A program made the position numbers and the translations under genes. A stretch of 64,000 nt of DNA from contig CAVYTU010000009.1 in NCBI GenBank assembly GCA_963771465.1, positions 96,001 through 160,000 of the forward strand, in the 5' to 3' direction. Positions 1 through 64,000 of the stretch are shown piece by piece. Position 1 is the first letter of the stretch, and the number at the start of each line of letters is the position of its first letter. Source of the DNA: an uncultured delta proteobacterium. GTDB taxonomy: Bacteria; Desulfobacterota; Binatia; UBA9968. The notes beneath the pieces are model-generated. The model saw nothing but the letters and a program-made list of their open reading frames with translations, was not told where the DNA came from and searched no databases.

Positions 1-3000
1 CAGTTCCCGCACGTTGCCAGGCCAACTATAGGCGCGCAACGCTTCGATTACCTCATTCGGTATCTTTCCAAAGCTCTTCCCCAACCGCCGCGTGGCTTCG
101 TTTAAAAATACCTCGGACAATAAGCCGATGTCGCCTCTTCTGTCTCGCAGCGGAGGAAGCTCGATCGGATAAACATTCAACCGATAGTATAAATCGGCAC
201 GAAAGCGCCCGCGCTGCGCCGCTTCACTCAAATTGCGGTTGGTCGCCGCGATCATCCGCACATCGACTTTGATCGTCTTGCCGCTCCCCAGTCGCTCAAA
301 CTCGCCCTCTTGCAGTACCCTTAATAGTTTTGACTGCAGGCGCAACGGAACCTCGCCCACCTCGTCGAGAAAGATCGTCCCTCCGTCAGCTAACTCGAAG
401 CGCCCTACTTGCTTCGATACCGCTCCGGTAAATGCTCCGCGCTCGTGCCCAAACAATTCACTTTCGATCAATTCCGCAGGCAAGGTCGAACAGTTCACCT
501 TGACCAACGGCCGTTCGCTGCGTGCGCTCTTCTCGTGCACCAGGCGCGCTACCAATTCTTTTCCCGTTCCCGTCTCCCCCAGAATCAAAACCGTCATATC
601 GGTTGGCGCTACCCGGTCTACTTGCTCGAAAACCTTTTGGATCCCTTCGCTCGCCCCGATTATCTCTCCATAACGGTGGACTCCCGATACCTCGGACCGC
701 AAATACACATTCTCCACTTCCAACTGCTCTTTTAACCGCTTGACTTCCGATAGTGCCTCCTCTAAATCCTGTTCCGCACGCTTACGGTCGGAGATGTCGT
801 GAGAGATGGCGACCAGCGCGATGATGTCCCCATCCTTACTTCGTAGTGGCGCAGCGTGTGACTCCATCCAACGGCGTTTTCCCTTAAGTCCGATGATTTC
901 AAACTGCGCCACTGCGCTTTCTCCCCGGCAAACTCGGCGATGCAAATTTTCATAGGTAGCATGCCACTCCGGCACTATAATCGCCATGACGGACTGGCCC
1001 ACGACTTGCCTTAAACAATCGGCCTCGATCATAGCCAATCCAGCCGGATTCATATCCAGTAACCGGTAATCCGGAGCCACGAGTTTCACACACACCGGCT
1101 GCGACTCGAAAATCGCACGCCGCAGACCTTCGCTTTCCCGCAACGCCTCCTCGGCTCGCTTGCGCTCGGTGATGTCTCGAATGTAGCTTAGACAGTGTAT
1201 AGGATTGTCTTTTGCGTCGGTGACGATCGAAACATTAACGTAAACCCAAACGATCCCTCCATCCTTACGAATGTAGCGTTTCTCTATGTCGAAGGATTTG
1301 ATTTCACCCCGCAGGACCCGTAATCGCTGTTCCACATTGCCCTTGAGATCATCGGGATGTGTCAATTCGTGAAAGCGGCGCCCCAATAATTCCCTTTCCG
1401 TATAACCGAGCAGCTTGCACAATGTGGGTGGCACCTTAAGCCAACGACCTTCCAAGTCTGTATGCGTCACCATCACTAGCGAAAATTCTTCCGTCCGAGC
1501 TAAACGGCCTTCGGTCTCGCGCAACGCTTCTTCGGCGCGCTTGCGCTCAGTGATGTCCAGTAAGACGCCCATCCTGTGCCCGTCGTGGCGGCCACGCTCG
1601 ACGACGGTCCGTCCCTTGGCTAACACCCACCGCTCTGTCCCCCCGGGGAGAACGGTACGAAACTCTCCCTGAAACGGCTGGCCAATCGCGGCCGTGCGCT
1701 CGATTTCAGACTGCATACGGGTCCGATCATCTGGATGTACTCGGGCAAGCATCTCATCGTATCGAAGCCGATCAGTTGGGCCGAAGCCAAACAGAGAACG
1801 CGCAGGCGCGTTAGCCGCTAAATCGCCGTTTCTCAAATCACGCGACCACAGCCCCAACTCGGCGCCGCTGGTAGCGAGTTCCATCAATTGCTGGCTCTCC
1901 TGCAGCTTCGTTTTGACATAGCTCACGCGGCGGCGCTGCAAAAACAAATTGGCAATAATTGCGCTCTGAGCCAATATGATGAGCCCACCGAGAATGTACC
2001 ATCGATATTGTTCCCATAGTGATTCCGGCCGAAATCGAACAACGCTATTAGCAGGCAACCGACCTTCGCTGATGTTCCACCGCTTCAAAGCCCGCCCATC
2101 GAATGTTGGCACGCTGTCGGTGCGAATTTCGAAAGGCAGCGCCACCGGCAATGTGCCGGTTAAAATCAGACGCGCCATTTCGCCTGCCCGTTTGCCAAAA
2201 GCCTCGACACTTGCCAATGAGCCACCCACGGCGCCCGTGCCAAAACTAGCATCCGTCATTACATAGACCGGCACATTAGCCGACCGACCAATCCACTGGC
2301 CCACCTCAGAGGAAATAAAAGCCTGACTTGCGGCGTCAAGAAACATCCGAGCGAACAGAATCGCGCTGCCCGGTGGTAGCATCGTTACTGATTGACGCAA
2401 TTCGGCCATGGTAAGGTTGTCCCAGAAAGCGATTTCGACACGGCCCTTTATCGACTGCGCTGCGTCCTTAACGCGCTGGAGTACCTGCCGATCGATTTCC
2501 GCCGTACCGCCGATGACGACGACACGCCGCAGTTCGGGTTGCAGGCGGAGGATCAATTCCAGCGTCGCGCGCGGATTGATACGCTGCGCCACGCCGCTGA
2601 CCAGAGTGCCGAATTGATCGGCTCGAAACTCCTCTTCTGTGAGGCCGGCGACGATAATCGGGGTTCGCGGAAACAGTTCACGCAGTAGCTGGCCGGGAGT
2701 TCCCAAGGTCCCGACGTAAACGAGGATCACGAGGTCGGGAGGATTTGCAGCGTATTTCCCAGTCAAATACTCTCTGAAAATTTTTCCATAATGTGCGCTC
2801 GGAAAGCGAGCCAGATCGAGATTCTCGGCGTAGGTTTCGACAGGGACCGATGGGATGTTCGCCAACGCCTGCAGCAACGGCTGATCGACGAGTATGAATC
2901 CCGGCGCAAGGCGGCTTCCCATCGAAATAATCAACACGCGCTTTGGCCGCAGCAATTCTGCGCCGCTCACCGTGGTTACGGAAGCGAAAGAAAAGAGAGC

Positions 3001-3039
3001 TGAGAGCGCTAGCCCGAGTAGTAGACTTAAACGTCTCAC
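1..3039 (-). CDS. Membrane-anchored sigma-54-dependent activator: periplasmic ABC-SBP-like sensor, TM helix, about 3 PAS/PAC domains, AAA+ domain (3' end runs off the window)
   Basis: Absent from the ORF track because it is open at the window edge. Read by hand from GTG at 3039 ([20 protein letters not shown], a signal peptide). Spot checks at 1-30, ~780-960 and ~1920-2040 are in the same frame: TM segment [20 protein letters not shown] ends such as [13 protein letters not shown]+ motifs [14 protein letters not shown] and [10 protein letters not shown]. Confidence 0.88.
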
Positions 3040-3481
3040 TTGGGTTCCTGGCAGAGCTAACTCTTTGGTGCGGTTACTCCGCCCAGATAAAAAATCACAT
3101 CCGGCCAGAAAAGCCAAGTGTTGACTACGCAATCTGACTATACACTTTATAATTGTTTTATTGACCGCCCGCTGGACCCGACAAAATGAGCGCAACCATA
3201 GGGACGGAGAAAAACGACGCAGTATTGTAGTCTCCTCCCTGTCTAAGTGATTCGTTGAGTTTGTCTCTTCCTACTCGATCCCCCAATTCAAAAGACTACT
3301 GGTTGTATCAGTGAGATTTGCCTGAGGCGTCTTTGAGTGCAATCGATTTGTCGCGTCTTACAATCTCACCCTCCTAGGCTCCATGATTTGTAAGCTTGCC
3401 ATGCGACGCCCATTGGTCAGTGGTCGGACATTTTTCCGACACGCTAGAGCAGCGGATTGGACTTGTTGAGTTACGGCTCGG

Positions 3482-3640
3482 TTAAGTCTCGGTTGCAGGC
3501 TCTGGCGTACTGGGAATGAATTCAGAGCGCAGCTTCGGTGGGGTACGAGCACGCCATGGAAGCGGATCAGATGTAACCGCCGACGGGGCGCCAGGGCGGC
3601 GAGCCGCTGCATGAATTCCAGCGGCTCCAGGTTCTCCAAA
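3482..3640 (-). mobile_element. IS91-family transposase C-terminal remnant (frameshifted)
   Basis: LEPLEFMQRLAALAPRRRLHLIRFHGVL continues as KLRSEFIP in another frame, typical of the IS91/Y2 transposase C-terminus. Confidence 0.7.
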
Positions 3641-3717
3641 TTCGTGCTCGCTGCAACTACGTAGGCTGGCATCAGCGTAGTCGGTCCGCGCTACCCTTAC
3701 CAACAGCTCATTTGGAA

Positions 3718-4245
3718 TCAATACGGCGGATTGACCACGACGTACTGCGATCCCTGGGGCTGATACCAGGTGCTTCCGCATTGTTGATAGACCATGCCAC
3801 CATAGTTCACCGGCACGCAGCTTGGCGGCACGCTTCGCACCATCGAGCCGACGACGGCGGAAGTCACGGCGACGGCAGTGCCAACCGCCGCTGCAGCCGC
3901 GACCGGATGGTAGTCATTGTCCCAGCCGCCACAGCAACCGCCATGACCTTCGACATTGACGTTGACGTCGCGGTCGACGTTGACGTTATTGACGCTAGTG
4001 CTGCGGACATTGTTGGTACGGGCATCAGCCTTGCTGTTGTCGACCTGCGCACTCTGCCTGGTGGCGCCGCCACCGGCGCCTGCGGCGCGAGCACCGCCAC
4101 CACCGCCGCCTGCGGCGCGAGCACCACCACCCCCACCGCCGCCGCCCCGAGCCGCGGCGGCATCAGCGTAAGGGGCTATGGCGAAGCTGGCGAGAACGAG
4201 AGCGGCCAACGAGGCCGGAAGCAACTTACCGAATGATCTCTTCAT
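3718..4245 (-). CDS. Secreted glycine-rich protein (DUF6515-like C-terminus)
   Basis: Signal peptide, GGGGGGARAA repeats, NVNV stretch, C-terminal PPSC..YQQCGSTWYQPQ..YVVV; GAGGAG RBS; directly after the DUF2092 gene. Confidence 0.8.
   Translation of the reverse strand: MKRSFGKLLPASLAALVLASFAIAPYADAAAARGGGGGGGGARAAGGGGGGARAAGAGGGATRQSAQVDNSKADARTNNVRSTSVNNVNVDRDVNVNVEGHGGCCGGWDNDYHPVAAAAAVGTAVAVTSAVVGSMVRSVPPSCVPVNYGGMVYQQCGSTWYQPQGSQYVVVNPPY
4075..4140. repeat. 30-bp tandem coding repeat (GGGGGGARAA units)
   Basis: gcctgcggcgcgagcacc occurs twice, 30 bp apart. Confidence 0.75.
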
Positions 4246-4257
4246 GTTGGCGCTCCT

Positions 4258-5007
4258 CTACTTTGTTTTCACCGGAACAATCTCGATCCTGGACGCACCC
4301 TTGGGCGGCGTGAACTTGAAAACCGTGTCCTTGAAGGTAGGTTTCAAATTCCAGTCGATCAGGGAAACCGACTGCGGGCGCGCTTCGTCGGTGCGACTGG
4401 TGATCACGACCTTGCGTGGCAGCGGCCTGCTCCCGGTGGTAATCCAGATCTGCCAGTCGGCCTTGGCCTGCCGGAAGGCGTAGTGGTCACAGAGATCGTC
4501 GCCGACGAAATCCTGGCCGGCATTCATTGCCGATTCGATCTTGTCGACTGGCGCGGCTGGGGTACCCCAGAGGAAGAGATCCGCCAACGGGAGTTCCACA
4601 CCGTACCTTTCCTCCAGCCGCTCGATCAGTTTGCCGATCGTGTCGGTGAATTCGACCGTCGAGTAATACTTTTGCGCCGGCGTATAGAGTGTGACCGTCT
4701 TGCCGTCGTAGACGAGCTCGCGTTCGGAACGGGCGCTATGCATCAGGGCGCGGATCTTGTTCGGACGCTCGACATCCATATCGGCCGTCGCCGTATGCTG
4801 CAGCTTTTGGCCATCGGCCAGAACGCGCTCACCGGTTAGTTCGGTCGACACCCGAAAGCGCTTCAGTGTCTGAAAGAACGCACCCATGTCCTTGAGGGCC
4901 TGAATCGACGCCGGATCGACAGCACTCGCCGGCGCAGTCTGCGCATAGGTGCTCGGTGTCGCAAGCGACATTGCCAGCACGCTGAGCACCAGAATCTTTC
5001 GTACCAT
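4258..5007 (-). CDS. DUF2092 family periplasmic protein (LolA-like fold)
   Basis: Signal peptide; RPNKIR, YDGKTVTLY, CDHYAFRQ..DWQIWI..G..PLPRKVVIT, F.F.PP.GA motifs. Confidence 0.85.
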   Translation of the reverse strand: MVRKILVLSVLAMSLATPSTYAQTAPASAVDPASIQALKDMGAFFQTLKRFRVSTELTGERVLADGQKLQHTATADMDVERPNKIRALMHSARSERELVYDGKTVTLYTPAQKYYSTVEFTDTIGKLIERLEERYGVELPLADLFLWGTPAAPVDKIESAMNAGQDFVGDDLCDHYAFRQAKADWQIWITTGSRPLPRKVVITSRTDEARPQSVSLIDWNLKPTFKDTVFKFTPPKGASRIEIVPVKTK

Positions 5008-5700
5008 GGTTATCTCCCGGGTTGAGAAAACTTTATGTATAGGAAATTTAAACCACCTTTTTTCTGGCCGGAGTAAATATAATCTGATCCGCCTTGAGAT
5101 AGTTGATCAGCATTCCGACCGGAGCGGCCCGATGCGGGCCATGAGGCCTGGCGCGGGGCAGCGGAAAATGCCACGCGACGATACTAAAGACAAAATCGAA
5201 ATGGTATCAGGGTAGCCCTGATTTTCTGTGTCGAGTCTCCCGATGAAAGTTTAGGGGCATGGGAAACGCAAGCTCGTCAAGAACTGACGCTGACCGAAGC
5301 GTTCAACAACCAAACCGCCCAGCTTGGCGCCGACCACCAGAACCGCAAGTCCGAACAGCACGGGCGCCTATTGGGAAGCCCCGGTAGATTCACCGCTGGC
5401 CGCTGGTCGGATCAGATCGGGCCACGGCAGGAACTCCTTTCTTTGGGTTAGGTTTTGGCTCCCGTCCTGCGGCCCCGGGTGGGATAAGCTCAACCAGTTA
5501 TTGGATAGCCCACAACGCTTTCAAACAGTCTAACGAATCGAGGCCGGACCGACTCGCCGAGACTAAGGGAAAGCGTATCAAGGATCAGTAGAGCCCCGGT
5601 GTTCAGCAAAGAGTGAGTCCGTTAAACTTGGAACCATGAGTTATAAAGATAGATCAGAAAAAAAGGTTGTTTAAATTTCCCAGCGAAAGGAGACTGCACG

Positions 5701-6256
5701 ATGTCCAAATGGAGATTCCCCCAGTAGACCACGATGACGTTCATCGCCATGATGTTGCTTGCCGGTTGCGTCTCGCAACAAAAAGTATGACTCGCTGGAC
5801 GCAGAATATCAGCAACTCAACCATACAATGTCGGCGGAGGTCGCCACCAACCAGATGCAGATCACGCGATTGCAAAACGCCGTTAAGGTCACGGTCAACA
5901 GTGAGCTGCTGTTTCCCTCGGGCGACTGGCAAATGTCGGTTGAAGCGCAGCAGACCATCGGCAAAATCGTTCCGATCCTAGCCCCCAACCAGCAAACCAA
6001 GATTAAGGTGAACGGCTATACCGACAATGTCCCGATCGGCCCGGGGCTCATGCGCGAGGGCATCACCAGCAATCAGGTGCTGTCCCAGAAGCGGGCCGAC
6101 AACGTGATGCAGTTCATGATCTCGCGGGGCGTCAACCCCAGCCTGGTGTCCGCGCAGGGTTTAGGCGAGACAGACCCCATGGCCTCGAACGACACGCCGG
6201 AGGGCCGGGCGAAGAACCGGCGGGTGGAACTGACCGTGGCTGGTTCGGGCAACTGA
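5701..6256 (+). pseudogene. OmpA/MotB-family lipoprotein, disrupted by an in-frame TAG (5725) and a +1 frameshift in an A-run (~5780)
   Basis: RBS AAGGAG then MSKWRFPQ*TTMTFIAMMLLAGCVSQQK (lipobox LAGC). The frame then shifts to YDSLDAEY..GYTDN..LSQKRA..GRAKNRRVE (OmpA C-domain). Confidence 0.8.
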
Positions 6257-6444
6257 GCTAGGCGGCCTTGGCTGGTCGCCGCGAGCAGCCGTCAATCAGG
6301 CCTCACAGGAGCAAACGTCCTCATCCCGAGTTCGGCATGACTCTGCATCTGGTCACGCACGCTATGGAGGGAGTGCTGTGAAGATTATCAGCTTGCCGCT
6401 GTTGTTCGTGCCGGTGGCCGTGGCCTTGGAACATCTGGCATCCG
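6199..6444 (+). repeat. ~245-bp direct repeat, copy 1 (ompA 3' end, intergenic DNA, 5' stub of a second gene)
   Basis: Aligns by eye to 12000-12243 with scattered substitutions. Confidence 0.92.
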
Positions 6445-6445
6445 G

Positions 6446-6826
6446 CTAGCATCTGGGGGTCTTACGCCAAACTGGCGAGCAAACCACTTCCACAACCATG
6501 ACAATGGGAATTGTGGCTTTGGCTGAGCGTACATCTCCCACACTGGTCACAACGATAACATTTACTTTGAGACGCACCAGCTCAGTCGCGAGCGCGGGAA
6601 GGCGATCGACTTTTCCCTCATGACGTCGCCATTCAATGACAATGTTTTTCCCCTCGACGTATCCAAGCTCGCGCAGACCCTGGCGGAATGCCTCTGTGCG
6701 CGCCGACACGGAAGTGGAACCTAGATATCCTATCCGGCGGATTTTCGTCGGCTGCTGCGCCCAAACTGGAAGGCAAAAGGCAGAGAACAACGGGGCAAGC
6801 GCAAAGTTAATGACTGTCTTTCGCAT
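6446..6826 (-). pseudogene. ABC_sub_bind (PF04392-type) substrate-binding protein, N-terminal fragment
   Basis: AQQPTKIRRIGYL..AFRQGLRELGYVEGKNIVIEWR; truncated at the repeat boundary. Confidence 0.8.
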
Positions 6827-6853
6827 AGGTTTTCTACGTGCTTGTGCTCTTTG

Positions 6854-6960
6854 CTATTTGATCACCTTATCTGCCCTTGCCAGAACGTTCGGCGGGATTG
6901 TGAGACCGATCTGCTTGGCTGCCATCAGATTGATGATGAAGTCAAACTTTTCGGCTGCTT
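6854..6960 (-). pseudogene. ABC_sub_bind protein, C-terminal fragment of a second copy
   Basis: EKFDFIINLMAAKQIGLTIPPNVLARADKVIK is the canonical C-terminus of this family. Confidence 0.8.
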
Positions 6961-7276
6961 GACGGGTAAAGCCGCGCGTAGACAGTATGGGGAAGTTATC
7001 CCGGTAATCGAATTTACTATTCATGCGGCGTGGTTTGCAACATGTGGGACGTAGGGTTAGACACTTACGATGGGGGTGGTGACTCATTTTGAATGCATTG
7101 AAATAGAATCCGCCGGAATGCAACACGCAACCAGCAAAGCTTCCATTATTCAGCAATCACGTTTGGTCGGTCGAGGAAATCGCGGATTTATTAAATTGAA
7201 AATAAGTCACTACATACGATGGACTTAGGGAGTAGCAGCATATATTCTTTGTGTATTTGGCTAAGAGGCACAAATA

Positions 7277-7873
7277 GTGCCCACAATGCCTAATGCACAA
7301 TCAATAGCAACCCTGCTTAAGGGGGCGGGTCTCGCCACGATCCCTAACCTGCTGTCCTTCGCCCGGATCGTCGGGGTAACCTTAGCGGTCATTCTCTACT
7401 TGGGAGGACACGGTTGGGTGGCAGTGGCGATCGGCACCGTCGCCGGCGTGACCGACCACCTCGATGGCTACCTAGCGCGACGGCTTAAGCAAGAGACTGC
7501 CCTCGGAGCCATGCTGGACCAGGTCGCTGACAGTTTCACAACGGCGATCCTGCTCGCCATGCTCGTCGTCACGGGCGGTATCCCGTTCGCCTATCTGGTA
7601 ATCTTCCTGTTAAGGGAGTTCTGGGTTGGCACCGTGAGGCGGTACGGCGCAACGGTGGGCATCGAAATCCCCTCGATCGCGCTGGGCAAGATGGCGACCG
7701 CGGTGATTGACTGGGCCATTCTGACGGTGGCGATCATTATCCTGCCCGATATGCCCGCGCGAGTCGTGACACCGGTGCACTGGATAGGACTTGTGGGCCT
7801 GGGCGTGGGTTTGGCCATCAGTTGCCTGACGGGCTGGCGCTATACAATAACTTTGGGGGCTAAGATAGTGTGA
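7277..7873 (+). CDS. CDP-alcohol phosphatidyltransferase (PgsA-like)
   Basis: TIPNLLSFAR, DHLDGYLARR..G..LDQVAD (D-x2-DG-x2-AR-x8-G-x3-D-x3-D signature), LLRE, GKMAT; multiple TM helices. Confidence 0.92.
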   Translation: MPTMPNAQSIATLLKGAGLATIPNLLSFARIVGVTLAVILYLGGHGWVAVAIGTVAGVTDHLDGYLARRLKQETALGAMLDQVADSFTTAILLAMLVVTGGIPFAYLVIFLLREFWVGTVRRYGATVGIEIPSIALGKMATAVIDWAILTVAIIILPDMPARVVTPVHWIGLVGLGVGLAISCLTGWRYTITLGAKIV

Positions 7874-9045
7874 AACCGATATCCACAAATACTACACGGC
7901 GCGGCGCCGAAATTCTGCTCTGCCCAGGTCCTGTCATGCTATCCCCTGGCGTCAAGGCAGCACTTGCCGACTGCGAGATAGGACACCGCGATACGCGCTT
8001 CTCGCAGCTGGTTACGCGGGTGCGGTGCAATAGCCGCCACGTCTTCCGCTCTGGAGATGAGCACAGCGTCCTTTTCATCGGCGGACCCGCGACGGCTGCA
8101 ATTGAAGCGGTGTGCGCCTCGCTCGTGCCACCGGATGCCAGGGTGCTTGTCCCCGTCAACGGGTCATTCGGAGCCCGTATCGCGGAGATCCTGAATGTTT
8201 ACCAGATCCCCCACACAGCGATCGATTTCGGGTTCGGTAAGCCTTTCGATCTGGATCGCATCAAGGCGGTCATTGCGAAAGAGCGCCAGTGCGGGTTCAC
8301 TGCAGTGGCGATGACCCACCATGAAACGTCAGCGGGCCTGCTCAACCCGGTGGCGGCTGTCGGTGCCCTGGCGCGGCAGCACGGCCTGAAACTGATCGTC
8401 GACGCCACGTCGAGCGCAGGCGTCGAGGACCTGGATGTAACGCGCGATGGGATCGACGCGTGCGTTACGACCTCCGGAAAATGCCTGCATGCAGCGCCGG
8501 GGCTCAGCCTTGTCTGCGTGCGACGCGACCTGCTTGAAATGGCCAGGCTAATCCGCCCGCGCAGTTATGCGTTGGACCTGCATCGTTTCCATGACCAGAT
8601 GGAATTCAACCGCCAGACGCCCTTCACAGCCTCTGTGCCCTTGTTCCTTGCGCTCGACCGCGCGCTTGAAGAACTTCTCGATCGGGGCATCGATGAACGA
8701 CGACGCGTCTACTGGCGACGCCGCGAAATACTGGCGGCAGGAATGGTACGGCTGGGGTTACCTCTGCTGCCGTTGCCACCGGGGAGTGAAGCCGCTTCGA
8801 TTCTGACGGTCGGCGTTCCGGAAACACTCGGCTTCGACGCGCTTTACGCGGCCGTCAAGGATCGTGGCTACCTCATCTATGCCTGCAAGCCGCCGCTGGC
8901 GCCGAATTATTTCCAAATCGCGGTGATGGGAGAATTGGCGGACGATGAGCTCCATGAATTTCTCGAGATTTTGCAGTCGTTGATGACCACAGTGCCGGCG
9001 CGTTGCCTCCCTCTGCTAGATTACCCCGCGGGTGATCAAAATTGA
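7870..9045 (+). CDS. Class V PLP-dependent aminotransferase (PhnW/AEP-transaminase/serine-pyruvate aminotransferase-like)
   Basis: LLCPGPV, GHRD, HHETSAGLLNP, VDATSS, SGKCLHAAPGLS (PLP lysine); start overlaps the upstream stop. Confidence 0.9.
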   Translation: MKPISTNTTRRGAEILLCPGPVMLSPGVKAALADCEIGHRDTRFSQLVTRVRCNSRHVFRSGDEHSVLFIGGPATAAIEAVCASLVPPDARVLVPVNGSFGARIAEILNVYQIPHTAIDFGFGKPFDLDRIKAVIAKERQCGFTAVAMTHHETSAGLLNPVAAVGALARQHGLKLIVDATSSAGVEDLDVTRDGIDACVTTSGKCLHAAPGLSLVCVRRDLLEMARLIRPRSYALDLHRFHDQMEFNRQTPFTASVPLFLALDRALEELLDRGIDERRRVYWRRREILAAGMVRLGLPLLPLPPGSEAASILTVGVPETLGFDALYAAVKDRGYLIYACKPPLAPNYFQIAVMGELADDELHEFLEILQSLMTTVPARCLPLLDYPAGDQN

Positions 9046-9539
9046 CAGGAAAAGAAGTGTCACCTGCCGTCAACACGGGGGTATTCCGCAGCTGGCGCCA
9101 TTTTCTCGCGTTCGGTCTCGGTAGCGGACTGGCCAGGTTTGCGCCGGGCACGTTCGGCACCCTCGTTGCAATCGCCTTCTATCTTCTCCTGAGCCCGCTG
9201 CCGCACTGGCTCTATGCAATCTGCGTGTTTTGCGCCTTTGCCTTTGGTGTCTGGCTTTGTCAAAGCGTCACGCACGACCTCGGTGTGCACGACCATGGCG
9301 GCATCGTGTGGGACGAGTTCGTCGGTTACTGGATCACGATGTTCCTCGTGCCCGTTAGCTGGGGCACGGTCCTGGCCGGCTTTGCGCTGTTTCGCCTGCT
9401 CGACATCTGGAAACCATGGCCGATTTGCTGGATCGACAAGCACGTGCAAGGCGGCTTCGGCATCATGCTGGATGATGTGATTGCCGGCGCGGCCGCCTGT
9501 ATTATCCTCCACTCCCTTCGCGCGGGCGCCGGTTTTTGA
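9042..9539 (+). CDS. pgpA: Phosphatidylglycerophosphatase A
   Basis: GLGSGL..APGTFGT, HDHGGIVWDEFVG, FRLLDIWKPWPI, GGFGIMLDDVIAG. Confidence 0.95.
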   Translation: MTGKEVSPAVNTGVFRSWRHFLAFGLGSGLARFAPGTFGTLVAIAFYLLLSPLPHWLYAICVFCAFAFGVWLCQSVTHDLGVHDHGGIVWDEFVGYWITMFLVPVSWGTVLAGFALFRLLDIWKPWPICWIDKHVQGGFGIMLDDVIAGAAACIILHSLRAGAGF

Positions 9540-9981
9540 ACCATCGGCCGTTGTCGTTCCCGAAATCAAGCCAACGTGCAGTTACTGCTGAACGGTGTGA
9601 GAGATACGTTCGTGACAGAGCCGAGTTTCCGTGTCTCGTATAGTGAACACATTGGTCTCAGAACGCTATTCAAGTCTACTATCAGCGATGGTGTCGACAA
9701 GGGGTTGTAACGACCGATGTTAGTCTGCGACTCTGGCTGTTTTTCTATTGGGAGCTGGCCACATGCATTAATCCATGATAGACGTAGCAGATGACAAGGG
9801 GCTGGCGCGCGGGGTTATTCCGTGCGCTGAAAATTATGGTACACTACCCAGGTAGCCAGAGGCTAACTGCCATGAAAATCGAGTACTTAAAAACACAGAT
9901 AGTTACTGTAGTGACCATCGCATTGGCTGCGTTTTTCTTATTGCTCGCTTCTAAATGGTTATGGCGGCCAGGTAGCACACG

Positions 9982-10896
9982 TTGATGAGGCGTGTTTTCA
10001 ACATAAGCATCTCCTACACTGGAGGGCTACTTCTGCTTATCGTGCTGTTACCTTCTTGTGCAACAACGCAACTTCATTCAACACCACCCGTGCACTACGA
10101 TCAGAATTCAAGCATTCCGTATCATGCTGACCAGCATTCCGATGAACATGGTCTCAGGGTCATGACACTGAACGTAGCCCACGGGCGAGGGACCAGTTTT
10201 CATCAATTGCTGCAGCATTCAGCCAAGATTGTGAAAAACCTAGATCGTATAAACGAACTAATGAACCAGGCAGCACCGGATATCGTTGCTTTTCAGGAGA
10301 TCGATGCGCCTTCGTTCTGGAGTGGCAATTTCAACCACGTGGGATATCTTGCAAGTCACAGCATGTTTACCCGTTCGATTCAGGCGTCACACGTTAATGC
10401 GATGAGACTTTCCTATGGTACAGCACTGATATCAAGACAGGAGATGTCGAATCCGCAGGCGGTTACATTTAACCCCTCACTTACACTGGTACCCACGGGT
10501 TTTGTGGTATCGACCATTAGTTGGCCGGGAAGGGACAGTATCGACATTGATGTAGTTTCTGTTCATCTGGATTTCATGAGTGGTTGGGTCAGGAAAAAAC
10601 AGGCAGACGAACTGATTGCAGTTTTACGTGCCAGAAACAATCACGTGATTATCATGGGCGACCTGAACTCAGGATGGCTGCCGCAGGACTCGGCAGCACA
10701 GTACCTGGTTGAGAAACTTGGGCTGAAGGCGTACCAGCCGGAAAACCGCAATCTGATCACTTTTCCCCTGCTTGGCAGACGCCTGGACTGGGTCCTGATA
10801 TCGGCCGGTCTTGAGTTTTCTTCCTATGAAGTTATCGGAACCGATATTTCCGATCATCGTGGTGTACTTGCCGAGCTTACGCTTTCTGGCGGGTAA
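9982..10896 (+). CDS. Endonuclease/exonuclease/phosphatase (EEP) family lipoprotein
   Basis: Lipobox LLPSC; MTLNVAHG, FQEID, VHLD, MGDLN, LDWVL, SDHRGV. Confidence 0.9.
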   Translation: MMRRVFNISISYTGGLLLLIVLLPSCATTQLHSTPPVHYDQNSSIPYHADQHSDEHGLRVMTLNVAHGRGTSFHQLLQHSAKIVKNLDRINELMNQAAPDIVAFQEIDAPSFWSGNFNHVGYLASHSMFTRSIQASHVNAMRLSYGTALISRQEMSNPQAVTFNPSLTLVPTGFVVSTISWPGRDSIDIDVVSVHLDFMSGWVRKKQADELIAVLRARNNHVIIMGDLNSGWLPQDSAAQYLVEKLGLKAYQPENRNLITFPLLGRRLDWVLISAGLEFSSYEVIGTDISDHRGVLAELTLSGG

Positions 10897-11141
10897 ATAA
10901 TGGTGGTGGAGTCGCCAGTGTATGGCGACATTTCGCTCTAATCGCCTCACTTGTGTGCTGGTATGATGCAAAAACCGGATTGACCGTCCTGTCGTGCAGG
11001 CGATCCGGTTCGGCCACCGAGTTGGTGGGTATGTCGCGGCACAGTTTGTCCACCTGCAGGACAAGGCACTGTGTGTAGAGCGGGTTTTTTTGCCAGCCCG
11101 ATACCACGCGACAGGGTCAGCTCACATAAAGAATCCAAATT

Positions 11142-11864
11142 TCACTGTTCAGAATAAAAAACAATCTTTTTAATAAAGGCGGCGGCGCCACCTTTTGTGT
11201 CGTCGGTGTTCATTTCAAACGCAAAGCCTGTGATGGGCGGCGTCTTTTCCTGTTTGAAAACATCTTTAAATCGATTGTTGACTTCAAATTTGGTGACAAT
11301 GGTTTGCCCCATAGGCGCGCCATTGGATACACAAAAGTAGCGCCCACCTTCCTGGTATAAAGCACCGAGGTACATTCTATTAACCTGTTCTTTCTCGCCG
11401 ATGAACGCACTAAGGAAGTACGGAGCGGCCTTGATGCCAAAAGGCAAGCCGCTACTCAACTTCTTGTCGCCAAAACTGAAAATGACGCCAATCGGCACCC
11501 GTTTATTTCCTTGTGCCCAGTCTGCACCGATGGGAAAGCGGTTTACACCCCATTCAATAACAACATGATTTACGTCGCGAACGTAATTTGGCTTGCCAAA
11601 CTTTAATCCGAACATGGCTGTCAAACCTTCGTTCGTGCTGATGCGCAGCCCCTCATTCTCAAACTTCAAATGCAATCTCTTTGCATCGAGAAAATCATCG
11701 AATCCCTGCTTCTTAAGCCATGTGAATGCATCGATATTCTCTTTCTGGCCGAAATCCATGGTGTATAGAGCCTTGGGTTCGGCGCCCGCGGATATTATCT
11801 CACCCATGATTATGGCGATTCCAAGTATCGCAGCACATAGGCACTTCTTGGAATTTGTCTTCAC
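11142..11864 (-). CDS. Secreted hypothetical protein (DUF3047-like)
   Basis: Signal peptide; C-terminal PPITGFAFEMNTDDTKGGAAAFIKKIVF resembles the DUF3047 end motif. Confidence 0.6.
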   Translation of the reverse strand: MKTNSKKCLCAAILGIAIIMGEIISAGAEPKALYTMDFGQKENIDAFTWLKKQGFDDFLDAKRLHLKFENEGLRISTNEGLTAMFGLKFGKPNYVRDVNHVVIEWGVNRFPIGADWAQGNKRVPIGVIFSFGDKKLSSGLPFGIKAAPYFLSAFIGEKEQVNRMYLGALYQEGGRYFCVSNGAPMGQTIVTKFEVNNRFKDVFKQEKTPPITGFAFEMNTDDTKGGAAAFIKKIVFYSEQ

Positions 11865-11999
11865 GCCATCTGTCCCTTATCGGTTATTGGTCATGACAAG
11901 CACTGAAAAGTATATATCCCTTTGTATCTGCAAGGGAAGCTGCCGACAATTCACCTTTGGTTTCCCATTCTTGCCATGCAATAGAGCACTTCACTTACA

Positions 12000-12243
12000 G
12001 GACGGCCGGGCGAAGAACCGGCGCGTGGAACTGACGGTGGCTGGTTCGGGCAACTGAATCAGGCGGCCTTGGCTGGTCGCCGCGAGCAGCTCAATCCGGC
12101 CTCACAGGAGAAAACGTCCTCATCCTGAGCTCGGCATGACCCTGCATCTGGTCACGCACGCTATGGAAGGAGTCCTGTGAAGATTATCAGCTTAGCGCTG
12201 TTGTTCGTGCCGGTGGCCGTGGCCCCGGAACATCTGGCATCCG
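12000..12243 (+). repeat. ~245-bp direct repeat, copy 2
   Basis: Again encodes GRAKNRRVELTVAGSGN*; ends at the same CATCTGGCATCCG as copy 1. Confidence 0.92.
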
Positions 12244-12548
12244 AAGTTGTCAATCAATTTTCGTTCGCGTTCATCCCAATATACCTGGTCAGTATATATA
12301 GTGCCAATATACCTGCACAGAACAGGTTAATTCATTACCGATGAGCCGGACTACGAACCACTCTATTTTGTCGTAGGATTGAACTGAACGACGCTTCAAT
12401 TTCATCTCACAGGATTTGTATGGAAGATAACGTTCAACTATAAGGTGAGCGTATCGGGTGAGCGCCGCCAGCGTTCCAGAAGTCGTGGGATGGGAAGCGG
12501 CATCACCGCGCACATTAGGTTAACAGTGATTCGACGAAGTCTGCAAAG

Positions 12549-12734
12549 ATGAGACTAATCGGAAAAGTTTGTCCACGTTGCGGAAAGCCTGGATCGGTGC
12601 TCTATATGACGAAAGAGCGAATTGTCTATCAGTGTCCAAGCGAACATCAGTACGAAACTAGGTTCAGCAAATTCAGTATCGCTACACCGCAACCTGCTTC
12701 TCAAGAAAACAAACCAGATCGTATCTTGACATAG
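12549..12734 (+). CDS. Small putative zinc-ribbon protein
   Basis: CPRC..CPSEH pattern, ATG start. Confidence 0.45.
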   Translation: MRLIGKVCPRCGKPGSVLYMTKERIVYQCPSEHQYETRFSKFSIATPQPASQENKPDRILT

Positions 12735-13893
12735 GCGTCCTTCTCTTGCCTGGCCGTCGTCTTCCGTCAGATTGACAATCCTCGCGTCGGGTTGGATTTA
12801 TCCGTCACTGTTAAAGAGCTTGTCACTTGGTTCGTCATCAACCATGAGTGCGAGTCTATCATTTCGATACCGAGTCAGAACTTGCTTGGTATTTGGCTTG
12901 CCTGGAATGTGGGGCTAATGAGCCATTAGGTGTCGTCAAAAAATCCCAACGACCTAAAGCTCTCTCCGAAAAATACTCAGCGCAGAACGCCACAACGTGA
13001 TAAAGGAAGGACTGGCTTTGTACTGCCGATGAAAGTCCCGTAGCCATCGTTATATTTAGTGGTTCGCTCAGGCTTGTCCGATGACTATCCGAACGGCCAG
13101 CGTTCTGTGGCGAGCGAGATTATTATTCGCATCCTGGCTGCAATCGGATTCCCCGGGTCGCGACCTATGAATGCGTGGTCACTCCGTCCGATAGGCCGCA
13201 TTCCCATTTTCTTTCTTCTAAGAAGATAATGATGCCGATTTCAGGGATTTCCTGATAGGAATTTCTTGCCTCTAGTGTCAAAGCGGTCAGGTAGCGCCTC
13301 GGTGATTGATAATTCAACAGTCCAAGACGGGGAAGAGGGTATTGGACCAAAGTCCAATAGAAAAGCTTTCCGCGCCTCGTTAGTTCGCGTTGGAATGCCA
13401 TCAATTGAATCGCTATTGATCGGATAATAAACCTAAACACTATTAAGGAGGCTATATGAAGCTATTTAGGATGGTGCTTACGGGGATCATGCTTGTGGGT
13501 TTAACATCCGTCGCCTCCGACCATATCGCTACGCGCTCTTCTTCATGACGGACGACGTACTGTTGCATCTTCTTTTTTGACCGAAGGGCTCTACATCGTT
13601 GATGAGGACAGCAATGGATCATTGGCTAAACAAATGCGCCAGGACTGATATTTCTTAAAGAGCTTTCCACTTGGTTTATATTGAACCATAAGTTGAGCCT
13701 GGTATTTGGATCGAAGGCGAGTCAGAACTTGCTTGATATTTTGCTTGCGTCGAATGCGGAGCTAACGACCGGCGATCGGCCCAATCCCGGGCGGGTTTTA
13801 CTGATACAACATCCAAGTAGTAGTGTGGCAACAGCCACAATAATTCCTAATGCGAAAATAGAATCGGAAATTTTGTTGGTGAGGGGTCCTGCC

Positions 13894-14106
13894 ATGGCAA
13901 TAGAATTTCGGTCCGATCTCAAAGGAATCTGGCATTGGTGCTCCGACTGCCGATATTGGCCAGCAAACTCGTTCGACATTCTAAACACCCAAACACTGCC
14001 ACCCGGTTTTAAGAGCTGCCCGGAATGCACGGTCCTAGCTCCCATCGATGGATTCATAGCGCTGTCCGAATCACCTTCACGATCCCTGCGTCCGAAAGCC
14101 CGGTGA
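13894..14106 (+). CDS. Small Cys-rich protein (WHWCxxC..CxxC)
   Basis: GAGGGG RBS, MAIEFRSD..WHWCSDCRYWP..CPEC. Confidence 0.5.
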   Translation: MAIEFRSDLKGIWHWCSDCRYWPANSFDILNTQTLPPGFKSCPECTVLAPIDGFIALSESPSRSLRPKAR

Positions 14107-14145
14107 GCACGAGAAAACTCGGTCATAGAAGATCAGACCGACGCC

Positions 14146-14490
14146 CAAAGCACGTCAACACTCGCGCCAAAGCAGCGATGATGATCGCCTTGGATCGGCA
14201 TCGAAAGTACGTGGTGCAGTCGCAAAGATACTATGAAAAGAAACGCAGCGAGGGAAAGAAACACAATCAGGCTGTCCGAGCTCTAGGTCGACACTTGTCT
14301 CGGATCATCTACAAAATGCTCACCGAAGAACGTCCCCAAAAAGGGAATAACAAGACAAAGGTCAGTCCGAGATCGTCGATTAAAACGCAAATATGGAGGC
14401 CGAAAATCTTATCCAGGAAAAACAAATAACAAAAACTTCGTAGAGCACGTACCTCAGCCTCATCCACTTGAAATTCTCAGCGGGATGATC
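14146..14490 (+). mobile_element. IS110-family transposase C-terminal remnant and probable IS end
   Basis: SQRYYEKKRSEGKKHNQAVRALGRHLSRIIYKML is typical of the IS110 C-terminus. Confidence 0.7.
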
Positions 14491-14649
14491 AGACTCTTAC
14501 GTCTCGATTTTCGCCGCCATCAACAACCTTTGCCAACAACCTAGGAACACCGATCAACACAATACCCGAACCTGAACTGTCCATCCATAAGGATACGCTC
14601 CCAGGCGCTCCGTTCGAGGTTTAATTCCAAAGCCTGTTCCAATCGCTCA

Positions 14650-14730
14650 ACCGGTTCCATCATCACCTTATGACCTCTGATCAATCGTATGAATCTCTCG
14701 ATTTCGCGAGTCGAAGCGAAATTGCTCATA
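14650..14730 (-). pseudogene. ORF6N-domain protein N-terminal remnant
   Basis: EIERFIRLIRGHKVMM resembles the IxxIRGxKVML start of ORF6N domains. Confidence 0.4.
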
Positions 14731-14928
14731 GGGAACGACCCTTTCAAGCGCTCGGGCGAAGACATTAAGTGGTGCGGCAATCATTCAGCCAAAATTTTCG
14801 TTACCCTACTGGAATCACCGTCGCTGTGACAAGGGACGGGAAAGGATAAAGACAAAGGAATAGAGGATAAAAGCCGTGGACGCGATCGTGGTGGGAATAC
14901 TCGTGTTCGTGGTGTCTCCAGCCTATCG

Positions 14929-15420
14929 TTAGAGCAACTCTAGAATTTCCGACCTTAAGTTGCCACGATGAATTTCTAACCGCGCGATTGTGACCGGCAG
15001 CTTAAACCTTCTCGGTCCGGCGCTGCCGGGATTTACGAACAAGACATCGCCGCGCTGAACGATGCTTGGCTTGTGGGAATGACCGCTGATCACGGCGCGA
15101 ATTCCTGCGGCGTTGGGAATTTCTTCAAGATCGTTGACGTTATGGATCACGTGTAATTTGATGCCATTGATCTGGAAATTGAGAATGTCCGGAAGTGTCT
15201 TTGACCATGCATCGCGGTCGTTGTTGCCGCGGATGGCATGCACTGGTGCGACGGAACACAGGGATTGAAGTACTTGGGGCTTGCCGATGTCACCACCATG
15301 AATAATCAGCTCAACTCCCTTCAACGCAGCCAAAGCTTCGGGACGAACCAAGCCGTGGGTGTCGGAGATCACGCCGATAATGCCTTTTTTGATTTCGATC
15401 CGTTTCTTCCGAACTAGCAT
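14929..15420 (-). CDS. Metallophosphoesterase, YfcE/MJ0936 family
   Basis: ISDTHG, HGGDIG, RGNND, SGHSH, NPGSAG. Confidence 0.92.
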   Translation of the reverse strand: MLVRKKRIEIKKGIIGVISDTHGLVRPEALAALKGVELIIHGGDIGKPQVLQSLCSVAPVHAIRGNNDRDAWSKTLPDILNFQINGIKLHVIHNVNDLEEIPNAAGIRAVISGHSHKPSIVQRGDVLFVNPGSAGPRRFKLPVTIARLEIHRGNLRSEILELL

Positions 15421-15491
15421 GACCAGCCTGATTTAGCTTGATTCCGTCTCCGGCGCAATTCTATATTGGCTGTAGGTCAACGGAGGTTCCT

Positions 15492-15995
15492 ATGTTTCCT
15501 CATCTTCAAAGTTTTAATTTGCAGAAATGGATCGACGAGAACCGCGGTAGTTGGGGCCAGCGTAGAGTCATCTGGCAGGACTCGGATTATATCGCCTTCG
15601 TAACGCGCGGACCGAACCGGCGCAAGGACTACCACATCAATCCCGGCGACGAGATTTTTTATCAACTGGAAGGTGAGCTTAACCTGCACTACTTGAAGAA
15701 TCGGGAGCGAGAATTAGCGGTGCTCAAGGCCGGCGATATATTTCTCATGCCGAAGAACACACCGCACTCACCGCGGCGCGCCGATGGCTCCTGGACTTAT
15801 GTAGTAGAAAGAACCCGAACCCAAGAAGAAATCGACCGGTTTATTTGGCCCTGCGAGAAATGCGGCAATAATCTCTATGCCACGGATGTGCGCTTCGACG
15901 ATCCCGGCGATGCGGTCAATAAAGCGACCGCGGCGCTAAAAGCGGATGCGAAACTAGCGACGTGCAAGCAGTGCGGTGAGATATTGGATCTTTAA
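15492..15995 (+). CDS. nbaC: 3-hydroxyanthranilate 3,4-dioxygenase-like cupin
   Basis: GPNRRKDYHINPGDEIFYQLEG, PHSPRR, rubredoxin-like CEKC..CKQCG; GGAGG RBS before ATG 15492. Confidence 0.85.
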   Translation: MFPHLQSFNLQKWIDENRGSWGQRRVIWQDSDYIAFVTRGPNRRKDYHINPGDEIFYQLEGELNLHYLKNRERELAVLKAGDIFLMPKNTPHSPRRADGSWTYVVERTRTQEEIDRFIWPCEKCGNNLYATDVRFDDPGDAVNKATAALKADAKLATCKQCGEILDL

Positions 15996-16039
15996 ACAAG
16001 CTCAAGCGATTCTTTTAACAACTTAAAGTAATCGACGAG

Positions 16040-18334
16040 CTAAGATTTGGCCTGTAGTGCGCGCCAAACTTTCGGCGGCGTGAGCGGTAAGTCCTGAATG
16101 CGCACACCGACGGCGCGCGAAACCGCATTGGCGATGGCCGAGGCGACGGGCAACAGTCCTCCCTCGCCCATGCCTTTGGCTCCGAACGGTCCTGGCCCGT
16201 TACCGTTTTCGATTAGAATCGTGTGCAGCTTGTCCGGCAAATCTTTAAACGTCGGCACGCGGTAATCGACCATGTTGCCGTTGAGCAATTGGCCATCTTC
16301 GTAGACCATCTCTTCCATGAGCGTATGGCCGATGCCGAACATGACCGCGCCTTCGTCCTGACCGATGCACTGTTCCGGATTGATCGCCTTGCCGGCGTCG
16401 CAGGCCGAAACGTAATTGAGCAGCTTAACGTTACCCGTATCGCGGTCGACCTCGACTTCGACGCCGCCCCAACCGACTTCCCAGAAGGTTGTCGTCGAGC
16501 CGAGCACGGCCTTGGCGCTGCGTTTGTCTTTGTAGAGGCCTTTACCAATGATTTCTCCGGCCTTGCTGCCAAAGAAGTCGACAATCACTTTACTGAATGA
16601 AATGCTCTGCCCCTTGTTTGTGACCACCTGGCCATCTTTGAGTTTCAAGCTATCGGCTTTTTGCTTTAAGACTTTCGCCGCGCATTGGAGCAATTGCTTT
16701 CTGGCATCCTCGGCGGCGCGTTGCACGGCGGTGCCCATGACCACTGTCGAGCTGCTGGCACTGGTGGAAATATCGTAGGGCGTTACGTCGGTATCGAGTT
16801 GGGCGACGCCGATCTGATCCATCGGCAGCGCCAATTCTTCGGCGACGATTTGGCTCAGCGCGGTGCGCGGCCCCTGCCCGGCTTCAACGGTGCCGGTGAG
16901 CAGCATGACGCTGCCGTCGGAGGACATCTTAACCGTCGCGCCGGCAACTTTGTACGTCCCGCCGGCATCTTTCATGCAGCAACTAATGCCCTTGGCGCGA
17001 TTGGGCTTATGGCTCTTTTCACTCCACTTGATCGCATCGGCGACCTTGAGCAAGCCTTCTTTCAGGTCGCAGTCTACCGGTGTATCGCCAACCGTATAAA
17101 GGTCGCCTTTTTTAAGCAGGTTCTTGATGCGAAACTCCAATGGGTCAAGACCGAGCCGATCGGCGATCATGTCCATCTGCGATTCGTAGGCCCAAGTGAC
17201 TTGCAGGGCGCCGAAACCGCGAAATGCGCCCGCGGGCACAGTGTTGGTATAAACTCCGTACGCTTCGACCTTGGCATAGGGAGTTCGATATGGCCCGAGC
17301 GCGCGATAGCCCGCCTTCTGCGTCACCCGCGGTCCTGCGTCAGCGTAGGCGCCCGTGTCCATGTAAACCTGGCAATCGCGCGCGATGAGCTTGCCGTCCT
17401 TGGTCACCCCGGTCTTCACCGTGACGCGCGCCGGATGGCGTGTGACAGTCTTGAAACTTTCGTTGATCGAGAGCTGCAACTTTACCGGCCGCCGCGTCAT
17501 CCAGGTCAGCGCCGCTGCGATCGGCTCGGCTTTGACATAAAGCTTGCCGCCGTAGCCACCGCCCACGTAGGGCACGATGACGCGAATGCGGCTGCACGGT
17601 AGCTTGAAAATTCCCGACAAATGATCGCGCAAGGTGAATGGGTCCTGACATGACGCCCAGACGGTTAACTTTTCGCCGTCATAGTAGGCGACATTGTTGT
17701 GCGCCTCGAGAGAGAAGTGCTGCACCTTTTGAAAGCGGAAGGTGTCTTCAAAAATATGCTCGGCTTTGGCAAATCCCTTCTCGACATCCTCTCGCCCGAA
17801 GGTTAGGTAGTAGCAAATATTGGTGCTGCTGAACCGCTCTGGCGCGCCGTAGGTCGAGCCGCGCAACTCCGCGCGCGCTACGCCGCCTTCATGAACTTGA
17901 ATCGCACCGGGCGCAGTGGCTTCTTCGAGATTGGTCACCATCGGCAACTCTTCGTACTCGACTTCGATCAGCTCCAGCGCCTGCTCGGCGATCTCCGCCG
18001 TGTCCGCCAAGACCGCGGCCACCGGATCACCGACATAACGCACCTTGTCGACCGCGACGATGGACTGGTCTTTGTAAGTCGCACCGTATTTAAAATTAAA
18101 GCCCTGGATGTCGTCGCGAGTTAGCGTCGCGATGACACCGGGAAATTCTTTTGCCTTGGCGGCGTCGACCTTGACCAGTTTCGCGTGGGCCACCGGACTA
18201 CGCAGGATGCGCGCATGAGCCATGCCCGGCAACTGGATATCGCTGGTGTAGACCGCCTTGCCGCTGACCTTTTCGATGGCGTCGACGCGCTGCGCGTTGG
18301 TGCCGACGACTTTGAGATCGTGCTTGAACTTCAT
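16040..18334 (-). CDS. Xanthine dehydrogenase family molybdopterin-binding (large) subunit
   Basis: GGGYGGK, GAFRGFG, GQG, AKGMGEGG, LPLTP. Confidence 0.93.
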   Translation of the reverse strand: MKFKHDLKVVGTNAQRVDAIEKVSGKAVYTSDIQLPGMAHARILRSPVAHAKLVKVDAAKAKEFPGVIATLTRDDIQGFNFKYGATYKDQSIVAVDKVRYVGDPVAAVLADTAEIAEQALELIEVEYEELPMVTNLEEATAPGAIQVHEGGVARAELRGSTYGAPERFSSTNICYYLTFGREDVEKGFAKAEHIFEDTFRFQKVQHFSLEAHNNVAYYDGEKLTVWASCQDPFTLRDHLSGIFKLPCSRIRVIVPYVGGGYGGKLYVKAEPIAAALTWMTRRPVKLQLSINESFKTVTRHPARVTVKTGVTKDGKLIARDCQVYMDTGAYADAGPRVTQKAGYRALGPYRTPYAKVEAYGVYTNTVPAGAFRGFGALQVTWAYESQMDMIADRLGLDPLEFRIKNLLKKGDLYTVGDTPVDCDLKEGLLKVADAIKWSEKSHKPNRAKGISCCMKDAGGTYKVAGATVKMSSDGSVMLLTGTVEAGQGPRTALSQIVAEELALPMDQIGVAQLDTDVTPYDISTSASSSTVVMGTAVQRAAEDARKQLLQCAAKVLKQKADSLKLKDGQVVTNKGQSISFSKVIVDFFGSKAGEIIGKGLYKDKRSAKAVLGSTTTFWEVGWGGVEVEVDRDTGNVKLLNYVSACDAGKAINPEQCIGQDEGAVMFGIGHTLMEEMVYEDGQLLNGNMVDYRVPTFKDLPDKLHTILIENGNGPGPFGAKGMGEGGLLPVASAIANAVSRAVGVRIQDLPLTPPKVWRALQAKS

Positions 18335-18351
18335 GGTGTACTGTAGAAAGT

Positions 18352-18384
18352 AAAAAAAGCCACGGTGAGGTCATTACCGTGGCT
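18352..18384 (-). terminator. Rho-independent terminator after ubiD and the zinc-ribbon gene
   Basis: AGCCACGGT / ACCGTGGCT stem followed by a T7 run on the minus strand. Confidence 0.75.
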
Positions 18385-18396
18385 ATCAACCGCGAC

Positions 18397-18543
18397 TTAT
18401 TTGCGGATCTTTGGACTATCTTTTTCGGGGAAATATTTGTCGCAGAAAGGGCAATGAAAATCCATTCCCGATCCCAGCATATGCGGATTCACGACAAAAA
18501 TTTTCTTACAAGTTGGACAAGTGATTTCAACCGCCTGACCCAT
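18397..18543 (-). CDS. 48-aa zinc-ribbon protein (below the ORF-track cutoff)
   Basis: GAGGAGG RBS; MGQAVEITCPTCKKIFVVNPHMLGSGMDFHCPFCDKYFPEKDSPKIRK with two CxxC pairs. Confidence 0.8.
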   Translation of the reverse strand: MGQAVEITCPTCKKIFVVNPHMLGSGMDFHCPFCDKYFPEKDSPKIRK

Positions 18544-18590
18544 GCTGCCTCCTCAATAAGTTTCGTAAACCGTGTTTGCTGCGCAACCAC

Positions 18591-20036
18591 TTACGCCCAG
18601 TAGGTCGTGCGGTCCATTGGAATATGCTGCAAAACTTCGCCCGGCACATAGTCTTCCAGCTTGATGCGCGCCATCGCTTCATCCGGGCACTTGGACACGG
18701 GTGAAAACGGCCGGTCCGTTGGTTTAGTCGCATCGACGATCATGCCCGACGTCTTGATCTCGTCGCGCAGTGACGGGTCCAAGAAATTGCCGCGGAACAG
18801 CGGCTTTAAAATATTCACCTGGAGATGCGGCTGCACCCGAGTCGCGACCGCCCAGAGAATGTCGGTGGGATTGAAAACATCAATGTCCTCATCGAACACA
18901 AAGACATTCTTGGTGTGGTCGAAGGTCAACGCGGCGGCTGCGGCGCGTGCCGGATCGCCCTCGGACATCTTTTTCATGGAGATAAAGACGTTATAGTGCG
19001 CATGGCGCCCTTGCTTGCAGACCGCCGTAACGCCGGGCACCGCTTCGCGGCAACGGCGTAAGTACGCGCCTTCTCGCGGCAGATCCATCCACGGTTTATC
19101 GCCTTCCGGCGTGATCACCGACTGATACATGGCGCCGTTACGATAATTGATCGCTTTAACTTCGTAATGCACGCAAGTCGTGTAGCGTTGCGGCCCAAGG
19201 TAACCCGGTGCTTCACCAAACGGGCCCTCGACCACCCGGCCACCAGGTCTGAGCACGCCTTCGATCACGACTTCAGCGTCAGCGGGTATAAGCAAATCGT
19301 CGCCAAAAGTTTCGGAAGCGACCAAGCGCAGCGGTTCACCCATATAGCCGCCAATCACGTCGTATTCACTGACTTCGAAAGGCCCGCTATAACAAGCGCC
19401 CATGTGAAAGGCCGGATGATGACCGAGCACCGTGGCGACCGGCATTTCCATGTTGTTTTCTTCGTAGTCCTTGAAAATTTTCCAGAGGTGGCGCGGTGAG
19501 GCATAAAGCGCGGTGGAAGTTTTCGATTTCACTTCCATGCGATGGTACGAGAGGTTGTAGATGCCCGACTTGCGGTCTTTGGTGATCGTCGACAAGACGA
19601 TATAAGGGCCGCCGTCCATCTCATGATGGCGCATGATCGGAATTTGATAGAGGTCGACTTTATCGCCGACCATGGTGTTTTCCTTGATCGGCGCGTCTTT
19701 TCTTTGAATGATCGTCGGCGGCACCCGATGCTCTTCCATCTCCAGACATTTTTCGGCCATCTGCGGCCGCGTCGCGGTGCGCGGCATGCCCAAAGCGATT
19801 TGCGTTTTGCCCTGGGAGATTTCGCAGTTCATGGTCAGCTTGATCGGCCCGACTTTACCATTCAAGTTCAATGGATTATCGAAAATGATGATGGGAAATT
19901 TTTTCTGCGCGCCAAGATGCTTAATAATCGCGGTAACGTCGTAATTGGCCGGATTCACCTCCTTGGTGACGTGAATCACTTCGCCAGGCAACTCGCGCTG
20001 GCAGTCGGCTATGAAAGTCCTCAAATCCTTCGCCAT
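18591..20036 (-). CDS. UbiD-family prFMN-dependent decarboxylase
   Basis: DLRTFI, DGGPYI, YNLSYHR, PADAEVVIEG, EGPFGEAPGY, DEDIDVFN, WAVATR, DATKP. Confidence 0.93.
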   Translation of the reverse strand: MAKDLRTFIADCQRELPGEVIHVTKEVNPANYDVTAIIKHLGAQKKFPIIIFDNPLNLNGKVGPIKLTMNCEISQGKTQIALGMPRTATRPQMAEKCLEMEEHRVPPTIIQRKDAPIKENTMVGDKVDLYQIPIMRHHEMDGGPYIVLSTITKDRKSGIYNLSYHRMEVKSKTSTALYASPRHLWKIFKDYEENNMEMPVATVLGHHPAFHMGACYSGPFEVSEYDVIGGYMGEPLRLVASETFGDDLLIPADAEVVIEGVLRPGGRVVEGPFGEAPGYLGPQRYTTCVHYEVKAINYRNGAMYQSVITPEGDKPWMDLPREGAYLRRCREAVPGVTAVCKQGRHAHYNVFISMKKMSEGDPARAAAAALTFDHTKNVFVFDEDIDVFNPTDILWAVATRVQPHLQVNILKPLFRGNFLDPSLRDEIKTSGMIVDATKPTDRPFSPVSKCPDEAMARIKLEDYVPGEVLQHIPMDRTTYWA

Positions 20037-20133
20037 TTAGGCCTCCTGCGAGAAATATATGAAATTGTTTATGCAAAAAGATTTATCGGATGGGGTTCTG
20101 CTTGTCAATTGAAACAGCAAGTTTGCACCCCGA

Positions 20134-20433
20134 TTAAGAAGACGAGATGCGGCTTTTCCAGTATCCTGGTTCGCGACTGCAATGCATCACGGCGACAATG
20201 AGAACGTAATCTGTTTCGATCGTGTACAAGATGCCATATGGAAAAACTCGGGTAAGGCAACGGCGCACGTCTTCGTCAACGATACGCCATCGATCGGGCG
20301 TGTCGACAACGCGTCCGATAGCATCTTCGACCGATTGGATAAACCGACGGGCTAATTGTGGATCGCGTTCAGCGTAGTAGCGACTGGCTTCTTGATACTC
20401 TTGTAGCGCCTCGGGATGAAACTCGAAGTTCAT
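20134..20433 (-). CDS. Type II toxin, RelE/ParE family
   Basis: FHPEA..YY..RRCL.RVFPYGILY..IVAVMHCSREPGYW. Confidence 0.9.
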   Translation of the reverse strand: MNFEFHPEALQEYQEASRYYAERDPQLARRFIQSVEDAIGRVVDTPDRWRIVDEDVRRCLTRVFPYGILYTIETDYVLIVAVMHCSREPGYWKSRISSS

Positions 20434-20663
20434 CGGCGCAGCGCATCACGTACCTTCTGCAGCGCCGTTTGACCGGGAATTGCTTTGACTTGACCGCTTC
20501 GAACCTCGTCACGCCGGCGCTTTGCTTCAGAGACCCAGAGTTGATCGATCTGTCCGAGAACCTGGGTATCGAGGCTTTCCACAAGCAGGTCAGCTAGCTG
20601 AGCTCGTGATTCGTTCGAAAGCGCCATGGCCTGCTCGGCCAATTGTTCAATTGTTGTTACCAT
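20430..20663 (-). CDS. Addiction-module antitoxin (TIGR02574-like)
   Basis: LSNESRAQLADLLVESLD..W..EAKRR..SG; overlaps the toxin start. Confidence 0.88.
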   Translation of the reverse strand: MVTTIEQLAEQAMALSNESRAQLADLLVESLDTQVLGQIDQLWVSEAKRRRDEVRSGQVKAIPGQTALQKVRDALRR

Positions 20664-20733
20664 GCTTAGAGATTACCTTAACCTAGTGATGCCAACAAGT
20701 CTCAATTCTCTGGGTAATTTCTGCCGAGAAACC

Positions 20734-21570
20734 TCATTCAAACACCACCGACCGGTTGCCGTGCAAGAATACCCGCTCTTCGAGAACCAACTTCACTGCC
20801 TTCGCTAAGGTGATCTTTTCCGCGTCTCGGCCCGCCTGGACCATCGCCGTGGCGGTATAAGTGTGATTCACCGGGATCGTACTCTGGGCGATGATCGGCC
20901 CGGTGTCGAGATCATCGGTGACGATATGCGCGGTGGCGCCGATGATCTTCACGCCGCGCTGATAAGCTTGATGGTACGGTTTGGCGCCGATGAAGGCGGG
21001 TAAGAACGAGTGATGTATGTTGATGACGCGGTCGCGGTAACGCCCAACAAACGTCGGCGTCAAAATGCGCATATATTTGGCGAGCACGAGATAGTCAGGC
21101 GCATAGGAATCGATCACCTCCATGACGCGCTTTTCGTGCTCTACGCGATCCAGATCGTTATGGCTGACGCAGTGAAATGGAATGCCAAACGGTTTGACCA
21201 ATGAACCGAGCGTCTCGTGGTTGGCGACAACGGCTTTGATATCGGCAGGCAGCTCGCCGGAATAATGGCGAATCAACAGATCGCCTAAACAGTGCGCCTC
21301 CGTCGTTGCCAGGATGATTATGGGTTGGCGCTCCGCGGCAACTAGTTTCACCACCGACTCTTTCGGCAGCATCTGCTCAAGATATGAGACGACGGTCTTC
21401 GGCGCCGCCGGTCCTTCGAACGCCGTGCGCATGAAGAAATGCTTCGCTTCCAGGTCGACAAACTCTTGGTTGCTGAGGATGTTGTAACCTGCGTTAAACA
21501 AAACGCCGGTAATTTTGTGGACCAGACCTGGCTCGTCCGGACAGTCGATTCTCAAAATATGCGGCGGCAA
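20734..21570 (-). CDS. purU: Formyltetrahydrofolate deformylase
   Basis: CPDEPGLV, FFMR, HCLGDLL, VLAKYMRIL, INIHHSFLPAFIGAKPYHQAYQRGVKIIGATAH. Confidence 0.96.
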   Translation of the reverse strand: MPPHILRIDCPDEPGLVHKITGVLFNAGYNILSNQEFVDLEAKHFFMRTAFEGPAAPKTVVSYLEQMLPKESVVKLVAAERQPIIILATTEAHCLGDLLIRHYSGELPADIKAVVANHETLGSLVKPFGIPFHCVSHNDLDRVEHEKRVMEVIDSYAPDYLVLAKYMRILTPTFVGRYRDRVINIHHSFLPAFIGAKPYHQAYQRGVKIIGATAHIVTDDLDTGPIIAQSTIPVNHTYTATAMVQAGRDAEKITLAKAVKLVLEERVFLHGNRSVVFE

Positions 21571-21818
21571 GATTATGGTTTCCCTAAGATTTTCAGTCGC
21601 CGCAAGTATGGCATGGTCCGACGTTGAGATAAACGGCGCCGCGTAGTCTTACATCTCTACGTCAACGCGAAAGGTTTAGGGTATGTTATAGCGAGCCGAG
21701 CGACGAAGCTCGAAAGCGGATTACTTGCATTGAATGCGCAGCAATCAAAAATGAACAGCGGTAAACCGGAAAAATCTCTTCTTAGACTCGCATCAAATTC
21801 TCGCCAACTCTGAGCACC

Positions 21819-23135
21819 CTACACTGTCACTTCGGTCTGAAACATAGTTTCCCCGCCCGCACCGATGAACTCGATCCTGGCTTTACCGCCGGCGGGATCA
21901 ACATGCCACAGCCCGAAGTTATAGCCGTCGCCGTAATGAAATGTTCCAGCCTTCTGGTAGCGCGCCCGGGCTTCGGGATTATTTTTATAATGAGTGAAAG
22001 ACGCAATCGGCCCAGCCATGTATTCTCGCGTTCCGGTCTTTGGATTGCTCCAATCTCGCGCCAGATGGTAATCGCCGCTGAGAAAGATGATTCCGGCAAT
22101 TTTCTCAGCGCGGATAAAACTGGCAATTTCGCTGCGCTCGGTGGGGTACGAACCCCAGGTGTCTTCGCCACCGCCCTGAAAGGGAACAGAAGTTACGACG
22201 AATTTAAATGGTGCCCTCGATGCCTTGAGGGCGTCTTTTAGCCAACTCTTCTGCGCGGCTCCGAGCATGGTTTTTTCCGGACCATCCGCGGTTGCTTGCG
22301 GGGTACGAAATCGCCGCGTATCCAGGATGAAAAAATCCACGCCGGCCCAGTTGAATTGTCGGTACAAAGCATTTGGCACAACCCCAGTGCACGGCCAGAA
22401 TTCTTTAAAGACTTGAAATGCGTTATCCATGAACGGATTGAGACTGTGGCAGTTGTTCTCGGTTTCGTGATCGTCCCAAATTGCGTATGTTACATGGCGA
22501 GAAAAAAAATTCTGCAGGTGTGGATCTTTCCGGTTCGTCACGTGCTTGTTCCTATAGTGAGCCACTGAAGGCGCAAACGGTCGTTGACCCCGAAGGTCGG
22601 CATATATCGTATCGCCTAGATGCAGGAAGAAATCCGGCTGCTTACTATCGATTACGTCGAAGAGTTTAAACGGTTGATAGCTTTCGTCCATGTCGGCGCT
22701 GAACACAAATGTGAAAGGCACTGAATTAGACGGCGCCGTCTTGAATCGGCCGGGTTGTGACAGAGGCGTGCCGGATTCTGCCTCAACAACCCGGTAGGTC
22801 CATGTTTTCCCAGCCGCGAGTTGGGTCAAAGGTATAGTTGCGCAGAAGTCTGTTTTATTAGTTAAATCGGCCGATGGCCCCGAACTCATTTCTGTTGCGT
22901 TGGCTTCGCTTGTAAAATCCACTCGGACATGGCCCGCTCCCTCACCCTTCAGCCAAATCTGAACGGAGTTATGCGTCGCATCGAAAGCCGCAGGCTTGAA
23001 CGCAAGGGAAGCTGCTTCGACAGCGCGGGCGTGTGCAAGCGCGAGAGGTGCAGCGCTGGCAATGCGCAGGAACTCCCGCCGAGTATAGCCTGCAGAAGGA
23101 CGGTTCCTTGATCTCGGATTTTGATCCTGTGACAT
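21819..23135 (-). CDS. phoD: PhoD-family alkaline phosphatase (Tat-exported)
   Basis: TRREFL twin-arginine signal; HLGDTIYAD, WDDHE, LDTR, LSGDYH. Confidence 0.88.
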   Translation of the reverse strand: MSQDQNPRSRNRPSAGYTRREFLRIASAAPLALAHARAVEAASLAFKPAAFDATHNSVQIWLKGEGAGHVRVDFTSEANATEMSSGPSADLTNKTDFCATIPLTQLAAGKTWTYRVVEAESGTPLSQPGRFKTAPSNSVPFTFVFSADMDESYQPFKLFDVIDSKQPDFFLHLGDTIYADLRGQRPFAPSVAHYRNKHVTNRKDPHLQNFFSRHVTYAIWDDHETENNCHSLNPFMDNAFQVFKEFWPCTGVVPNALYRQFNWAGVDFFILDTRRFRTPQATADGPEKTMLGAAQKSWLKDALKASRAPFKFVVTSVPFQGGGEDTWGSYPTERSEIASFIRAEKIAGIIFLSGDYHLARDWSNPKTGTREYMAGPIASFTHYKNNPEARARYQKAGTFHYGDGYNFGLWHVDPAGGKARIEFIGAGGETMFQTEVTV

Positions 23136-23204
23136 TTCCGATTTTACGGCTTAGTCCAATTCGCTTTCGCAAGATTTGGTCCGAAAGCGTAAACGTCTTC
23201 GGCA

Positions 23205-24335
23205 TCAGCGTGCGCTGTTGCCGTTTCCGCTCAAGTCAAACAACCGCATCGCGTTGCCGCCGAGAACCTTCGCTTTGTTCTCGTCCGACAAGCTCGACAT
23301 CTTCTTGATCACATCGACCGTCCGTGGCCAGGTCGCCACGGCGTCGCCGTGGTCGAAGTCGCTACCAATGATGATGTTGTGATTGGGCCAGCCGTTGATG
23401 GTGTCGGCTATATACGTCTCCCACGAGACGCAGGCGATGTAGAACTGATCGAAATATTGGCTCGGCATTTTTTTGATGGCATTTTTGCCTTCAAAGAATT
23501 GCTGGACGGATACGGATATCCGGTCTTGGTTCGGCATATGCGCGTCGAGCGTGTGCATCAACCACGGCACCCAGCCGATGCCGCCTTCGAAGAAACCGAA
23601 TTTCAATGTTGGAAATCGATCGAGCACGCCGCCGAAGATCAAGCGCGCGACGCTGACCATGTAAGTCAGAGGAAAGCCGAGCGCGGTTGGGAAATGTTGA
23701 TAACCCTGAAAGCGTTCGCTGCCGACAAGCCAGGGATGACTGTGCTGGGCTTCATACACGCGGGCGGCGGGATGGAGCAAGATGGGAATGTTGAGATCGG
23801 CGATTTCTTCGTAGAGCGGAAACAACACTTCGCTGTCGAGATCGCCATCGCCCCAGCCGCCGTTGAACTTCACAGCCTTCAAGCCAAGTTCTTTCACTGC
23901 ACGGCGCAGTTCCTTGACCGATTCGTCGATGTCGGGCAAATAAATCCAGGCGCAGCCAATGAAGCGATCGTCGCCGTGAATGTCTTCGGCGACCGTGTCG
24001 TTGTAAGCGTGTGCCAGCTGGCGGCCTAACTCGGCATCGCACTCGTAAATCAACGGCCGGTTGTCGGGAATCAAAACTTGCACGTCGAAGCCGTCTTGCT
24101 TCATGAACTCGGCACGCAGCGAGAGGTTCCAGCGCCCTTCTTTGAACGAATGAACCTTTTTGCCGTCGCGATAATAGGTCGCGACCTTACCCGGCACGAC
24201 TTCGCCGTAGCGCATCATGTCGCCCTTGTCTTCGACGACTTCGAGGTGACCTTTTCCAGGATGCTTCACCTTGTCGATAAAGCGCAGCGGCCAATAGTGT
24301 GTATCACCGTCGATGTACATCTTATGCTCTCCCAA
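23205..24335 (-). CDS. Amidohydrolase family protein (Amidohydro_2)
   Basis: IDGDTH, ILLHP, FEGGIGW, GSDFDHGD, LGGNA. Confidence 0.9.
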   Translation of the reverse strand: MGEHKMYIDGDTHYWPLRFIDKVKHPGKGHLEVVEDKGDMMRYGEVVPGKVATYYRDGKKVHSFKEGRWNLSLRAEFMKQDGFDVQVLIPDNRPLIYECDAELGRQLAHAYNDTVAEDIHGDDRFIGCAWIYLPDIDESVKELRRAVKELGLKAVKFNGGWGDGDLDSEVLFPLYEEIADLNIPILLHPAARVYEAQHSHPWLVGSERFQGYQHFPTALGFPLTYMVSVARLIFGGVLDRFPTLKFGFFEGGIGWVPWLMHTLDAHMPNQDRISVSVQQFFEGKNAIKKMPSQYFDQFYIACVSWETYIADTINGWPNHNIIIGSDFDHGDAVATWPRTVDVIKKMSSLSDENKAKVLGGNAMRLFDLSGNGNSAR

Positions 24336-24397
24336 GGGTCCCCTATGCTCCGCGTTCTCGCCCGTTACTAAACACGATCACGAATCACGAACACGTT

Positions 24398-25411
24398 TTA
24401 TTTCACTCCGTACTTGGCCATCATCTCATCGATGAAGCCGCTTTGATCCAGTTTCTTGAGTATACGGTCGTCGATCAGGTTTTCGGGTTTGACGTTTTCG
24501 ACTTTTGGATTGGTGCGTTTCATCAGACGCACGACATTAGTCACTCCGGCGGCCGAGGCGTAGGGTTTACGGTCGAGACCGTTCACCATGTCTTTGTATC
24601 CTTCTTCCGCGTCTTTCTCCGTGATACGTAAATATTTTTGCAGGATCTTCAGCGTATTTGGCTTTTGTATCGGTGAAAGACAGAACGCCGCGCCTTCAAT
24701 GATCGCGCGCATCACGTTCTCGACAATCTGCGCATTTTTTTGAATGTAAGGTTCACGTGCGACAATCGATGAACTCAGGATCGGCAATTTTGCCTTGTCA
24801 AGTTCGGCGATAATCGGAAACCCCCTGGCGTGCAACGGCCGGCTCTGCACACCATCGAGCACGGTGGCGTCGAGTGTGCCGCTGGCCAGCGCTTGCGCGA
24901 GCACGGTTTGATCGCCAGCGGCTATGATGCTGATCTTGTCGCGATCGGGATCGAGGCCGAGATGCTCAAGCGCGAGAATCGCCCCCATCCACACCGTGCC
25001 GCCGATCGCTTGCACGCCGAACTTTTTGCCGCGCAAATCTTCTGGGGATTTAATTCCCGGCCGGGCGACTAAATCGTAGGTCACGCGATTGGTGAGCGCC
25101 GACAAAACTTTCAAGTCTGCACCCGAGGCCACGGCGCCGATGACCGCGGTACCGCCGGTGTAACCGATTTCGATTTCATTGGAGGCCATGGCCGACACCA
25201 AGGTCGGCGCGCCACGCACAAACAAGGTCTCGGCGTCGAAGCCGTACTTGGTGAAGAAGCCGCGCTCGCGCGGTGCCCAGAGCGGACAGACGCGCGCGTT
25301 CATCGCAGCGTACGCGATGACAAGCTTCTTTCCCGCTGCGGCGGCGAATACGCCTTCGTGAGCGCTTAGGACACCGAGAACGAAGGCGATCGCCAAAATC
25401 AAGCTAGTCAT
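24398..25411 (-). CDS. NMT1/SsuA-type ABC substrate-binding protein
   Basis: Signal peptide, GFFTKYG, DLRGKKFGV. Confidence 0.88.
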   Translation of the reverse strand: MTSLILAIAFVLGVLSAHEGVFAAAAGKKLVIAYAAMNARVCPLWAPRERGFFTKYGFDAETLFVRGAPTLVSAMASNEIEIGYTGGTAVIGAVASGADLKVLSALTNRVTYDLVARPGIKSPEDLRGKKFGVQAIGGTVWMGAILALEHLGLDPDRDKISIIAAGDQTVLAQALASGTLDATVLDGVQSRPLHARGFPIIAELDKAKLPILSSSIVAREPYIQKNAQIVENVMRAIIEGAAFCLSPIQKPNTLKILQKYLRITEKDAEEGYKDMVNGLDRKPYASAAGVTNVVRLMKRTNPKVENVKPENLIDDRILKKLDQSGFIDEMMAKYGVK

Positions 25412-25501
25412 GCGGCCTCCTATCGCACCGTAGAAACGCTTCGCGTCACGAAGCCAAGATCTTTCACTATCTGGAATGACCAGATTCAGTAGTCAGAACG
25501 G

Positions 25502-26593
25502 TCAAAGTCCCAGCGCTAACAAATTGATCGCATTTTCGCCGAGCACCTTGCGCTTGTTCTCCTGAGATATCTTCGTACTCTTCGCTACTGGACCGGTTAC
25601 TTGTCCGGGCACGGACGAGTCCCAGTGCGGCGAGTCGGTGGCGAGCACCAAACGATCGCCGCCTAAATATTCCACCGCCCATTCGAACAAGCCGTCCTCG
25701 AAGGGCTCGCAGCCGACGTAAACACTCTGGTTGAAAATGTCGCTCGGCTTGCGCTTCTGCCACGGTACTAGATGAGGAAGCTTCTCGAAATGCTCGTCCA
25801 TGCGGGAAATCCACCAGGGCATCTGCGACGCGCCGGTTTCAAGACAAATAATTTTTAACTTCGGATGTTTTTCCATCACGCCACCGCATAGGTAAACCAT
25901 CAGACAAACCATGCTTTCGATGGTGCGCCCGACCATATGAGAGAAGAAAAAATTATCAGCAAACCGCTCGTGTCCCATGGAGCCAGTCTTGGTGTCGTGA
26001 AAAATGATCGGCGTGTTGGTCTTCTCCAGTTCTTCGAAGATCGGGTCGAAGTGTGGATCAGTCCATTCTTTGCCGGGTATCGGTGTGGCTTTGACATTGA
26101 GTGCCTTGCTGCCAAGCTCGCGCGAACGATGGAGCTCCTTGATCGCCTCTTTGGGATCTTGCAACGGAATCACGCCGGCCCACATGAGACGGCCCGGCTG
26201 CTGCGAGGCGTAATCGTTCATGTAATTATTCTGCGCCCGTGCGTAGGCGGCCGCGAGCTCGGCGTCATTGACAAACCAGAGGATATCGAGGGCCGGCGAG
26301 TTGGGCGATAATACGGCGACGTCGATGCCATCCAAGTCCATGTTGCGCACACGCCCCTGCGGCGTCAGATCGGCGGGCGTTACCCACTCTTTCTTTTCCG
26401 CTTTCTGCCGGCCCAGCTCCGAGCCGATCATGATTTGATTGCCGACCAGTGTCTTGCGCCGCTCGTTGTCCTTGGTCGGCAGCTTGCGTGGCAAGAATTC
26501 TTTGAACTTCGCCTCGACCGTCTGATCCCAACTCTCCAAATCACCGACCAAATGACTGTCGAGATCGATCACCTTCATGCCGTCGATGGCCAT
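25502..26593 (-). CDS. Amidohydrolase family protein
   Basis: IDLDSH, MDLDGIDVAVL, ATDSPHWD, LGENA. Confidence 0.9.
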   Translation of the reverse strand: MAIDGMKVIDLDSHLVGDLESWDQTVEAKFKEFLPRKLPTKDNERRKTLVGNQIMIGSELGRQKAEKKEWVTPADLTPQGRVRNMDLDGIDVAVLSPNSPALDILWFVNDAELAAAYARAQNNYMNDYASQQPGRLMWAGVIPLQDPKEAIKELHRSRELGSKALNVKATPIPGKEWTDPHFDPIFEELEKTNTPIIFHDTKTGSMGHERFADNFFFSHMVGRTIESMVCLMVYLCGGVMEKHPKLKIICLETGASQMPWWISRMDEHFEKLPHLVPWQKRKPSDIFNQSVYVGCEPFEDGLFEWAVEYLGGDRLVLATDSPHWDSSVPGQVTGPVAKSTKISQENKRKVLGENAINLLALGL

Positions 26594-26621
26594 AATATCC
26601 TCCCGTGTTATGTTTCGTCGC

Positions 26622-27650
26622 TTATTTGATTGCCGACTTTACGCCGAATTGCTGATCTAGGAAACCGTTCTTTTCGAACTCGCGAAGCATACTCTCGTCG
26701 ATCAGTTTTTCGAGATTGAGTTCGGCGATTTTTGGATTTCGCAGTTTCATGAAGCGCTGTATGTTCTTCAATCCATCGACACCGACGTAGGGTTTACGCA
26801 CCACGCCGCTAACGTAATCCTCGTAGCCATCGGCGGCGGTGCTCGGATCGCTCAAGCCCAAGCGCTTCGAGAGTATCTCTGTGACGCTCGCTTTGTTTGC
26901 CGAATTCAATACGTAGGCATGCCCCTCGACCAAACTACGCAGAACGTTTTTGCTGATCGCTGCTTGATTGTGAAGATAATCGGCCTTAACCACTAACCCC
27001 GTTCCCGTGAGTGGAATCTTATCGGGTTCGCCAGGAACCCAGTAACCCGCTCTGGCTAATTTCCGGCTAAAGACACCGGCCAGCGCCCCGCCCTGAATCG
27101 TCCCGCTCTCGAGCGCCTGGGAGATCACCCGTTGGTCGCCGAAGGAGGTGAGTTGCATTTTGTCGCGTTCGGCATTGATGCCGATTTGCTCCAATATCAA
27201 TAGCGCCGACATCCAGCCGGTGCCGCCGATACTCGTGACACCGACCCGTTTGCCTCTGAGCTCCGCCGCGGTCTTGATCTCGGGGCGCGTCACGAGTTCG
27301 CTCTGTACGCGGTTGGCGAACGCGGCAATCATCCTAACGTCGAGGCCGGCGACGGCAGCGCCCAATGTCGCCGTACCGCCGGTAAATCCAAAATGGACAT
27401 CACCGGTATTGAGTGAAGCGATTAAAGTCGGTGAGCCGGGAATGAACACCAACTGAGCATCGACGTTGTTTTTTGCGAAAAAGCCTCTGTCTTGCGCCGC
27501 CCAAAGGGTTAACACTACCGAACTCATGGACGCGTGACCAATCACAACTTTGGCCCGCGTCTGAGCGTGACCTTCATTGTATGTAAGCGCGAGCGCGATA
27601 AAAACAAAAATAGTAAGAAAGCGTCGATAGGTCATGTTTACCTTCTTCAC
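26622..27650 (-). CDS. NMT1/SsuA-type ABC substrate-binding protein
   Basis: Signal peptide, GFFAKN, ELRGKRVGV; paralogous to 24398-25411. Confidence 0.88.
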   Translation of the reverse strand: MKKVNMTYRRFLTIFVFIALALTYNEGHAQTRAKVVIGHASMSSVVLTLWAAQDRGFFAKNNVDAQLVFIPGSPTLIASLNTGDVHFGFTGGTATLGAAVAGLDVRMIAAFANRVQSELVTRPEIKTAAELRGKRVGVTSIGGTGWMSALLILEQIGINAERDKMQLTSFGDQRVISQALESGTIQGGALAGVFSRKLARAGYWVPGEPDKIPLTGTGLVVKADYLHNQAAISKNVLRSLVEGHAYVLNSANKASVTEILSKRLGLSDPSTAADGYEDYVSGVVRKPYVGVDGLKNIQRFMKLRNPKIAELNLEKLIDESMLREFEKNGFLDQQFGVKSAIK

Positions 27651-27833
27651 TGAACGATTCTCCCCTTCCCGATAACAAAACGCCTATGCGCCGTCAAATC
27701 TGACGCCGTAGCTCAAATCGAATGGATGGCCGATAGTACATGGGCGTTGTGATTGAATACAAGAAAGGAAATCTAACTTGACTTTGACCCGCGAGCGGAT
27801 GTATTCGCAAAGCCTCAAAGGAGTCGGCTGCTA

Positions 27834-28865
27834 ATGAAAACGAAATGGACTTGCGCGCTGATCTTCCTGATTTATTTTTGCTGGCCACACGCTGCCTACG
27901 CCAATCCCTATTTGGCCAAGGCCGGTGAAGCGCCTGTGACCGTGCGCGTCGCGGCTTGTGCGATCACCGGCGGGTTCATCCATCTCTATGCTGCCCTCGA
28001 CAATGGACTGTTCGACAAGTACGGCATGAAGGTCGAGTTCGTCTCGATCCGCGGCAGCGGCGTATCTCTGGCCGCCCTGGCGGCTGACGAAGTTCAGTTT
28101 CTCTACTGCGCCGCCGACGCGACGATTCCGGGCATGGCTTCCGGTAGCGATGCCAAGCTGATCGCTGCGCCGCTGATCGGATTGCCCTGGGTCTTGCTCA
28201 CCCGCAAAGACATCAAGCGGCCCGAAGAGTTGAAAGGCAAAAGCATCGCAGTAACGCGGCCCGGCGATCTGACCTTTCGTCTGGCGCGGGCGCTGCTCAA
28301 GAAATTTAATCTCAGCGAAAGCGACGTGAAGATCCTGACCGTCGGCGGCACGGGTCAAGTGGAGCCATTCAACGCACTGCGCTCCGGTTTCGCCGAAGCT
28401 GCGCTGGTCACTCCACCGCTCGATGTGCGCGGGCGGCGTGATGGTTTCAGCTTGATCTACCGGCTCAACGATCTCGGTTTACCGGCGGTTTACAGTTCGC
28501 TCCACACGAACGCCAAGACCTTGCGCGAACGGCCGCTGTTGGCGCAAAAATGGGTCGCGGCGTTAGCGGACTCGATTCAGTTCGTCGAGAAAAATCCCGA
28601 CCGAGGCAAGGCCGCAGTCGGCAAAGCGTTGAAGCTAAACGACGCCGACGCGCTGCAATCGGCCTACGACGCCTATGCCAAGTTACTCGTCAACCGACGC
28701 TTATCGGTGCCGGAGACGAGTGTTGCCGGCGTCATCGAGGTCGCCCGTGAACAGGGAACCAGTATTCGCCGCAAGGCCAGCGAGATGACCGACAATCGAT
28801 TTGCCGAGGATTTGGAAAAGAGCGGTTTTCTCAAAGAGCTTTGGGGCGCCGAGATCGGACGTTAA
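27834..28865 (+). CDS. NMT1/SsuA-type ABC substrate-binding protein
   Basis: Signal peptide, GLFDKYG, ELKGKSIAV. Confidence 0.88.
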   Translation: MKTKWTCALIFLIYFCWPHAAYANPYLAKAGEAPVTVRVAACAITGGFIHLYAALDNGLFDKYGMKVEFVSIRGSGVSLAALAADEVQFLYCAADATIPGMASGSDAKLIAAPLIGLPWVLLTRKDIKRPEELKGKSIAVTRPGDLTFRLARALLKKFNLSESDVKILTVGGTGQVEPFNALRSGFAEAALVTPPLDVRGRRDGFSLIYRLNDLGLPAVYSSLHTNAKTLRERPLLAQKWVAALADSIQFVEKNPDRGKAAVGKALKLNDADALQSAYDAYAKLLVNRRLSVPETSVAGVIEVAREQGTSIRRKASEMTDNRFAEDLEKSGFLKELWGAEIGR

Positions 28866-28876
28866 AGGAGACTCTC

Positions 28877-29842
28877 ATGAATCAGCGATTGCTAATTTTT
28901 GCCGCGCTGGCGCTGTGCACTTTTTCCCCAAATAGCCTACGAGCTCAGAGTTATCCGAAGCAAGCGATCAATCTGATTATTCCTCTCGCTCCCGGCGATG
29001 CCACCGATGTAGCCGGCCGCACCATCGGCGAAGGTCTATCTAAACTTCTTAAAGTTCCCGTCGTCGCGGTCAATCGGCCTGGCGCCGGCGCAACCCTCGG
29101 CACCGATAGCGCCGTGAAAGCGCCGAAGGATGGTTACACGATCCTGATCACCAACAACGCAGCATTGGTGTTTAATCGCATTTTGACACCCGAGACCGTT
29201 CCCTACGATCCGTTCAAAGATCTCACGCCGATCGGCATGGCCGTTCGCACGCCGATCATCCTCGCGGTACACAAAGACGTGCCGTTCAAAAATTTCGCCG
29301 AGATGGCCGAGTACGGTAAGAAGAATCCGGGCAACATCCGCATCGGCACTGTCGGCCCCGGTTCGGTCGGCCATTTCACCGTCGAGATCGTCAACTCGCT
29401 GAGTACTGCCGACATGACGATGATCCCGTTCAAAGGCGCCGGACCTGCGGTGACGGCAGCGCTAGGCGGTCACATCGAGGGCGCCGCCGCGGCTCAAGGC
29501 GTCGTCGCCGAACATCTCAAAGCTGGAACCATGAGAGGCATCGTCGCATCCACGAAAATGGCCGAGTTCCCGCAGATACCGACGCTGGCACAGTTGGGAC
29601 ACAAGCAAAATTTACTTGGCGTCTGGTCGGCATTCTTCGCGCCCGCAGGTGTGCCGCCGGAGGTGGCAAAAATATTGATCGCGGCGCTGGAGAAAGTGAT
29701 GAAGGACCCGGCAGTCACTGCCCGGCTAACGAACCTGGGAATGGTCGCCGATTACGAACCGCCGGAGAAGCTAATTGCAGAAATCCGCGAAGAGCATCGC
29801 ACCGTCGAGCAAATCGCAAAAAAGGCCGGACTGATTAAATAG
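28877..29842 (+). CDS. Tripartite tricarboxylate transporter substrate-binding protein (Bug/TctC)
   Basis: YPKQAINLIIP..PG..D, NRPGAG, DGYTIL, PFKG.GP, PAGVP. Confidence 0.92.
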   Translation: MNQRLLIFAALALCTFSPNSLRAQSYPKQAINLIIPLAPGDATDVAGRTIGEGLSKLLKVPVVAVNRPGAGATLGTDSAVKAPKDGYTILITNNAALVFNRILTPETVPYDPFKDLTPIGMAVRTPIILAVHKDVPFKNFAEMAEYGKKNPGNIRIGTVGPGSVGHFTVEIVNSLSTADMTMIPFKGAGPAVTAALGGHIEGAAAAQGVVAEHLKAGTMRGIVASTKMAEFPQIPTLAQLGHKQNLLGVWSAFFAPAGVPPEVAKILIAALEKVMKDPAVTARLTNLGMVADYEPPEKLIAEIREEHRTVEQIAKKAGLIK

Positions 29843-29877
29843 CCCTCCCTCCTGACCCTACGAAACGCAGAAAAAGA

Positions 29878-29913
29878 AAGCGCCTGGCGGCTTTCAAGAC
29901 CGTCCAGGCGCTT
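29878..29913 (-). terminator. Hairpin terminator between convergent genes
   Basis: AAGCGCCTGG..CCAGGCGCTT inverted repeat with a T-rich tail on the minus strand. Confidence 0.7.
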
Positions 29914-29939
29914 GGTTGAATTCTAAAACGATAACGCAT

Positions 29940-31034
29940 TTACAGATTCAGCAGCTTCGCCGCATTCTCGCCGAGAATCTTATCTTTCTGCTTCGACGTC
30001 AAATCTGTCCGCTCCCGAATTCCCGATACGGTGTGAGGGAATTCCGAATCGAAGTGCGGATAGTCGGTGGCCATCAAAATATGGTCTTCGCCGACTTCCT
30101 TGAGCGATTGGCTCATGTCGCCTTCGTCCGCTTCGCAAGTGACGTAGCAGTTTCGCTTCACATATTCCGAGGGCGGCATTTTGAGCTGGCCGGAGATCTG
30201 CGGGAAGTCTTTGGCCCACTCCCAGTCCTCATCCATGCGATGCATCCAGAAAAGCGGCCATTCAGTGCTGCACTCGAAGAACGCTACCTTGAGCTTGGGA
30301 AACATTTCGAACACGCCGCCGAGCACCAGCGCCACCAGCGCCGGCGTGCAGTTCATCACCCGGCCCAAGACATGAGTTTTGAAAAAGTTGTCGAAGCGGT
30401 CGGTGATCTCGCCATTGCTATTGGGATGGCAGAACAGCGGCACGCCCAACTCTTCGGCGGCCTGATAGTAGGGATAGAAGCTCGGGTGGTCGAGGTTGCG
30501 CCTGCCGATATAGGGAACCAGGTGCGACGCCTTGAAGCCGAGTTTCTGCACGCAACGGCGCAATTCGTTGGCCATCTCCTCGGGGCAACCGGCGGGCGCC
30601 ATCGCCACCGGCAAGAAAGTGTCTTCATGTCCTTTGACGAGTTTTTTGACCCAGTTGTTGTACGACTGCGCGCAAGCCAGACCGAGCCCGCCGACGTTTT
30701 CCGTGGCGATGCTGATGCCAGTGGCAAAGAGAATTTGTTTATCGATCCCCTCTTTCTTGATATCGTTGAAGCGAAATTCCATGTCGTGACCGGCGATCTG
30801 GCGCGCGGCGATTTCGCCGTTGCGCCAGTTGACCTTGGGATCGTAAATATACGGATGTTTGTGCGCCGCGCGACCCTGCGGGTCGCCGGGATCGAGCTGA
30901 TGCACCCACTTGGTATTATGATTTCGGCCTTCGCCGGATTTCTGCGGCGTGAAGCGCGCATAGGGTTCCGGCAGATTGAAAACCTCGTCCATGAAGTAGC
31001 CTTCACGCAAATGAGAATCTAGATCGATAATCAT
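29940..31034 (-). CDS. Amidohydrolase family protein
   Basis: IDLDSH, PLFCHP, ATDYPHFD, LGENA. Confidence 0.9.
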   Translation of the reverse strand: MIIDLDSHLREGYFMDEVFNLPEPYARFTPQKSGEGRNHNTKWVHQLDPGDPQGRAAHKHPYIYDPKVNWRNGEIAARQIAGHDMEFRFNDIKKEGIDKQILFATGISIATENVGGLGLACAQSYNNWVKKLVKGHEDTFLPVAMAPAGCPEEMANELRRCVQKLGFKASHLVPYIGRRNLDHPSFYPYYQAAEELGVPLFCHPNSNGEITDRFDNFFKTHVLGRVMNCTPALVALVLGGVFEMFPKLKVAFFECSTEWPLFWMHRMDEDWEWAKDFPQISGQLKMPPSEYVKRNCYVTCEADEGDMSQSLKEVGEDHILMATDYPHFDSEFPHTVSGIRERTDLTSKQKDKILGENAAKLLNL

Positions 31035-31078
31035 AGATCACCTCCTCGGGTTAACTTTGTCGTTTCAGCCAACTCTCC

Positions 31079-32026
31079 CTATTTTGATAAGGCTTTGATA
31101 AAGCTGCGATCAACCATTTCCTCCGCGGTGATTTTTCGCTTCAGCCTGCCGGTGCGAAACTCCTCTTCGATGACCGTCGGAATGACCTTTTCGGCGATCT
31201 GACCGTTGAGCGGAAAGGACTCGCGGTACTCGTCATATCCCGCCGGCGCGTAGGCCGGATCCATCTTGACGTATTTACGGATCGCCCGGATACCGTCGTC
31301 TTTATTCTCAACGGTATGTTTTACGCCGCGCTGGTAAGCGCGCAAAAATTTGGTTGCGTCGGTTTTCTCTTTAGCCAACCAAGTCTCCCGCGCGGCGAAA
31401 GTTTCGTAGGGCCATTCCGGGAAAATCGTTTTCAAATCGAAAAGCTTGCGAAATCCTTGGCTCTTGGCGATTTCGGTCACCGGAAACCACATCACCGAAG
31501 CGTCCACCGCTCCGGCGCTGAGGGCGGCAAAGCGCGCCGGCGTGCTGCCGATCTGAAGAATGGTCACATCCTTGGGATCGACGCCATGGTGCTGAAGCGT
31601 TGCCCGGGTGAGGAAATCAGTCAACGAGCCAAAGCGGCTGATGGCGAAGCGCTTGCCTCTGGAGTCTTTCAAAGAGGCTAATTTCGGACTCGCATAAAGC
31701 TCGAAGGGCATCAAGTTGCAGATGCCCCAGAAGTTCTTGATATCGAAACCTGCCGCTCTACCGCCTAGAGTCTCGACGAACGCACTGCCCATGATCTGAA
31801 TGTCGCCGCCCATCAGGGACTGCAAATTCGTCGAGCCGGCGTTGAACATGACAAACAAAACATCCAGGCCTTCGTCCTTGAAGAAGCCCTTTTCCTGGGC
31901 TACATACACCGGCAGAAATGCGATGTTGACCGAGGACAGACCGACAATGATCTTGGCCGAAGCGGGGTTTGGCAGAACGGCGAGCCATAACCAAGCTAGC
32001 ATTGCTAAGCATCGAGTCGCTTTCAT
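31079..32026 (-). CDS. NMT1/SsuA-type ABC substrate-binding protein
   Basis: AAGGAG RBS, signal peptide, EKGFFKDEGLDV. Confidence 0.88.
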   Translation of the reverse strand: MKATRCLAMLAWLWLAVLPNPASAKIIVGLSSVNIAFLPVYVAQEKGFFKDEGLDVLFVMFNAGSTNLQSLMGGDIQIMGSAFVETLGGRAAGFDIKNFWGICNLMPFELYASPKLASLKDSRGKRFAISRFGSLTDFLTRATLQHHGVDPKDVTILQIGSTPARFAALSAGAVDASVMWFPVTEIAKSQGFRKLFDLKTIFPEWPYETFAARETWLAKEKTDATKFLRAYQRGVKHTVENKDDGIRAIRKYVKMDPAYAPAGYDEYRESFPLNGQIAEKVIPTVIEEEFRTGRLKRKITAEEMVDRSFIKALSK

Positions 32027-32069
32027 GGGATTGCTCCTTTTGACCAGCGCCTCATACATACGACGGAAA

Positions 32070-33344
32070 CTAGGATTTGCACAAGCCGCAAAGCTTGATT
32101 GCAGTGAGGGCGTAGACCTGAGTCGCTTGCACGAGATCGGCGATCTTCATGGCCCGGTTGCCCGCGCCACTCAACGTTTCGCGTTGACGCGGCGGCCCGT
32201 AACAGACAGACGGAATACCCACTTCGTTAAAAACATTCAGATCGCGCCACATGCTGGTTTCGGCGGACGGTGGCGCCGCGGGTTCGGAATTGAATATGTA
32301 ACGGTGCGCTTCCGCAATCGCGTCGATGAGCGGCTCGGCATTCTTGGCGATGTAACCGCGCGAGTACTGGAACAGCGTCACCTCGCAATCGATGCCGAGC
32401 GGCTTGATCGCCGCTTCGATGGCTTTTTTTACGTCGTTGGGATTTTTTCCCGGCACGATGCGCACGTCGATGAAAATATCGCAGAACGGATTGGGCCGGC
32501 TGACCCGGCCGCTACCATGAACTTCGACGATCTGCGCCTTGGGAATGATCGTGCCGCCGGAAAATTTAAGGGTCTCGCGTTTTTCGTAGGCGACGGCCCA
32601 TTCTTCGATGGCGCAAATTACCGGCGCGGCTTTGACAAAGGCATTGGGATTTTCCTGGATGGAATTTCCCCGCTCCAAACGCGGCGTATAAACTTCTCTC
32701 CCCTTCACCCGAACCTTGTACCAGCCCGCGCCGCACTCCGCTTGAACGATGCCGAAGCCGGAAGTCTCCCCGACCAGCGCGTAATCGGCGACCACACCGC
32801 GGTCGACGACCCACTTGGTGCCGAAACCCTCGCCGGGAAAATCGATTCCTTGCTGTTGACCTTCCGACGGGTCGCCGGTTTCGAATGCCACGGCGGTGAG
32901 GGTGAGATCACCTTTGAGTTTGATCCCGCTTTGTTTGATCGCTCGCATGGCGATCATGAAAGCGCAAAGCTGCGCCTTGTCGTTGATCATCCCTTTGCCA
33001 AAAAGCATGTCACCCGTAACCCACGCGGTTTCCAGTTTCTTTTCGTCGTCAGTGGCATCGGGTCCGAGCTTCGGACCGGTATCCATATGAGCGTTCCAAA
33101 TAAGACTCTTGCCGTCACCTGTACCAGGCAAACTGGCCACCGCATTGACGCTTTCGCTGGTAATGAACTGTAGCTCGCCTGTAATTCCCGCTGTGCCGAG
33201 CCATTCGAGCACGGCCTCGCCGAGCTGTCGTTCCTGAGCGTGAAAACTGGGAGTGTTGCCGAGCTGTAGGCAAAGATCGACCAAATCGTTTTTCTGCTCG
33301 TCAATTAGTTTCATTACGGATTCGTAGGTCGAATTTTTCTCCAT
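32070..33344 (-). CDS. M20/ArgE-DapE family metallopeptidase/deacylase
   Basis: NAHMDT, GKGMINDK, YGP. Confidence 0.85.
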   Translation of the reverse strand: MEKNSTYESVMKLIDEQKNDLVDLCLQLGNTPSFHAQERQLGEAVLEWLGTAGITGELQFITSESVNAVASLPGTGDGKSLIWNAHMDTGPKLGPDATDDEKKLETAWVTGDMLFGKGMINDKAQLCAFMIAMRAIKQSGIKLKGDLTLTAVAFETGDPSEGQQQGIDFPGEGFGTKWVVDRGVVADYALVGETSGFGIVQAECGAGWYKVRVKGREVYTPRLERGNSIQENPNAFVKAAPVICAIEEWAVAYEKRETLKFSGGTIIPKAQIVEVHGSGRVSRPNPFCDIFIDVRIVPGKNPNDVKKAIEAAIKPLGIDCEVTLFQYSRGYIAKNAEPLIDAIAEAHRYIFNSEPAAPPSAETSMWRDLNVFNEVGIPSVCYGPPRQRETLSGAGNRAMKIADLVQATQVYALTAIKLCGLCKS

Positions 33345-33345
33345 A

Positions 33346-35613
33346 TCAGCGACCTCGCTTTTGATCGCGCAGCGCCCGCCACACCCGCTCCGGCGTCAGT
33401 GGCAGCGTGCGAATGCGCACGCCCGTGGCGTTAAACAAAGCATTGCCGACCGCCGGTGCAACCGAAACGATGCCCGACTCGCCCATGCCTTTGGCGCCGT
33501 AGGGGCCGGGGCCGTCGCCGTTCTCGATTAGTGCAGTCTCGAAATGGTCTGGCAAGTCGGTGAAGCGTGGCACGCGATAGTCGACCAGATTCGCGTTGAG
33601 CGGCTGGCCGTTGTCATATTCAAGCGACTCAAACAGCGTATGGCCCAATCCCTGGAGCGCCGCTCCTTCATCTTGTCCTTCGGCTTGCCGTGGATTGATC
33701 GCCTTGCCGACGTCGGCGACGGTGACATAGCGATTTAGTTTTATCGCCCCGGTTTCAGCGTCGACGCTGATTTCCGCCGCGCCCATGCCAGTCTCCCAAA
33801 AAAGCGGCAAGGTTTTTCCGAGCGCGCCGTCGGGCTTCATGTAGCCGCGCCCGATCAGTTCACCCCCCGGCATGCCGAAGAACTTGCTGATAATTTGCCC
33901 ATAGTTCAACTGTTGAACGCCTGAGCGAGCTGCACCGTCTCTTAACGTGATCGTGTTCGGGCTCGTGGCAAAAGCTTCCGCGGCAGCTTGAATCAGCTGG
34001 CGGCGCAAATCTCCCGCCGCGGCTTTTACTGCGCTGCCCATGACGGTCGTCGAACGGCTGGCGCCGGTTGAACGATCAAACGGTGTGGCGCGCGTATCCG
34101 TGCCGCGCATCGTGACCCGTTCGACGGGAAGAAATAATTCCTCAGCGACGATCTGACAGAGAATCGTGCGCGCGCCTTGCCCGACTTCGGTGCTGCCCGC
34201 GAGTACAATCACACTGCCGTCGGCGAGCAAACGCACTAACGCAACCGATACAGGCATCGCCTCGGAATCCGACACGCCGACGGCGACGCCGATCCCATTG
34301 GCTTCGGTCCGCGATCGCTCATGCCAATTGAGCGCACGCACCGCCGCGTTGGTTCCTTGGCGCAGGTCAGCATCGATGGCCGTCGCGCCGAGCTTGAGTA
34401 CATCGCCGCGTTTGAGCAGATGGCGCATGCGAAACTCTAACGGCTCGATGCCGAGCCGGGCCGCGATCGTGTCCATGTGCGACTCCAAGGCCCAGATCGC
34501 TTGCGGCCCACCGATGGAGCGCATCGAACCCGCCGGCACCGTGTTGGTGTAAAGTGCCAGCACGTCGACATTGCAGTGATCCAGTTTATACGGGCCGATC
34601 ATTCGACTGATGACGCGCTTGGCGACGCGCGGACCATTGTCGGCATAGGCGCCGGTATCCATCAACACTTCCGCTTCCCGGGTAAGCAGAGTTCCGTCGC
34701 GCTTGACGCCGGTCTTGATACGCACGCGGGCCGAGTGACGACGCGTCGTCAGCATCGATTCCGCGACACTCTGCGCCAGGCGCACCGGCCGGCCGCCGGT
34801 CTTGCGCGCGATGGCGACCGCCAGCGGTTCGATTTTGAAATAGGACTTGCTGCCGTAGGCGCCGCCGACAAAGGGCACGATCACTTCGACCTTAGAATGC
34901 GGGTAGCCAAACATGTGCGCCAGCTCAGAGCGAACTAAAAACGGATGCGCCGACGAGCTCCAAAGCGTAATGCCGTCCGCGGTGACCCGCGCCACGGCGA
35001 TATGCGGCTCCATGGCGTACTGATAAATCATTGGAAACTCGAACGTCTCCTCAACGATCTCGTCCGCCTGACCGAAGGCTGATTCCGGATTACCTTTGAC
35101 GAACCGTTCGCGATGGCAAATATTGCCGCCGAAGAATTCACCGACACCCGCGACATCGTGAAACTCGCCGCTGGCCACCTGGCGTTCGTGCAATAACGGC
35201 GCGCCTTCAGCGAGCGCAGCGTCGATATCAGCCACACAGGGCAACTCTTGGTAGCTCACGTCGATGAGCGCCAATGCTGCTTCGGCGAGCAGTCCATCTG
35301 GCGCTGCTACCACAGCCACCGGTTCGCCGACGAAGCGCACGCGATCCGTGGCAACCACAGCACGGTCACGCAAACAATTGCCGTAATAAGGATCGATGTC
35401 TTTGAGGTCATCGCGGGTAAGGACGGCGACGACGCCGGGAAGAGATTCCGCTTTGCGGATGTCGATGGACTCGATCAGCGCGTGCGGTAGTGGACTGCGC
35501 AAAACCTTCGCTTCGAGTAGCTTAGGAAAACTGAGATCGCCGGTGAATTTAGCTGTTCCGGTGACTTTCTCAATGCCATCAATTCGGGCAACGTTGCTGC
35601 CGATTATCGTCAT
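33346..35613 (-). CDS. Xanthine dehydrogenase family molybdopterin-binding (large) subunit
   Basis: GGAYGSK, GSMRSIG, TEVGQG, AKGMGESG; paralogous to 16040-18334. Confidence 0.93.
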   Translation of the reverse strand: MTIIGSNVARIDGIEKVTGTAKFTGDLSFPKLLEAKVLRSPLPHALIESIDIRKAESLPGVVAVLTRDDLKDIDPYYGNCLRDRAVVATDRVRFVGEPVAVVAAPDGLLAEAALALIDVSYQELPCVADIDAALAEGAPLLHERQVASGEFHDVAGVGEFFGGNICHRERFVKGNPESAFGQADEIVEETFEFPMIYQYAMEPHIAVARVTADGITLWSSSAHPFLVRSELAHMFGYPHSKVEVIVPFVGGAYGSKSYFKIEPLAVAIARKTGGRPVRLAQSVAESMLTTRRHSARVRIKTGVKRDGTLLTREAEVLMDTGAYADNGPRVAKRVISRMIGPYKLDHCNVDVLALYTNTVPAGSMRSIGGPQAIWALESHMDTIAARLGIEPLEFRMRHLLKRGDVLKLGATAIDADLRQGTNAAVRALNWHERSRTEANGIGVAVGVSDSEAMPVSVALVRLLADGSVIVLAGSTEVGQGARTILCQIVAEELFLPVERVTMRGTDTRATPFDRSTGASRSTTVMGSAVKAAAGDLRRQLIQAAAEAFATSPNTITLRDGAARSGVQQLNYGQIISKFFGMPGGELIGRGYMKPDGALGKTLPLFWETGMGAAEISVDAETGAIKLNRYVTVADVGKAINPRQAEGQDEGAALQGLGHTLFESLEYDNGQPLNANLVDYRVPRFTDLPDHFETALIENGDGPGPYGAKGMGESGIVSVAPAVGNALFNATGVRIRTLPLTPERVWRALRDQKRGR

Positions 35614-35690
35614 ACGGGCGGAAGATGGTTGAAGGCGATACAGCGACGCTAAGTCACATCCTGTTACCTTCGTGCGCTTTTTGTCCTAGG

Positions 35691-36722
35691 CTAGATCACC
35701 GACTGTTCCGGCAATATGGTTTTCAGCACGCGCGAGTAATTACCGCCCAAAATCATTCTGATCTCATCATCCTTGTAGCCATGGCGCTGCAGGCCGTCGA
35801 TCAAGTTGGGCAGGTCTTCTATTTCTTCGAAGCCTTTGATCAACGGATCCTTGTGCAACGGATGATGGCGGTCTTTGAGCGTGCGCGGGCCGTCATATTT
35901 AACGAAGTCCATGCCAAGGGCGAGATGCTCGATGCCGACGAGTTTGATCATGTAGTCCATGTGCTTGAGCATGTCCTCGACACCGACCTCGCCTTCGCCG
36001 ACGCGTTCCGGCAATGCGAGGATACCGACCAAGCCGCCCTGCTTGGCGATCGCTTTGATCTGTTCGTCGTCGAGATTGCGCGGATTTTTGAGCATGCCGC
36101 AAGCGTTGGCATGGCTCACCAGCAACGGTGCAGTGGCGACATCCAATGTCTGAAAAAAACCCTCGCGGTTCATGTGCGACAGATCGACGATCATGCCTAA
36201 ACGATTTGCCTCTTTAATCACCTGCACACCGAAATTCGTCAGGCCGCCACCGGTGCGGTTCTCCCAAACGCCGTCGCCGAGCTCGTTACGAAAATTCCAC
36301 ACCGGCTGGATCGAGCGCAAGCCCAAGCGATAGAAGTTACGCAGATTCTCGACGCTCCCACGCAGCGGCATGCAGCCTTCGAAATGGAGCAAAAATTTAA
36401 TGCTGCCGGCATCCGGCTTCTCGGGTAAATCGCCGCGCGTCTTGACCATCTGGATCATGCCCTCGGAGCGCGGCGCTTCTTCGAGAAACTGATCGATTTG
36501 TTCGAGGGCCGTTTCAAGATATCGCCCGGTATTTTGCGAATGCGAATAAGAATCGCCTGAGATCGCGTAAACTGTCATGTTGATGCCGTCGCGGATCAAG
36601 CGCGGCGCCACGCCATCGCGAATTGGCGCTTCTTCGCCGATCGATTTTCGATAGATTTGCTCGTAAACATCGCGATGCCCCTCGATCACAAGGCTACTCA
36701 TCAACAATTCCTTTGCGTCCAT
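35691..36722 (-). CDS. Membrane dipeptidase (peptidase M19) family protein
   Basis: EGHRD, HFEG, VDLSH, SHAN..RNLDD, GMDF, LGGN. Confidence 0.9.
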   Translation of the reverse strand: MDAKELLMSSLVIEGHRDVYEQIYRKSIGEEAPIRDGVAPRLIRDGINMTVYAISGDSYSHSQNTGRYLETALEQIDQFLEEAPRSEGMIQMVKTRGDLPEKPDAGSIKFLLHFEGCMPLRGSVENLRNFYRLGLRSIQPVWNFRNELGDGVWENRTGGGLTNFGVQVIKEANRLGMIVDLSHMNREGFFQTLDVATAPLLVSHANACGMLKNPRNLDDEQIKAIAKQGGLVGILALPERVGEGEVGVEDMLKHMDYMIKLVGIEHLALGMDFVKYDGPRTLKDRHHPLHKDPLIKGFEEIEDLPNLIDGLQRHGYKDDEIRMILGGNYSRVLKTILPEQSVI

Positions 36723-36792
36723 CAGTCGCTTCTTTCTTGAAGGGGAAGTGGTATTGCGCTACTAATATCGGCTAACCCTTCCACAAGCAAGA

Positions 36793-38397
36793 ATGAATCG
36801 CCGCAACCCTTACCGCCATTTGATCAGCCTTGTCGCCATCAGCTTGGTGATGCTAGTCAGTGGCTGCAAGTCGGCGCCCAAAGGCGGCGGCGAAAATCAT
36901 TTCCGCGTCAATCTCGGCACCGAGCCGCCCAGTCTCGACTGGTCCATCGCCACCGATCACGTTTCGTTCAACGTCATTTCGAATCTCATGGTCGGCCTCA
37001 CCGAGTTCGACAAGGAGTTGAAGCCGGCGCCGGTGATCGCCAAGTCATGGGAGCTTCAAGACGGCGGCAAGAAGATCATCTTCAGTCTCCGCGATGACGT
37101 GCAATGGACCGACGGCAAAACAGTCCGCGCCCAGGATTTCGAATATTCGTGGAAACGTCTGCTCAATCCCAAGACCGCATCGCAATACGCCTACATCCTT
37201 TTCGACATCGCCAACGCTCAGGAATACGCCGAGGGAAAACTCAAAGACCCAGCCGCCGTCGGTGTCAAAGCCGAAAATGATCAGACCCTTGTGATCACAT
37301 TGCGCCATCCGGCGTCTTACTTCCTGGCGATTACGACTTTCGAAGTCACCTACCCGCAGCGCCAAGACGTGATCGAAAAATACGACACGCGTTGGACCGA
37401 ACCGGGAAATATCGTGACCAACGGCCCGTTTCGTCTGGCGTCTTGGAAGCATGAAAATCAGATCGAGCTCAACGCCAGTGCAAATTATTTCCGCGGCAAG
37501 CCGGCGATGGACAAAGTGACCATGTACATGGTCAATGAAAAAACCACTGCGATCACCATGTTCGAACAGGGTAACCTGGATTTCGTCGACGATCACAGCA
37601 TCGCGCCGCTCGACAAGCCACGCTTGTCGAAGCTGCCAGGTTACAAGCTGGTGCCGCAGCTGCGTGGCGAGTATTACGGCTTCGCCGTCGACCGTAAACC
37701 ATTCGACAATCCAAAACTGCGCAAAGCCTTCGCCCTTGCCATCGATCGCGAGGTATTTCCCAAGATCCTGCAAGGCGGACAAACACCCGCGACATCTTGG
37801 ATTCCGCCTGGCATGTTGGCGCACAATGCCAAAATCGGTTTGCCGTTTAATCCCAACGAAGCGCGCCGCTTGTTAAGTGAAGCGGGATATCCCGAAGGCA
37901 AAGGTTTGCCGACCATCGTTTTGGGCTACAATACTCAAGATGACCATAAACTCGTCGCCGAAGCGATTCAAAGCATGTGGCAAAAGCATTTGAACGTGGT
38001 GGTGCGCATCGAAAATCAGGAGTGGAAAGTCTATTTAAAAAAGCTCCAGAACGATCCCTTCGTGGTTCATCGCGCCGGCTGGGGCGCCGACTATCCCGAC
38101 CCGGATAACTTCATGAAGCTCTTCACGTCCAACAGCGGCAACAATCACGGCCGTTGGAAGAGCCCAAAGTTCGATCAAATGCTCGAGCTCGCCGCGCGCG
38201 AATCCGATAGCGCCAAGCGTACGCAGATTTACGACGAGGCGCAAAAACTTCTCACCGAAACTGACGCCGCCATTGCGCCGCTTTTCTGGAAAGCCGAAGC
38301 GACGATCTTGAGTCCCAAGTTTACCGGCCTGGAATACAATTCGATGGCGCGGATGGATTTGCGCAATGTAAAGCCCGTCGCACCGAGCGCGCGTTAA
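36793..38397 (+). CDS. oppA: Oligopeptide ABC transporter substrate-binding lipoprotein
   Basis: Lipobox VSGC, EPPSLD, WTDG..V.A.DF.YSW, TNGPF, GWGADYPDP. Confidence 0.92.
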   Translation: MNRRNPYRHLISLVAISLVMLVSGCKSAPKGGGENHFRVNLGTEPPSLDWSIATDHVSFNVISNLMVGLTEFDKELKPAPVIAKSWELQDGGKKIIFSLRDDVQWTDGKTVRAQDFEYSWKRLLNPKTASQYAYILFDIANAQEYAEGKLKDPAAVGVKAENDQTLVITLRHPASYFLAITTFEVTYPQRQDVIEKYDTRWTEPGNIVTNGPFRLASWKHENQIELNASANYFRGKPAMDKVTMYMVNEKTTAITMFEQGNLDFVDDHSIAPLDKPRLSKLPGYKLVPQLRGEYYGFAVDRKPFDNPKLRKAFALAIDREVFPKILQGGQTPATSWIPPGMLAHNAKIGLPFNPNEARRLLSEAGYPEGKGLPTIVLGYNTQDDHKLVAEAIQSMWQKHLNVVVRIENQEWKVYLKKLQNDPFVVHRAGWGADYPDPDNFMKLFTSNSGNNHGRWKSPKFDQMLELAARESDSAKRTQIYDEAQKLLTETDAAIAPLFWKAEATILSPKFTGLEYNSMARMDLRNVKPVAPSAR

Positions 38398-38517
38398 CTG
38401 TAAGAAACTTGTCTAAGCTTTGTTGCCATGGATTCGGAATTCATATAAGTCCCAAAGAGTTGCCGGCAAGCGCCGGCGATTGCTTAGCGAGTGAACGGCA
38501 GAGAGAAAGGCGAGGTC

Positions 38518-38997
38518 ATGGAACTCAGCGAAGATGATGTCTTGCATATTTTGAAATTGATCGATGAATCGAAGTTTGACTACTTTCAACTCGAAGTTGG
38601 CGAACTAAAAATAACCGTCAGCAAAGGCGACCCGATCCCCCTGGGAAATTCCGCGCAACCGGTGGCGATAAGCGCGACTCCGGCGGCTGCGCCACAGCCC
38701 GCGCCTGCACCCGTTGCCGCCGCCGCGGCGGCGCCCAAAGCCGCGGCGATTCCCGCTGGCCATCTTGCGGTCACGGCACCGATCCTCGGAACTTTCTATG
38801 TGGCGCCGGAGCCCGGCGCACCGCCATTTGTGACCGTCGGCCAGCAAGTCACTGAAGACACGACCTGCGGGCTCATCGAAGTCATGAAGGTCTTCAATAG
38901 CGTGCGCGCCGGCGTGAAAGGCACCATCGTCGAAGTCGTCGCCGCCAATGGCACCTTCGTCGAATTCGGCCAGACGCTGATCATCGTCAAACCTTAA
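38518..38997 (+). CDS. accB: Biotin carboxyl carrier protein
   Basis: Ala/Pro linker, GTFY.AP.PG..PFV, IEVMK biotinylation site. Confidence 0.92.
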   Translation: MELSEDDVLHILKLIDESKFDYFQLEVGELKITVSKGDPIPLGNSAQPVAISATPAAAPQPAPAPVAAAAAAPKAAAIPAGHLAVTAPILGTFYVAPEPGAPPFVTVGQQVTEDTTCGLIEVMKVFNSVRAGVKGTIVEVVAANGTFVEFGQTLIIVKP

Positions 38998-39079
38998 GCA
39001 TCGAGCTTATTGGGGACTGGCTACTTTTGTTTAAACAGAAGCGGCCTATTCCCTTGTTCATTTCGATCCCGGAGCATCC

Positions 39080-40447
39080 ATGAGCGTTACCCGAGTATTG
39101 GTCGCCAACCGCGGCGAAATCGCGGTCCGGGTGATCCGCGCCTGTCAGAGTTTGGGAATCGAAACTGTCGCCGCGGTTTCCGATGCCGACCGCGAAAGCA
39201 TGGCGGCCAAAATGGCCAACCGCGCCGTGTGCATCGGTCCGGCGCGATCGACCGATAGTTATTTAAAAGTGGAAAATATCATCGCCGCGGCTCAGGGCAC
39301 CGGTTGCGACGCCATCCATCCCGGCTATGGTTTTCTATCCGAGCGCGCCGCGCTCGCCGAAGCTTGCGTCGACAACAAGATCACTTTCGTCGGCCCCAGC
39401 GCTGAAAACATTACGATGATGGGCGATAAACTTGAAGCGCGCAAAATCGCTCGTGATGCCGGAGTGCCGTTGGTGCCCGGTTCGGACCATGCGCGCAATC
39501 CGCACGAGGCCGCGCTGCTGGCCAAAGATATCGGCTTTCCGCTACTCCTCAAAGCCTCGGCGGGCGGCGGCGGGCGCGGCATCAAGCTGGTCTGGAACGG
39601 GCATGAGATCGAAGATACCTTTCGCACCGCCGCCGCCGAAGCGCGCGCCGCGTTCGGAAACGATACGCTTTACATGGAACGCTACATCGGCAACGCACGC
39701 CACATCGAAGTGCAGATTCTCGGCGATCAGCATGGCAACGTGATCCATCTCGGCGAACGCGACTGCTCGCTGCAACGGCGCCATCAAAAGATTGTCGAAG
39801 AAGCGCCCGCCTACGCGGTGGCGCCGGAGGTTCGCGCGCAAATGTGTCACGCGGCGGCGACTTTGGCACGCAGCATCGGATATCAAAGCGCCGGCACCAT
39901 CGAGTTTATTTATGACAACGACAGCGAAGATTATTATTTCCTCGAGATGAACACGCGCATCCAAGTCGAACACCCGGTCACTGAAATGATCACCGGCGTC
40001 GATTTAGTCGCGCAGCAATTACGCATCGCCCGCGGCGAGCCGCTGCCGTTTAAGCAATCCGACATAACCTTTACCGGCCATGCCATCGAATGCCGCATCA
40101 CCGCCGAGTCGCCGCAGCACGGCTTTCGCCCCTGCCCCGGCCTGATTGCCGAATGGCAGGGACCGGTAGGCCACGGCATCCGCCTCGACACCCACTGTTA
40201 CTCCGGCTACTTCGTGCCGCCATACTATGATTCATTGCTCGCGAAACTTATTGTCCACGCGGGCAGTCGAACTGAATCAGCGGATCGGACCAATCACGCC
40301 TTAGATAACTTTCACGTCACCGGCATCGACACACTGATCCCGTTTCTGAAAGTCGTCATCGCTGACGGAGAATATCGCGCCGGCAGGGTCAATACGCGCT
40401 GGCTGGAAAAGAAACTGGAAGACTACGCGGCCGCGCAGCCCCGCTAG
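39080..40447 (+). CDS. accC: Biotin carboxylase
   Basis: ANRGEIA, HPGYGFLSE, GGGGRG, RDCSLQRRHQK, EMNTRIQVEHPVTE. Confidence 0.95.
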   Translation: MSVTRVLVANRGEIAVRVIRACQSLGIETVAAVSDADRESMAAKMANRAVCIGPARSTDSYLKVENIIAAAQGTGCDAIHPGYGFLSERAALAEACVDNKITFVGPSAENITMMGDKLEARKIARDAGVPLVPGSDHARNPHEAALLAKDIGFPLLLKASAGGGGRGIKLVWNGHEIEDTFRTAAAEARAAFGNDTLYMERYIGNARHIEVQILGDQHGNVIHLGERDCSLQRRHQKIVEEAPAYAVAPEVRAQMCHAAATLARSIGYQSAGTIEFIYDNDSEDYYFLEMNTRIQVEHPVTEMITGVDLVAQQLRIARGEPLPFKQSDITFTGHAIECRITAESPQHGFRPCPGLIAEWQGPVGHGIRLDTHCYSGYFVPPYYDSLLAKLIVHAGSRTESADRTNHALDNFHVTGIDTLIPFLKVVIADGEYRAGRVNTRWLEKKLEDYAAAQPR

Positions 40448-40514
40448 ACTCATCATCGAGAGTAAAAATATTTGGTCCGATACTCCAACGCTTTCATGCT
40501 ACATTTGTGCTTAG

Positions 40515-41432
40515 ATGGTATCGTTACTGTTTAAGCGATTTATTCACGGCCTTCTGGTTCTCTGGGTCGTTGCTACCTTGACCTTTCTCCTTCTCCGCCT
40601 CGCCCCCGGCGGTCCCTTCGACAGCGAGCGCAAGCTGCCCCCTGAAGTGATTGCTAACCTCGAAGCGAAGTATCATCTGAACGAACCCGTCTGGCAGCAG
40701 TACTTGCGCTATCTTGGCGCCATCGCGCAGGGTGATTTCGGACCGTCCTATAAATACTTGAACCGCGACGTCAGCGCCATCATCGCCGACACGTTGCCAA
40801 CCTCAACCCTGCTCGGTGCGCTGGCCATTGTATTCGCGCTGCTGACCGCTTTTCCCATTGGCTTACTCGCCGCATATTTTCGCAACTCCGCCATCGACCG
40901 CTTCTGCATGCTCATCGCCACTCTTGGAATTTCTTTACCGAATTTTATCTTGGGCGCGCTGCTGATCTGGGCGATCGCGTTGCAATTCGACTGGCTGCAA
41001 GCGGGACGATGGGACGACTGGTCAAGCGTGATTCTGCCGACTATTACCTTAGGCGCCGCACCAGCGTCCTACCTCACCGCCCTGCTGCGCTCGACCTTGA
41101 TCGAGACCTTCGGTGAAGACTTCGTCCGCACCGCGCGAGCCAAGGGGCTTACGGAACTTGTCGTCGTCGCCAAACATGCGCTCTGCCATTCGTTGATTCC
41201 GGTGCTAACCGTGATGGGACCGCTTACTGCAGCGTTGCTCACCGGATCGTTCGTGGTCGAATACGTCTTTGCTATTCCCGGCATGGGACGATTTTTCATC
41301 ACCGCCGTCACCGACCGCGATTATCCGCTGATCATGGGCGTCACGTTGGTCTACACGGCGTTACTCGTCTGCACGAACCTATTGGTCGATTTGCTCTACA
41401 GCTACGTCGATCCGCGGATCAGAACGGAGTGA
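40515..41432 (+). CDS. oppB: Oligopeptide ABC permease
   Basis: APGGPF, GDFGPS, RTARAKGL, RDYPL. Confidence 0.92.
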   Translation: MVSLLFKRFIHGLLVLWVVATLTFLLLRLAPGGPFDSERKLPPEVIANLEAKYHLNEPVWQQYLRYLGAIAQGDFGPSYKYLNRDVSAIIADTLPTSTLLGALAIVFALLTAFPIGLLAAYFRNSAIDRFCMLIATLGISLPNFILGALLIWAIALQFDWLQAGRWDDWSSVILPTITLGAAPASYLTALLRSTLIETFGEDFVRTARAKGLTELVVVAKHALCHSLIPVLTVMGPLTAALLTGSFVVEYVFAIPGMGRFFITAVTDRDYPLIMGVTLVYTALLVCTNLLVDLLYSYVDPRIRTE

Positions 41433-41438
41433 TCGGGC

Positions 41439-42290
41439 GTGCTCATGGATACCAACGCCACACGCAACCCGTTTCATGTCACGCCGCTGCTCGGTGCTAG
41501 CGCCGGCTTCATCGCTGTCATCGTAATGGTCGCCGTCTTCGCACCGTGGATTTCGCCCTATGCGATCGGCGGTCTAGACGAGAAACGTTTGCTCGAATCA
41601 CCGAGTTGGGCACACTGGTTGGGCACAGATGGACTCGGCCGCGATCTTTTCACGCGGGTACTGTACGGCGCCCGTGTTTCGCTCGCAGTCGGACTCGGAA
41701 CTTCGCTCATCGCATTGGTCATCGGCACGATTTACGGCCTCATCGCGGGCTTCAAAGGCGGCAACTGGGATCACGCCATGATGCGCGTCGTCGATATTTT
41801 TTACGGCCTGCCCGATATGCTGATTTTTATTTTGCTGTCGCTCTTGTTTGGCCGGAACATCGGCGGCTTGCTGATCGCACTCGGTCTGGTCAGTTGGGTG
41901 CGCTTCGCGCGCATCGTACGCGGCCAGGTGTTGCAAGCCAAAGAGTTTCTTTTCGTGGAAAGCGCCAGATCACTCGGCGCCTCGCGCCGCCGCATCGTAC
42001 TTTGCCACATCTTGCCGAACATCGTCGGGCCGATCATCGTCACGCTGACTTTTAGCATTCCGGCGGCGATCCTCGCCGAATCGACGCTTAGCTTCATCGG
42101 CATCGGCATCAACGATCCATACAGCACTTGGGGCACCAGTTGGGGCACGTTAGCGCAAGACGGCTATCGCGCCATGCGCAGCTATCCCCACGTGATCGCG
42201 TTCCCCGCGTCGGCGATATTTTTCACCATTCTCGCGTTTAACACGCTCGGCAACGGCGTGCGCGATTTGCTCGATCCAAAACAGAAATGA
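41439..42290 (+). CDS. oppC: Oligopeptide ABC permease
   Basis: LGTDGLGRD, GARVSL, FVESARSLGA, ESTLSFIG. Confidence 0.92.
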   Translation: MLMDTNATRNPFHVTPLLGASAGFIAVIVMVAVFAPWISPYAIGGLDEKRLLESPSWAHWLGTDGLGRDLFTRVLYGARVSLAVGLGTSLIALVIGTIYGLIAGFKGGNWDHAMMRVVDIFYGLPDMLIFILLSLLFGRNIGGLLIALGLVSWVRFARIVRGQVLQAKEFLFVESARSLGASRRRIVLCHILPNIVGPIIVTLTFSIPAAILAESTLSFIGIGINDPYSTWGTSWGTLAQDGYRAMRSYPHVIAFPASAIFFTILAFNTLGNGVRDLLDPKQK

Positions 42291-42326
42291 CATGCGAAAT
42301 GGACGCGGGTAAAAGCGCGCGATTCG

Positions 42327-42355
42327 TTGACTTAGCGTGATATTCCCGTTATTAA
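42327..42355 (+). promoter_or_regulatory. Sigma-70 promoter of tRNA-Lys
   Basis: TTGACT-17 bp-TATTAA, 25 bp upstream of the tRNA. Confidence 0.7.
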
Positions 42356-42380
42356 AGAGTCTCGATTTTTTTCTGCCAGC

Positions 42381-42456
42381 GGGCCGTTAGCTCAGGCGGT
42401 AGAGCATCTGCCTTTTAAGCAGAGGGTCGCCGGTTCGAATCCGGCACGGCTCACCA
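42381..42456 (+). tRNA. tRNA-Lys(TTT)
   Basis: 76-nt cloverleaf GGGCCGT..anticodon loop CTTTTAA..GGTTCGAATCC..ACGGCTC ACCA. Confidence 0.97.
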
Positions 42457-42511
42457 AAATTCCCCTGCATTTTCAAGCATCCGCTATCGACTCAGATAAC
42501 AGTTCGCGTCA

Positions 42512-42544
42512 TTGTCAGTGAATTGTCCGTGTTCTGTCCGTGTT
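42512..42544 (+). repeat. Three tandem 11-bp putative integrase arm-type sites (YTGTCMGTG)
   Basis: TTGTCAGTGAA TTGTCCGTGTT CTGTCCGTGTT; related pairs at 47859-47880, 48660-48681 and inverted at 47001-47022. Confidence 0.7.
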
Positions 42545-42545
42545 C

Positions 42546-42920
42546 TCATGCCTTAGCGCCTCCGGCCTTGGCGATCTTGCTCTCTTGGCTTGCGCTCAGA
42601 TGGTCTTGAGTTTTCTCCAGCGCTTCGCGAATTTCGTTTTCGTCGATGATCCGGTATCGGCGATACATGCTCGCGGTCATATGCCCTGTAATCTTCATGG
42701 CGACCACTTCCGATACTCCGGAGCGGCTCAAGTTTCTGGCTGCGCACCGGCGTAGGTCGTGAATGATCAAACCGACGTATTTTTTGCGCTGGCGTTTTTT
42801 CTTGGCGTCGCCTTCTGTCTGCTCTTTCTTCACGAACACGCCAAGGCCCGCAGCGACACACGCGGTTTGCCACGCCTTGCGAAAGTCGCCGATCTTCTTG
42901 CCGTCTAGCCATTTGAGTAG
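42546..42920 (-). pseudogene. Tyrosine integrase, C-terminal fragment
   Basis: GDFRKAWQTAC..HDLRRCAARN..ITGH..MYRRY; N-terminal domains absent. Confidence 0.88.
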
Positions 42921-43603
42921 CGCGAAGAAAAGTATCGGATCGATCCGGTTGGTAGGCGTGGTGATCGGCGAGAGTTGATCGATGGTCACGTCGTGGCCTT
43001 TGCTTTGAGCCAGCGAGCAATGGTCGATTTTTCAAAGCGTCGAGCCTTCCTTGAAATCTTGATCGACGGCAGCGAAATAGTTACCACGCGCGGAGCGTAC
43101 GAATCACTTTTGTGCGCCAGTATTTTCTTGGCGCACTAAGACAAGATGAACGATCTCGCCTCACAGTTCCGCTAGAATAAGGCCGAGATTGATAACCTGC
43201 GATGGCAACTTGGTGTCGTGCGACGACCGATTCGACAACCACGACGACAGTCGCCTATCTCATCACTTTTCCTTATGAAACATTGCCATCATTAGTGATC
43301 CAATACCTCCAAAAAAGACAAGTACACCAAAGCCAGGATCATTGTGAGCCACCAAACAAATGCCTCCCGTAACAAAAACGCCACCAAAAAAGGCATAAAG
43401 TATCGTTACAAATAATCGCATATTCATGGTCGGGATGTTGATCTGCATAGCTCTTATTAGATGGAAAATATTTAGGACTGTCAATGCGAAGTCATCCGGA
43501 GTTGTTAAACTTATAAAGTTGCGCTTATGAAAACTTGTTTGATATGTAGAAGCTGTCGTTTAATAAATCGATACCAGCGCATCGAATACTAGCGGTCATA
43601 ACG

Positions 43604-43903
43604 GTGGCTACCAATGGTGAGAATCTGGTTGCTCAAATCTGGAGAGGTGATGGAAAGCTCGCTGCCGAGAAACCGCTAGAATTTTGTTACGCGAGTTTAG
43701 GTCTCCGATTGCGACACCGACTTGACCACCAACCTCTGGTAATCGGCACCAAAGAAGACCCGCAGACCGCGCCGTCCCTTGGCTTGCGTTTCGCTGTGGT
43801 CGAAGTCACCGAGGATGATCCCGATCAACAAGGATGGCAAATCGGATACTACTTGTTGGACAAGGACGCGACAGAAGTTCGAAAACTTTTAGGAATTGAC
43901 TAA
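43604..43903 (+). CDS. Hypothetical protein
   Basis: 99-aa ORF with protein-like composition. Confidence 0.5.
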   Translation: MATNGENLVAQIWRGDGKLAAEKPLEFCYASLGLRLRHRLDHQPLVIGTKEDPQTAPSLGLRFAVVEVTEDDPDQQGWQIGYYLLDKDATEVRKLLGID

Positions 43904-44037
43904 AGGTTACGGTTTCAGTGTTTACAAGACGGTTCAGGTCCACCGATTAGTTCGATCTTTGTTTGCTACCGTGACTTCGGCCCGACTTTTACTTGTTTGA
44001 GACGAATCAGTAGACCGAGTAACGCGTTCACGGGTGA

Positions 44038-44466
44038 TTAGACCGGGAGCAGACCTTCATGATCTGGCGCATCAAGCTTTGCTTGCCGCCTCTTGCGGCG
44101 CTGAACGCGCCAACGAGACGCGAATGCACCGCTGGCGACGGTATCGTAATGTACCGGCTGGTCCCGGCACGGTCGCATCAAAGCAGCGACGTTATCGAGC
44201 TGAGCCGGATTGTACTCGAAAAGATAGACGCCATTGTCGAGCGTTAAGCGCTTCAGGCTTACGCGAGCCAGCGCTTGCACGATGTCAAAAAGCTCGTCGT
44301 CGTCAGTACCGGCGCTAACGATAGCAACCAACGACCCATCGTCTATGCTGATCAGACCTTGTTGACAGACCACATCGCCGTCCGGCTTGCGGTCCCTGCG
44401 AGTATACGGACAGTACACGAATCGGTTCGTCTCGCACCAACTTTTCAGATGAAAACTCATGGTCAA
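44038..44466 (-). CDS. Hypothetical protein
   Basis: AAGGAAG RBS, 142-aa ORF. Confidence 0.5.
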   Translation of the reverse strand: MTMSFHLKSWCETNRFVYCPYTRRDRKPDGDVVCQQGLISIDDGSLVAIVSAGTDDDELFDIVQALARVSLKRLTLDNGVYLFEYNPAQLDNVAALMRPCRDQPVHYDTVASGAFASRWRVQRRKRRQAKLDAPDHEGLLPV

Positions 44467-45822
44467 TCTTCCTTTGTGGCTATGGCCTTATTTCGTAACG
44501 TTTGCGCCGGTTAATGGTAATGTGTCAGTTGCTCAGTTTTTGCCCAATTTCGTAACACGCGACTTCAATGAATTCGCGGCCTTGCAACATTCCTTGGCGA
44601 GCGCTTTCGACAGTCCGTGACTTGCTCTCTGATTTGCGTTTCCGGTAGGCTCTTTGCCGGTCGGCCTCGGTCTCATACATCGCCGTCGTCCCTCGTTTTG
44701 GCTCGTGCAATCTCAACATGCCCAAGACGATGCCCAGCGCTTCCAACCGCCGCGTCTCAGCCACAATAATCTCAACGTCCCCGCGACTCATCGTGATCCA
44801 TCTCTCTCTTGCCACCGCTTGCGCCAATCGCGACGAAATATTTTCGGAATTGTCTAATATTGGACAGAAACCGTAACGCATACTGCAATTATCTGGGAGC
44901 AGATGAGACTTGAAATCCGACGAGTTCCGGAGGGCCGAATTTTTGTCTGCGGGAACTCGCGAGACCGGAGAGCATATATGAATACAAGCACACTGCTGGC
45001 GCTGTTTTTTGTTTGCTTGTCCCTGATCTCGTTGCTTTCGGTGAAGCCGAATTGGGACACCTCTGAGTTGCAATTGGGCCACAATCCACCGAGGATTTCC
45101 GAGGTAGTCCTCCGCAGTAAGATGGGACGGTAGAGTATGCAAGACGCTGATCCCATCAGGCATGGGCTTATGCAACGTTGGAAGGTGAGAGAATGGCAAC
45201 CGTTGGAGGTTTTGATACTCATCGTGCTGGCGTTTGTCTTCTATTTACTCTCTGCGATTATGTTGGAGCGAGTGGGATAAGAAACATTTCGACGCGATCG
45301 CTGTACCCAAGGAAAAAAGGGTTGGCCAGGGGGACAATTCTTCCTGATTTCATAATAGCATCCCAACGGCTCACCCCGCCGGTTCTTTATATCAGAGGAA
45401 TGCCTATCGCCCGAGAACCGCCATCCGAAAAAATCCAGTATTCCAGTGAAATTGACGCTACCCGATTGAGCTTTCTGCTTCCGCGCAATCGCACTACCTT
45501 CTCAGGTTTTCGGAGGTCGCAAATCAGCGAGTGCCTGATAGTCACCGAGCGCCATCCAGGTTAGCCTCGCGAGAGTACACATGCCGTGGCAAGAGACGTT
45601 CCGTTTATCGCTATCAAGCGCCAATTGAAGTGCTGGCTTTAAATAATCCGAGCCTATGATTTATGCGCGACGACCACATGGCGAGTTAAGATTTAGTGAA
45701 GTGTCCATAGTGAACTGGCTTATGGATTTCACAAGCGTTACGCTCTTGCTGGTTATTTTGTCTCTGTAGGAATGATTTCATATGGGTTCTCAAGAAGTGA
45801 TTGCAGTAGGCGGAGAGCAATT

Positions 45823-46170
45823 GTGAAGGTTCTGATAGAAATACCGCTAGAGCATTATCAGCTCTTCATCGCTGCGTGCGATACAACTTCTCGGGAGTAC
45901 ACTATCCTTAAAAATGCTATTATTCTCCTCTCTTCGGGAACTAACCCTAATCAACGTATCGTTCAATTCATGTGCGACGAAGACGAAGCTCATAAGCTCC
46001 TCCGCATCGCCGGACTGGTATGCCACGAAGTAACCGGTCCGATCAGCGCCGCGATTGATGTGCATGCACCAAGTCTAGTTCAAACTGCACCAGCGAGCGA
46101 AGATTCGCCGGCCAGGCGACCACGGAGGATTGGGAACGCCCTGCATCAGTTTCGGTCGGTCCGCCTATAG
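45823..46170 (+). CDS. Hypothetical protein
   Basis: GGAGAG RBS, GTG start, MKVLIEIPLEHYQLF.. Confidence 0.55.
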   Translation: MKVLIEIPLEHYQLFIAACDTTSREYTILKNAIILLSSGTNPNQRIVQFMCDEDEAHKLLRIAGLVCHEVTGPISAAIDVHAPSLVQTAPASEDSPARRPRRIGNALHQFRSVRL

Positions 46171-46273
46171 TCGTTGGGGGGCGACGCCCCGGTTTCTACG
46201 TGACCGGGTGGCGCCAGCGACACTATTGACGAACTGATTGCGGCGTACCTATGGTCCTCTCTCCTTCAATTTT

Positions 46274-46513
46274 TTAACGTTCAACTCTCTCAAGCAACGC
46301 TTGCCACGTCTTGTCTTTGCCAATCGGTAGCAGCAACACAGCCGCTCTACGGATGATTGATGCTTTATTCCGACATTCGTCCGAGCAGTAGCGGCGCGGC
46401 TCAATCTTCAAGCCGGTCTGTGGAAAGCGAACCGAACATAACGGACTGTCGCAAACGATATCGGCGTCCTTCAAGAGTGACGTTTCTACAGCGTGTGAGC
46501 TTGCTAAAATCAA
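46274..46513 (-). CDS. Small zinc-finger protein (CGNR-like, mobile-element type)
   Basis: CDSPLC..RRYCSDECRNKA. Confidence 0.5.
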   Translation of the reverse strand: MILASSHAVETSLLKDADIVCDSPLCSVRFPQTGLKIEPRRYCSDECRNKASIIRRAAVLLLPIGKDKTWQALLERVER

Positions 46514-47983
46514 CGATCTGCTCCAACCATGATGTTACCCCTAACAGAGCGCGGGGTTTCGTTTCCTCGTTTCTTCCGCCAGTCGCGTCGCAAGATCGAC
46601 CGGCGTCGGCCTGCTCAGCTCCAACGCTTCAACGCGGCGCGAGAACCTGGCGTCGATGGTATCGTACTGTGAATGGATTCCTGGCAGCTCTCGGCGTCTA
46701 CGATTGACGACCGTGAGCCGCTGGTTGCAATCGGCGATCAAAAAACTTTGCAAATGCAGGAGCCGGAAAAGATCGAAGCAGGCCAGCTTGATCTCGACCT
46801 TGACGGCATATGCACAGCTCCGCCCTTGGCTCTTAACGGATTATCGCGCCAGGCTAAGGCTTCGCGGCCTTCGGCAGTACGTCCGTCAATTCCGGCCAAA
46901 CCTCGCGCTCGCAAGCGTCCAGACCGCGTGTGATCGCCGTGCTTCTGGTACTCGCGACGGCTCTTTGGCTCTAGTGGTGCGTCGCTCATGCTAGTTCGCG
47001 AACCCGGACAATTGACGGACATACCGAAAATTCACTTTACGGCAAAGGACTTAGATAGGAACATCCGCTTTGTAGTCAGACGGACATTCGGCGTCTTTGG
47101 CGATAACGACTGTGGGCGCGGGTCGCTCACTCGTTTTTGACTTGCATTCGGCAGTTCGTCGTTTAGCATAGCGTACGTTTTAGCGAGGCATGGTTGCACT
47201 GACTTCTTGCCGGTCGGACTTTGTTTACGCGCAAATAGAAATATCAACGTGAAAAAAGAAAACGGCACCGACGTAGAAAAGATAACAAGCAAATAACGCA
47301 GCTAAACACGGTAGCAACCCGCCATAGAATATTTTCTCTATCGTGGACAGCCTTCGTGGCCTTTGCGGTAATTTTTGGCGTGATCCAGGGCGGTGCCGCG
47401 TTTGCACCGAAAGTTTCCGTCGCCCCATTATTGGCATTAGATCCGCTTGATCCATTCTCAACACCTTTTGTTCTTTCAAACGATGGCGTCCTATCCATCC
47501 ACTCCGTCGAGTACGCGTGTGTTATCAATCACGTAACACCGAAAGGGATAACACATACAAAAACGGCTTAATCAGCGGATGGTTTAGCGCAAGGAAACGC
47601 TTATATCCCTCTGAAAAGGACACCCTTCGATGTCCCTTTCCTTTCAAGTTCCCGCGACGGACGATGACCAGTGGCGATATCTCCTTGAGAATATCTCTTC
47701 GGCCTAGTTTCTTTATTTGGAAACGAGAGTGGTTATTTCGTTTCGTCACCATCAAAACAGCAACGAACCAATACTGTGGGTTCCGAAAAGTTTAGAATAA
47801 ATGCTTAATGCTACGGTCAATTCACGCTTTAAGAACCCATGCGGCGACATGGTGAAAATCGTCCGTCTTTTGTCCGTGAACTGCGCCGAAACCGCTTTGT
47901 CGGTGGTTGCTTGGCGGAGAGAGATAGCTTGAAAAGACTACGTAGTTAGTAAGGTGTGGTTCTTACTTTCCCGACTGCCGACA

Positions 47984-48028
47984 CTTTTAAGCAGAGGGTC
48001 GCCGGTTCGAATCCGGCACGGCTCACCA
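47984..48028 (+). repeat. att core copy 2 (tRNA-Lys 3' 45 bp)
   Basis: Identical to 42412-42456. Confidence 0.95.
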
Positions 48029-48113
48029 CTTTCCCCCGTTTTGCAGTCAGACGTAAATTCCCCGCTTTCATGCTTGCAGCGATGATGCCTGCCGCGCTAT
48101 CGATATAGGTCAA

Positions 48114-48653
48114 ATGAAAACGTTTAGGGAAAACATCGTCAGGGTAGGTGCGGTAATGCTGGGGTTGCCGCTCGCTTATGCTGGGTGCTCTACCCGTCAA
48201 GAGCCTGTGCCGCAGTCTGGGCCACGCTTTGTGACGATGCGCACGAAGTTCGATTATTCGGAACATGAGTCCTACGCGAAAGCCGGCGATAATGGCATAC
48301 GCGGCCAAGCGTTTATCCGGCAGGAAAGAGATAGTCTCGCGACGTGTGCAGGGAACCGCGTTTTGTTGCTGCCGGCGACATCTTACTTTCGTGAAATGTT
48401 CTGGCACATGATCATCGCTGGCAGCGAACCTAACCCTCCGAAGACGCCCCATCCCAGTCTGAAAGGCATGATCAGGCGGACTGAGTGCGACGCAAAAGGC
48501 AATTTCTCGTTTGCGGAAATTCCGGACGGTACGTGGTTTGTATTGACCCAAGTAAATGCCAAACAGGACCGGGTATTGATAACGGAGATGACCCTGGCGA
48601 ATGGCGAGACGGCTCAAGTGCTACTCACTGATAAACACATCGTTCGTCGCTGA
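48114..48653 (+). CDS. Lipoprotein with carboxypeptidase-regulatory-like (beta-sandwich) domain
   Basis: Lipobox LAYAGC; GQAF..AGNRVLLLP..CDAKGNFSF.EIPDG.W. Confidence 0.75.
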   Translation: MKTFRENIVRVGAVMLGLPLAYAGCSTRQEPVPQSGPRFVTMRTKFDYSEHESYAKAGDNGIRGQAFIRQERDSLATCAGNRVLLLPATSYFREMFWHMIIAGSEPNPPKTPHPSLKGMIRRTECDAKGNFSFAEIPDGTWFVLTQVNAKQDRVLITEMTLANGETAQVLLTDKHIVRR

Positions 48654-48771
48654 CTTTCGCTGTCTGTGTTTTGTCCGTGAACTGTCGCCGAAAGGGCTTC
48701 TCGGTGAGAGAAGCCTTGAAAAACCCACGTGGTTTAGTAAGGTGTGGTTCTTAATTTCCCTCTTGCCTACA

Positions 48772-48816
48772 CTTTTAAGCAGAGGGTCGCCGGTTCAAAT
48801 CCGGCACGGCTCACCA
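48772..48816 (+). repeat. att core copy 3 (tRNA-Lys 3' 45 bp, one mismatch)
   Basis: TTCAAAT in place of TTCGAAT, otherwise identical; 4 bp before tRNA-Glu. Confidence 0.95.
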
Positions 48817-48820
48817 ATAC

Positions 48821-48898
48821 GTCCCCGTCGTCTAGCTCGGCCCAGGACACCGGCCTTTCACGCCGATAACACGGGTTCAAATCCCGTCGGGGACGCCA
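48821..48898 (+). tRNA. tRNA-Glu(TTC)
   Basis: GTCCCCG..anticodon loop CTTTCAC..GGTTCAAATCC..CGGGGAC GCCA. Confidence 0.95.
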
Positions 48899-49875
48899 AA
48901 TTTTTCCAGTAGTTAGAATTTGATCTAGAAAAGGTTCCGGCAAAGGTTCCGGTTTTCTGCTCTCTGGCGGATTGTTTCGGTTGTTCGACATAAGCTCTGA
49001 GCAGAGCGTCACCGTCGTCACGGATATACTTCCCGTAGTGTTCTTGAATCATGGCAATACTGGTTCCGGTCTGTTCCGCAATCCACTTTTGATTACAGCC
49101 TAACGTCAAGGCGATACTGATAAACGTGTGAGGTGTGCTGTAGAACGGTCGCGAACGAATCTTGAGAACGCGCAGCACGGGTTGAAAGCTGCAACGATTA
49201 AATTCCGATTGGTCTATGGGTTTGCCTTGTCCGTCTGTAAAAACGTAGCCGTTGGGCTCTACGCGCAGCGGGAGAATGGTTTTTAAAAGCTCTACGACGT
49301 TAGGCAGCAATGACACCGTTCGGCGACTTGCCCTAGTCTTGGTCGCGTTCCCGTCCAGAATCGGAAATAGACGAACGCATAAGCCGACGGCGGACGGTTA
49401 GCGCGATAGTAGGCTAGAATCGCGTCGCGTTCCTGCTCTGTATACGGATCGGGCTCTCTTTGTGGCAATCGCGGCCACCAATTAGCCGGCAGATCGTTGA
49501 AGGGGTTTCGGTCCAGACGTCGACCCGCGTCCCGAACCATCGCTCTTAAGGAACCGTCAATGATGTTCCGCGCAGTCTTTAGGGCTAAGCGCCGCTCATC
49601 GATCAAATGAATACGAAAACTCTCTAGCGTGTCCACGTCCAAGGTTTTTAATTCCTTGTCGCCCATGAATGGTAAAATATTCTTATTGAAGTTTTGCTGA
49701 TAGTCCCGTTGCAGACTTAACCTGACAAAGGGTGGTTTCTTTTTCTGAATCCACTCTTCGTAAAAGGCCCGAACGGTTTGCGGCTTGAGCTCAACAGGCT
49801 TGGTCTCAACGGGCTTGAACTCGTCCGCGCGGTTTCCGTTCGGGAACCATCGCAAATATTCAAACCGCCCCCCTT
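48858..49875 (-). pseudogene. Tyrosine integrase (5'-truncated, internal deletion/frameshift ~49340)
   Basis: FEYLRWFPNG (arm-binding-domain tail), FWTGTRP joined out of frame to KTRASRRTV, YSTPHT (Pro at the catalytic Arg position), HYGKY. Confidence 0.88.
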
Positions 49876-51099
49876 CGCCGCGAGTACTCAAGAACCGATG
49901 CCAAGGGTCGTATCTCGCTTCTGAAGACCATTTACGATACGTCATCAAACGCCCAGCTTCCTTTTGAAATTGCGAGCCTCGCGGTAAACGACGAACACGT
50001 AGAGGTCCGAGAATGGATCGCGTTAAACGGTAGATGGCTTGACTATAGCGAACGCCGTGACGAAAGCATCACCGATGTGATTACTCCCTCGCAAAGAAAT
50101 CTGGAAGAGCAACTAAGACATGATACCGAACCGTTCGTTGGGGCACGACTCCGAGAAAATCCCACCGTCCACTTTGGTTGTCACTCACAACAATTTCAGA
50201 CCGCAACCCACATGGAGCGGCTCGCCACGATGTGTAATCCCCAGCTTTGGATTACGGACGCTTGCAGGTTGCTCGAAAAACTCTTCGACTACGAAAACAA
50301 CGAACTCGCGATCTCGCTTGAACAGCGCAAAGAACTGATCGCCGCCTTTCTCACCAACCACAAGCTAATCGCCCAACTGAAAGAGTGGACTGAGGGTACT
50401 GAGAGAAGAACTTTTACGTCAATTCTCTGGGACCTAGCGTCAAAATGGCCAAGGTCTCCTGAGTCGGAAGTAAGGCGAACCGTCAGACCGATCTTGATGC
50501 CTCACCATGTGTATGTTTATTTGCCGGCCGACGACGAAACCAAGGCGAGAGTATATCGGAAAGAGGATAATGCCCTTTGCAGGCAGTGGATTATTGAAGA
50601 TTATAGCCCAGAAGACGTTCAAACGATCGAACTCGGCAAGAAGGACAAAGACAAGTCTTGCCGTGAGCAAGCTCGACGTGTTTCTCAGAAACCAATAATG
50701 TCGGACGAAGATTATGACGAAAAGGAGAAGCAAGAATGGGCGGCAAAGGCAAAGTACCGCCAAGAGTTGATGACATTCTATACCCGCCTTGCGATAGCCC
50801 TAATCGTCGTCAAACTTTATTTCCCAGAATGGTCTAATGTCGCTTTGGGTGTCAGCATTGGATTGTCTGGAATCTTAATTCTTATATCTGTTTTTGAGCA
50901 TGTCGTCCGTAGATTTCAAAGAAAAAGAGAATGGACACAAAGCGCCATCGCGCAAGTGTATCTCGACGATAGTCTAGAAAAAGCTCGCGATTTATTGGAA
51001 AAGGGTCTGTCTCCACTCGTAATTTCGAAAGAAACAGGGCTTTCTCTAAAAATCCTTAAACGCGAGGGGGTAATAATTGACGAGTTTAAAAACCCATAA
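49870..51099 (+). pseudogene. 5'-truncated membrane protein (two C-terminal TM helices)
   Basis: The 50077 frame stays open upstream (LRREYSRTDAKGRISLLKTIYD..VREWIALNG) with no start codon. Confidence 0.55.
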
Positions 51100-51601
51100 A
51101 CGGACCGGCTTTTAATAATTGTTGCGATGAAACGCTGTAGGCACATTGATTAGGTGGATCGTCAGAGCAACGCGTGAGAGTGCGGAAATTGAGACCGCAA
51201 TAGCAGTGCCCGTTCGATTTTTTACCCCCTTCGTTATCGGCGGCGCCACTTTCCTTTTTATTAACGGTCAAAGAGCGTCAAGACGCTAACCCGCACCTCA
51301 CAACAATCGTGCGCGAAACGACCAGTGGTTAGCCGGCGCCCTTCCGTTACTCTCCACTCTCCGAGCTTCGCTTCGCTCCACTTCAGGGCCACGGCCGTTT
51401 ATTGATCTCCTACCCGCCCGCACGCGGAAGACTGTCTGCGCTTCTCTTCGACAGACATCCGCGCACCCGTTCGCCCACATGGACTCCCGGTGAGTCGACC
51501 GGCGTATCGGAGTTCGCCGCGAAGCTGAAACGAGAATTCTGTGACCTTTGTGAATTGCGTTATGAGTTTCTTCCTAGACGTGGGTGAGCGAATTTCTACC
51601 T

Positions 51602-51994
51602 TTAGGCAGCCAGCAAATGGGTCCGCAGGACATCACGTAGCAGCGGCAACTGAAACGGTCTGTACAAAATCTCTGCGGCGCCGGCATTAAGCGCACGATT
51701 GGCACGCTCTTCAACGTTGCAGTCCGTGGTCCAACCGCTAATTAAGACCAACGGGATATTGCGGGTAGACGTATTCCTCTTTAATTGGACTGTAACTTCA
51801 TCTCCATTTAGTCCGGGCAAACGTATATCCATCATGATCAGATCAGGATGGATGCTGAAAGCCTTGTCGAAGCCCTCTGGACCCGTGGTCGCTTCAAAAA
51901 CTTCATGGCCCAAACCAGTGAAAAATTCTCGAAGCGATTCTCTAAACTTTTCGTTGCTATCGACGATCAATATTTTCCTAGCCGTGTTCCGCAT
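51602..51994 (-). CDS. Single-domain response regulator (atypical receiver)
   Basis: KILIVDS..PDLIMMDIRLPGLNG..; YRP where KP is expected. Confidence 0.8.
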   Translation of the reverse strand: MRNTARKILIVDSNEKFRESLREFFTGLGHEVFEATTGPEGFDKAFSIHPDLIMMDIRLPGLNGDEVTVQLKRNTSTRNIPLVLISGWTTDCNVEERANRALNAGAAEILYRPFQLPLLRDVLRTHLLAA

Positions 51995-52323
51995 GGACGA
52001 CGGTATGAGCACAAGGCATGCCACGGCCTGCAAATGTCCGTGTTTGGGTATTTTATCGCCGTTAGCGTCTATGCAGAGATGTTTGCCGCTGCAAGGTGCT
52101 TGGAGAATGACTGTCACTTTGCCACAATTCGCCTGCCCCGCAACTAAGCGGTGGCTAGCGAAGTGAGTCAGGTCCCAACCTGGGACGAAGTACACCCTAA
52201 AGTTAAAAATTGTGGTGGGGATGATTCATAGTCCTGATCGAGATAAGCTGGCCCAGCTTCCAATCCTGGACTAGCAAGAACAAGAATAGGTAGGAAACCG
52301 AAGTGAAACCTAACCGGCACGGC

Positions 52324-53450
52324 TCAGTCGACGGTGAGATACGCGTCTCGATGCCCCTCCTGGCGCACCAACGACTGGCGCACTGCATCCGCCTCTTCTC
52401 GCGCGTTGAAATGTCCGACCCGCACTCGATAATAAGTTTGTCCCTTGACTTCGGCCTGGACCACATAGCCGTCGTAACCGTTAGCGTTTAATTTCTGCAC
52501 CAAAGTATCGGCAACATCTTTCGCCGGCGCCGCGGAAATCTGCACCGACCAATTTTTGCTCAATCTCCCGCCTTCCGCCGGGTGAGCGATGGGAGCTGTG
52601 TTCACTTGCACAGCTGCTCGCTCCGCGCCTGGACTTTTTGCGGCCAACGGTATCATGGTATTCGGGGTTGGGGCCGAGGCATGAACGTCCGGCTTTGCTG
52701 GTGCTGGTTCAGTCTTTTGTTTCGCGAGCTCGCTAGGCGTGTCGATCGAAGGCATATTCTGCGGTCTCAAGCCAATCTTCTCAGTCGAGGTCGGGTTCGC
52801 GCCATGGCCCGGTTGTGAATCGCATAATCCGCGGGCAGACCTAGAAAGAGGATGACCGCGGCGCTTGCGACTAAGATTGCCGTCAACGCGACAGCCAGCG
52901 TTCGTTTTAATTGGAAACGCCGGCGAACTTTCGGGCGCTCTTCACGCTCGTGCGCATGGAATTCCTGATGATCGGCTAACTTCCAATCACCCTGGTCCGT
53001 TTCGCTTAGCATCGATCCGTTTGACAGCGACCAGGCTTCGCTCAACGTCGCTCCAGTTTGCAGCACCGGGCGAAACCTTGTGATTAGCTCATCCGCTTTA
53101 GTCTTGCGTAATTCGGCCGCGCAAGGTTCAAAAGTAAAGCCCGTCGGCTTTAAGTGTTGAGATTGAAAATCGGTTTCATTTTCATGGCGTAGCAGCGCCT
53201 CCCGGATATTCGCCGACTCGCCGATGAAAATTTGGCAATCGAAGCCGAAGAGCCCATATACGCCGGATGTTGGCGGGGCGAAGCGTAGGATTGTCTCCCT
53301 AGTGAAACTGGTGCAACAACCGTCCGGTTGCCACGACAAGTTCCAGCTCATCGATTCTTTGTCAATCTCAGTAATAGCCGGCTTCAAGATCGGCACCCCA
53401 AACAATTTCATGGATCGCTCCGTATTCTGTTCAAAAGCGGAATAGATCAA
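52324..53450 (-). pseudogene. GIY-YIG-like / TM / SPOR fusion, split by a 1-nt frameshift near 52803
   Basis: SGVYGL..IFIGESANIREALLRH; TM LAVALTAILVASAAVILFLG; SPOR WSVQISA..YYRVRVGHF. Adding one base gives continuous RANGANPTSTEKIGLRPQNMP. Confidence 0.7.
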
Positions 53451-53564
53451 TACAAATGCGAATAGTTTAAGTGATTACGGCGGGTCTGTCACGACATAAT
53501 CAATCTATAACCCGGCACGTCATTCCAGGCGCAGGCCAGGGAGATTTTTAACGACCGTTGTGAG

Positions 53565-53906
53565 TCACTTAATGGGATTTAGAAAGAAACGACAGTCATG
53601 AACCCGTTTCTCTTCGAGCCTTGTCGATGCGAGCTCCGCGGGCAATAAAATACTTCGCCGCAACGTCTTATCAGACAAGATCGCGGTCAAGATCACGTAA
53701 GCTGCAAACGCCATAGAGGCAAATATCCAAAGTCCTGCTCCGAGGAGAATGATACCTAAAGTCAGGACGACATAAGGAACCAAAGGCTGCTTAGTCATCT
53801 TTTCCCGAGAACCATTGCGTTCGGTACTTGTCGAACCAAGAACAAACTCCTCCGACCTGCTCTCTAGAGCCTTTGCCGCTCCACCCAACATTCTATCCAT
53901 AGCCAT
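53565..53906 (-). CDS. Small membrane protein
   Basis: AAGGAGG RBS before MAMDR; two hydrophobic helices. Confidence 0.5.
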   Translation of the reverse strand: MAMDRMLGGAAKALESRSEEFVLGSTSTERNGSREKMTKQPLVPYVVLTLGIILLGAGLWIFASMAFAAYVILTAILSDKTLRRSILLPAELASTRLEEKRVHDCRFFLNPIK

Positions 53907-54738
53907 CGTTCCTCCTTTGGAGAGGAGACAAACAGCAACCATTATGCCACCAGAACGGCGCTTCAGATTTTTGATGAAAGTCATTCCCGAAATTTTCAAT
54001 CGCCTGGGCTCTCAGGCTAACCCGGATAGCCGAGAAACAACCAGGAATCTGCTTAAGTTTTGATGGTGGGAGGTTTTTAGCCGCGCTCCCAACCTAGACA
54101 GTGATTTTCCGCGGCATAGATCAACGCCAATTCTGTCATCGTTGCCGTGTCGCGGCTGTGCCAAGGTGAGCAAACGCCGCCGTCCAACTTAATGTCTGGT
54201 CATCGAGTAGTCTTGACAGTCGGTCAACGGAGTGACGACAAATTTGACATGCGCCATCGGATCGCAAGAGAAATGTGCACTGTTTCTCGCAACTCCAGAT
54301 ACCCGCGCGCCGCAAACGATACGGCATTTTGATTGCTTTGAGCATTCTCCACCCCACGATAGAGAAGGAAAAGCGATGGCCATAATCATAAAAGAACCTT
54401 TTTCTCCTAAGCGACGTAATACATACAAGAGTGAATCTCTGATTAGTCTGATTGGGTGGTGGCGGGCTTTGTTGGGAGTCATTTCTCTGATTTTCTGGAA
54501 GGGTCAAAGCCAATAGGAACAATGTTTGATGGTTGCCGAGCCGCTCCTCCTACGATCGTTGTCCGAGGATATGACAGCGGAGATCTGTTTCGTAAAGATG
54601 CGCTCATTCGCATTCGAGAACTTGACCGAGAAATCGCCGAAGATATGAAACCTCTAAAATGATACTCTCATGGATTTGCGATAAACTTCTGAACTTTCGT
54701 GCGAACAATTCCGCCAAGTATTATTCTCCGGTGAGCAA

Positions 54739-55098
54739 ATGATTCTATTCGTCGATGATGACGCAGGAAGCCGACAAGCGTTCGCCAAGATCATTCGACT
54801 TCAAGGACACGAAGTCATGGAAGCGGCCAACGCAACTGAAGCATTAAAAATTCTGGATAGCTTTCACTTGGAGCTAGTGATCAGCGATTTCGTCATGCCC
54901 GATGTGAGTGGCTTTCAGCTTGCCGCGCACATTCGGCAAAAGTGGCCAGATATGCCGATACTCTTGACGTCGGGATACCTTTCACCGGAAATAGCCAAAG
55001 TCATTTCCGGATGGAGCGGAGCGGAATTTATTCCCAAGCCTATTGATGTACCGGCATTTCTAGCGGCAGTTGATAGGCTCGCATGTAGATCCAATTAA
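54739..55098 (+). CDS. Single-domain response regulator
   Basis: ILFVDDD, ISDFVMP, TSGY, FIPKP. Confidence 0.9.
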   Translation: MILFVDDDAGSRQAFAKIIRLQGHEVMEAANATEALKILDSFHLELVISDFVMPDVSGFQLAAHIRQKWPDMPILLTSGYLSPEIAKVISGWSGAEFIPKPIDVPAFLAAVDRLACRSN

Positions 55099-55694
55099 TT
55101 ATTCCCGAACTATTTCTCGCGCCTCTTTATCGTCGCGCAGCCCAACAAAACTGGCGTGCCTCAAATGCGCGTCCGGCGTCCATTCCGTGAACTCGATCTG
55201 GGCGACAAGCCGTGGCCTTGAGAACGCGAAAGTGTAGCCAACGCGTAACGAGGTTACATACGGTTAACCGCGCCCTTATAGAGGCCTCGGTTTTCTTTCG
55301 GGCAGTTAAACCCTCGTAGCGTCGCGCATCTCCTGAACAAAGTGGGAAACTACGGGTAAATTCAGGATAGTGGCTTATTCGTTGCTTTATGGGTAGAGCA
55401 AGAGCAACACAATTTCTGTGCAAAGGAGATACAAATGACCCCGGTAAAACTTTTAATATTTTTTGCTTTATCGTTCTGGATTGACGTCGGTGTGATGGTA
55501 TTGCTTCGCTCGATCTAGCTTCGACTCACACGGCGATCGCACCGCCCACTCGCGCCGCTGGTCTTCTAAACCAGTCTTCATGCTCGGGGACGCGTGTTGG
55601 CGTGTACCGTTTGAGCGCTTGACAACGATCCTAATGGCCATCGGAATTGGCATTATCTTCGTTGGGGCGATTGTCGAGGATGCGCAGGCCAGGT

Positions 55695-56087
55695 TCATAG
55701 ATTGATCCCTTCCGCCGGCCTGCGATAAATCAGTATGTCAAAAGCATAAAACTGAATATGCGTTCCGGCGCGGCTGTGCTGCAATGCATTGAAAGAAGCC
55801 CGTCCGTTCTCGTCGACTGCAACCACTTCGCCGTCGATTAGCGTGTTTGGCGGGAGATTCCCGCACGCTCTGGCGATACCAGGAAACCGGGTCGTGAATC
55901 CATTGCCCCGACGCGACCAGAGCGTAACTCCGCCGGAATACTTCGCCGCAAGGCAGCGGTAGCCATCGAGCTTTGCTTCATAGCTCCAGAGGTTGCCCTC
56001 CGGCAGCTCGCTAACGGCTCGGGCGTACATCGGTTCGATGAACGAGGGACGCAGTGCTGGCAATTTGGAAAGTTCTTTTGTGAGCAT
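55695..56087 (-). pseudogene. ATP-dependent DNA ligase (LigD/LigC-type), truncated
   Basis: FIEPM, EAKLDGYR (motif I), SRRG, IDGEVV, FYAFD; stops after ~125 aa. Confidence 0.85.
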
Positions 56088-56318
56088 GATGGATTAATCA
56101 AATTACCGGGGACTAACGGGCATCTCAAGTGGAACGGCTGGCTAAACATGGCAACGCAAGCGATTAATGTCGCGTCAATGCTGATTGAGCTCGACGGAGT
56201 TCCCAAATGCTGTCGGCCAATGGGGACGAAGGAAAATCCTACAAGTCTGAAGACTTTCTCTTACATAATTCAGTTTTTTGCACGTGCGAAAGGTTAGAAT
56301 TTTCTAGCATTTACATTT

Positions 56319-56333
56319 TGGTACGGTGATTGC
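56319..56333 (+). promoter_or_regulatory. Putative sigma-54 promoter
   Basis: TGGTAC-N5-TTGC (-24/-12 spacing), ~60 bp upstream of ORF 56391. Confidence 0.5.
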
Positions 56334-56390
56334 GTTTTCCCGCACAGGACGACGACGACCCGCTCCAGGCGCAATGACGGGAGGGACTGT

Positions 56391-56666
56391 ATGAACCTGA
56401 AAATCATTGGCCTCCAATCTCACGAAGACCATCAGAGTCTAGCTTATACTGTCATGTTCGATGACTTGGACCGTGGCCGGCGTATGGTAGCGCAAATATC
56501 AAAAGCCGCTCTTATCGATCCCGCTGCGCATCCACTTTGTGAAGGAATTGAGGTCGAGCCACAGGCGCGGCCAAAGATTCACTATGAGCAGTACGACACG
56601 GAAGCATTGGTTCGGGTCATCAAGAAATTCATTCGCGACGAAGCGAACCAGGAGCACTCGGAATAG
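56391..56666 (+). CDS. Hypothetical protein upstream of a SRAP stub
   Basis: GGGAGG RBS; its C-terminus recurs at 57638-57706. Confidence 0.6.
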   Translation: MNLKIIGLQSHEDHQSLAYTVMFDDLDRGRRMVAQISKAALIDPAAHPLCEGIEVEPQARPKIHYEQYDTEALVRVIKKFIRDEANQEHSE

Positions 56667-57709
56667 CTAATGTGCAACCGGACGGAGCGATTTCGTCTTA
56701 TCAGCATTTTATACCAGCCCCTTTCTTGGCACAGGTTGTCCAACTCTAATATCATGTGACAATAAAAATTACTTAATGTCGCCGATCTCTTTTTCGACCT
56801 CGTAGAACTGGTCTTTGGGGATGTCGAAGGTATTTAAGATGAGGTAGAGCTTCCCCATTGGATCGTCGTCGCCGGTCGCAGACGCCTTTGCGTTGTCCTC
56901 AAGCATCAGGGCGAGCGCCATGCAGAGACACTTGGACGCGCCGCTCTTCTGTCACTTCGGATAGTGTTCGCGCCACAGTCGGTCTATATCGCGGTCTTTA
57001 ATTTGATCCACTGTTACCGGCTATCACTCCGACCAAAGTATTTAAAGCGGTGGCGGGCGCGGTTGCGTCAGTGCTTTGCTTCATATAAAAAACGGAATCA
57101 TTACGTTTTTTAATCAATGTCTGTTGGCACGCGCAATGCTCTAACAGGTCGGTCAAATATACTAGCGACAATAGGCTACCACAATGCATGCATTTGAGTG
57201 CTGTCAGTTTGACCTGCTCTGAGCACTGCGGGCAAGATGTGTGTAATGCTCTGTTACAGATAATCAACCCCCGCTGCAGTCAAAACGATCCCAAAGACAC
57301 AGATCAAGCGCCCGCCCTCGACAGCAACATGCGACATGCCGCATAAACCGACCCCGAAAACCACCATGAGCAGACCGAGAATATTGGACAGGGTGCGCAT
57401 ACTTCACCTCATAACGACCATTGATCGTAAAAATGAACTGTACGATGGACGCCGCGGGTTTATCGCTAATGGGTTTGGATTGCAACCAGCGCAAAACACC
57501 GACGCCTGCAATTATATCTCTTGAAAACGACCCTGCATAGTGGAAACTTTTTTCTATCACAAGGAACGCGAGGGCTGAATGAAACTGAAAATCGTTGGTC
57601 TCCAGACCCGTGGAAAGTTGTGCTCTGTGAAATACCCACCGAAGATGTGGTTCGGACTATCAAGAAATTCATCCGTGACGAAGAGAACCGGGAGCTCCGG
57701 GAATAGCTA

Positions 57710-58420
57710 ATGTGCAACCGCGTGCGAGCCTCCTTCGAGTTTCGTGACATCAAGCTCCACTGGGATCTTGTCAACGACCTGCCGCAGTTTAAGCCTATCT
57801 ATAACGTCTCGCCCGGCCGCAAAGAAGCGGACGTGTTAGCCATCATACGCGGAGAGCGAGGTAACGAAGGCCGGCTCATGTACTGGCCGCTGATTCCGTC
57901 CCACGAAAAAAGCATGAAGCTTTCCTACAGCACGATGAATGCGAAGGTCGAACGGTTGCGCGAAAGCCGCACGTATCAAAGACTGCTGCAAAACCGCAGG
58001 TGTGTTATTCCGGTCGACGGCTTCTATGAGTTTGCGGGTGAAAAGGGATCAAAGATTCCGTGGTTTATCTATCTGAAATCCAAGGAGCCTTTTTCACTTG
58101 CCGGACTTTGGGATACCTGGAAAAAACCGGACGGCGGCATTCTCGATTCATTCACCATCATCACTTTGCCGGCCAACGACTTCATGCGGCCGATCCACGA
58201 TAGGATACCGGCGATCTTACATCCTGATGATGAAGAGACCTGGCTTAACTGCACGGGCAATCCTTTTGAAAAGGCCGAGCCTTTGCTTGTGCCGTTTCCC
58301 TCGGAAGAAATGGCGGCACATATCACGACCACGCGTGTCAACAACTCGAGATATAACGAACCGGATGCCGGCGCACCTATCGAGGATTTGAGCAGTTGGG
58401 TTCGCAAGGCCGGAGAGTAG
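57710..58420 (+). CDS. SOS response-associated peptidase (SRAP, YedK/HMCES family)
   Basis: N-terminal MC (Cys2), YNVSP, NAKVE, RCVIPVDGFYE, AGLW, IHDRIPAIL, VNN. Confidence 0.93.
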   Translation: MCNRVRASFEFRDIKLHWDLVNDLPQFKPIYNVSPGRKEADVLAIIRGERGNEGRLMYWPLIPSHEKSMKLSYSTMNAKVERLRESRTYQRLLQNRRCVIPVDGFYEFAGEKGSKIPWFIYLKSKEPFSLAGLWDTWKKPDGGILDSFTIITLPANDFMRPIHDRIPAILHPDDEETWLNCTGNPFEKAEPLLVPFPSEEMAAHITTTRVNNSRYNEPDAGAPIEDLSSWVRKAGE

Positions 58421-58423
58421 CCG

Positions 58424-58876
58424 ATGGATCCCGTCATTGTTAGTGCCTTGGCCGCCGTGCTTGGATCGCTTGTGGGCGGTTCCGCCACGTTCGCCACCGC
58501 GTGGGTTACGCAGAGGACGCTGAGCAAGCGTGAACTAATCGCTGGGGAGATCCGTACGCGTGAAATGCTTTACGGCGAGTTTATTCGCGCATGCTCCAAA
58601 CTCGTCGTCGACTCGTTCGAACGCGCACTAGACAAGCCGGAGACGTTGTTGCCGGCGTACGAGCTGCTCAATCGCATTCGGCTTTGCGCATCCGATGCGG
58701 TGCTTAGTCAGGCCGAGCAAGTGTTGCAGCGGATCACGGAACAATACTTCTCGCCCAATCTCTCGGTAGACGAAATCCGGGCCCTGGTTCTATCAGGAAA
58801 AACCGATGGCGATCCGCTCAAATCCTTTGGGGAGGCCTGCCGCCTGGAGATAAAATCCCTTCGCGCCAGGGCGTAG
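58424..58876 (+). CDS. Hypothetical protein with N-terminal TM helix
   Basis: GGAG RBS, 3 bp after the SRAP stop. Confidence 0.65.
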   Translation: MDPVIVSALAAVLGSLVGGSATFATAWVTQRTLSKRELIAGEIRTREMLYGEFIRACSKLVVDSFERALDKPETLLPAYELLNRIRLCASDAVLSQAEQVLQRITEQYFSPNLSVDEIRALVLSGKTDGDPLKSFGEACRLEIKSLRARA

Positions 58877-59146
58877 TCGTGATGCCAAACGCCTTATGTC
58901 GAGAAGAAACGTGCGAGTATTGGAAGCGCTCAGCATACTGGAAGCCGCGACCGTCACTTGCAAAAAGTATGAGCGACGACAAGCTAATTTGCAGCAGTCG
59001 GCCGCTGGTCCCTGCAGAACGCCGCAGGGTGCTTCGCTTTTTCCACTTCTATTCAAAGTGCAATGGCGCGGAGCGCGCCTGTGCAGCCAAGCTATTTAGA
59101 GTGATACGAGTTCGGTGGTTAAAATGCAGGGCTTGGGTCTCTAAAC

Positions 59147-60172
59147 CTACATACCTTTCACTTTCTCCCGCACCAGCCTGTGCGAAAAACACAGACTGGT
59201 AGTAGTGTCATCGAGGGTTTGGTTGCAAACGACGTCGGCCAGGATGTATTTGGGATTCCCGGTCTTATCAATAAATGTAGGTCTGATTTTGGCAAAATCA
59301 GTGATTCCCGTCGGATTATCCGGATCACAATTGCCACTACCACCGATCACCGGAACGATCCACCAGGTGTTAGGCCATCCGTTCGCTGAAAAAAAGTCCT
59401 CAGCTGTCTTCATAACAGTATTCACTTGTCCTTTATTTTGGCAAATTTGAGAACCTATCCCGAGCGTGCCGTTTAATGTATTGCCCGAGCAAGTTCCGGC
59501 GGTCTCGAAACCTGCCTTGATATCGGGTGCTCCCGATGAACAATCGAAAAAGGTCGTCCAGCAAGCGTTCTCGCCAGCGGGGTTCTCCCCATCCTTGGTC
59601 GGGTGTTGCATTTGTATCTTCACATTGTCTACTTGAGTGCTCCCATTGCAGATGCCTGACCACAACGCAATCGGGATCGCCGGCTTCGCTTGTATTGTCG
59701 CAACCGCACTAACGTTAACATCCTTAGTCCCCGCAGTAGTGATGCCCAGTAAATTCAGCAGCGGTGTTAAAAACACGGGGGTGGTTATTGCACTGTTATT
59801 GGTGGCTGTCTCCAGCGCTACTCGCACGCCGTTGGCCGTGTTTATGTTTTCCGCATAATTAGTGATCGTATTAGTGGCATAATCGTATTTAACGTAGCTG
59901 ACATTAGCGGCTTTAATCGGATTGGTTTGAATTTCGACGTAGTTATTTGTCGAATTGAAACCCATCGCTCGGTTTTCAACCTGCGCAGCGACGCGAGACG
60001 GCAACCCCGACACTGCGGCTAGCGCCGCAGCATCCACCGCGGCTTGGCCCTGATTTCGAACATACGTCAGCTGACCCGCGTCCAAACCGAGGCCGACGAT
60101 TATCATGAGAATGACAATCATTAGTGTCGCGAATATTAGAACTGCCCCCCGCTCATTTTTTATCGTTTGCAT
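59147..60172 (-). CDS. TadG-like (Tad/Flp pilus) protein
   Basis: NERGAVL prepilin-like start, TM helix, GLGLDAG..Q.AVDAAALAA; AGGAG RBS. Confidence 0.8.
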   Translation of the reverse strand: MQTIKNERGAVLIFATLMIVILMIIVGLGLDAGQLTYVRNQGQAAVDAAALAAVSGLPSRVAAQVENRAMGFNSTNNYVEIQTNPIKAANVSYVKYDYATNTITNYAENINTANGVRVALETATNNSAITTPVFLTPLLNLLGITTAGTKDVNVSAVATIQAKPAIPIALWSGICNGSTQVDNVKIQMQHPTKDGENPAGENACWTTFFDCSSGAPDIKAGFETAGTCSGNTLNGTLGIGSQICQNKGQVNTVMKTAEDFFSANGWPNTWWIVPVIGGSGNCDPDNPTGITDFAKIRPTFIDKTGNPKYILADVVCNQTLDDTTTSLCFSHRLVREKVKGM

Positions 60173-60562
60173 ATAGTCTCCTGAATCAGCCCGTTGCGCC
60201 GGTCGATCAATATCGCTTGGGCATTAACAGCGAACAACAGTACAGCCAAGACGCCAAAGTTATGAGTTTCATGGCCCGTGCTTGTATTCAAAACAGGATT
60301 ATGTGTCAAGAGGCGGTATTTCGTGGTGTAAATTGACGCACTAAAGGCGAACGGCGCAACGAACGGGAAAGAAACCAACTTCGTGAAGCGCTGCGAGTGG
60401 CGACTCGAGGGATTCAGCAGGCATGCGCCGTGCTACTCGCCGATAAGATGAACGAGCTCGCCGGCGTTTCAGAGAGAACGAGGCCGAGATCGATCATCTG
60501 CGGTGGCAGCTTGACGTCGTGCGGCGACCGGTTCGATAAAATTACGGGTTGAATTTGGCGGC

Positions 60563-61072
60563 TTATTTCGATTCGTCGTCCTCACTGCCCCCTTTTGTAA
60601 TTGTAGCGGCGCGAAGCCCTTGATCTCCGCTTTCCTCCGCATTCACAATCAGCGCTGTGAGCGTCGCGATATTCGCTGTGCTCTGGCCCTCTAACAATCT
60701 CCGCTGCTGAAAGACTCGATCGACCAAGGCGATTGTCGGGATCATTTGGCTATCACCCTTGTCTATTAGCTCGTGCAGCCGATGCCGGCCTTTGGCGCCG
60801 AGTAAATAGAGATCGCTTAGCTCTTTCTCTTTGATCTTTTCGACCATCTCACTGAGTGCCGGGTCGTTGTAAACGTCGCTCTTCAGATACTTCAATACAG
60901 TGTTATGGCTCCGGTCCATCCGAGCGGCGATAGACGTTGGACTCTCTCCGAGTTCGTTCATAGCCTTCATTCGCGCCAGTTCTTTTTTGCTAGGTTTTTT
61001 TCCGGGCACGGGTGAGTAGTCCTTTTTGCTTGAAATGGGAATCGGAAGGGAGCTGCGCACCTCATCGCTCAT
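60563..61072 (-). CDS. HTH protein of phage/satellite type (possibly terminase small subunit-like)
   Basis: GESPTSIAARMDRSHNTVLKYL (HTH); RRLLEGQSTANI near the C-terminus. Confidence 0.55.
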   Translation of the reverse strand: MSDEVRSSLPIPISSKKDYSPVPGKKPSKKELARMKAMNELGESPTSIAARMDRSHNTVLKYLKSDVYNDPALSEMVEKIKEKELSDLYLLGAKGRHRLHELIDKGDSQMIPTIALVDRVFQQRRLLEGQSTANIATLTALIVNAEESGDQGLRAATITKGGSEDDESK

Positions 61073-61252
61073 CGGTTTCCCCCCGCCCCGCCTCGATTTT
61101 ACTGAACCGGAACCGTTCCGGTTTTTGCGGGAATTGTCGGGTAAAACGCGGGACTTTTCGGGATTCGGGATTCTACTCCCCTACTCTCTTTAACTTCGAA
61201 ATATCAATTACTTTAGGCTCTTCGCTGTTGTCATCAAAATTAACCGTTTCAA

Positions 61253-61278
61253 GTTCAAATCCCGTCGGGGACGCCAAA
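61253..61278 (+). repeat. attR (tRNA-Glu 3' 26 bp)
   Basis: Identical to 48875-48900. Confidence 0.93.
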
Positions 61279-61281
61279 CAA

Positions 61282-61560
61282 TCAAGCAGTTACAGATTTT
61301 CCCGTTTCTTGCTGATTCTCTTCGGGACAATTTCGTGACAAAGCACGGAAGGCGTTCCTGAATTCGGCTTTTTGAAGGTTCTGATATTTTTTGTAACTGG
61401 CAACGCTCTTGTGCCCCGCTGCTAACATCGCCGCCGCAGTGGGAACATTAGCCGCCGCCCACCTAGAAATTGCGCAGTGTCTCAAGTCATGAAAGCGGGA
61501 GTTTTTGAGTCCCGCTTTCTTGCAAGCTGCGCGGAACCAGTATTCAAAAAGGTTCTTCGG
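61282..61560 (-). pseudogene. Tyrosine integrase C-terminal fragment of a further tandem element
   Basis: FRAACKKAGL..RFHDLRH..AGHKS..YKKY, directly beside attR. Confidence 0.85.
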
Positions 61561-62093
61561 TAAGCTGCGAGGAGATACTATGGCGTCCATTTTTTGTTAT
61601 AGAAAAGGCATAAAATTGGTAAAGCGCGCTTGGAAAGCGGTTGCTTTAGTTGAACTGGTGGTTGCAGCAGGTGCGCTACTTTTCATCTTTTCGCATTATT
61701 TTTCTTACTCCGTTTTCGTATCAAATCTCCGTCACCAGGCTAACGCTGCACACTTTGCCCAACCACGATAGTGGCGCCTGTTGATTAGTTGCTTGACTTT
61801 CTCCATGCCGCCTGCCTCCCTGCTCCTCTGATTATCACTTCTGCATGCTCAGGACTTTTCTCAAGTCACGTATCTGAGTTTCCAAGGCATCTAATGTTGC
61901 GGCGACACGATTCAATATTTGGGGGTTACGTTTCCATATCCTCCTTTGTAAAGGTAACGCGAGCGAGATAGTCGGCGTCTACCAGATCGCGCCCAAATGA
62001 GAGCTATCCAGAACTCTCCGCGGGAGCTTTTGTGTCCCTTGTTCGCATTTGCCTTGACCCTTTCGATAACCACTGCGGAAAAAATTACAGATG

Positions 62094-63101
62094 TTATCTT
62101 TTGGCGGTTGGGACGATTCTAGGCTGTTGATGTGCGGGCTTTACCTGCGCCTCCGTAAGAGGATCTAATTTAACATTGGTGAAGGATTTTGACAGCGGAG
62201 CCTTCAGCGATTGGCGAACAATTTCTGCCTGGATTGAAGACTTCTGGTCATTGACGTTGGTGATTTCAATCTTTGTTTCGGACTTTAACCCTCCCTCAAA
62301 CACATCAAACAGAGAGCGCGAACGGGCTGCGGCTATTTCGATGGTTTTCCGAATTATTTGGGCCGCTTCGATAACGGTCGAAGATCGCGTCATATCGCTC
62401 ACGATCAGTGCCGTGTAACCGTCGATGATACTTAGATCGTTATTTATATCGTGAGCTACGTCAGTCACAATCGCGCGTATCTTTTCAGACTGAGCTGTCA
62501 TTTCCGATGCGACAGCTCGTGCTTTCCACAATCGCCAGGAAGTCGAAGCGACCTCAGTTAAGGTCTTGAGGATGCGCACATCGTTTTGATCGAATTTGCG
62601 GCTCTCGTCGTGGGCAATGATCCAGAGAGTACCGATAGGGTTATTTTCAACTTGAAATGGGACGAGCAAGATTTCAACGATTGCTGGTTGAGATTTTAGT
62701 GCGGGGAAAGCCCGATCTACCCTACGCATGAGCAGGGCGGCGTTCTGATCGATTGCGGCGCCACAAGGACTTGTATCTCTAAGCATCGTGCTATTACGGC
62801 GATCACTAAACACTCCTGCGACCGCTTCCCAACGGATTACTTCCTGGCCATCCTTTTGTTCGAGTAAGCTAATTCCGGCAGAATCGGCGTGGCAAAGTTG
62901 CAAAGCGGTCTCGGCAAGCGATTGCCAAATTTGATCGGGGGAGCCCGCTAAAATCCGTGCGAGCGAAGTTAAAGACTTATTCTCGGCTTCATAATCAGGC
63001 AGTCTCGCAGGCCGACACAAAAGTTCGGAATTGATGATGACATCAGCTAATCCAGAAACTTGGTGTTCGGGATTATTCCCGCTGTCTTCGTAATTGACCA
63101 T
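62094..63101 (-). CDS. GAF-domain protein with HisKA-like segment (no ATPase domain; possibly truncated kinase)
   Basis: RPARLPDYEAEN..LCHADSAGISL..LLVPF..GTLWI..FD; AHDINNDL. Confidence 0.75.
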   Translation of the reverse strand: MVNYEDSGNNPEHQVSGLADVIINSELLCRPARLPDYEAENKSLTSLARILAGSPDQIWQSLAETALQLCHADSAGISLLEQKDGQEVIRWEAVAGVFSDRRNSTMLRDTSPCGAAIDQNAALLMRRVDRAFPALKSQPAIVEILLVPFQVENNPIGTLWIIAHDESRKFDQNDVRILKTLTEVASTSWRLWKARAVASEMTAQSEKIRAIVTDVAHDINNDLSIIDGYTALIVSDMTRSSTVIEAAQIIRKTIEIAAARSRSLFDVFEGGLKSETKIEITNVNDQKSSIQAEIVRQSLKAPLSKSFTNVKLDPLTEAQVKPAHQQPRIVPTAKR

Positions 63102-64000
63102 TCTTTTCCCGTCAGTCAGGTTTTATTTGGTAAGTTCCAGAGGCGCTGAGAATATAATATGAATGATCAAATGCAAGGATCATGTGCAAAGTGTAATTGT
63201 CACGCTTAAGGAAATACATCCACGAGAGTACGCTGCTGACGCCGAACCAAGCCGACACGTCCAGATCGCTGAGCTTCTTTTTCTGCAAACGCGAATCGAC
63301 AGTTTAACCTGATTTTGTAGGCGGTGACTTTTAGCAGGCAAAGTTGCCGTTCAATGGACGACGATGCAACTCCTCCAGTTGCATCTGATTCCACCATAAT
63401 TACCGAACCGTCCTTCGAAAATCAGGGTATGCTGCTTGCTCAAGTCTCCGGTGCCGGGGTGGGAAACCGCAACTGGAAATCACAGCTGGATTCTACATTA
63501 CACCTGGTCAAATTCCTGCCCCGGCACCAAATTTGGGAGGCGAGACAATGAAATCCAAAATGGACGATGGGTGTACATGCCCACGATGTCACGACCCAAT
63601 TCCTGCTCAGTTCTACTGCCGCACCTGCGGCTACCTGCCGGACTGGCGGCAGATGGCGCAGGAGAAGAACGAGGTATCCAGCGAGGCGGCATAGGCGTGA
63701 GCTAGTTAAGGAGCGTTGAAAATCTCTTGAGCTTCCATCGGTGGAGATGACGACCGCTGCAAGATCTCTACAAGCAAGCGAGTCTTGTCATCCCATCGTT
63801 CGGCTAACTCGGTGTTTGCCGTGATCGCGTCACTAACGCCGACTCATGCCGACTTATACTCAGGGACACCACCGAGCCGACAATCATAACATCCCTTGAT
63901 AAACGCGGATTAATCGCTCAAACCGCGTTGTTGTTCCCGTGCCTCATGCTCAACCCGTCTAAACTCTTCCATTTGTGAAAACGGATAGGCCGTATTAAAC

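Follow-up and report, generated by a model that had tools for sequence, protein, structure and literature searches.

A conserved phosphatidyltransferase, class V PLP enzyme and PgpA-family phosphatase cassette in uncultured soil bacteria, a candidate operon for an amino-headgroup phospholipid

In the 64,000-nucleotide stretch of DNA that we analysed (the window), three co-directional genes on the + strand at 7277-9539 encode a PgsA-like CDP-alcohol phosphatidyltransferase (7277..7873, 198 aa), a class V PLP enzyme (7870..9045, 391 aa) and a PgpA-family lipid phosphate phosphatase (9042..9539, 165 aa), as reported in a preliminary description of this DNA. Family membership was confirmed for the transferase against PF01066 (CDP-OH_P_transf; 95.6 bits, Pfam cut-off 22), for the PLP enzyme against PF00266 (Aminotran_5, the class V fold; 65.7 bits, cut-off 21.5) and for the phosphatase against PF04608 (148.7 bits, cut-off 28). 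Overlapping start and stop codons had been described at both junctions. The GTGA at 7870-7873 is a genuine overlap, and the PLP enzyme aligns with PhnW from residue 9 onwards, which requires the start at 7870. A TTGA is present at 9042-9045, but this second overlap is uncertain, since the GTG at 9057, which is in frame and follows an AGGA, would serve as a PgpA start at least as well as 9042, and since the alignment of distant PgpA homologues starts only at residues 7-9, with their gene lying 62-97 nt past the PLP gene. Promoter and terminator scans of the locus returned nothing beyond shuffled expectation. Both junctions are bridged by contigs from two soil RNA libraries, a hint of expression that does not prove a single transcript; these contigs may also stem from DNA. 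Parts of the layout are without cover in the RNA runs (e.g. 9468-9895 in X16 and X18).

The order transferase, PLP enzyme, PgpA was found in all assessable related loci but two fragmentary contigs, at identities of 54-98%. Among 22 genome loci, which were retrieved via the PLP protein, the transferase was upstream of the PLP gene in all 18 orthologous loci that could be assessed and PgpA was downstream in 19 of 19, two of these (L041 and L047) with a match of only 57-69 residues. Thirty metagenome loci were retrieved via the transferase, and here the PLP gene followed the transferase in 22 of 24 assessable cases and PgpA followed the PLP gene in 12 of 12. In 26 of 27 loci the transferase and PLP genes either overlap or lie no more than 51 nt apart, the sole exception being L035, in which the transferase match is split. 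The identities of the three genes co-vary across 27 loci (Spearman 0.91-0.93, a descriptive value as the loci are related). The arrangement is far from chance; the trio is conserved and co-diverging, with three functions co-located and inherited together as in clusters of the Bacteroides inositol-lipid type.

The cassette is a rare, accessory and mobile operon of uncultured soil bacteria. It is present in 3 of 90 host-family genomes, and every source in the 10 clusters checked for a cultured carrier was a MAG or a metagenome. The variable segment that holds it is bounded by direct repeats at 6199..6444 and 12000..12243; the left copy (approximately 245 nt) consists of the 3′ end of an OmpA-family gene with downstream DNA and is 93% identical to the right copy, which holds only the last 18 or so codons of the OmpA-like reading frame. 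A genome of the same genus lacks the segment at the identical site, where window positions 5405-5736 are joined straight to 12248-13514. Each of the three cassette-bearing host-family genomes carries 6-7% contamination, and we considered whether the contig might be a bin contaminant. This was rejected on the tetranucleotide profile, for which the cassette contig (C9) and the genome correlate at 0.997; on this basis, and given the same-genus genome without the segment, the contig is taken to be native, with the cassette lying in it as accessory DNA. The variable segment also encodes, on the + strand at 9982..10896, an endonuclease/exonuclease/phosphatase-family protein with a lipoprotein-like N-terminus (PF03372, 59 bits). 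This gene follows the trio in close relatives only, being absent from L038 and L075, and its functional tie to the trio is unproven.

The catalytic motif of the transferase, D-x2-D-G-x2-A-R...G-x3-D-x3-D, is intact: of D60, D63, G64, A67, R68, G77, D81 and D85, six are invariant among the 112 homologues and the other two are retained in 111. The protein scored 77.4 bits against the pgsA equivalog TIGR00560, below the 109.1 cut-off, 71 bits against ClsA and 30 bits against PIPSynth. The window's genome carries in addition a canonical pgsA (the C1 copy, which exceeds the cut-off at 142 bits) as well as four further members of the family, and a canonical pgsA is found elsewhere in five of the six cassette genomes (the window's genome and four of five further ones). 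The cassette transferase is an extra copy beside the housekeeping gene, which together with synteny and co-divergence sustains the earlier view of a dedicated operon rather than housekeeping phosphatidylglycerol (PG) synthesis.

Residue roles in the transferase were mapped by one sequence alignment (32.8 bits) to one structure, that of S. aureus PgsA (SaPgsA; 7DRJ/7DRK). In the available part of the report on that enzyme, Lys83, Arg110, Arg118, Lys137 and Tyr181 hold the 3′-phosphate of PGP and Thr138 holds the 2′-OH (PMC8640168). The cassette transferase retains Arg110, Arg118, Lys135, Thr138 and Tyr181 as well as the catalytic motif, but Lys83 is replaced by Ser in 111 of 112 homologues and Lys137 by Ala in all 112, leaving Arg110 alone of the electropositive 3′-phosphate pocket (Lys83, Arg110, Lys137); the housekeeping PgsA copy retains both lysines. 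A new acidic residue, E130 (Glu or Asp in 110 of 112 homologues), lies in the acceptor-guiding loop between TM4 and TM5. The loss of two phosphate-binding lysines and the gain of an acid would fit an acceptor that is less anionic, or cationic and amine-bearing, and this evidence adds to the case made in the preliminary description for a PG analogue with an amine.

The lysine losses would also fit a phosphate-free acceptor, for instance PG in a CMP-forming cardiolipin synthase. We regard it as quite unlikely that the trio is a spare PG or cardiolipin module of this kind, in which the transferase would act either as an additional PGP synthase or, on CDP-DAG plus PG, as a cardiolipin synthase of the CMP-forming type, PgpA would supply PG, and a hitch-hiking transaminase would work in unrelated metabolism. 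The best scores of the transferase, to pgsA and ClsA, point in that direction, as do the several homologues annotated as cardiolipin synthase by JGI and the PLD-like and WS/DGAT lipid genes near some loci. Such a module would, however, leave the conserved new acidic residue without explanation, and the PLP gene lies between both lipid genes, often with overlapping codons, in all complete loci over the full range of identities, a divergence across which a passenger would not have been kept.

The phosphatase scored 184.6 bits against the E. coli-type equivalog NF008288, below the cut-off of 226, and a PDB search with its sequence gave no match and no solved structure for residue mapping. Three of the six cassette genomes have no other PgpA-family gene, so that the phosphatase is an extra copy in some genomes only. 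The trio shares both enzyme families, and the two-step logic proposed here, with the PgsA-PgpA pathway of PG synthesis; it differs in a transferase that falls below the pgsA cut-off, with both lysines substituted and a new Glu/Asp, and in that its genes are accessory extra copies always separated by the PLP gene.

The PLP enzyme contains the motifs SGKC, QTPFT and FQIAVMG, as first described, and its Schiff-base K204 and PLP-pyridine Asp D178 are present in all 119 clade proteins. In the tree these proteins form a monophyletic clade (support 1.0, stem 0.53) that nests within proven transaminases and has as its sister the AEP transaminases fused to cytidylyltransferases (PntC-AEPT). The enzyme scored below the cut-off of the AEP transaminase equivalog TIGR03301 (297.1 against 360.8 bits) and of TIGR02326 (205.2 against 400.8 bits). 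Its best relatives are PhnW (1M32, 7E7G) and PntC-AEPT fusions such as T. denticola Tde1415 (6PD1), at 154.8 and 141.8 bits respectively, and the substrates of the nearest characterised relatives are phosphonoacetaldehyde and AEP, not dihydroxyacetone phosphate (DHAP). Databases currently label the lineage 2-aminoethylphosphonate transaminase, and look-alikes in the Protein Atlas are generic AEP-transaminase clusters only.

The tree gives the PLP enzyme a clade of its own, but two residue changes that had been read as signs of a new substrate, R-to-Q in FRI(G) and WRFT-to-TPFT, do not mark that clade. Q takes the place of the Arg of FRI(G) in 49 of the 134 outgroup proteins and in 14 of the 19 sister-clade proteins, none of the 19 having R, and the P of TPFT is found in 110 of the 134 outgroup proteins and is common to the sister clade. 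Both arguments fail because the sister clade has both residues, inherited from AEP-transaminase relatives, and both were rejected as clade signals. What is shared with AEP transaminases is thus the PLP Lys and Asp and, with the sister clade, Q at FR(I/V) and TPFT; what sets the PLP enzyme apart is a long separate stem, a gene never fused to a cytidylyltransferase and genomes without PEP mutase.

The substrate pocket itself appears to be remodelled, with clade-specific residues P73, A74, A183, G203, V352 and R43 and with five pocket positions changed relative to AEP transaminases. G74A falls in the loop through which class V enzymes hold the phosphate of PLP, so that cofactor binding is itself only putative, a point against our best reading. 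The changes L/F183A, N203G and N352V each shrink the side chain and R43 adds charge, which would suit a substrate bulkier and longer than AEP; the class V family, moreover, includes non-transaminases. Both points favour the same operon logic with a different first step, which we consider unlikely: either a larger amino-polyol phosphate is made (e.g. from pentulose or tetrose phosphate), or a decarboxylase or lyase acts on a phospho-amino acid, so that the head group is neither glycerol nor serinol. The nesting of the clade among proven transaminases argues against this reading, and PgsA-type attack uses a primary hydroxyl beside C2 of a three-carbon acceptor, which most alternative phospho-amines would lack.

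Kinship with the PhnW/AepZ families (297 bits), with AEP transaminases in the PDB and with the PntC-fused sister clade is also compatible with a phosphonate-related lipid module, in which the PLP enzyme would work as a genuine AEP transaminase and a phosphonolipid would be built or remodelled by the transferase. Phosphonolipid clusters of Nostoc and Burkholderia do combine an AEPT-type enzyme with a CDP-alcohol phosphatidyltransferase, alongside pepM, ppd and an NTP transferase, in the available part of the source (PMC5987646). The trio lacks these last three genes, none of which was among the scanned neighbours of the AEPT-like gene and transferase, and has PgpA instead. The earlier observation that PEP mutase and phosphonopyruvate decarboxylase are missing extends beyond the locus: PEP mutase (TIGR02320) was above cut-off in none of the six cassette genomes (best in the window's genome 141 against 319.55), and the window's genome had neither Ppd (TIGR03297; best 206.8 against 312.5) nor the phosphonatase PhnX (TIGR01422; best 43 against 220) above cut-off. 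Neither of the two routes searched for as a source or sink of phosphonoacetaldehyde, PEP mutase with Ppd and PhnX, was thus found. The trio also lacks a cytidylyltransferase, AEP carries no hydroxyl that a CDP-DAG-type transferase could use, a lipid with a C-P bond would leave PgpA without a bond to cleave, and the PLP enzyme is below its family cut-off with five pocket positions altered; a phosphonate module is accordingly very improbable in our estimate. Several sulfopyruvate-decarboxylase-like genes raised the idea of sulfonate head groups (taurine, cysteinolic acid), which was dropped because a sulfonate leaves nothing for PgpA to act on.

The original interpretation is upheld as regards a dedicated operon and the absence of a phosphonate route, but loses its R-to-Q and TPFT arguments. 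We propose, at somewhat short of even odds, that the trio is a self-contained, horizontally mobile operon which would make a non-glycerol phospholipid head group by the two-step logic of PG synthesis; the order of amino-alcohol phosphate formation, phosphatidyl transfer and dephosphorylation is put forward with the same slightly less than even confidence. All substrates of the trio enzymes are assigned by homology. In the first step the PLP enzyme, the proposed maker of the amino-alcohol phosphate, would transaminate a keto- or aldo-phosphate ester. The simplest case would be the conversion of DHAP to serinol 3-phosphate, since serinol 3-phosphate differs from glycerol-3-phosphate only in having an amine in place of the 2-OH, with primary hydroxyl and phosphate retained. 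The PgsA-like transferase, whose family is established, would then move phosphatidyl from CDP-diacylglycerol to that hydroxyl, and the phosphatase, likewise of established family, would strip the terminal phosphate. This would yield phosphatidylserinol, a zwitterionic analogue of PG with a mass 0.984 Da below that of PG. The last two steps may be swapped: dephosphorylation would then come first, the transferase would accept the free amino alcohol, and the end product would be identical. Serinol is a candidate head group, on evidence that does not separate it from other amino-alcohol phosphates.

The Bacteroides inositol-lipid cluster BT_1522-1526 (MIPS, PIP synthase, PIP phosphatase) shows the same clustering of three functions, and in the available part of its description BT_1526, BT_1523 and BT_1525 are a head-group-phosphate synthase, a CDP-alcohol transferase and a PgpA-family PIP phosphatase, showing that PgpA-family enzymes can accept head groups beyond glycerophosphate (PMC9246714). 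In the trio, by contrast, the head-group enzyme is a PLP enzyme rather than an inositol-phosphate synthase, and the transferase is PgsA-like, not PIPS-like. The chemistry proposed for the first step is that of the N-domain of Bradyrhizobium RtxA, a DHAP transaminase that makes serinol phosphate (PMC3222319), and of Campylobacter Cj1437, both likened to the PLP enzyme by reaction. For the Campylobacter capsule, the accessible part of the source describes conversion of DHAP to serinol-P by Cj1437, coupling, and then removal of the phosphate by Cj1435 (PMC11800397), so that a phosphate ester is coupled first and dephosphorylated later, as proposed for the trio; as far as these accounts go, the products of RtxA and Cj1437 enter toxin and capsule, respectively, and not lipid. 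A literature search (phosphatidylserinol; the three family names combined; broader terms) found no description of such a lipid or operon.

Bacterial head-group diversity is considered largely charted. It is a tentative and rather doubtful suggestion that, by means of this mobile cassette, soil bacteria convert DHAP and CDP-diacylglycerol into 2-amino-2-deoxy-PG (phosphatidylserinol), which would be a new class of zwitterionic glycerophospholipid. If true, it would add a lipid class whose amino head group arises by re-use of the PG pathway, a new substrate specificity for enzymes of the PgsA and PgpA types and, for the AEP-transaminase lineage, a new activity, and the AEP-transaminase labels now on this lineage would lead to overestimates of phosphonate metabolism in soil. 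The 'unidentified aminophospholipids' recorded in lipid surveys may in part be such a lipid. It would also represent a third route to positive charge on an anionic lipid, the other two being PE synthesis and the aminoacylation of PG by MprF-type enzymes, and the change from anionic to zwitterionic lipid in one transfer step could alter membrane charge and sensitivity to cationic peptides.

The three genes lie on the forward strand of contig C9 from a 6.9-Mb genome of 19 contigs and encode a PgsA-like CDP-alcohol phosphatidyltransferase (7277-7873; Pfam CDP-OH_P_transf, 95.6 bits), a class V PLP enzyme (7870-9045; Aminotran_5, 65.7 bits) and a PgpA-family phosphatase (9042-9539; PgpA, 148.7 bits). 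Against its nearest NCBIfam equivalog, each fell short of the cut-off (pgsA, 77.4 versus 109.1; PhnW-AepZ, 297.1 versus 360.8; PRK11068, 184.6 versus 226). The preliminary description reported overlapping codons at both junctions. The GTGA start/stop overlap between the transferase and PLP genes stands, but the TTGA overlap that can be read at the PLP/PgpA junction is uncertain: a rival in-frame GTG at 9057, with AGGA 5′ of it, has an equal or better claim to be the start, since the alignment of distant PgpA homologues begins only at residue 7-9 and their genes sit 62-97 nt past the PLP gene. Many database homologues of the PLP enzyme are 362-363 aa long and begin at internal Met23; these starts are likely mis-called, because residues homologous to the PhnW N-terminus are cut off.

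Gene order is conserved wherever the trio was found. Using the PLP protein as query against one genome per species we recovered 22 loci, of which 20 were orthologous (PLP identity 58-97%). The transferase lay directly upstream in all 18 loci with DNA extending that far and PgpA downstream in 19 of 19, the match being confined to the first 57-69 residues in loci L041 and L047, where the phosphatase may be truncated. The remaining two loci (40% identity) encode an NTP-transferase-aminotransferase fusion without lipid genes. A metagenome scan with the transferase as query gave 30 loci, in which the PLP gene follows the transferase in 22 of 24 assessable cases and PgpA comes next in all 12 loci assessable for it. 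Both exceptions (L091 and L092) carry only a 169-nt internal transferase piece (window 7441-7609) fused to the 3′ region of an OmpA gene (window 5685-6267), which looks like a remnant of cassette deletion. Across 27 complete loci the identities of the three proteins to the window co-vary (Spearman 0.91-0.93); as the loci are kin, we take this figure as descriptive of co-inheritance and not as a test.

We scanned all 1.84 billion representatives with the PLP enzyme, and scores above 330 bits were confined to about five 50%-clusters. The next relatives (295 bits, 43% identity) were NTP-transferase-aminotransferase fusions and one TPP-decarboxylase-aminotransferase fusion, an architecture described for the proven 2-aminoethylphosphonate (AEP) transaminase Tde1415 (PDB 6PD1; PMC6697681). 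A midpoint-rooted FastTree phylogeny (251 sequences) recovered the clade, with 118 members, as monophyletic (support 1.0, stem 0.53) and placed the fusions in a 19-member sister group. Two residues previously read as signs of a new substrate lost that role on comparison with relatives: Q349 (the R-to-Q change) is shared with the sister group, the outgroup having R in 71/134 and Q in 49/134, and P251 of the TPFT motif is likewise shared with the sister group and found in 110/134 of the outgroup. Other positions are clade-specific, namely P73-A74 (versus S-G), A183 (versus L/F/V/I), G203 (versus N), V352 (versus N/T) and R43 (in 96/119 clade sequences, versus E/D in 99/134 of the outgroup); the Schiff-base Lys and Asp are invariant. 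From these changes we infer a bigger pocket with one added positive charge, which would accommodate a phosphate ester that is longer and branched.

The only PDB relatives of the transferase were S. aureus PgsA structures, in which the 3′-phosphate of PGP is described as bound by Lys83, Arg110, Arg118, Lys137 and Tyr181, with Lys83, Arg110 and Lys137 forming an electropositive pocket that neutralises G3P, Thr138 bonding the 2′-OH and the TM4-5 loop shaping the G3P channel (PMC8640168). We mapped these residues by sequence alignment, checking the tag offset of 20 on Arg65, Lys75 and Lys135. In the window transferase, Ser replaces Lys83 and Ala replaces Lys137, and Arg110, Arg118, Thr138 and Tyr181 are unchanged. 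This pattern recurs in 18 of 18 trio-linked genes, Gly taking the place of Ser in one of them, and in 111-112 of 112 homologues. Both lysines are retained in the housekeeping copy. In the TM4-5 loop, 110 of the 112 homologues have Glu/Asp versus Val in PgsA. As aligned, the net change is a loss of two positive charges and a gain of one negative charge beside the residue touching the 2′-substituent. An acceptor with ammonium replacing the 2′-OH would call for such a change, and a phosphate-free acceptor would fit it too.

CDP-alcohol transferases are encoded by five genes in the window's genome, among them a canonical pgsA on contig C1 (142 bits) and a further copy on C8 (102.7 bits), and canonical pgsA is located elsewhere in four of five other carriers. 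The trio PgpA is the sole member of its family in three of these five. The second pgpA of the window's genome (C15:1038819-1039233) is split into two frames by a frameshift at a T-run, through either misassembly or pseudogenisation; directly after it begins another frame, presumably cinA-like.

The preliminary description had seen neither PEP mutase nor phosphonopyruvate decarboxylase (Ppd), and wider searches agreed. PEP mutase (TIGR02320) exceeded the cut-off in none of six carrier genomes (control, 1 of 14 reference genomes), and neither Ppd nor phosphonatase did so in the window's genome. In known phosphonolipid clusters, pepM, ppd and an NTP transferase gene are described as accompanying an AEP transaminase and a CDP-alcohol transferase (PMC5987646); the trio lacks the first three and has PgpA in their stead. 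Contigs C13, C15, C17, C18 and C19 carry several pairs of split TPP-decarboxylase genes that are weakly Ppd-like (best 206.8 bits, under the cut-off) and may be sulfopyruvate-decarboxylase-like.

The trio is an accessory, mobile cassette of sparse distribution: the PLP gene was present in 2 of 61 sampled relatives, 3 of 90 host-family genomes (the window's included) and 2 of 151 sampled genomes from the family of one distant carrier. The tetranucleotide signature of the contig matches that of the genome (r = 0.997), and it is therefore not a stray contig. A direct repeat of about 245 nt (6199-6444 and 12000-12243, 93% identity) bounds 5.8 kb of sequence in which the trio is accompanied by an EEP lipoprotein gene and a gene for a hypothetical secreted protein, with no integrase or transposase inside it; an OmpA-like frame is represented in the right copy by its final codons alone. 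In a trio-less genome of the same genus, window 5405-5736 abuts 12248-13514 (96-97% identity), so segment 5737-12247 is an indel. G+C directly past the trio (10000-15000) is 0.47-0.50 versus 0.55 for the genome, and a 218-aa ORF at 49292-49948 matches a phage integrase in its N-terminal SAM-like domain alone. Near-identical loci in public records bear discordant taxon labels; for carriers at 54-70% identity the labels are Steroidobacteraceae or Burkholderiales. The stretch was present, whole or mostly, in runs of 16 studies, chiefly of soil and rhizosphere and in some cases of sediment and groundwater.

Six soil metatranscriptome runs contained 43-55% of sampled words. Contigs from two of these RNA libraries (7284-9437 and 7738-9455) span both trio junctions, and those of two further runs span one each, a hint of expression; such contigs are no proof of a single transcript, and RNA libraries may contain DNA. 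The contig from run X18 stops at 7284, 7 nt past the GTG and 2 nt before an ATG, in a loose end that we take to be sequencing adapter; this single observation may mark a transcript or fragment end.

Phosphoesterases of two unrelated families adjoin the trio according to lineage: an EEP-family lipoprotein with a lipobox-like N-terminus downstream in close relatives (window 9982-10896) and a Metallophos protein upstream in another group (L041:4315-5166, L048:4367-5218). Both may be head-group turnover enzymes. In the Steroidobacteraceae-like group an AlaX-like protein (tRNA_SAD domain, about 210-290 aa) is encoded immediately upstream of the transferase and in the same orientation (L042-L044, L046, L047, L049, L082), preceded in L044 and L046 by a 700-aa PLD-like protein, and a WS/DGAT gene lies downstream on the opposite strand in L043-L046; these may form a larger lipid-remodelling neighbourhood. 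None of these neighbours is universal beside the trio.

The families, linkage, paralogy, residue changes and absence of phosphonate genes established here are most economically read as a three-step scheme, for which we infer every substrate. The PLP enzyme would transaminate its substrate to an amino-alcohol phosphate, with DHAP to serinol phosphate giving the closest G3P mimic; the transferase would move phosphatidyl from CDP-DAG onto it, and PgpA would remove the phosphate. The logic of this scheme is supported by two precedents. In a Bacteroides cluster, a neighbouring enzyme is described as making the head-group precursor that a CDP-alcohol transferase builds into phosphatidylinositol phosphate, which a PgpA-family protein then dephosphorylates (PMC9246714). 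In the Campylobacter capsule, DHAP-derived serinol phosphate is described as being coupled first and dephosphorylated later (PMC11800397); serinol phosphate from DHAP is also described for RtxA (PMC3222319). Our literature search found no paper with 'phosphatidylserinol' or naming the three families together, and broader searches gave nothing relevant. The operon represents a new form of PG-type head-group synthesis, and its lipid product is itself a prediction.
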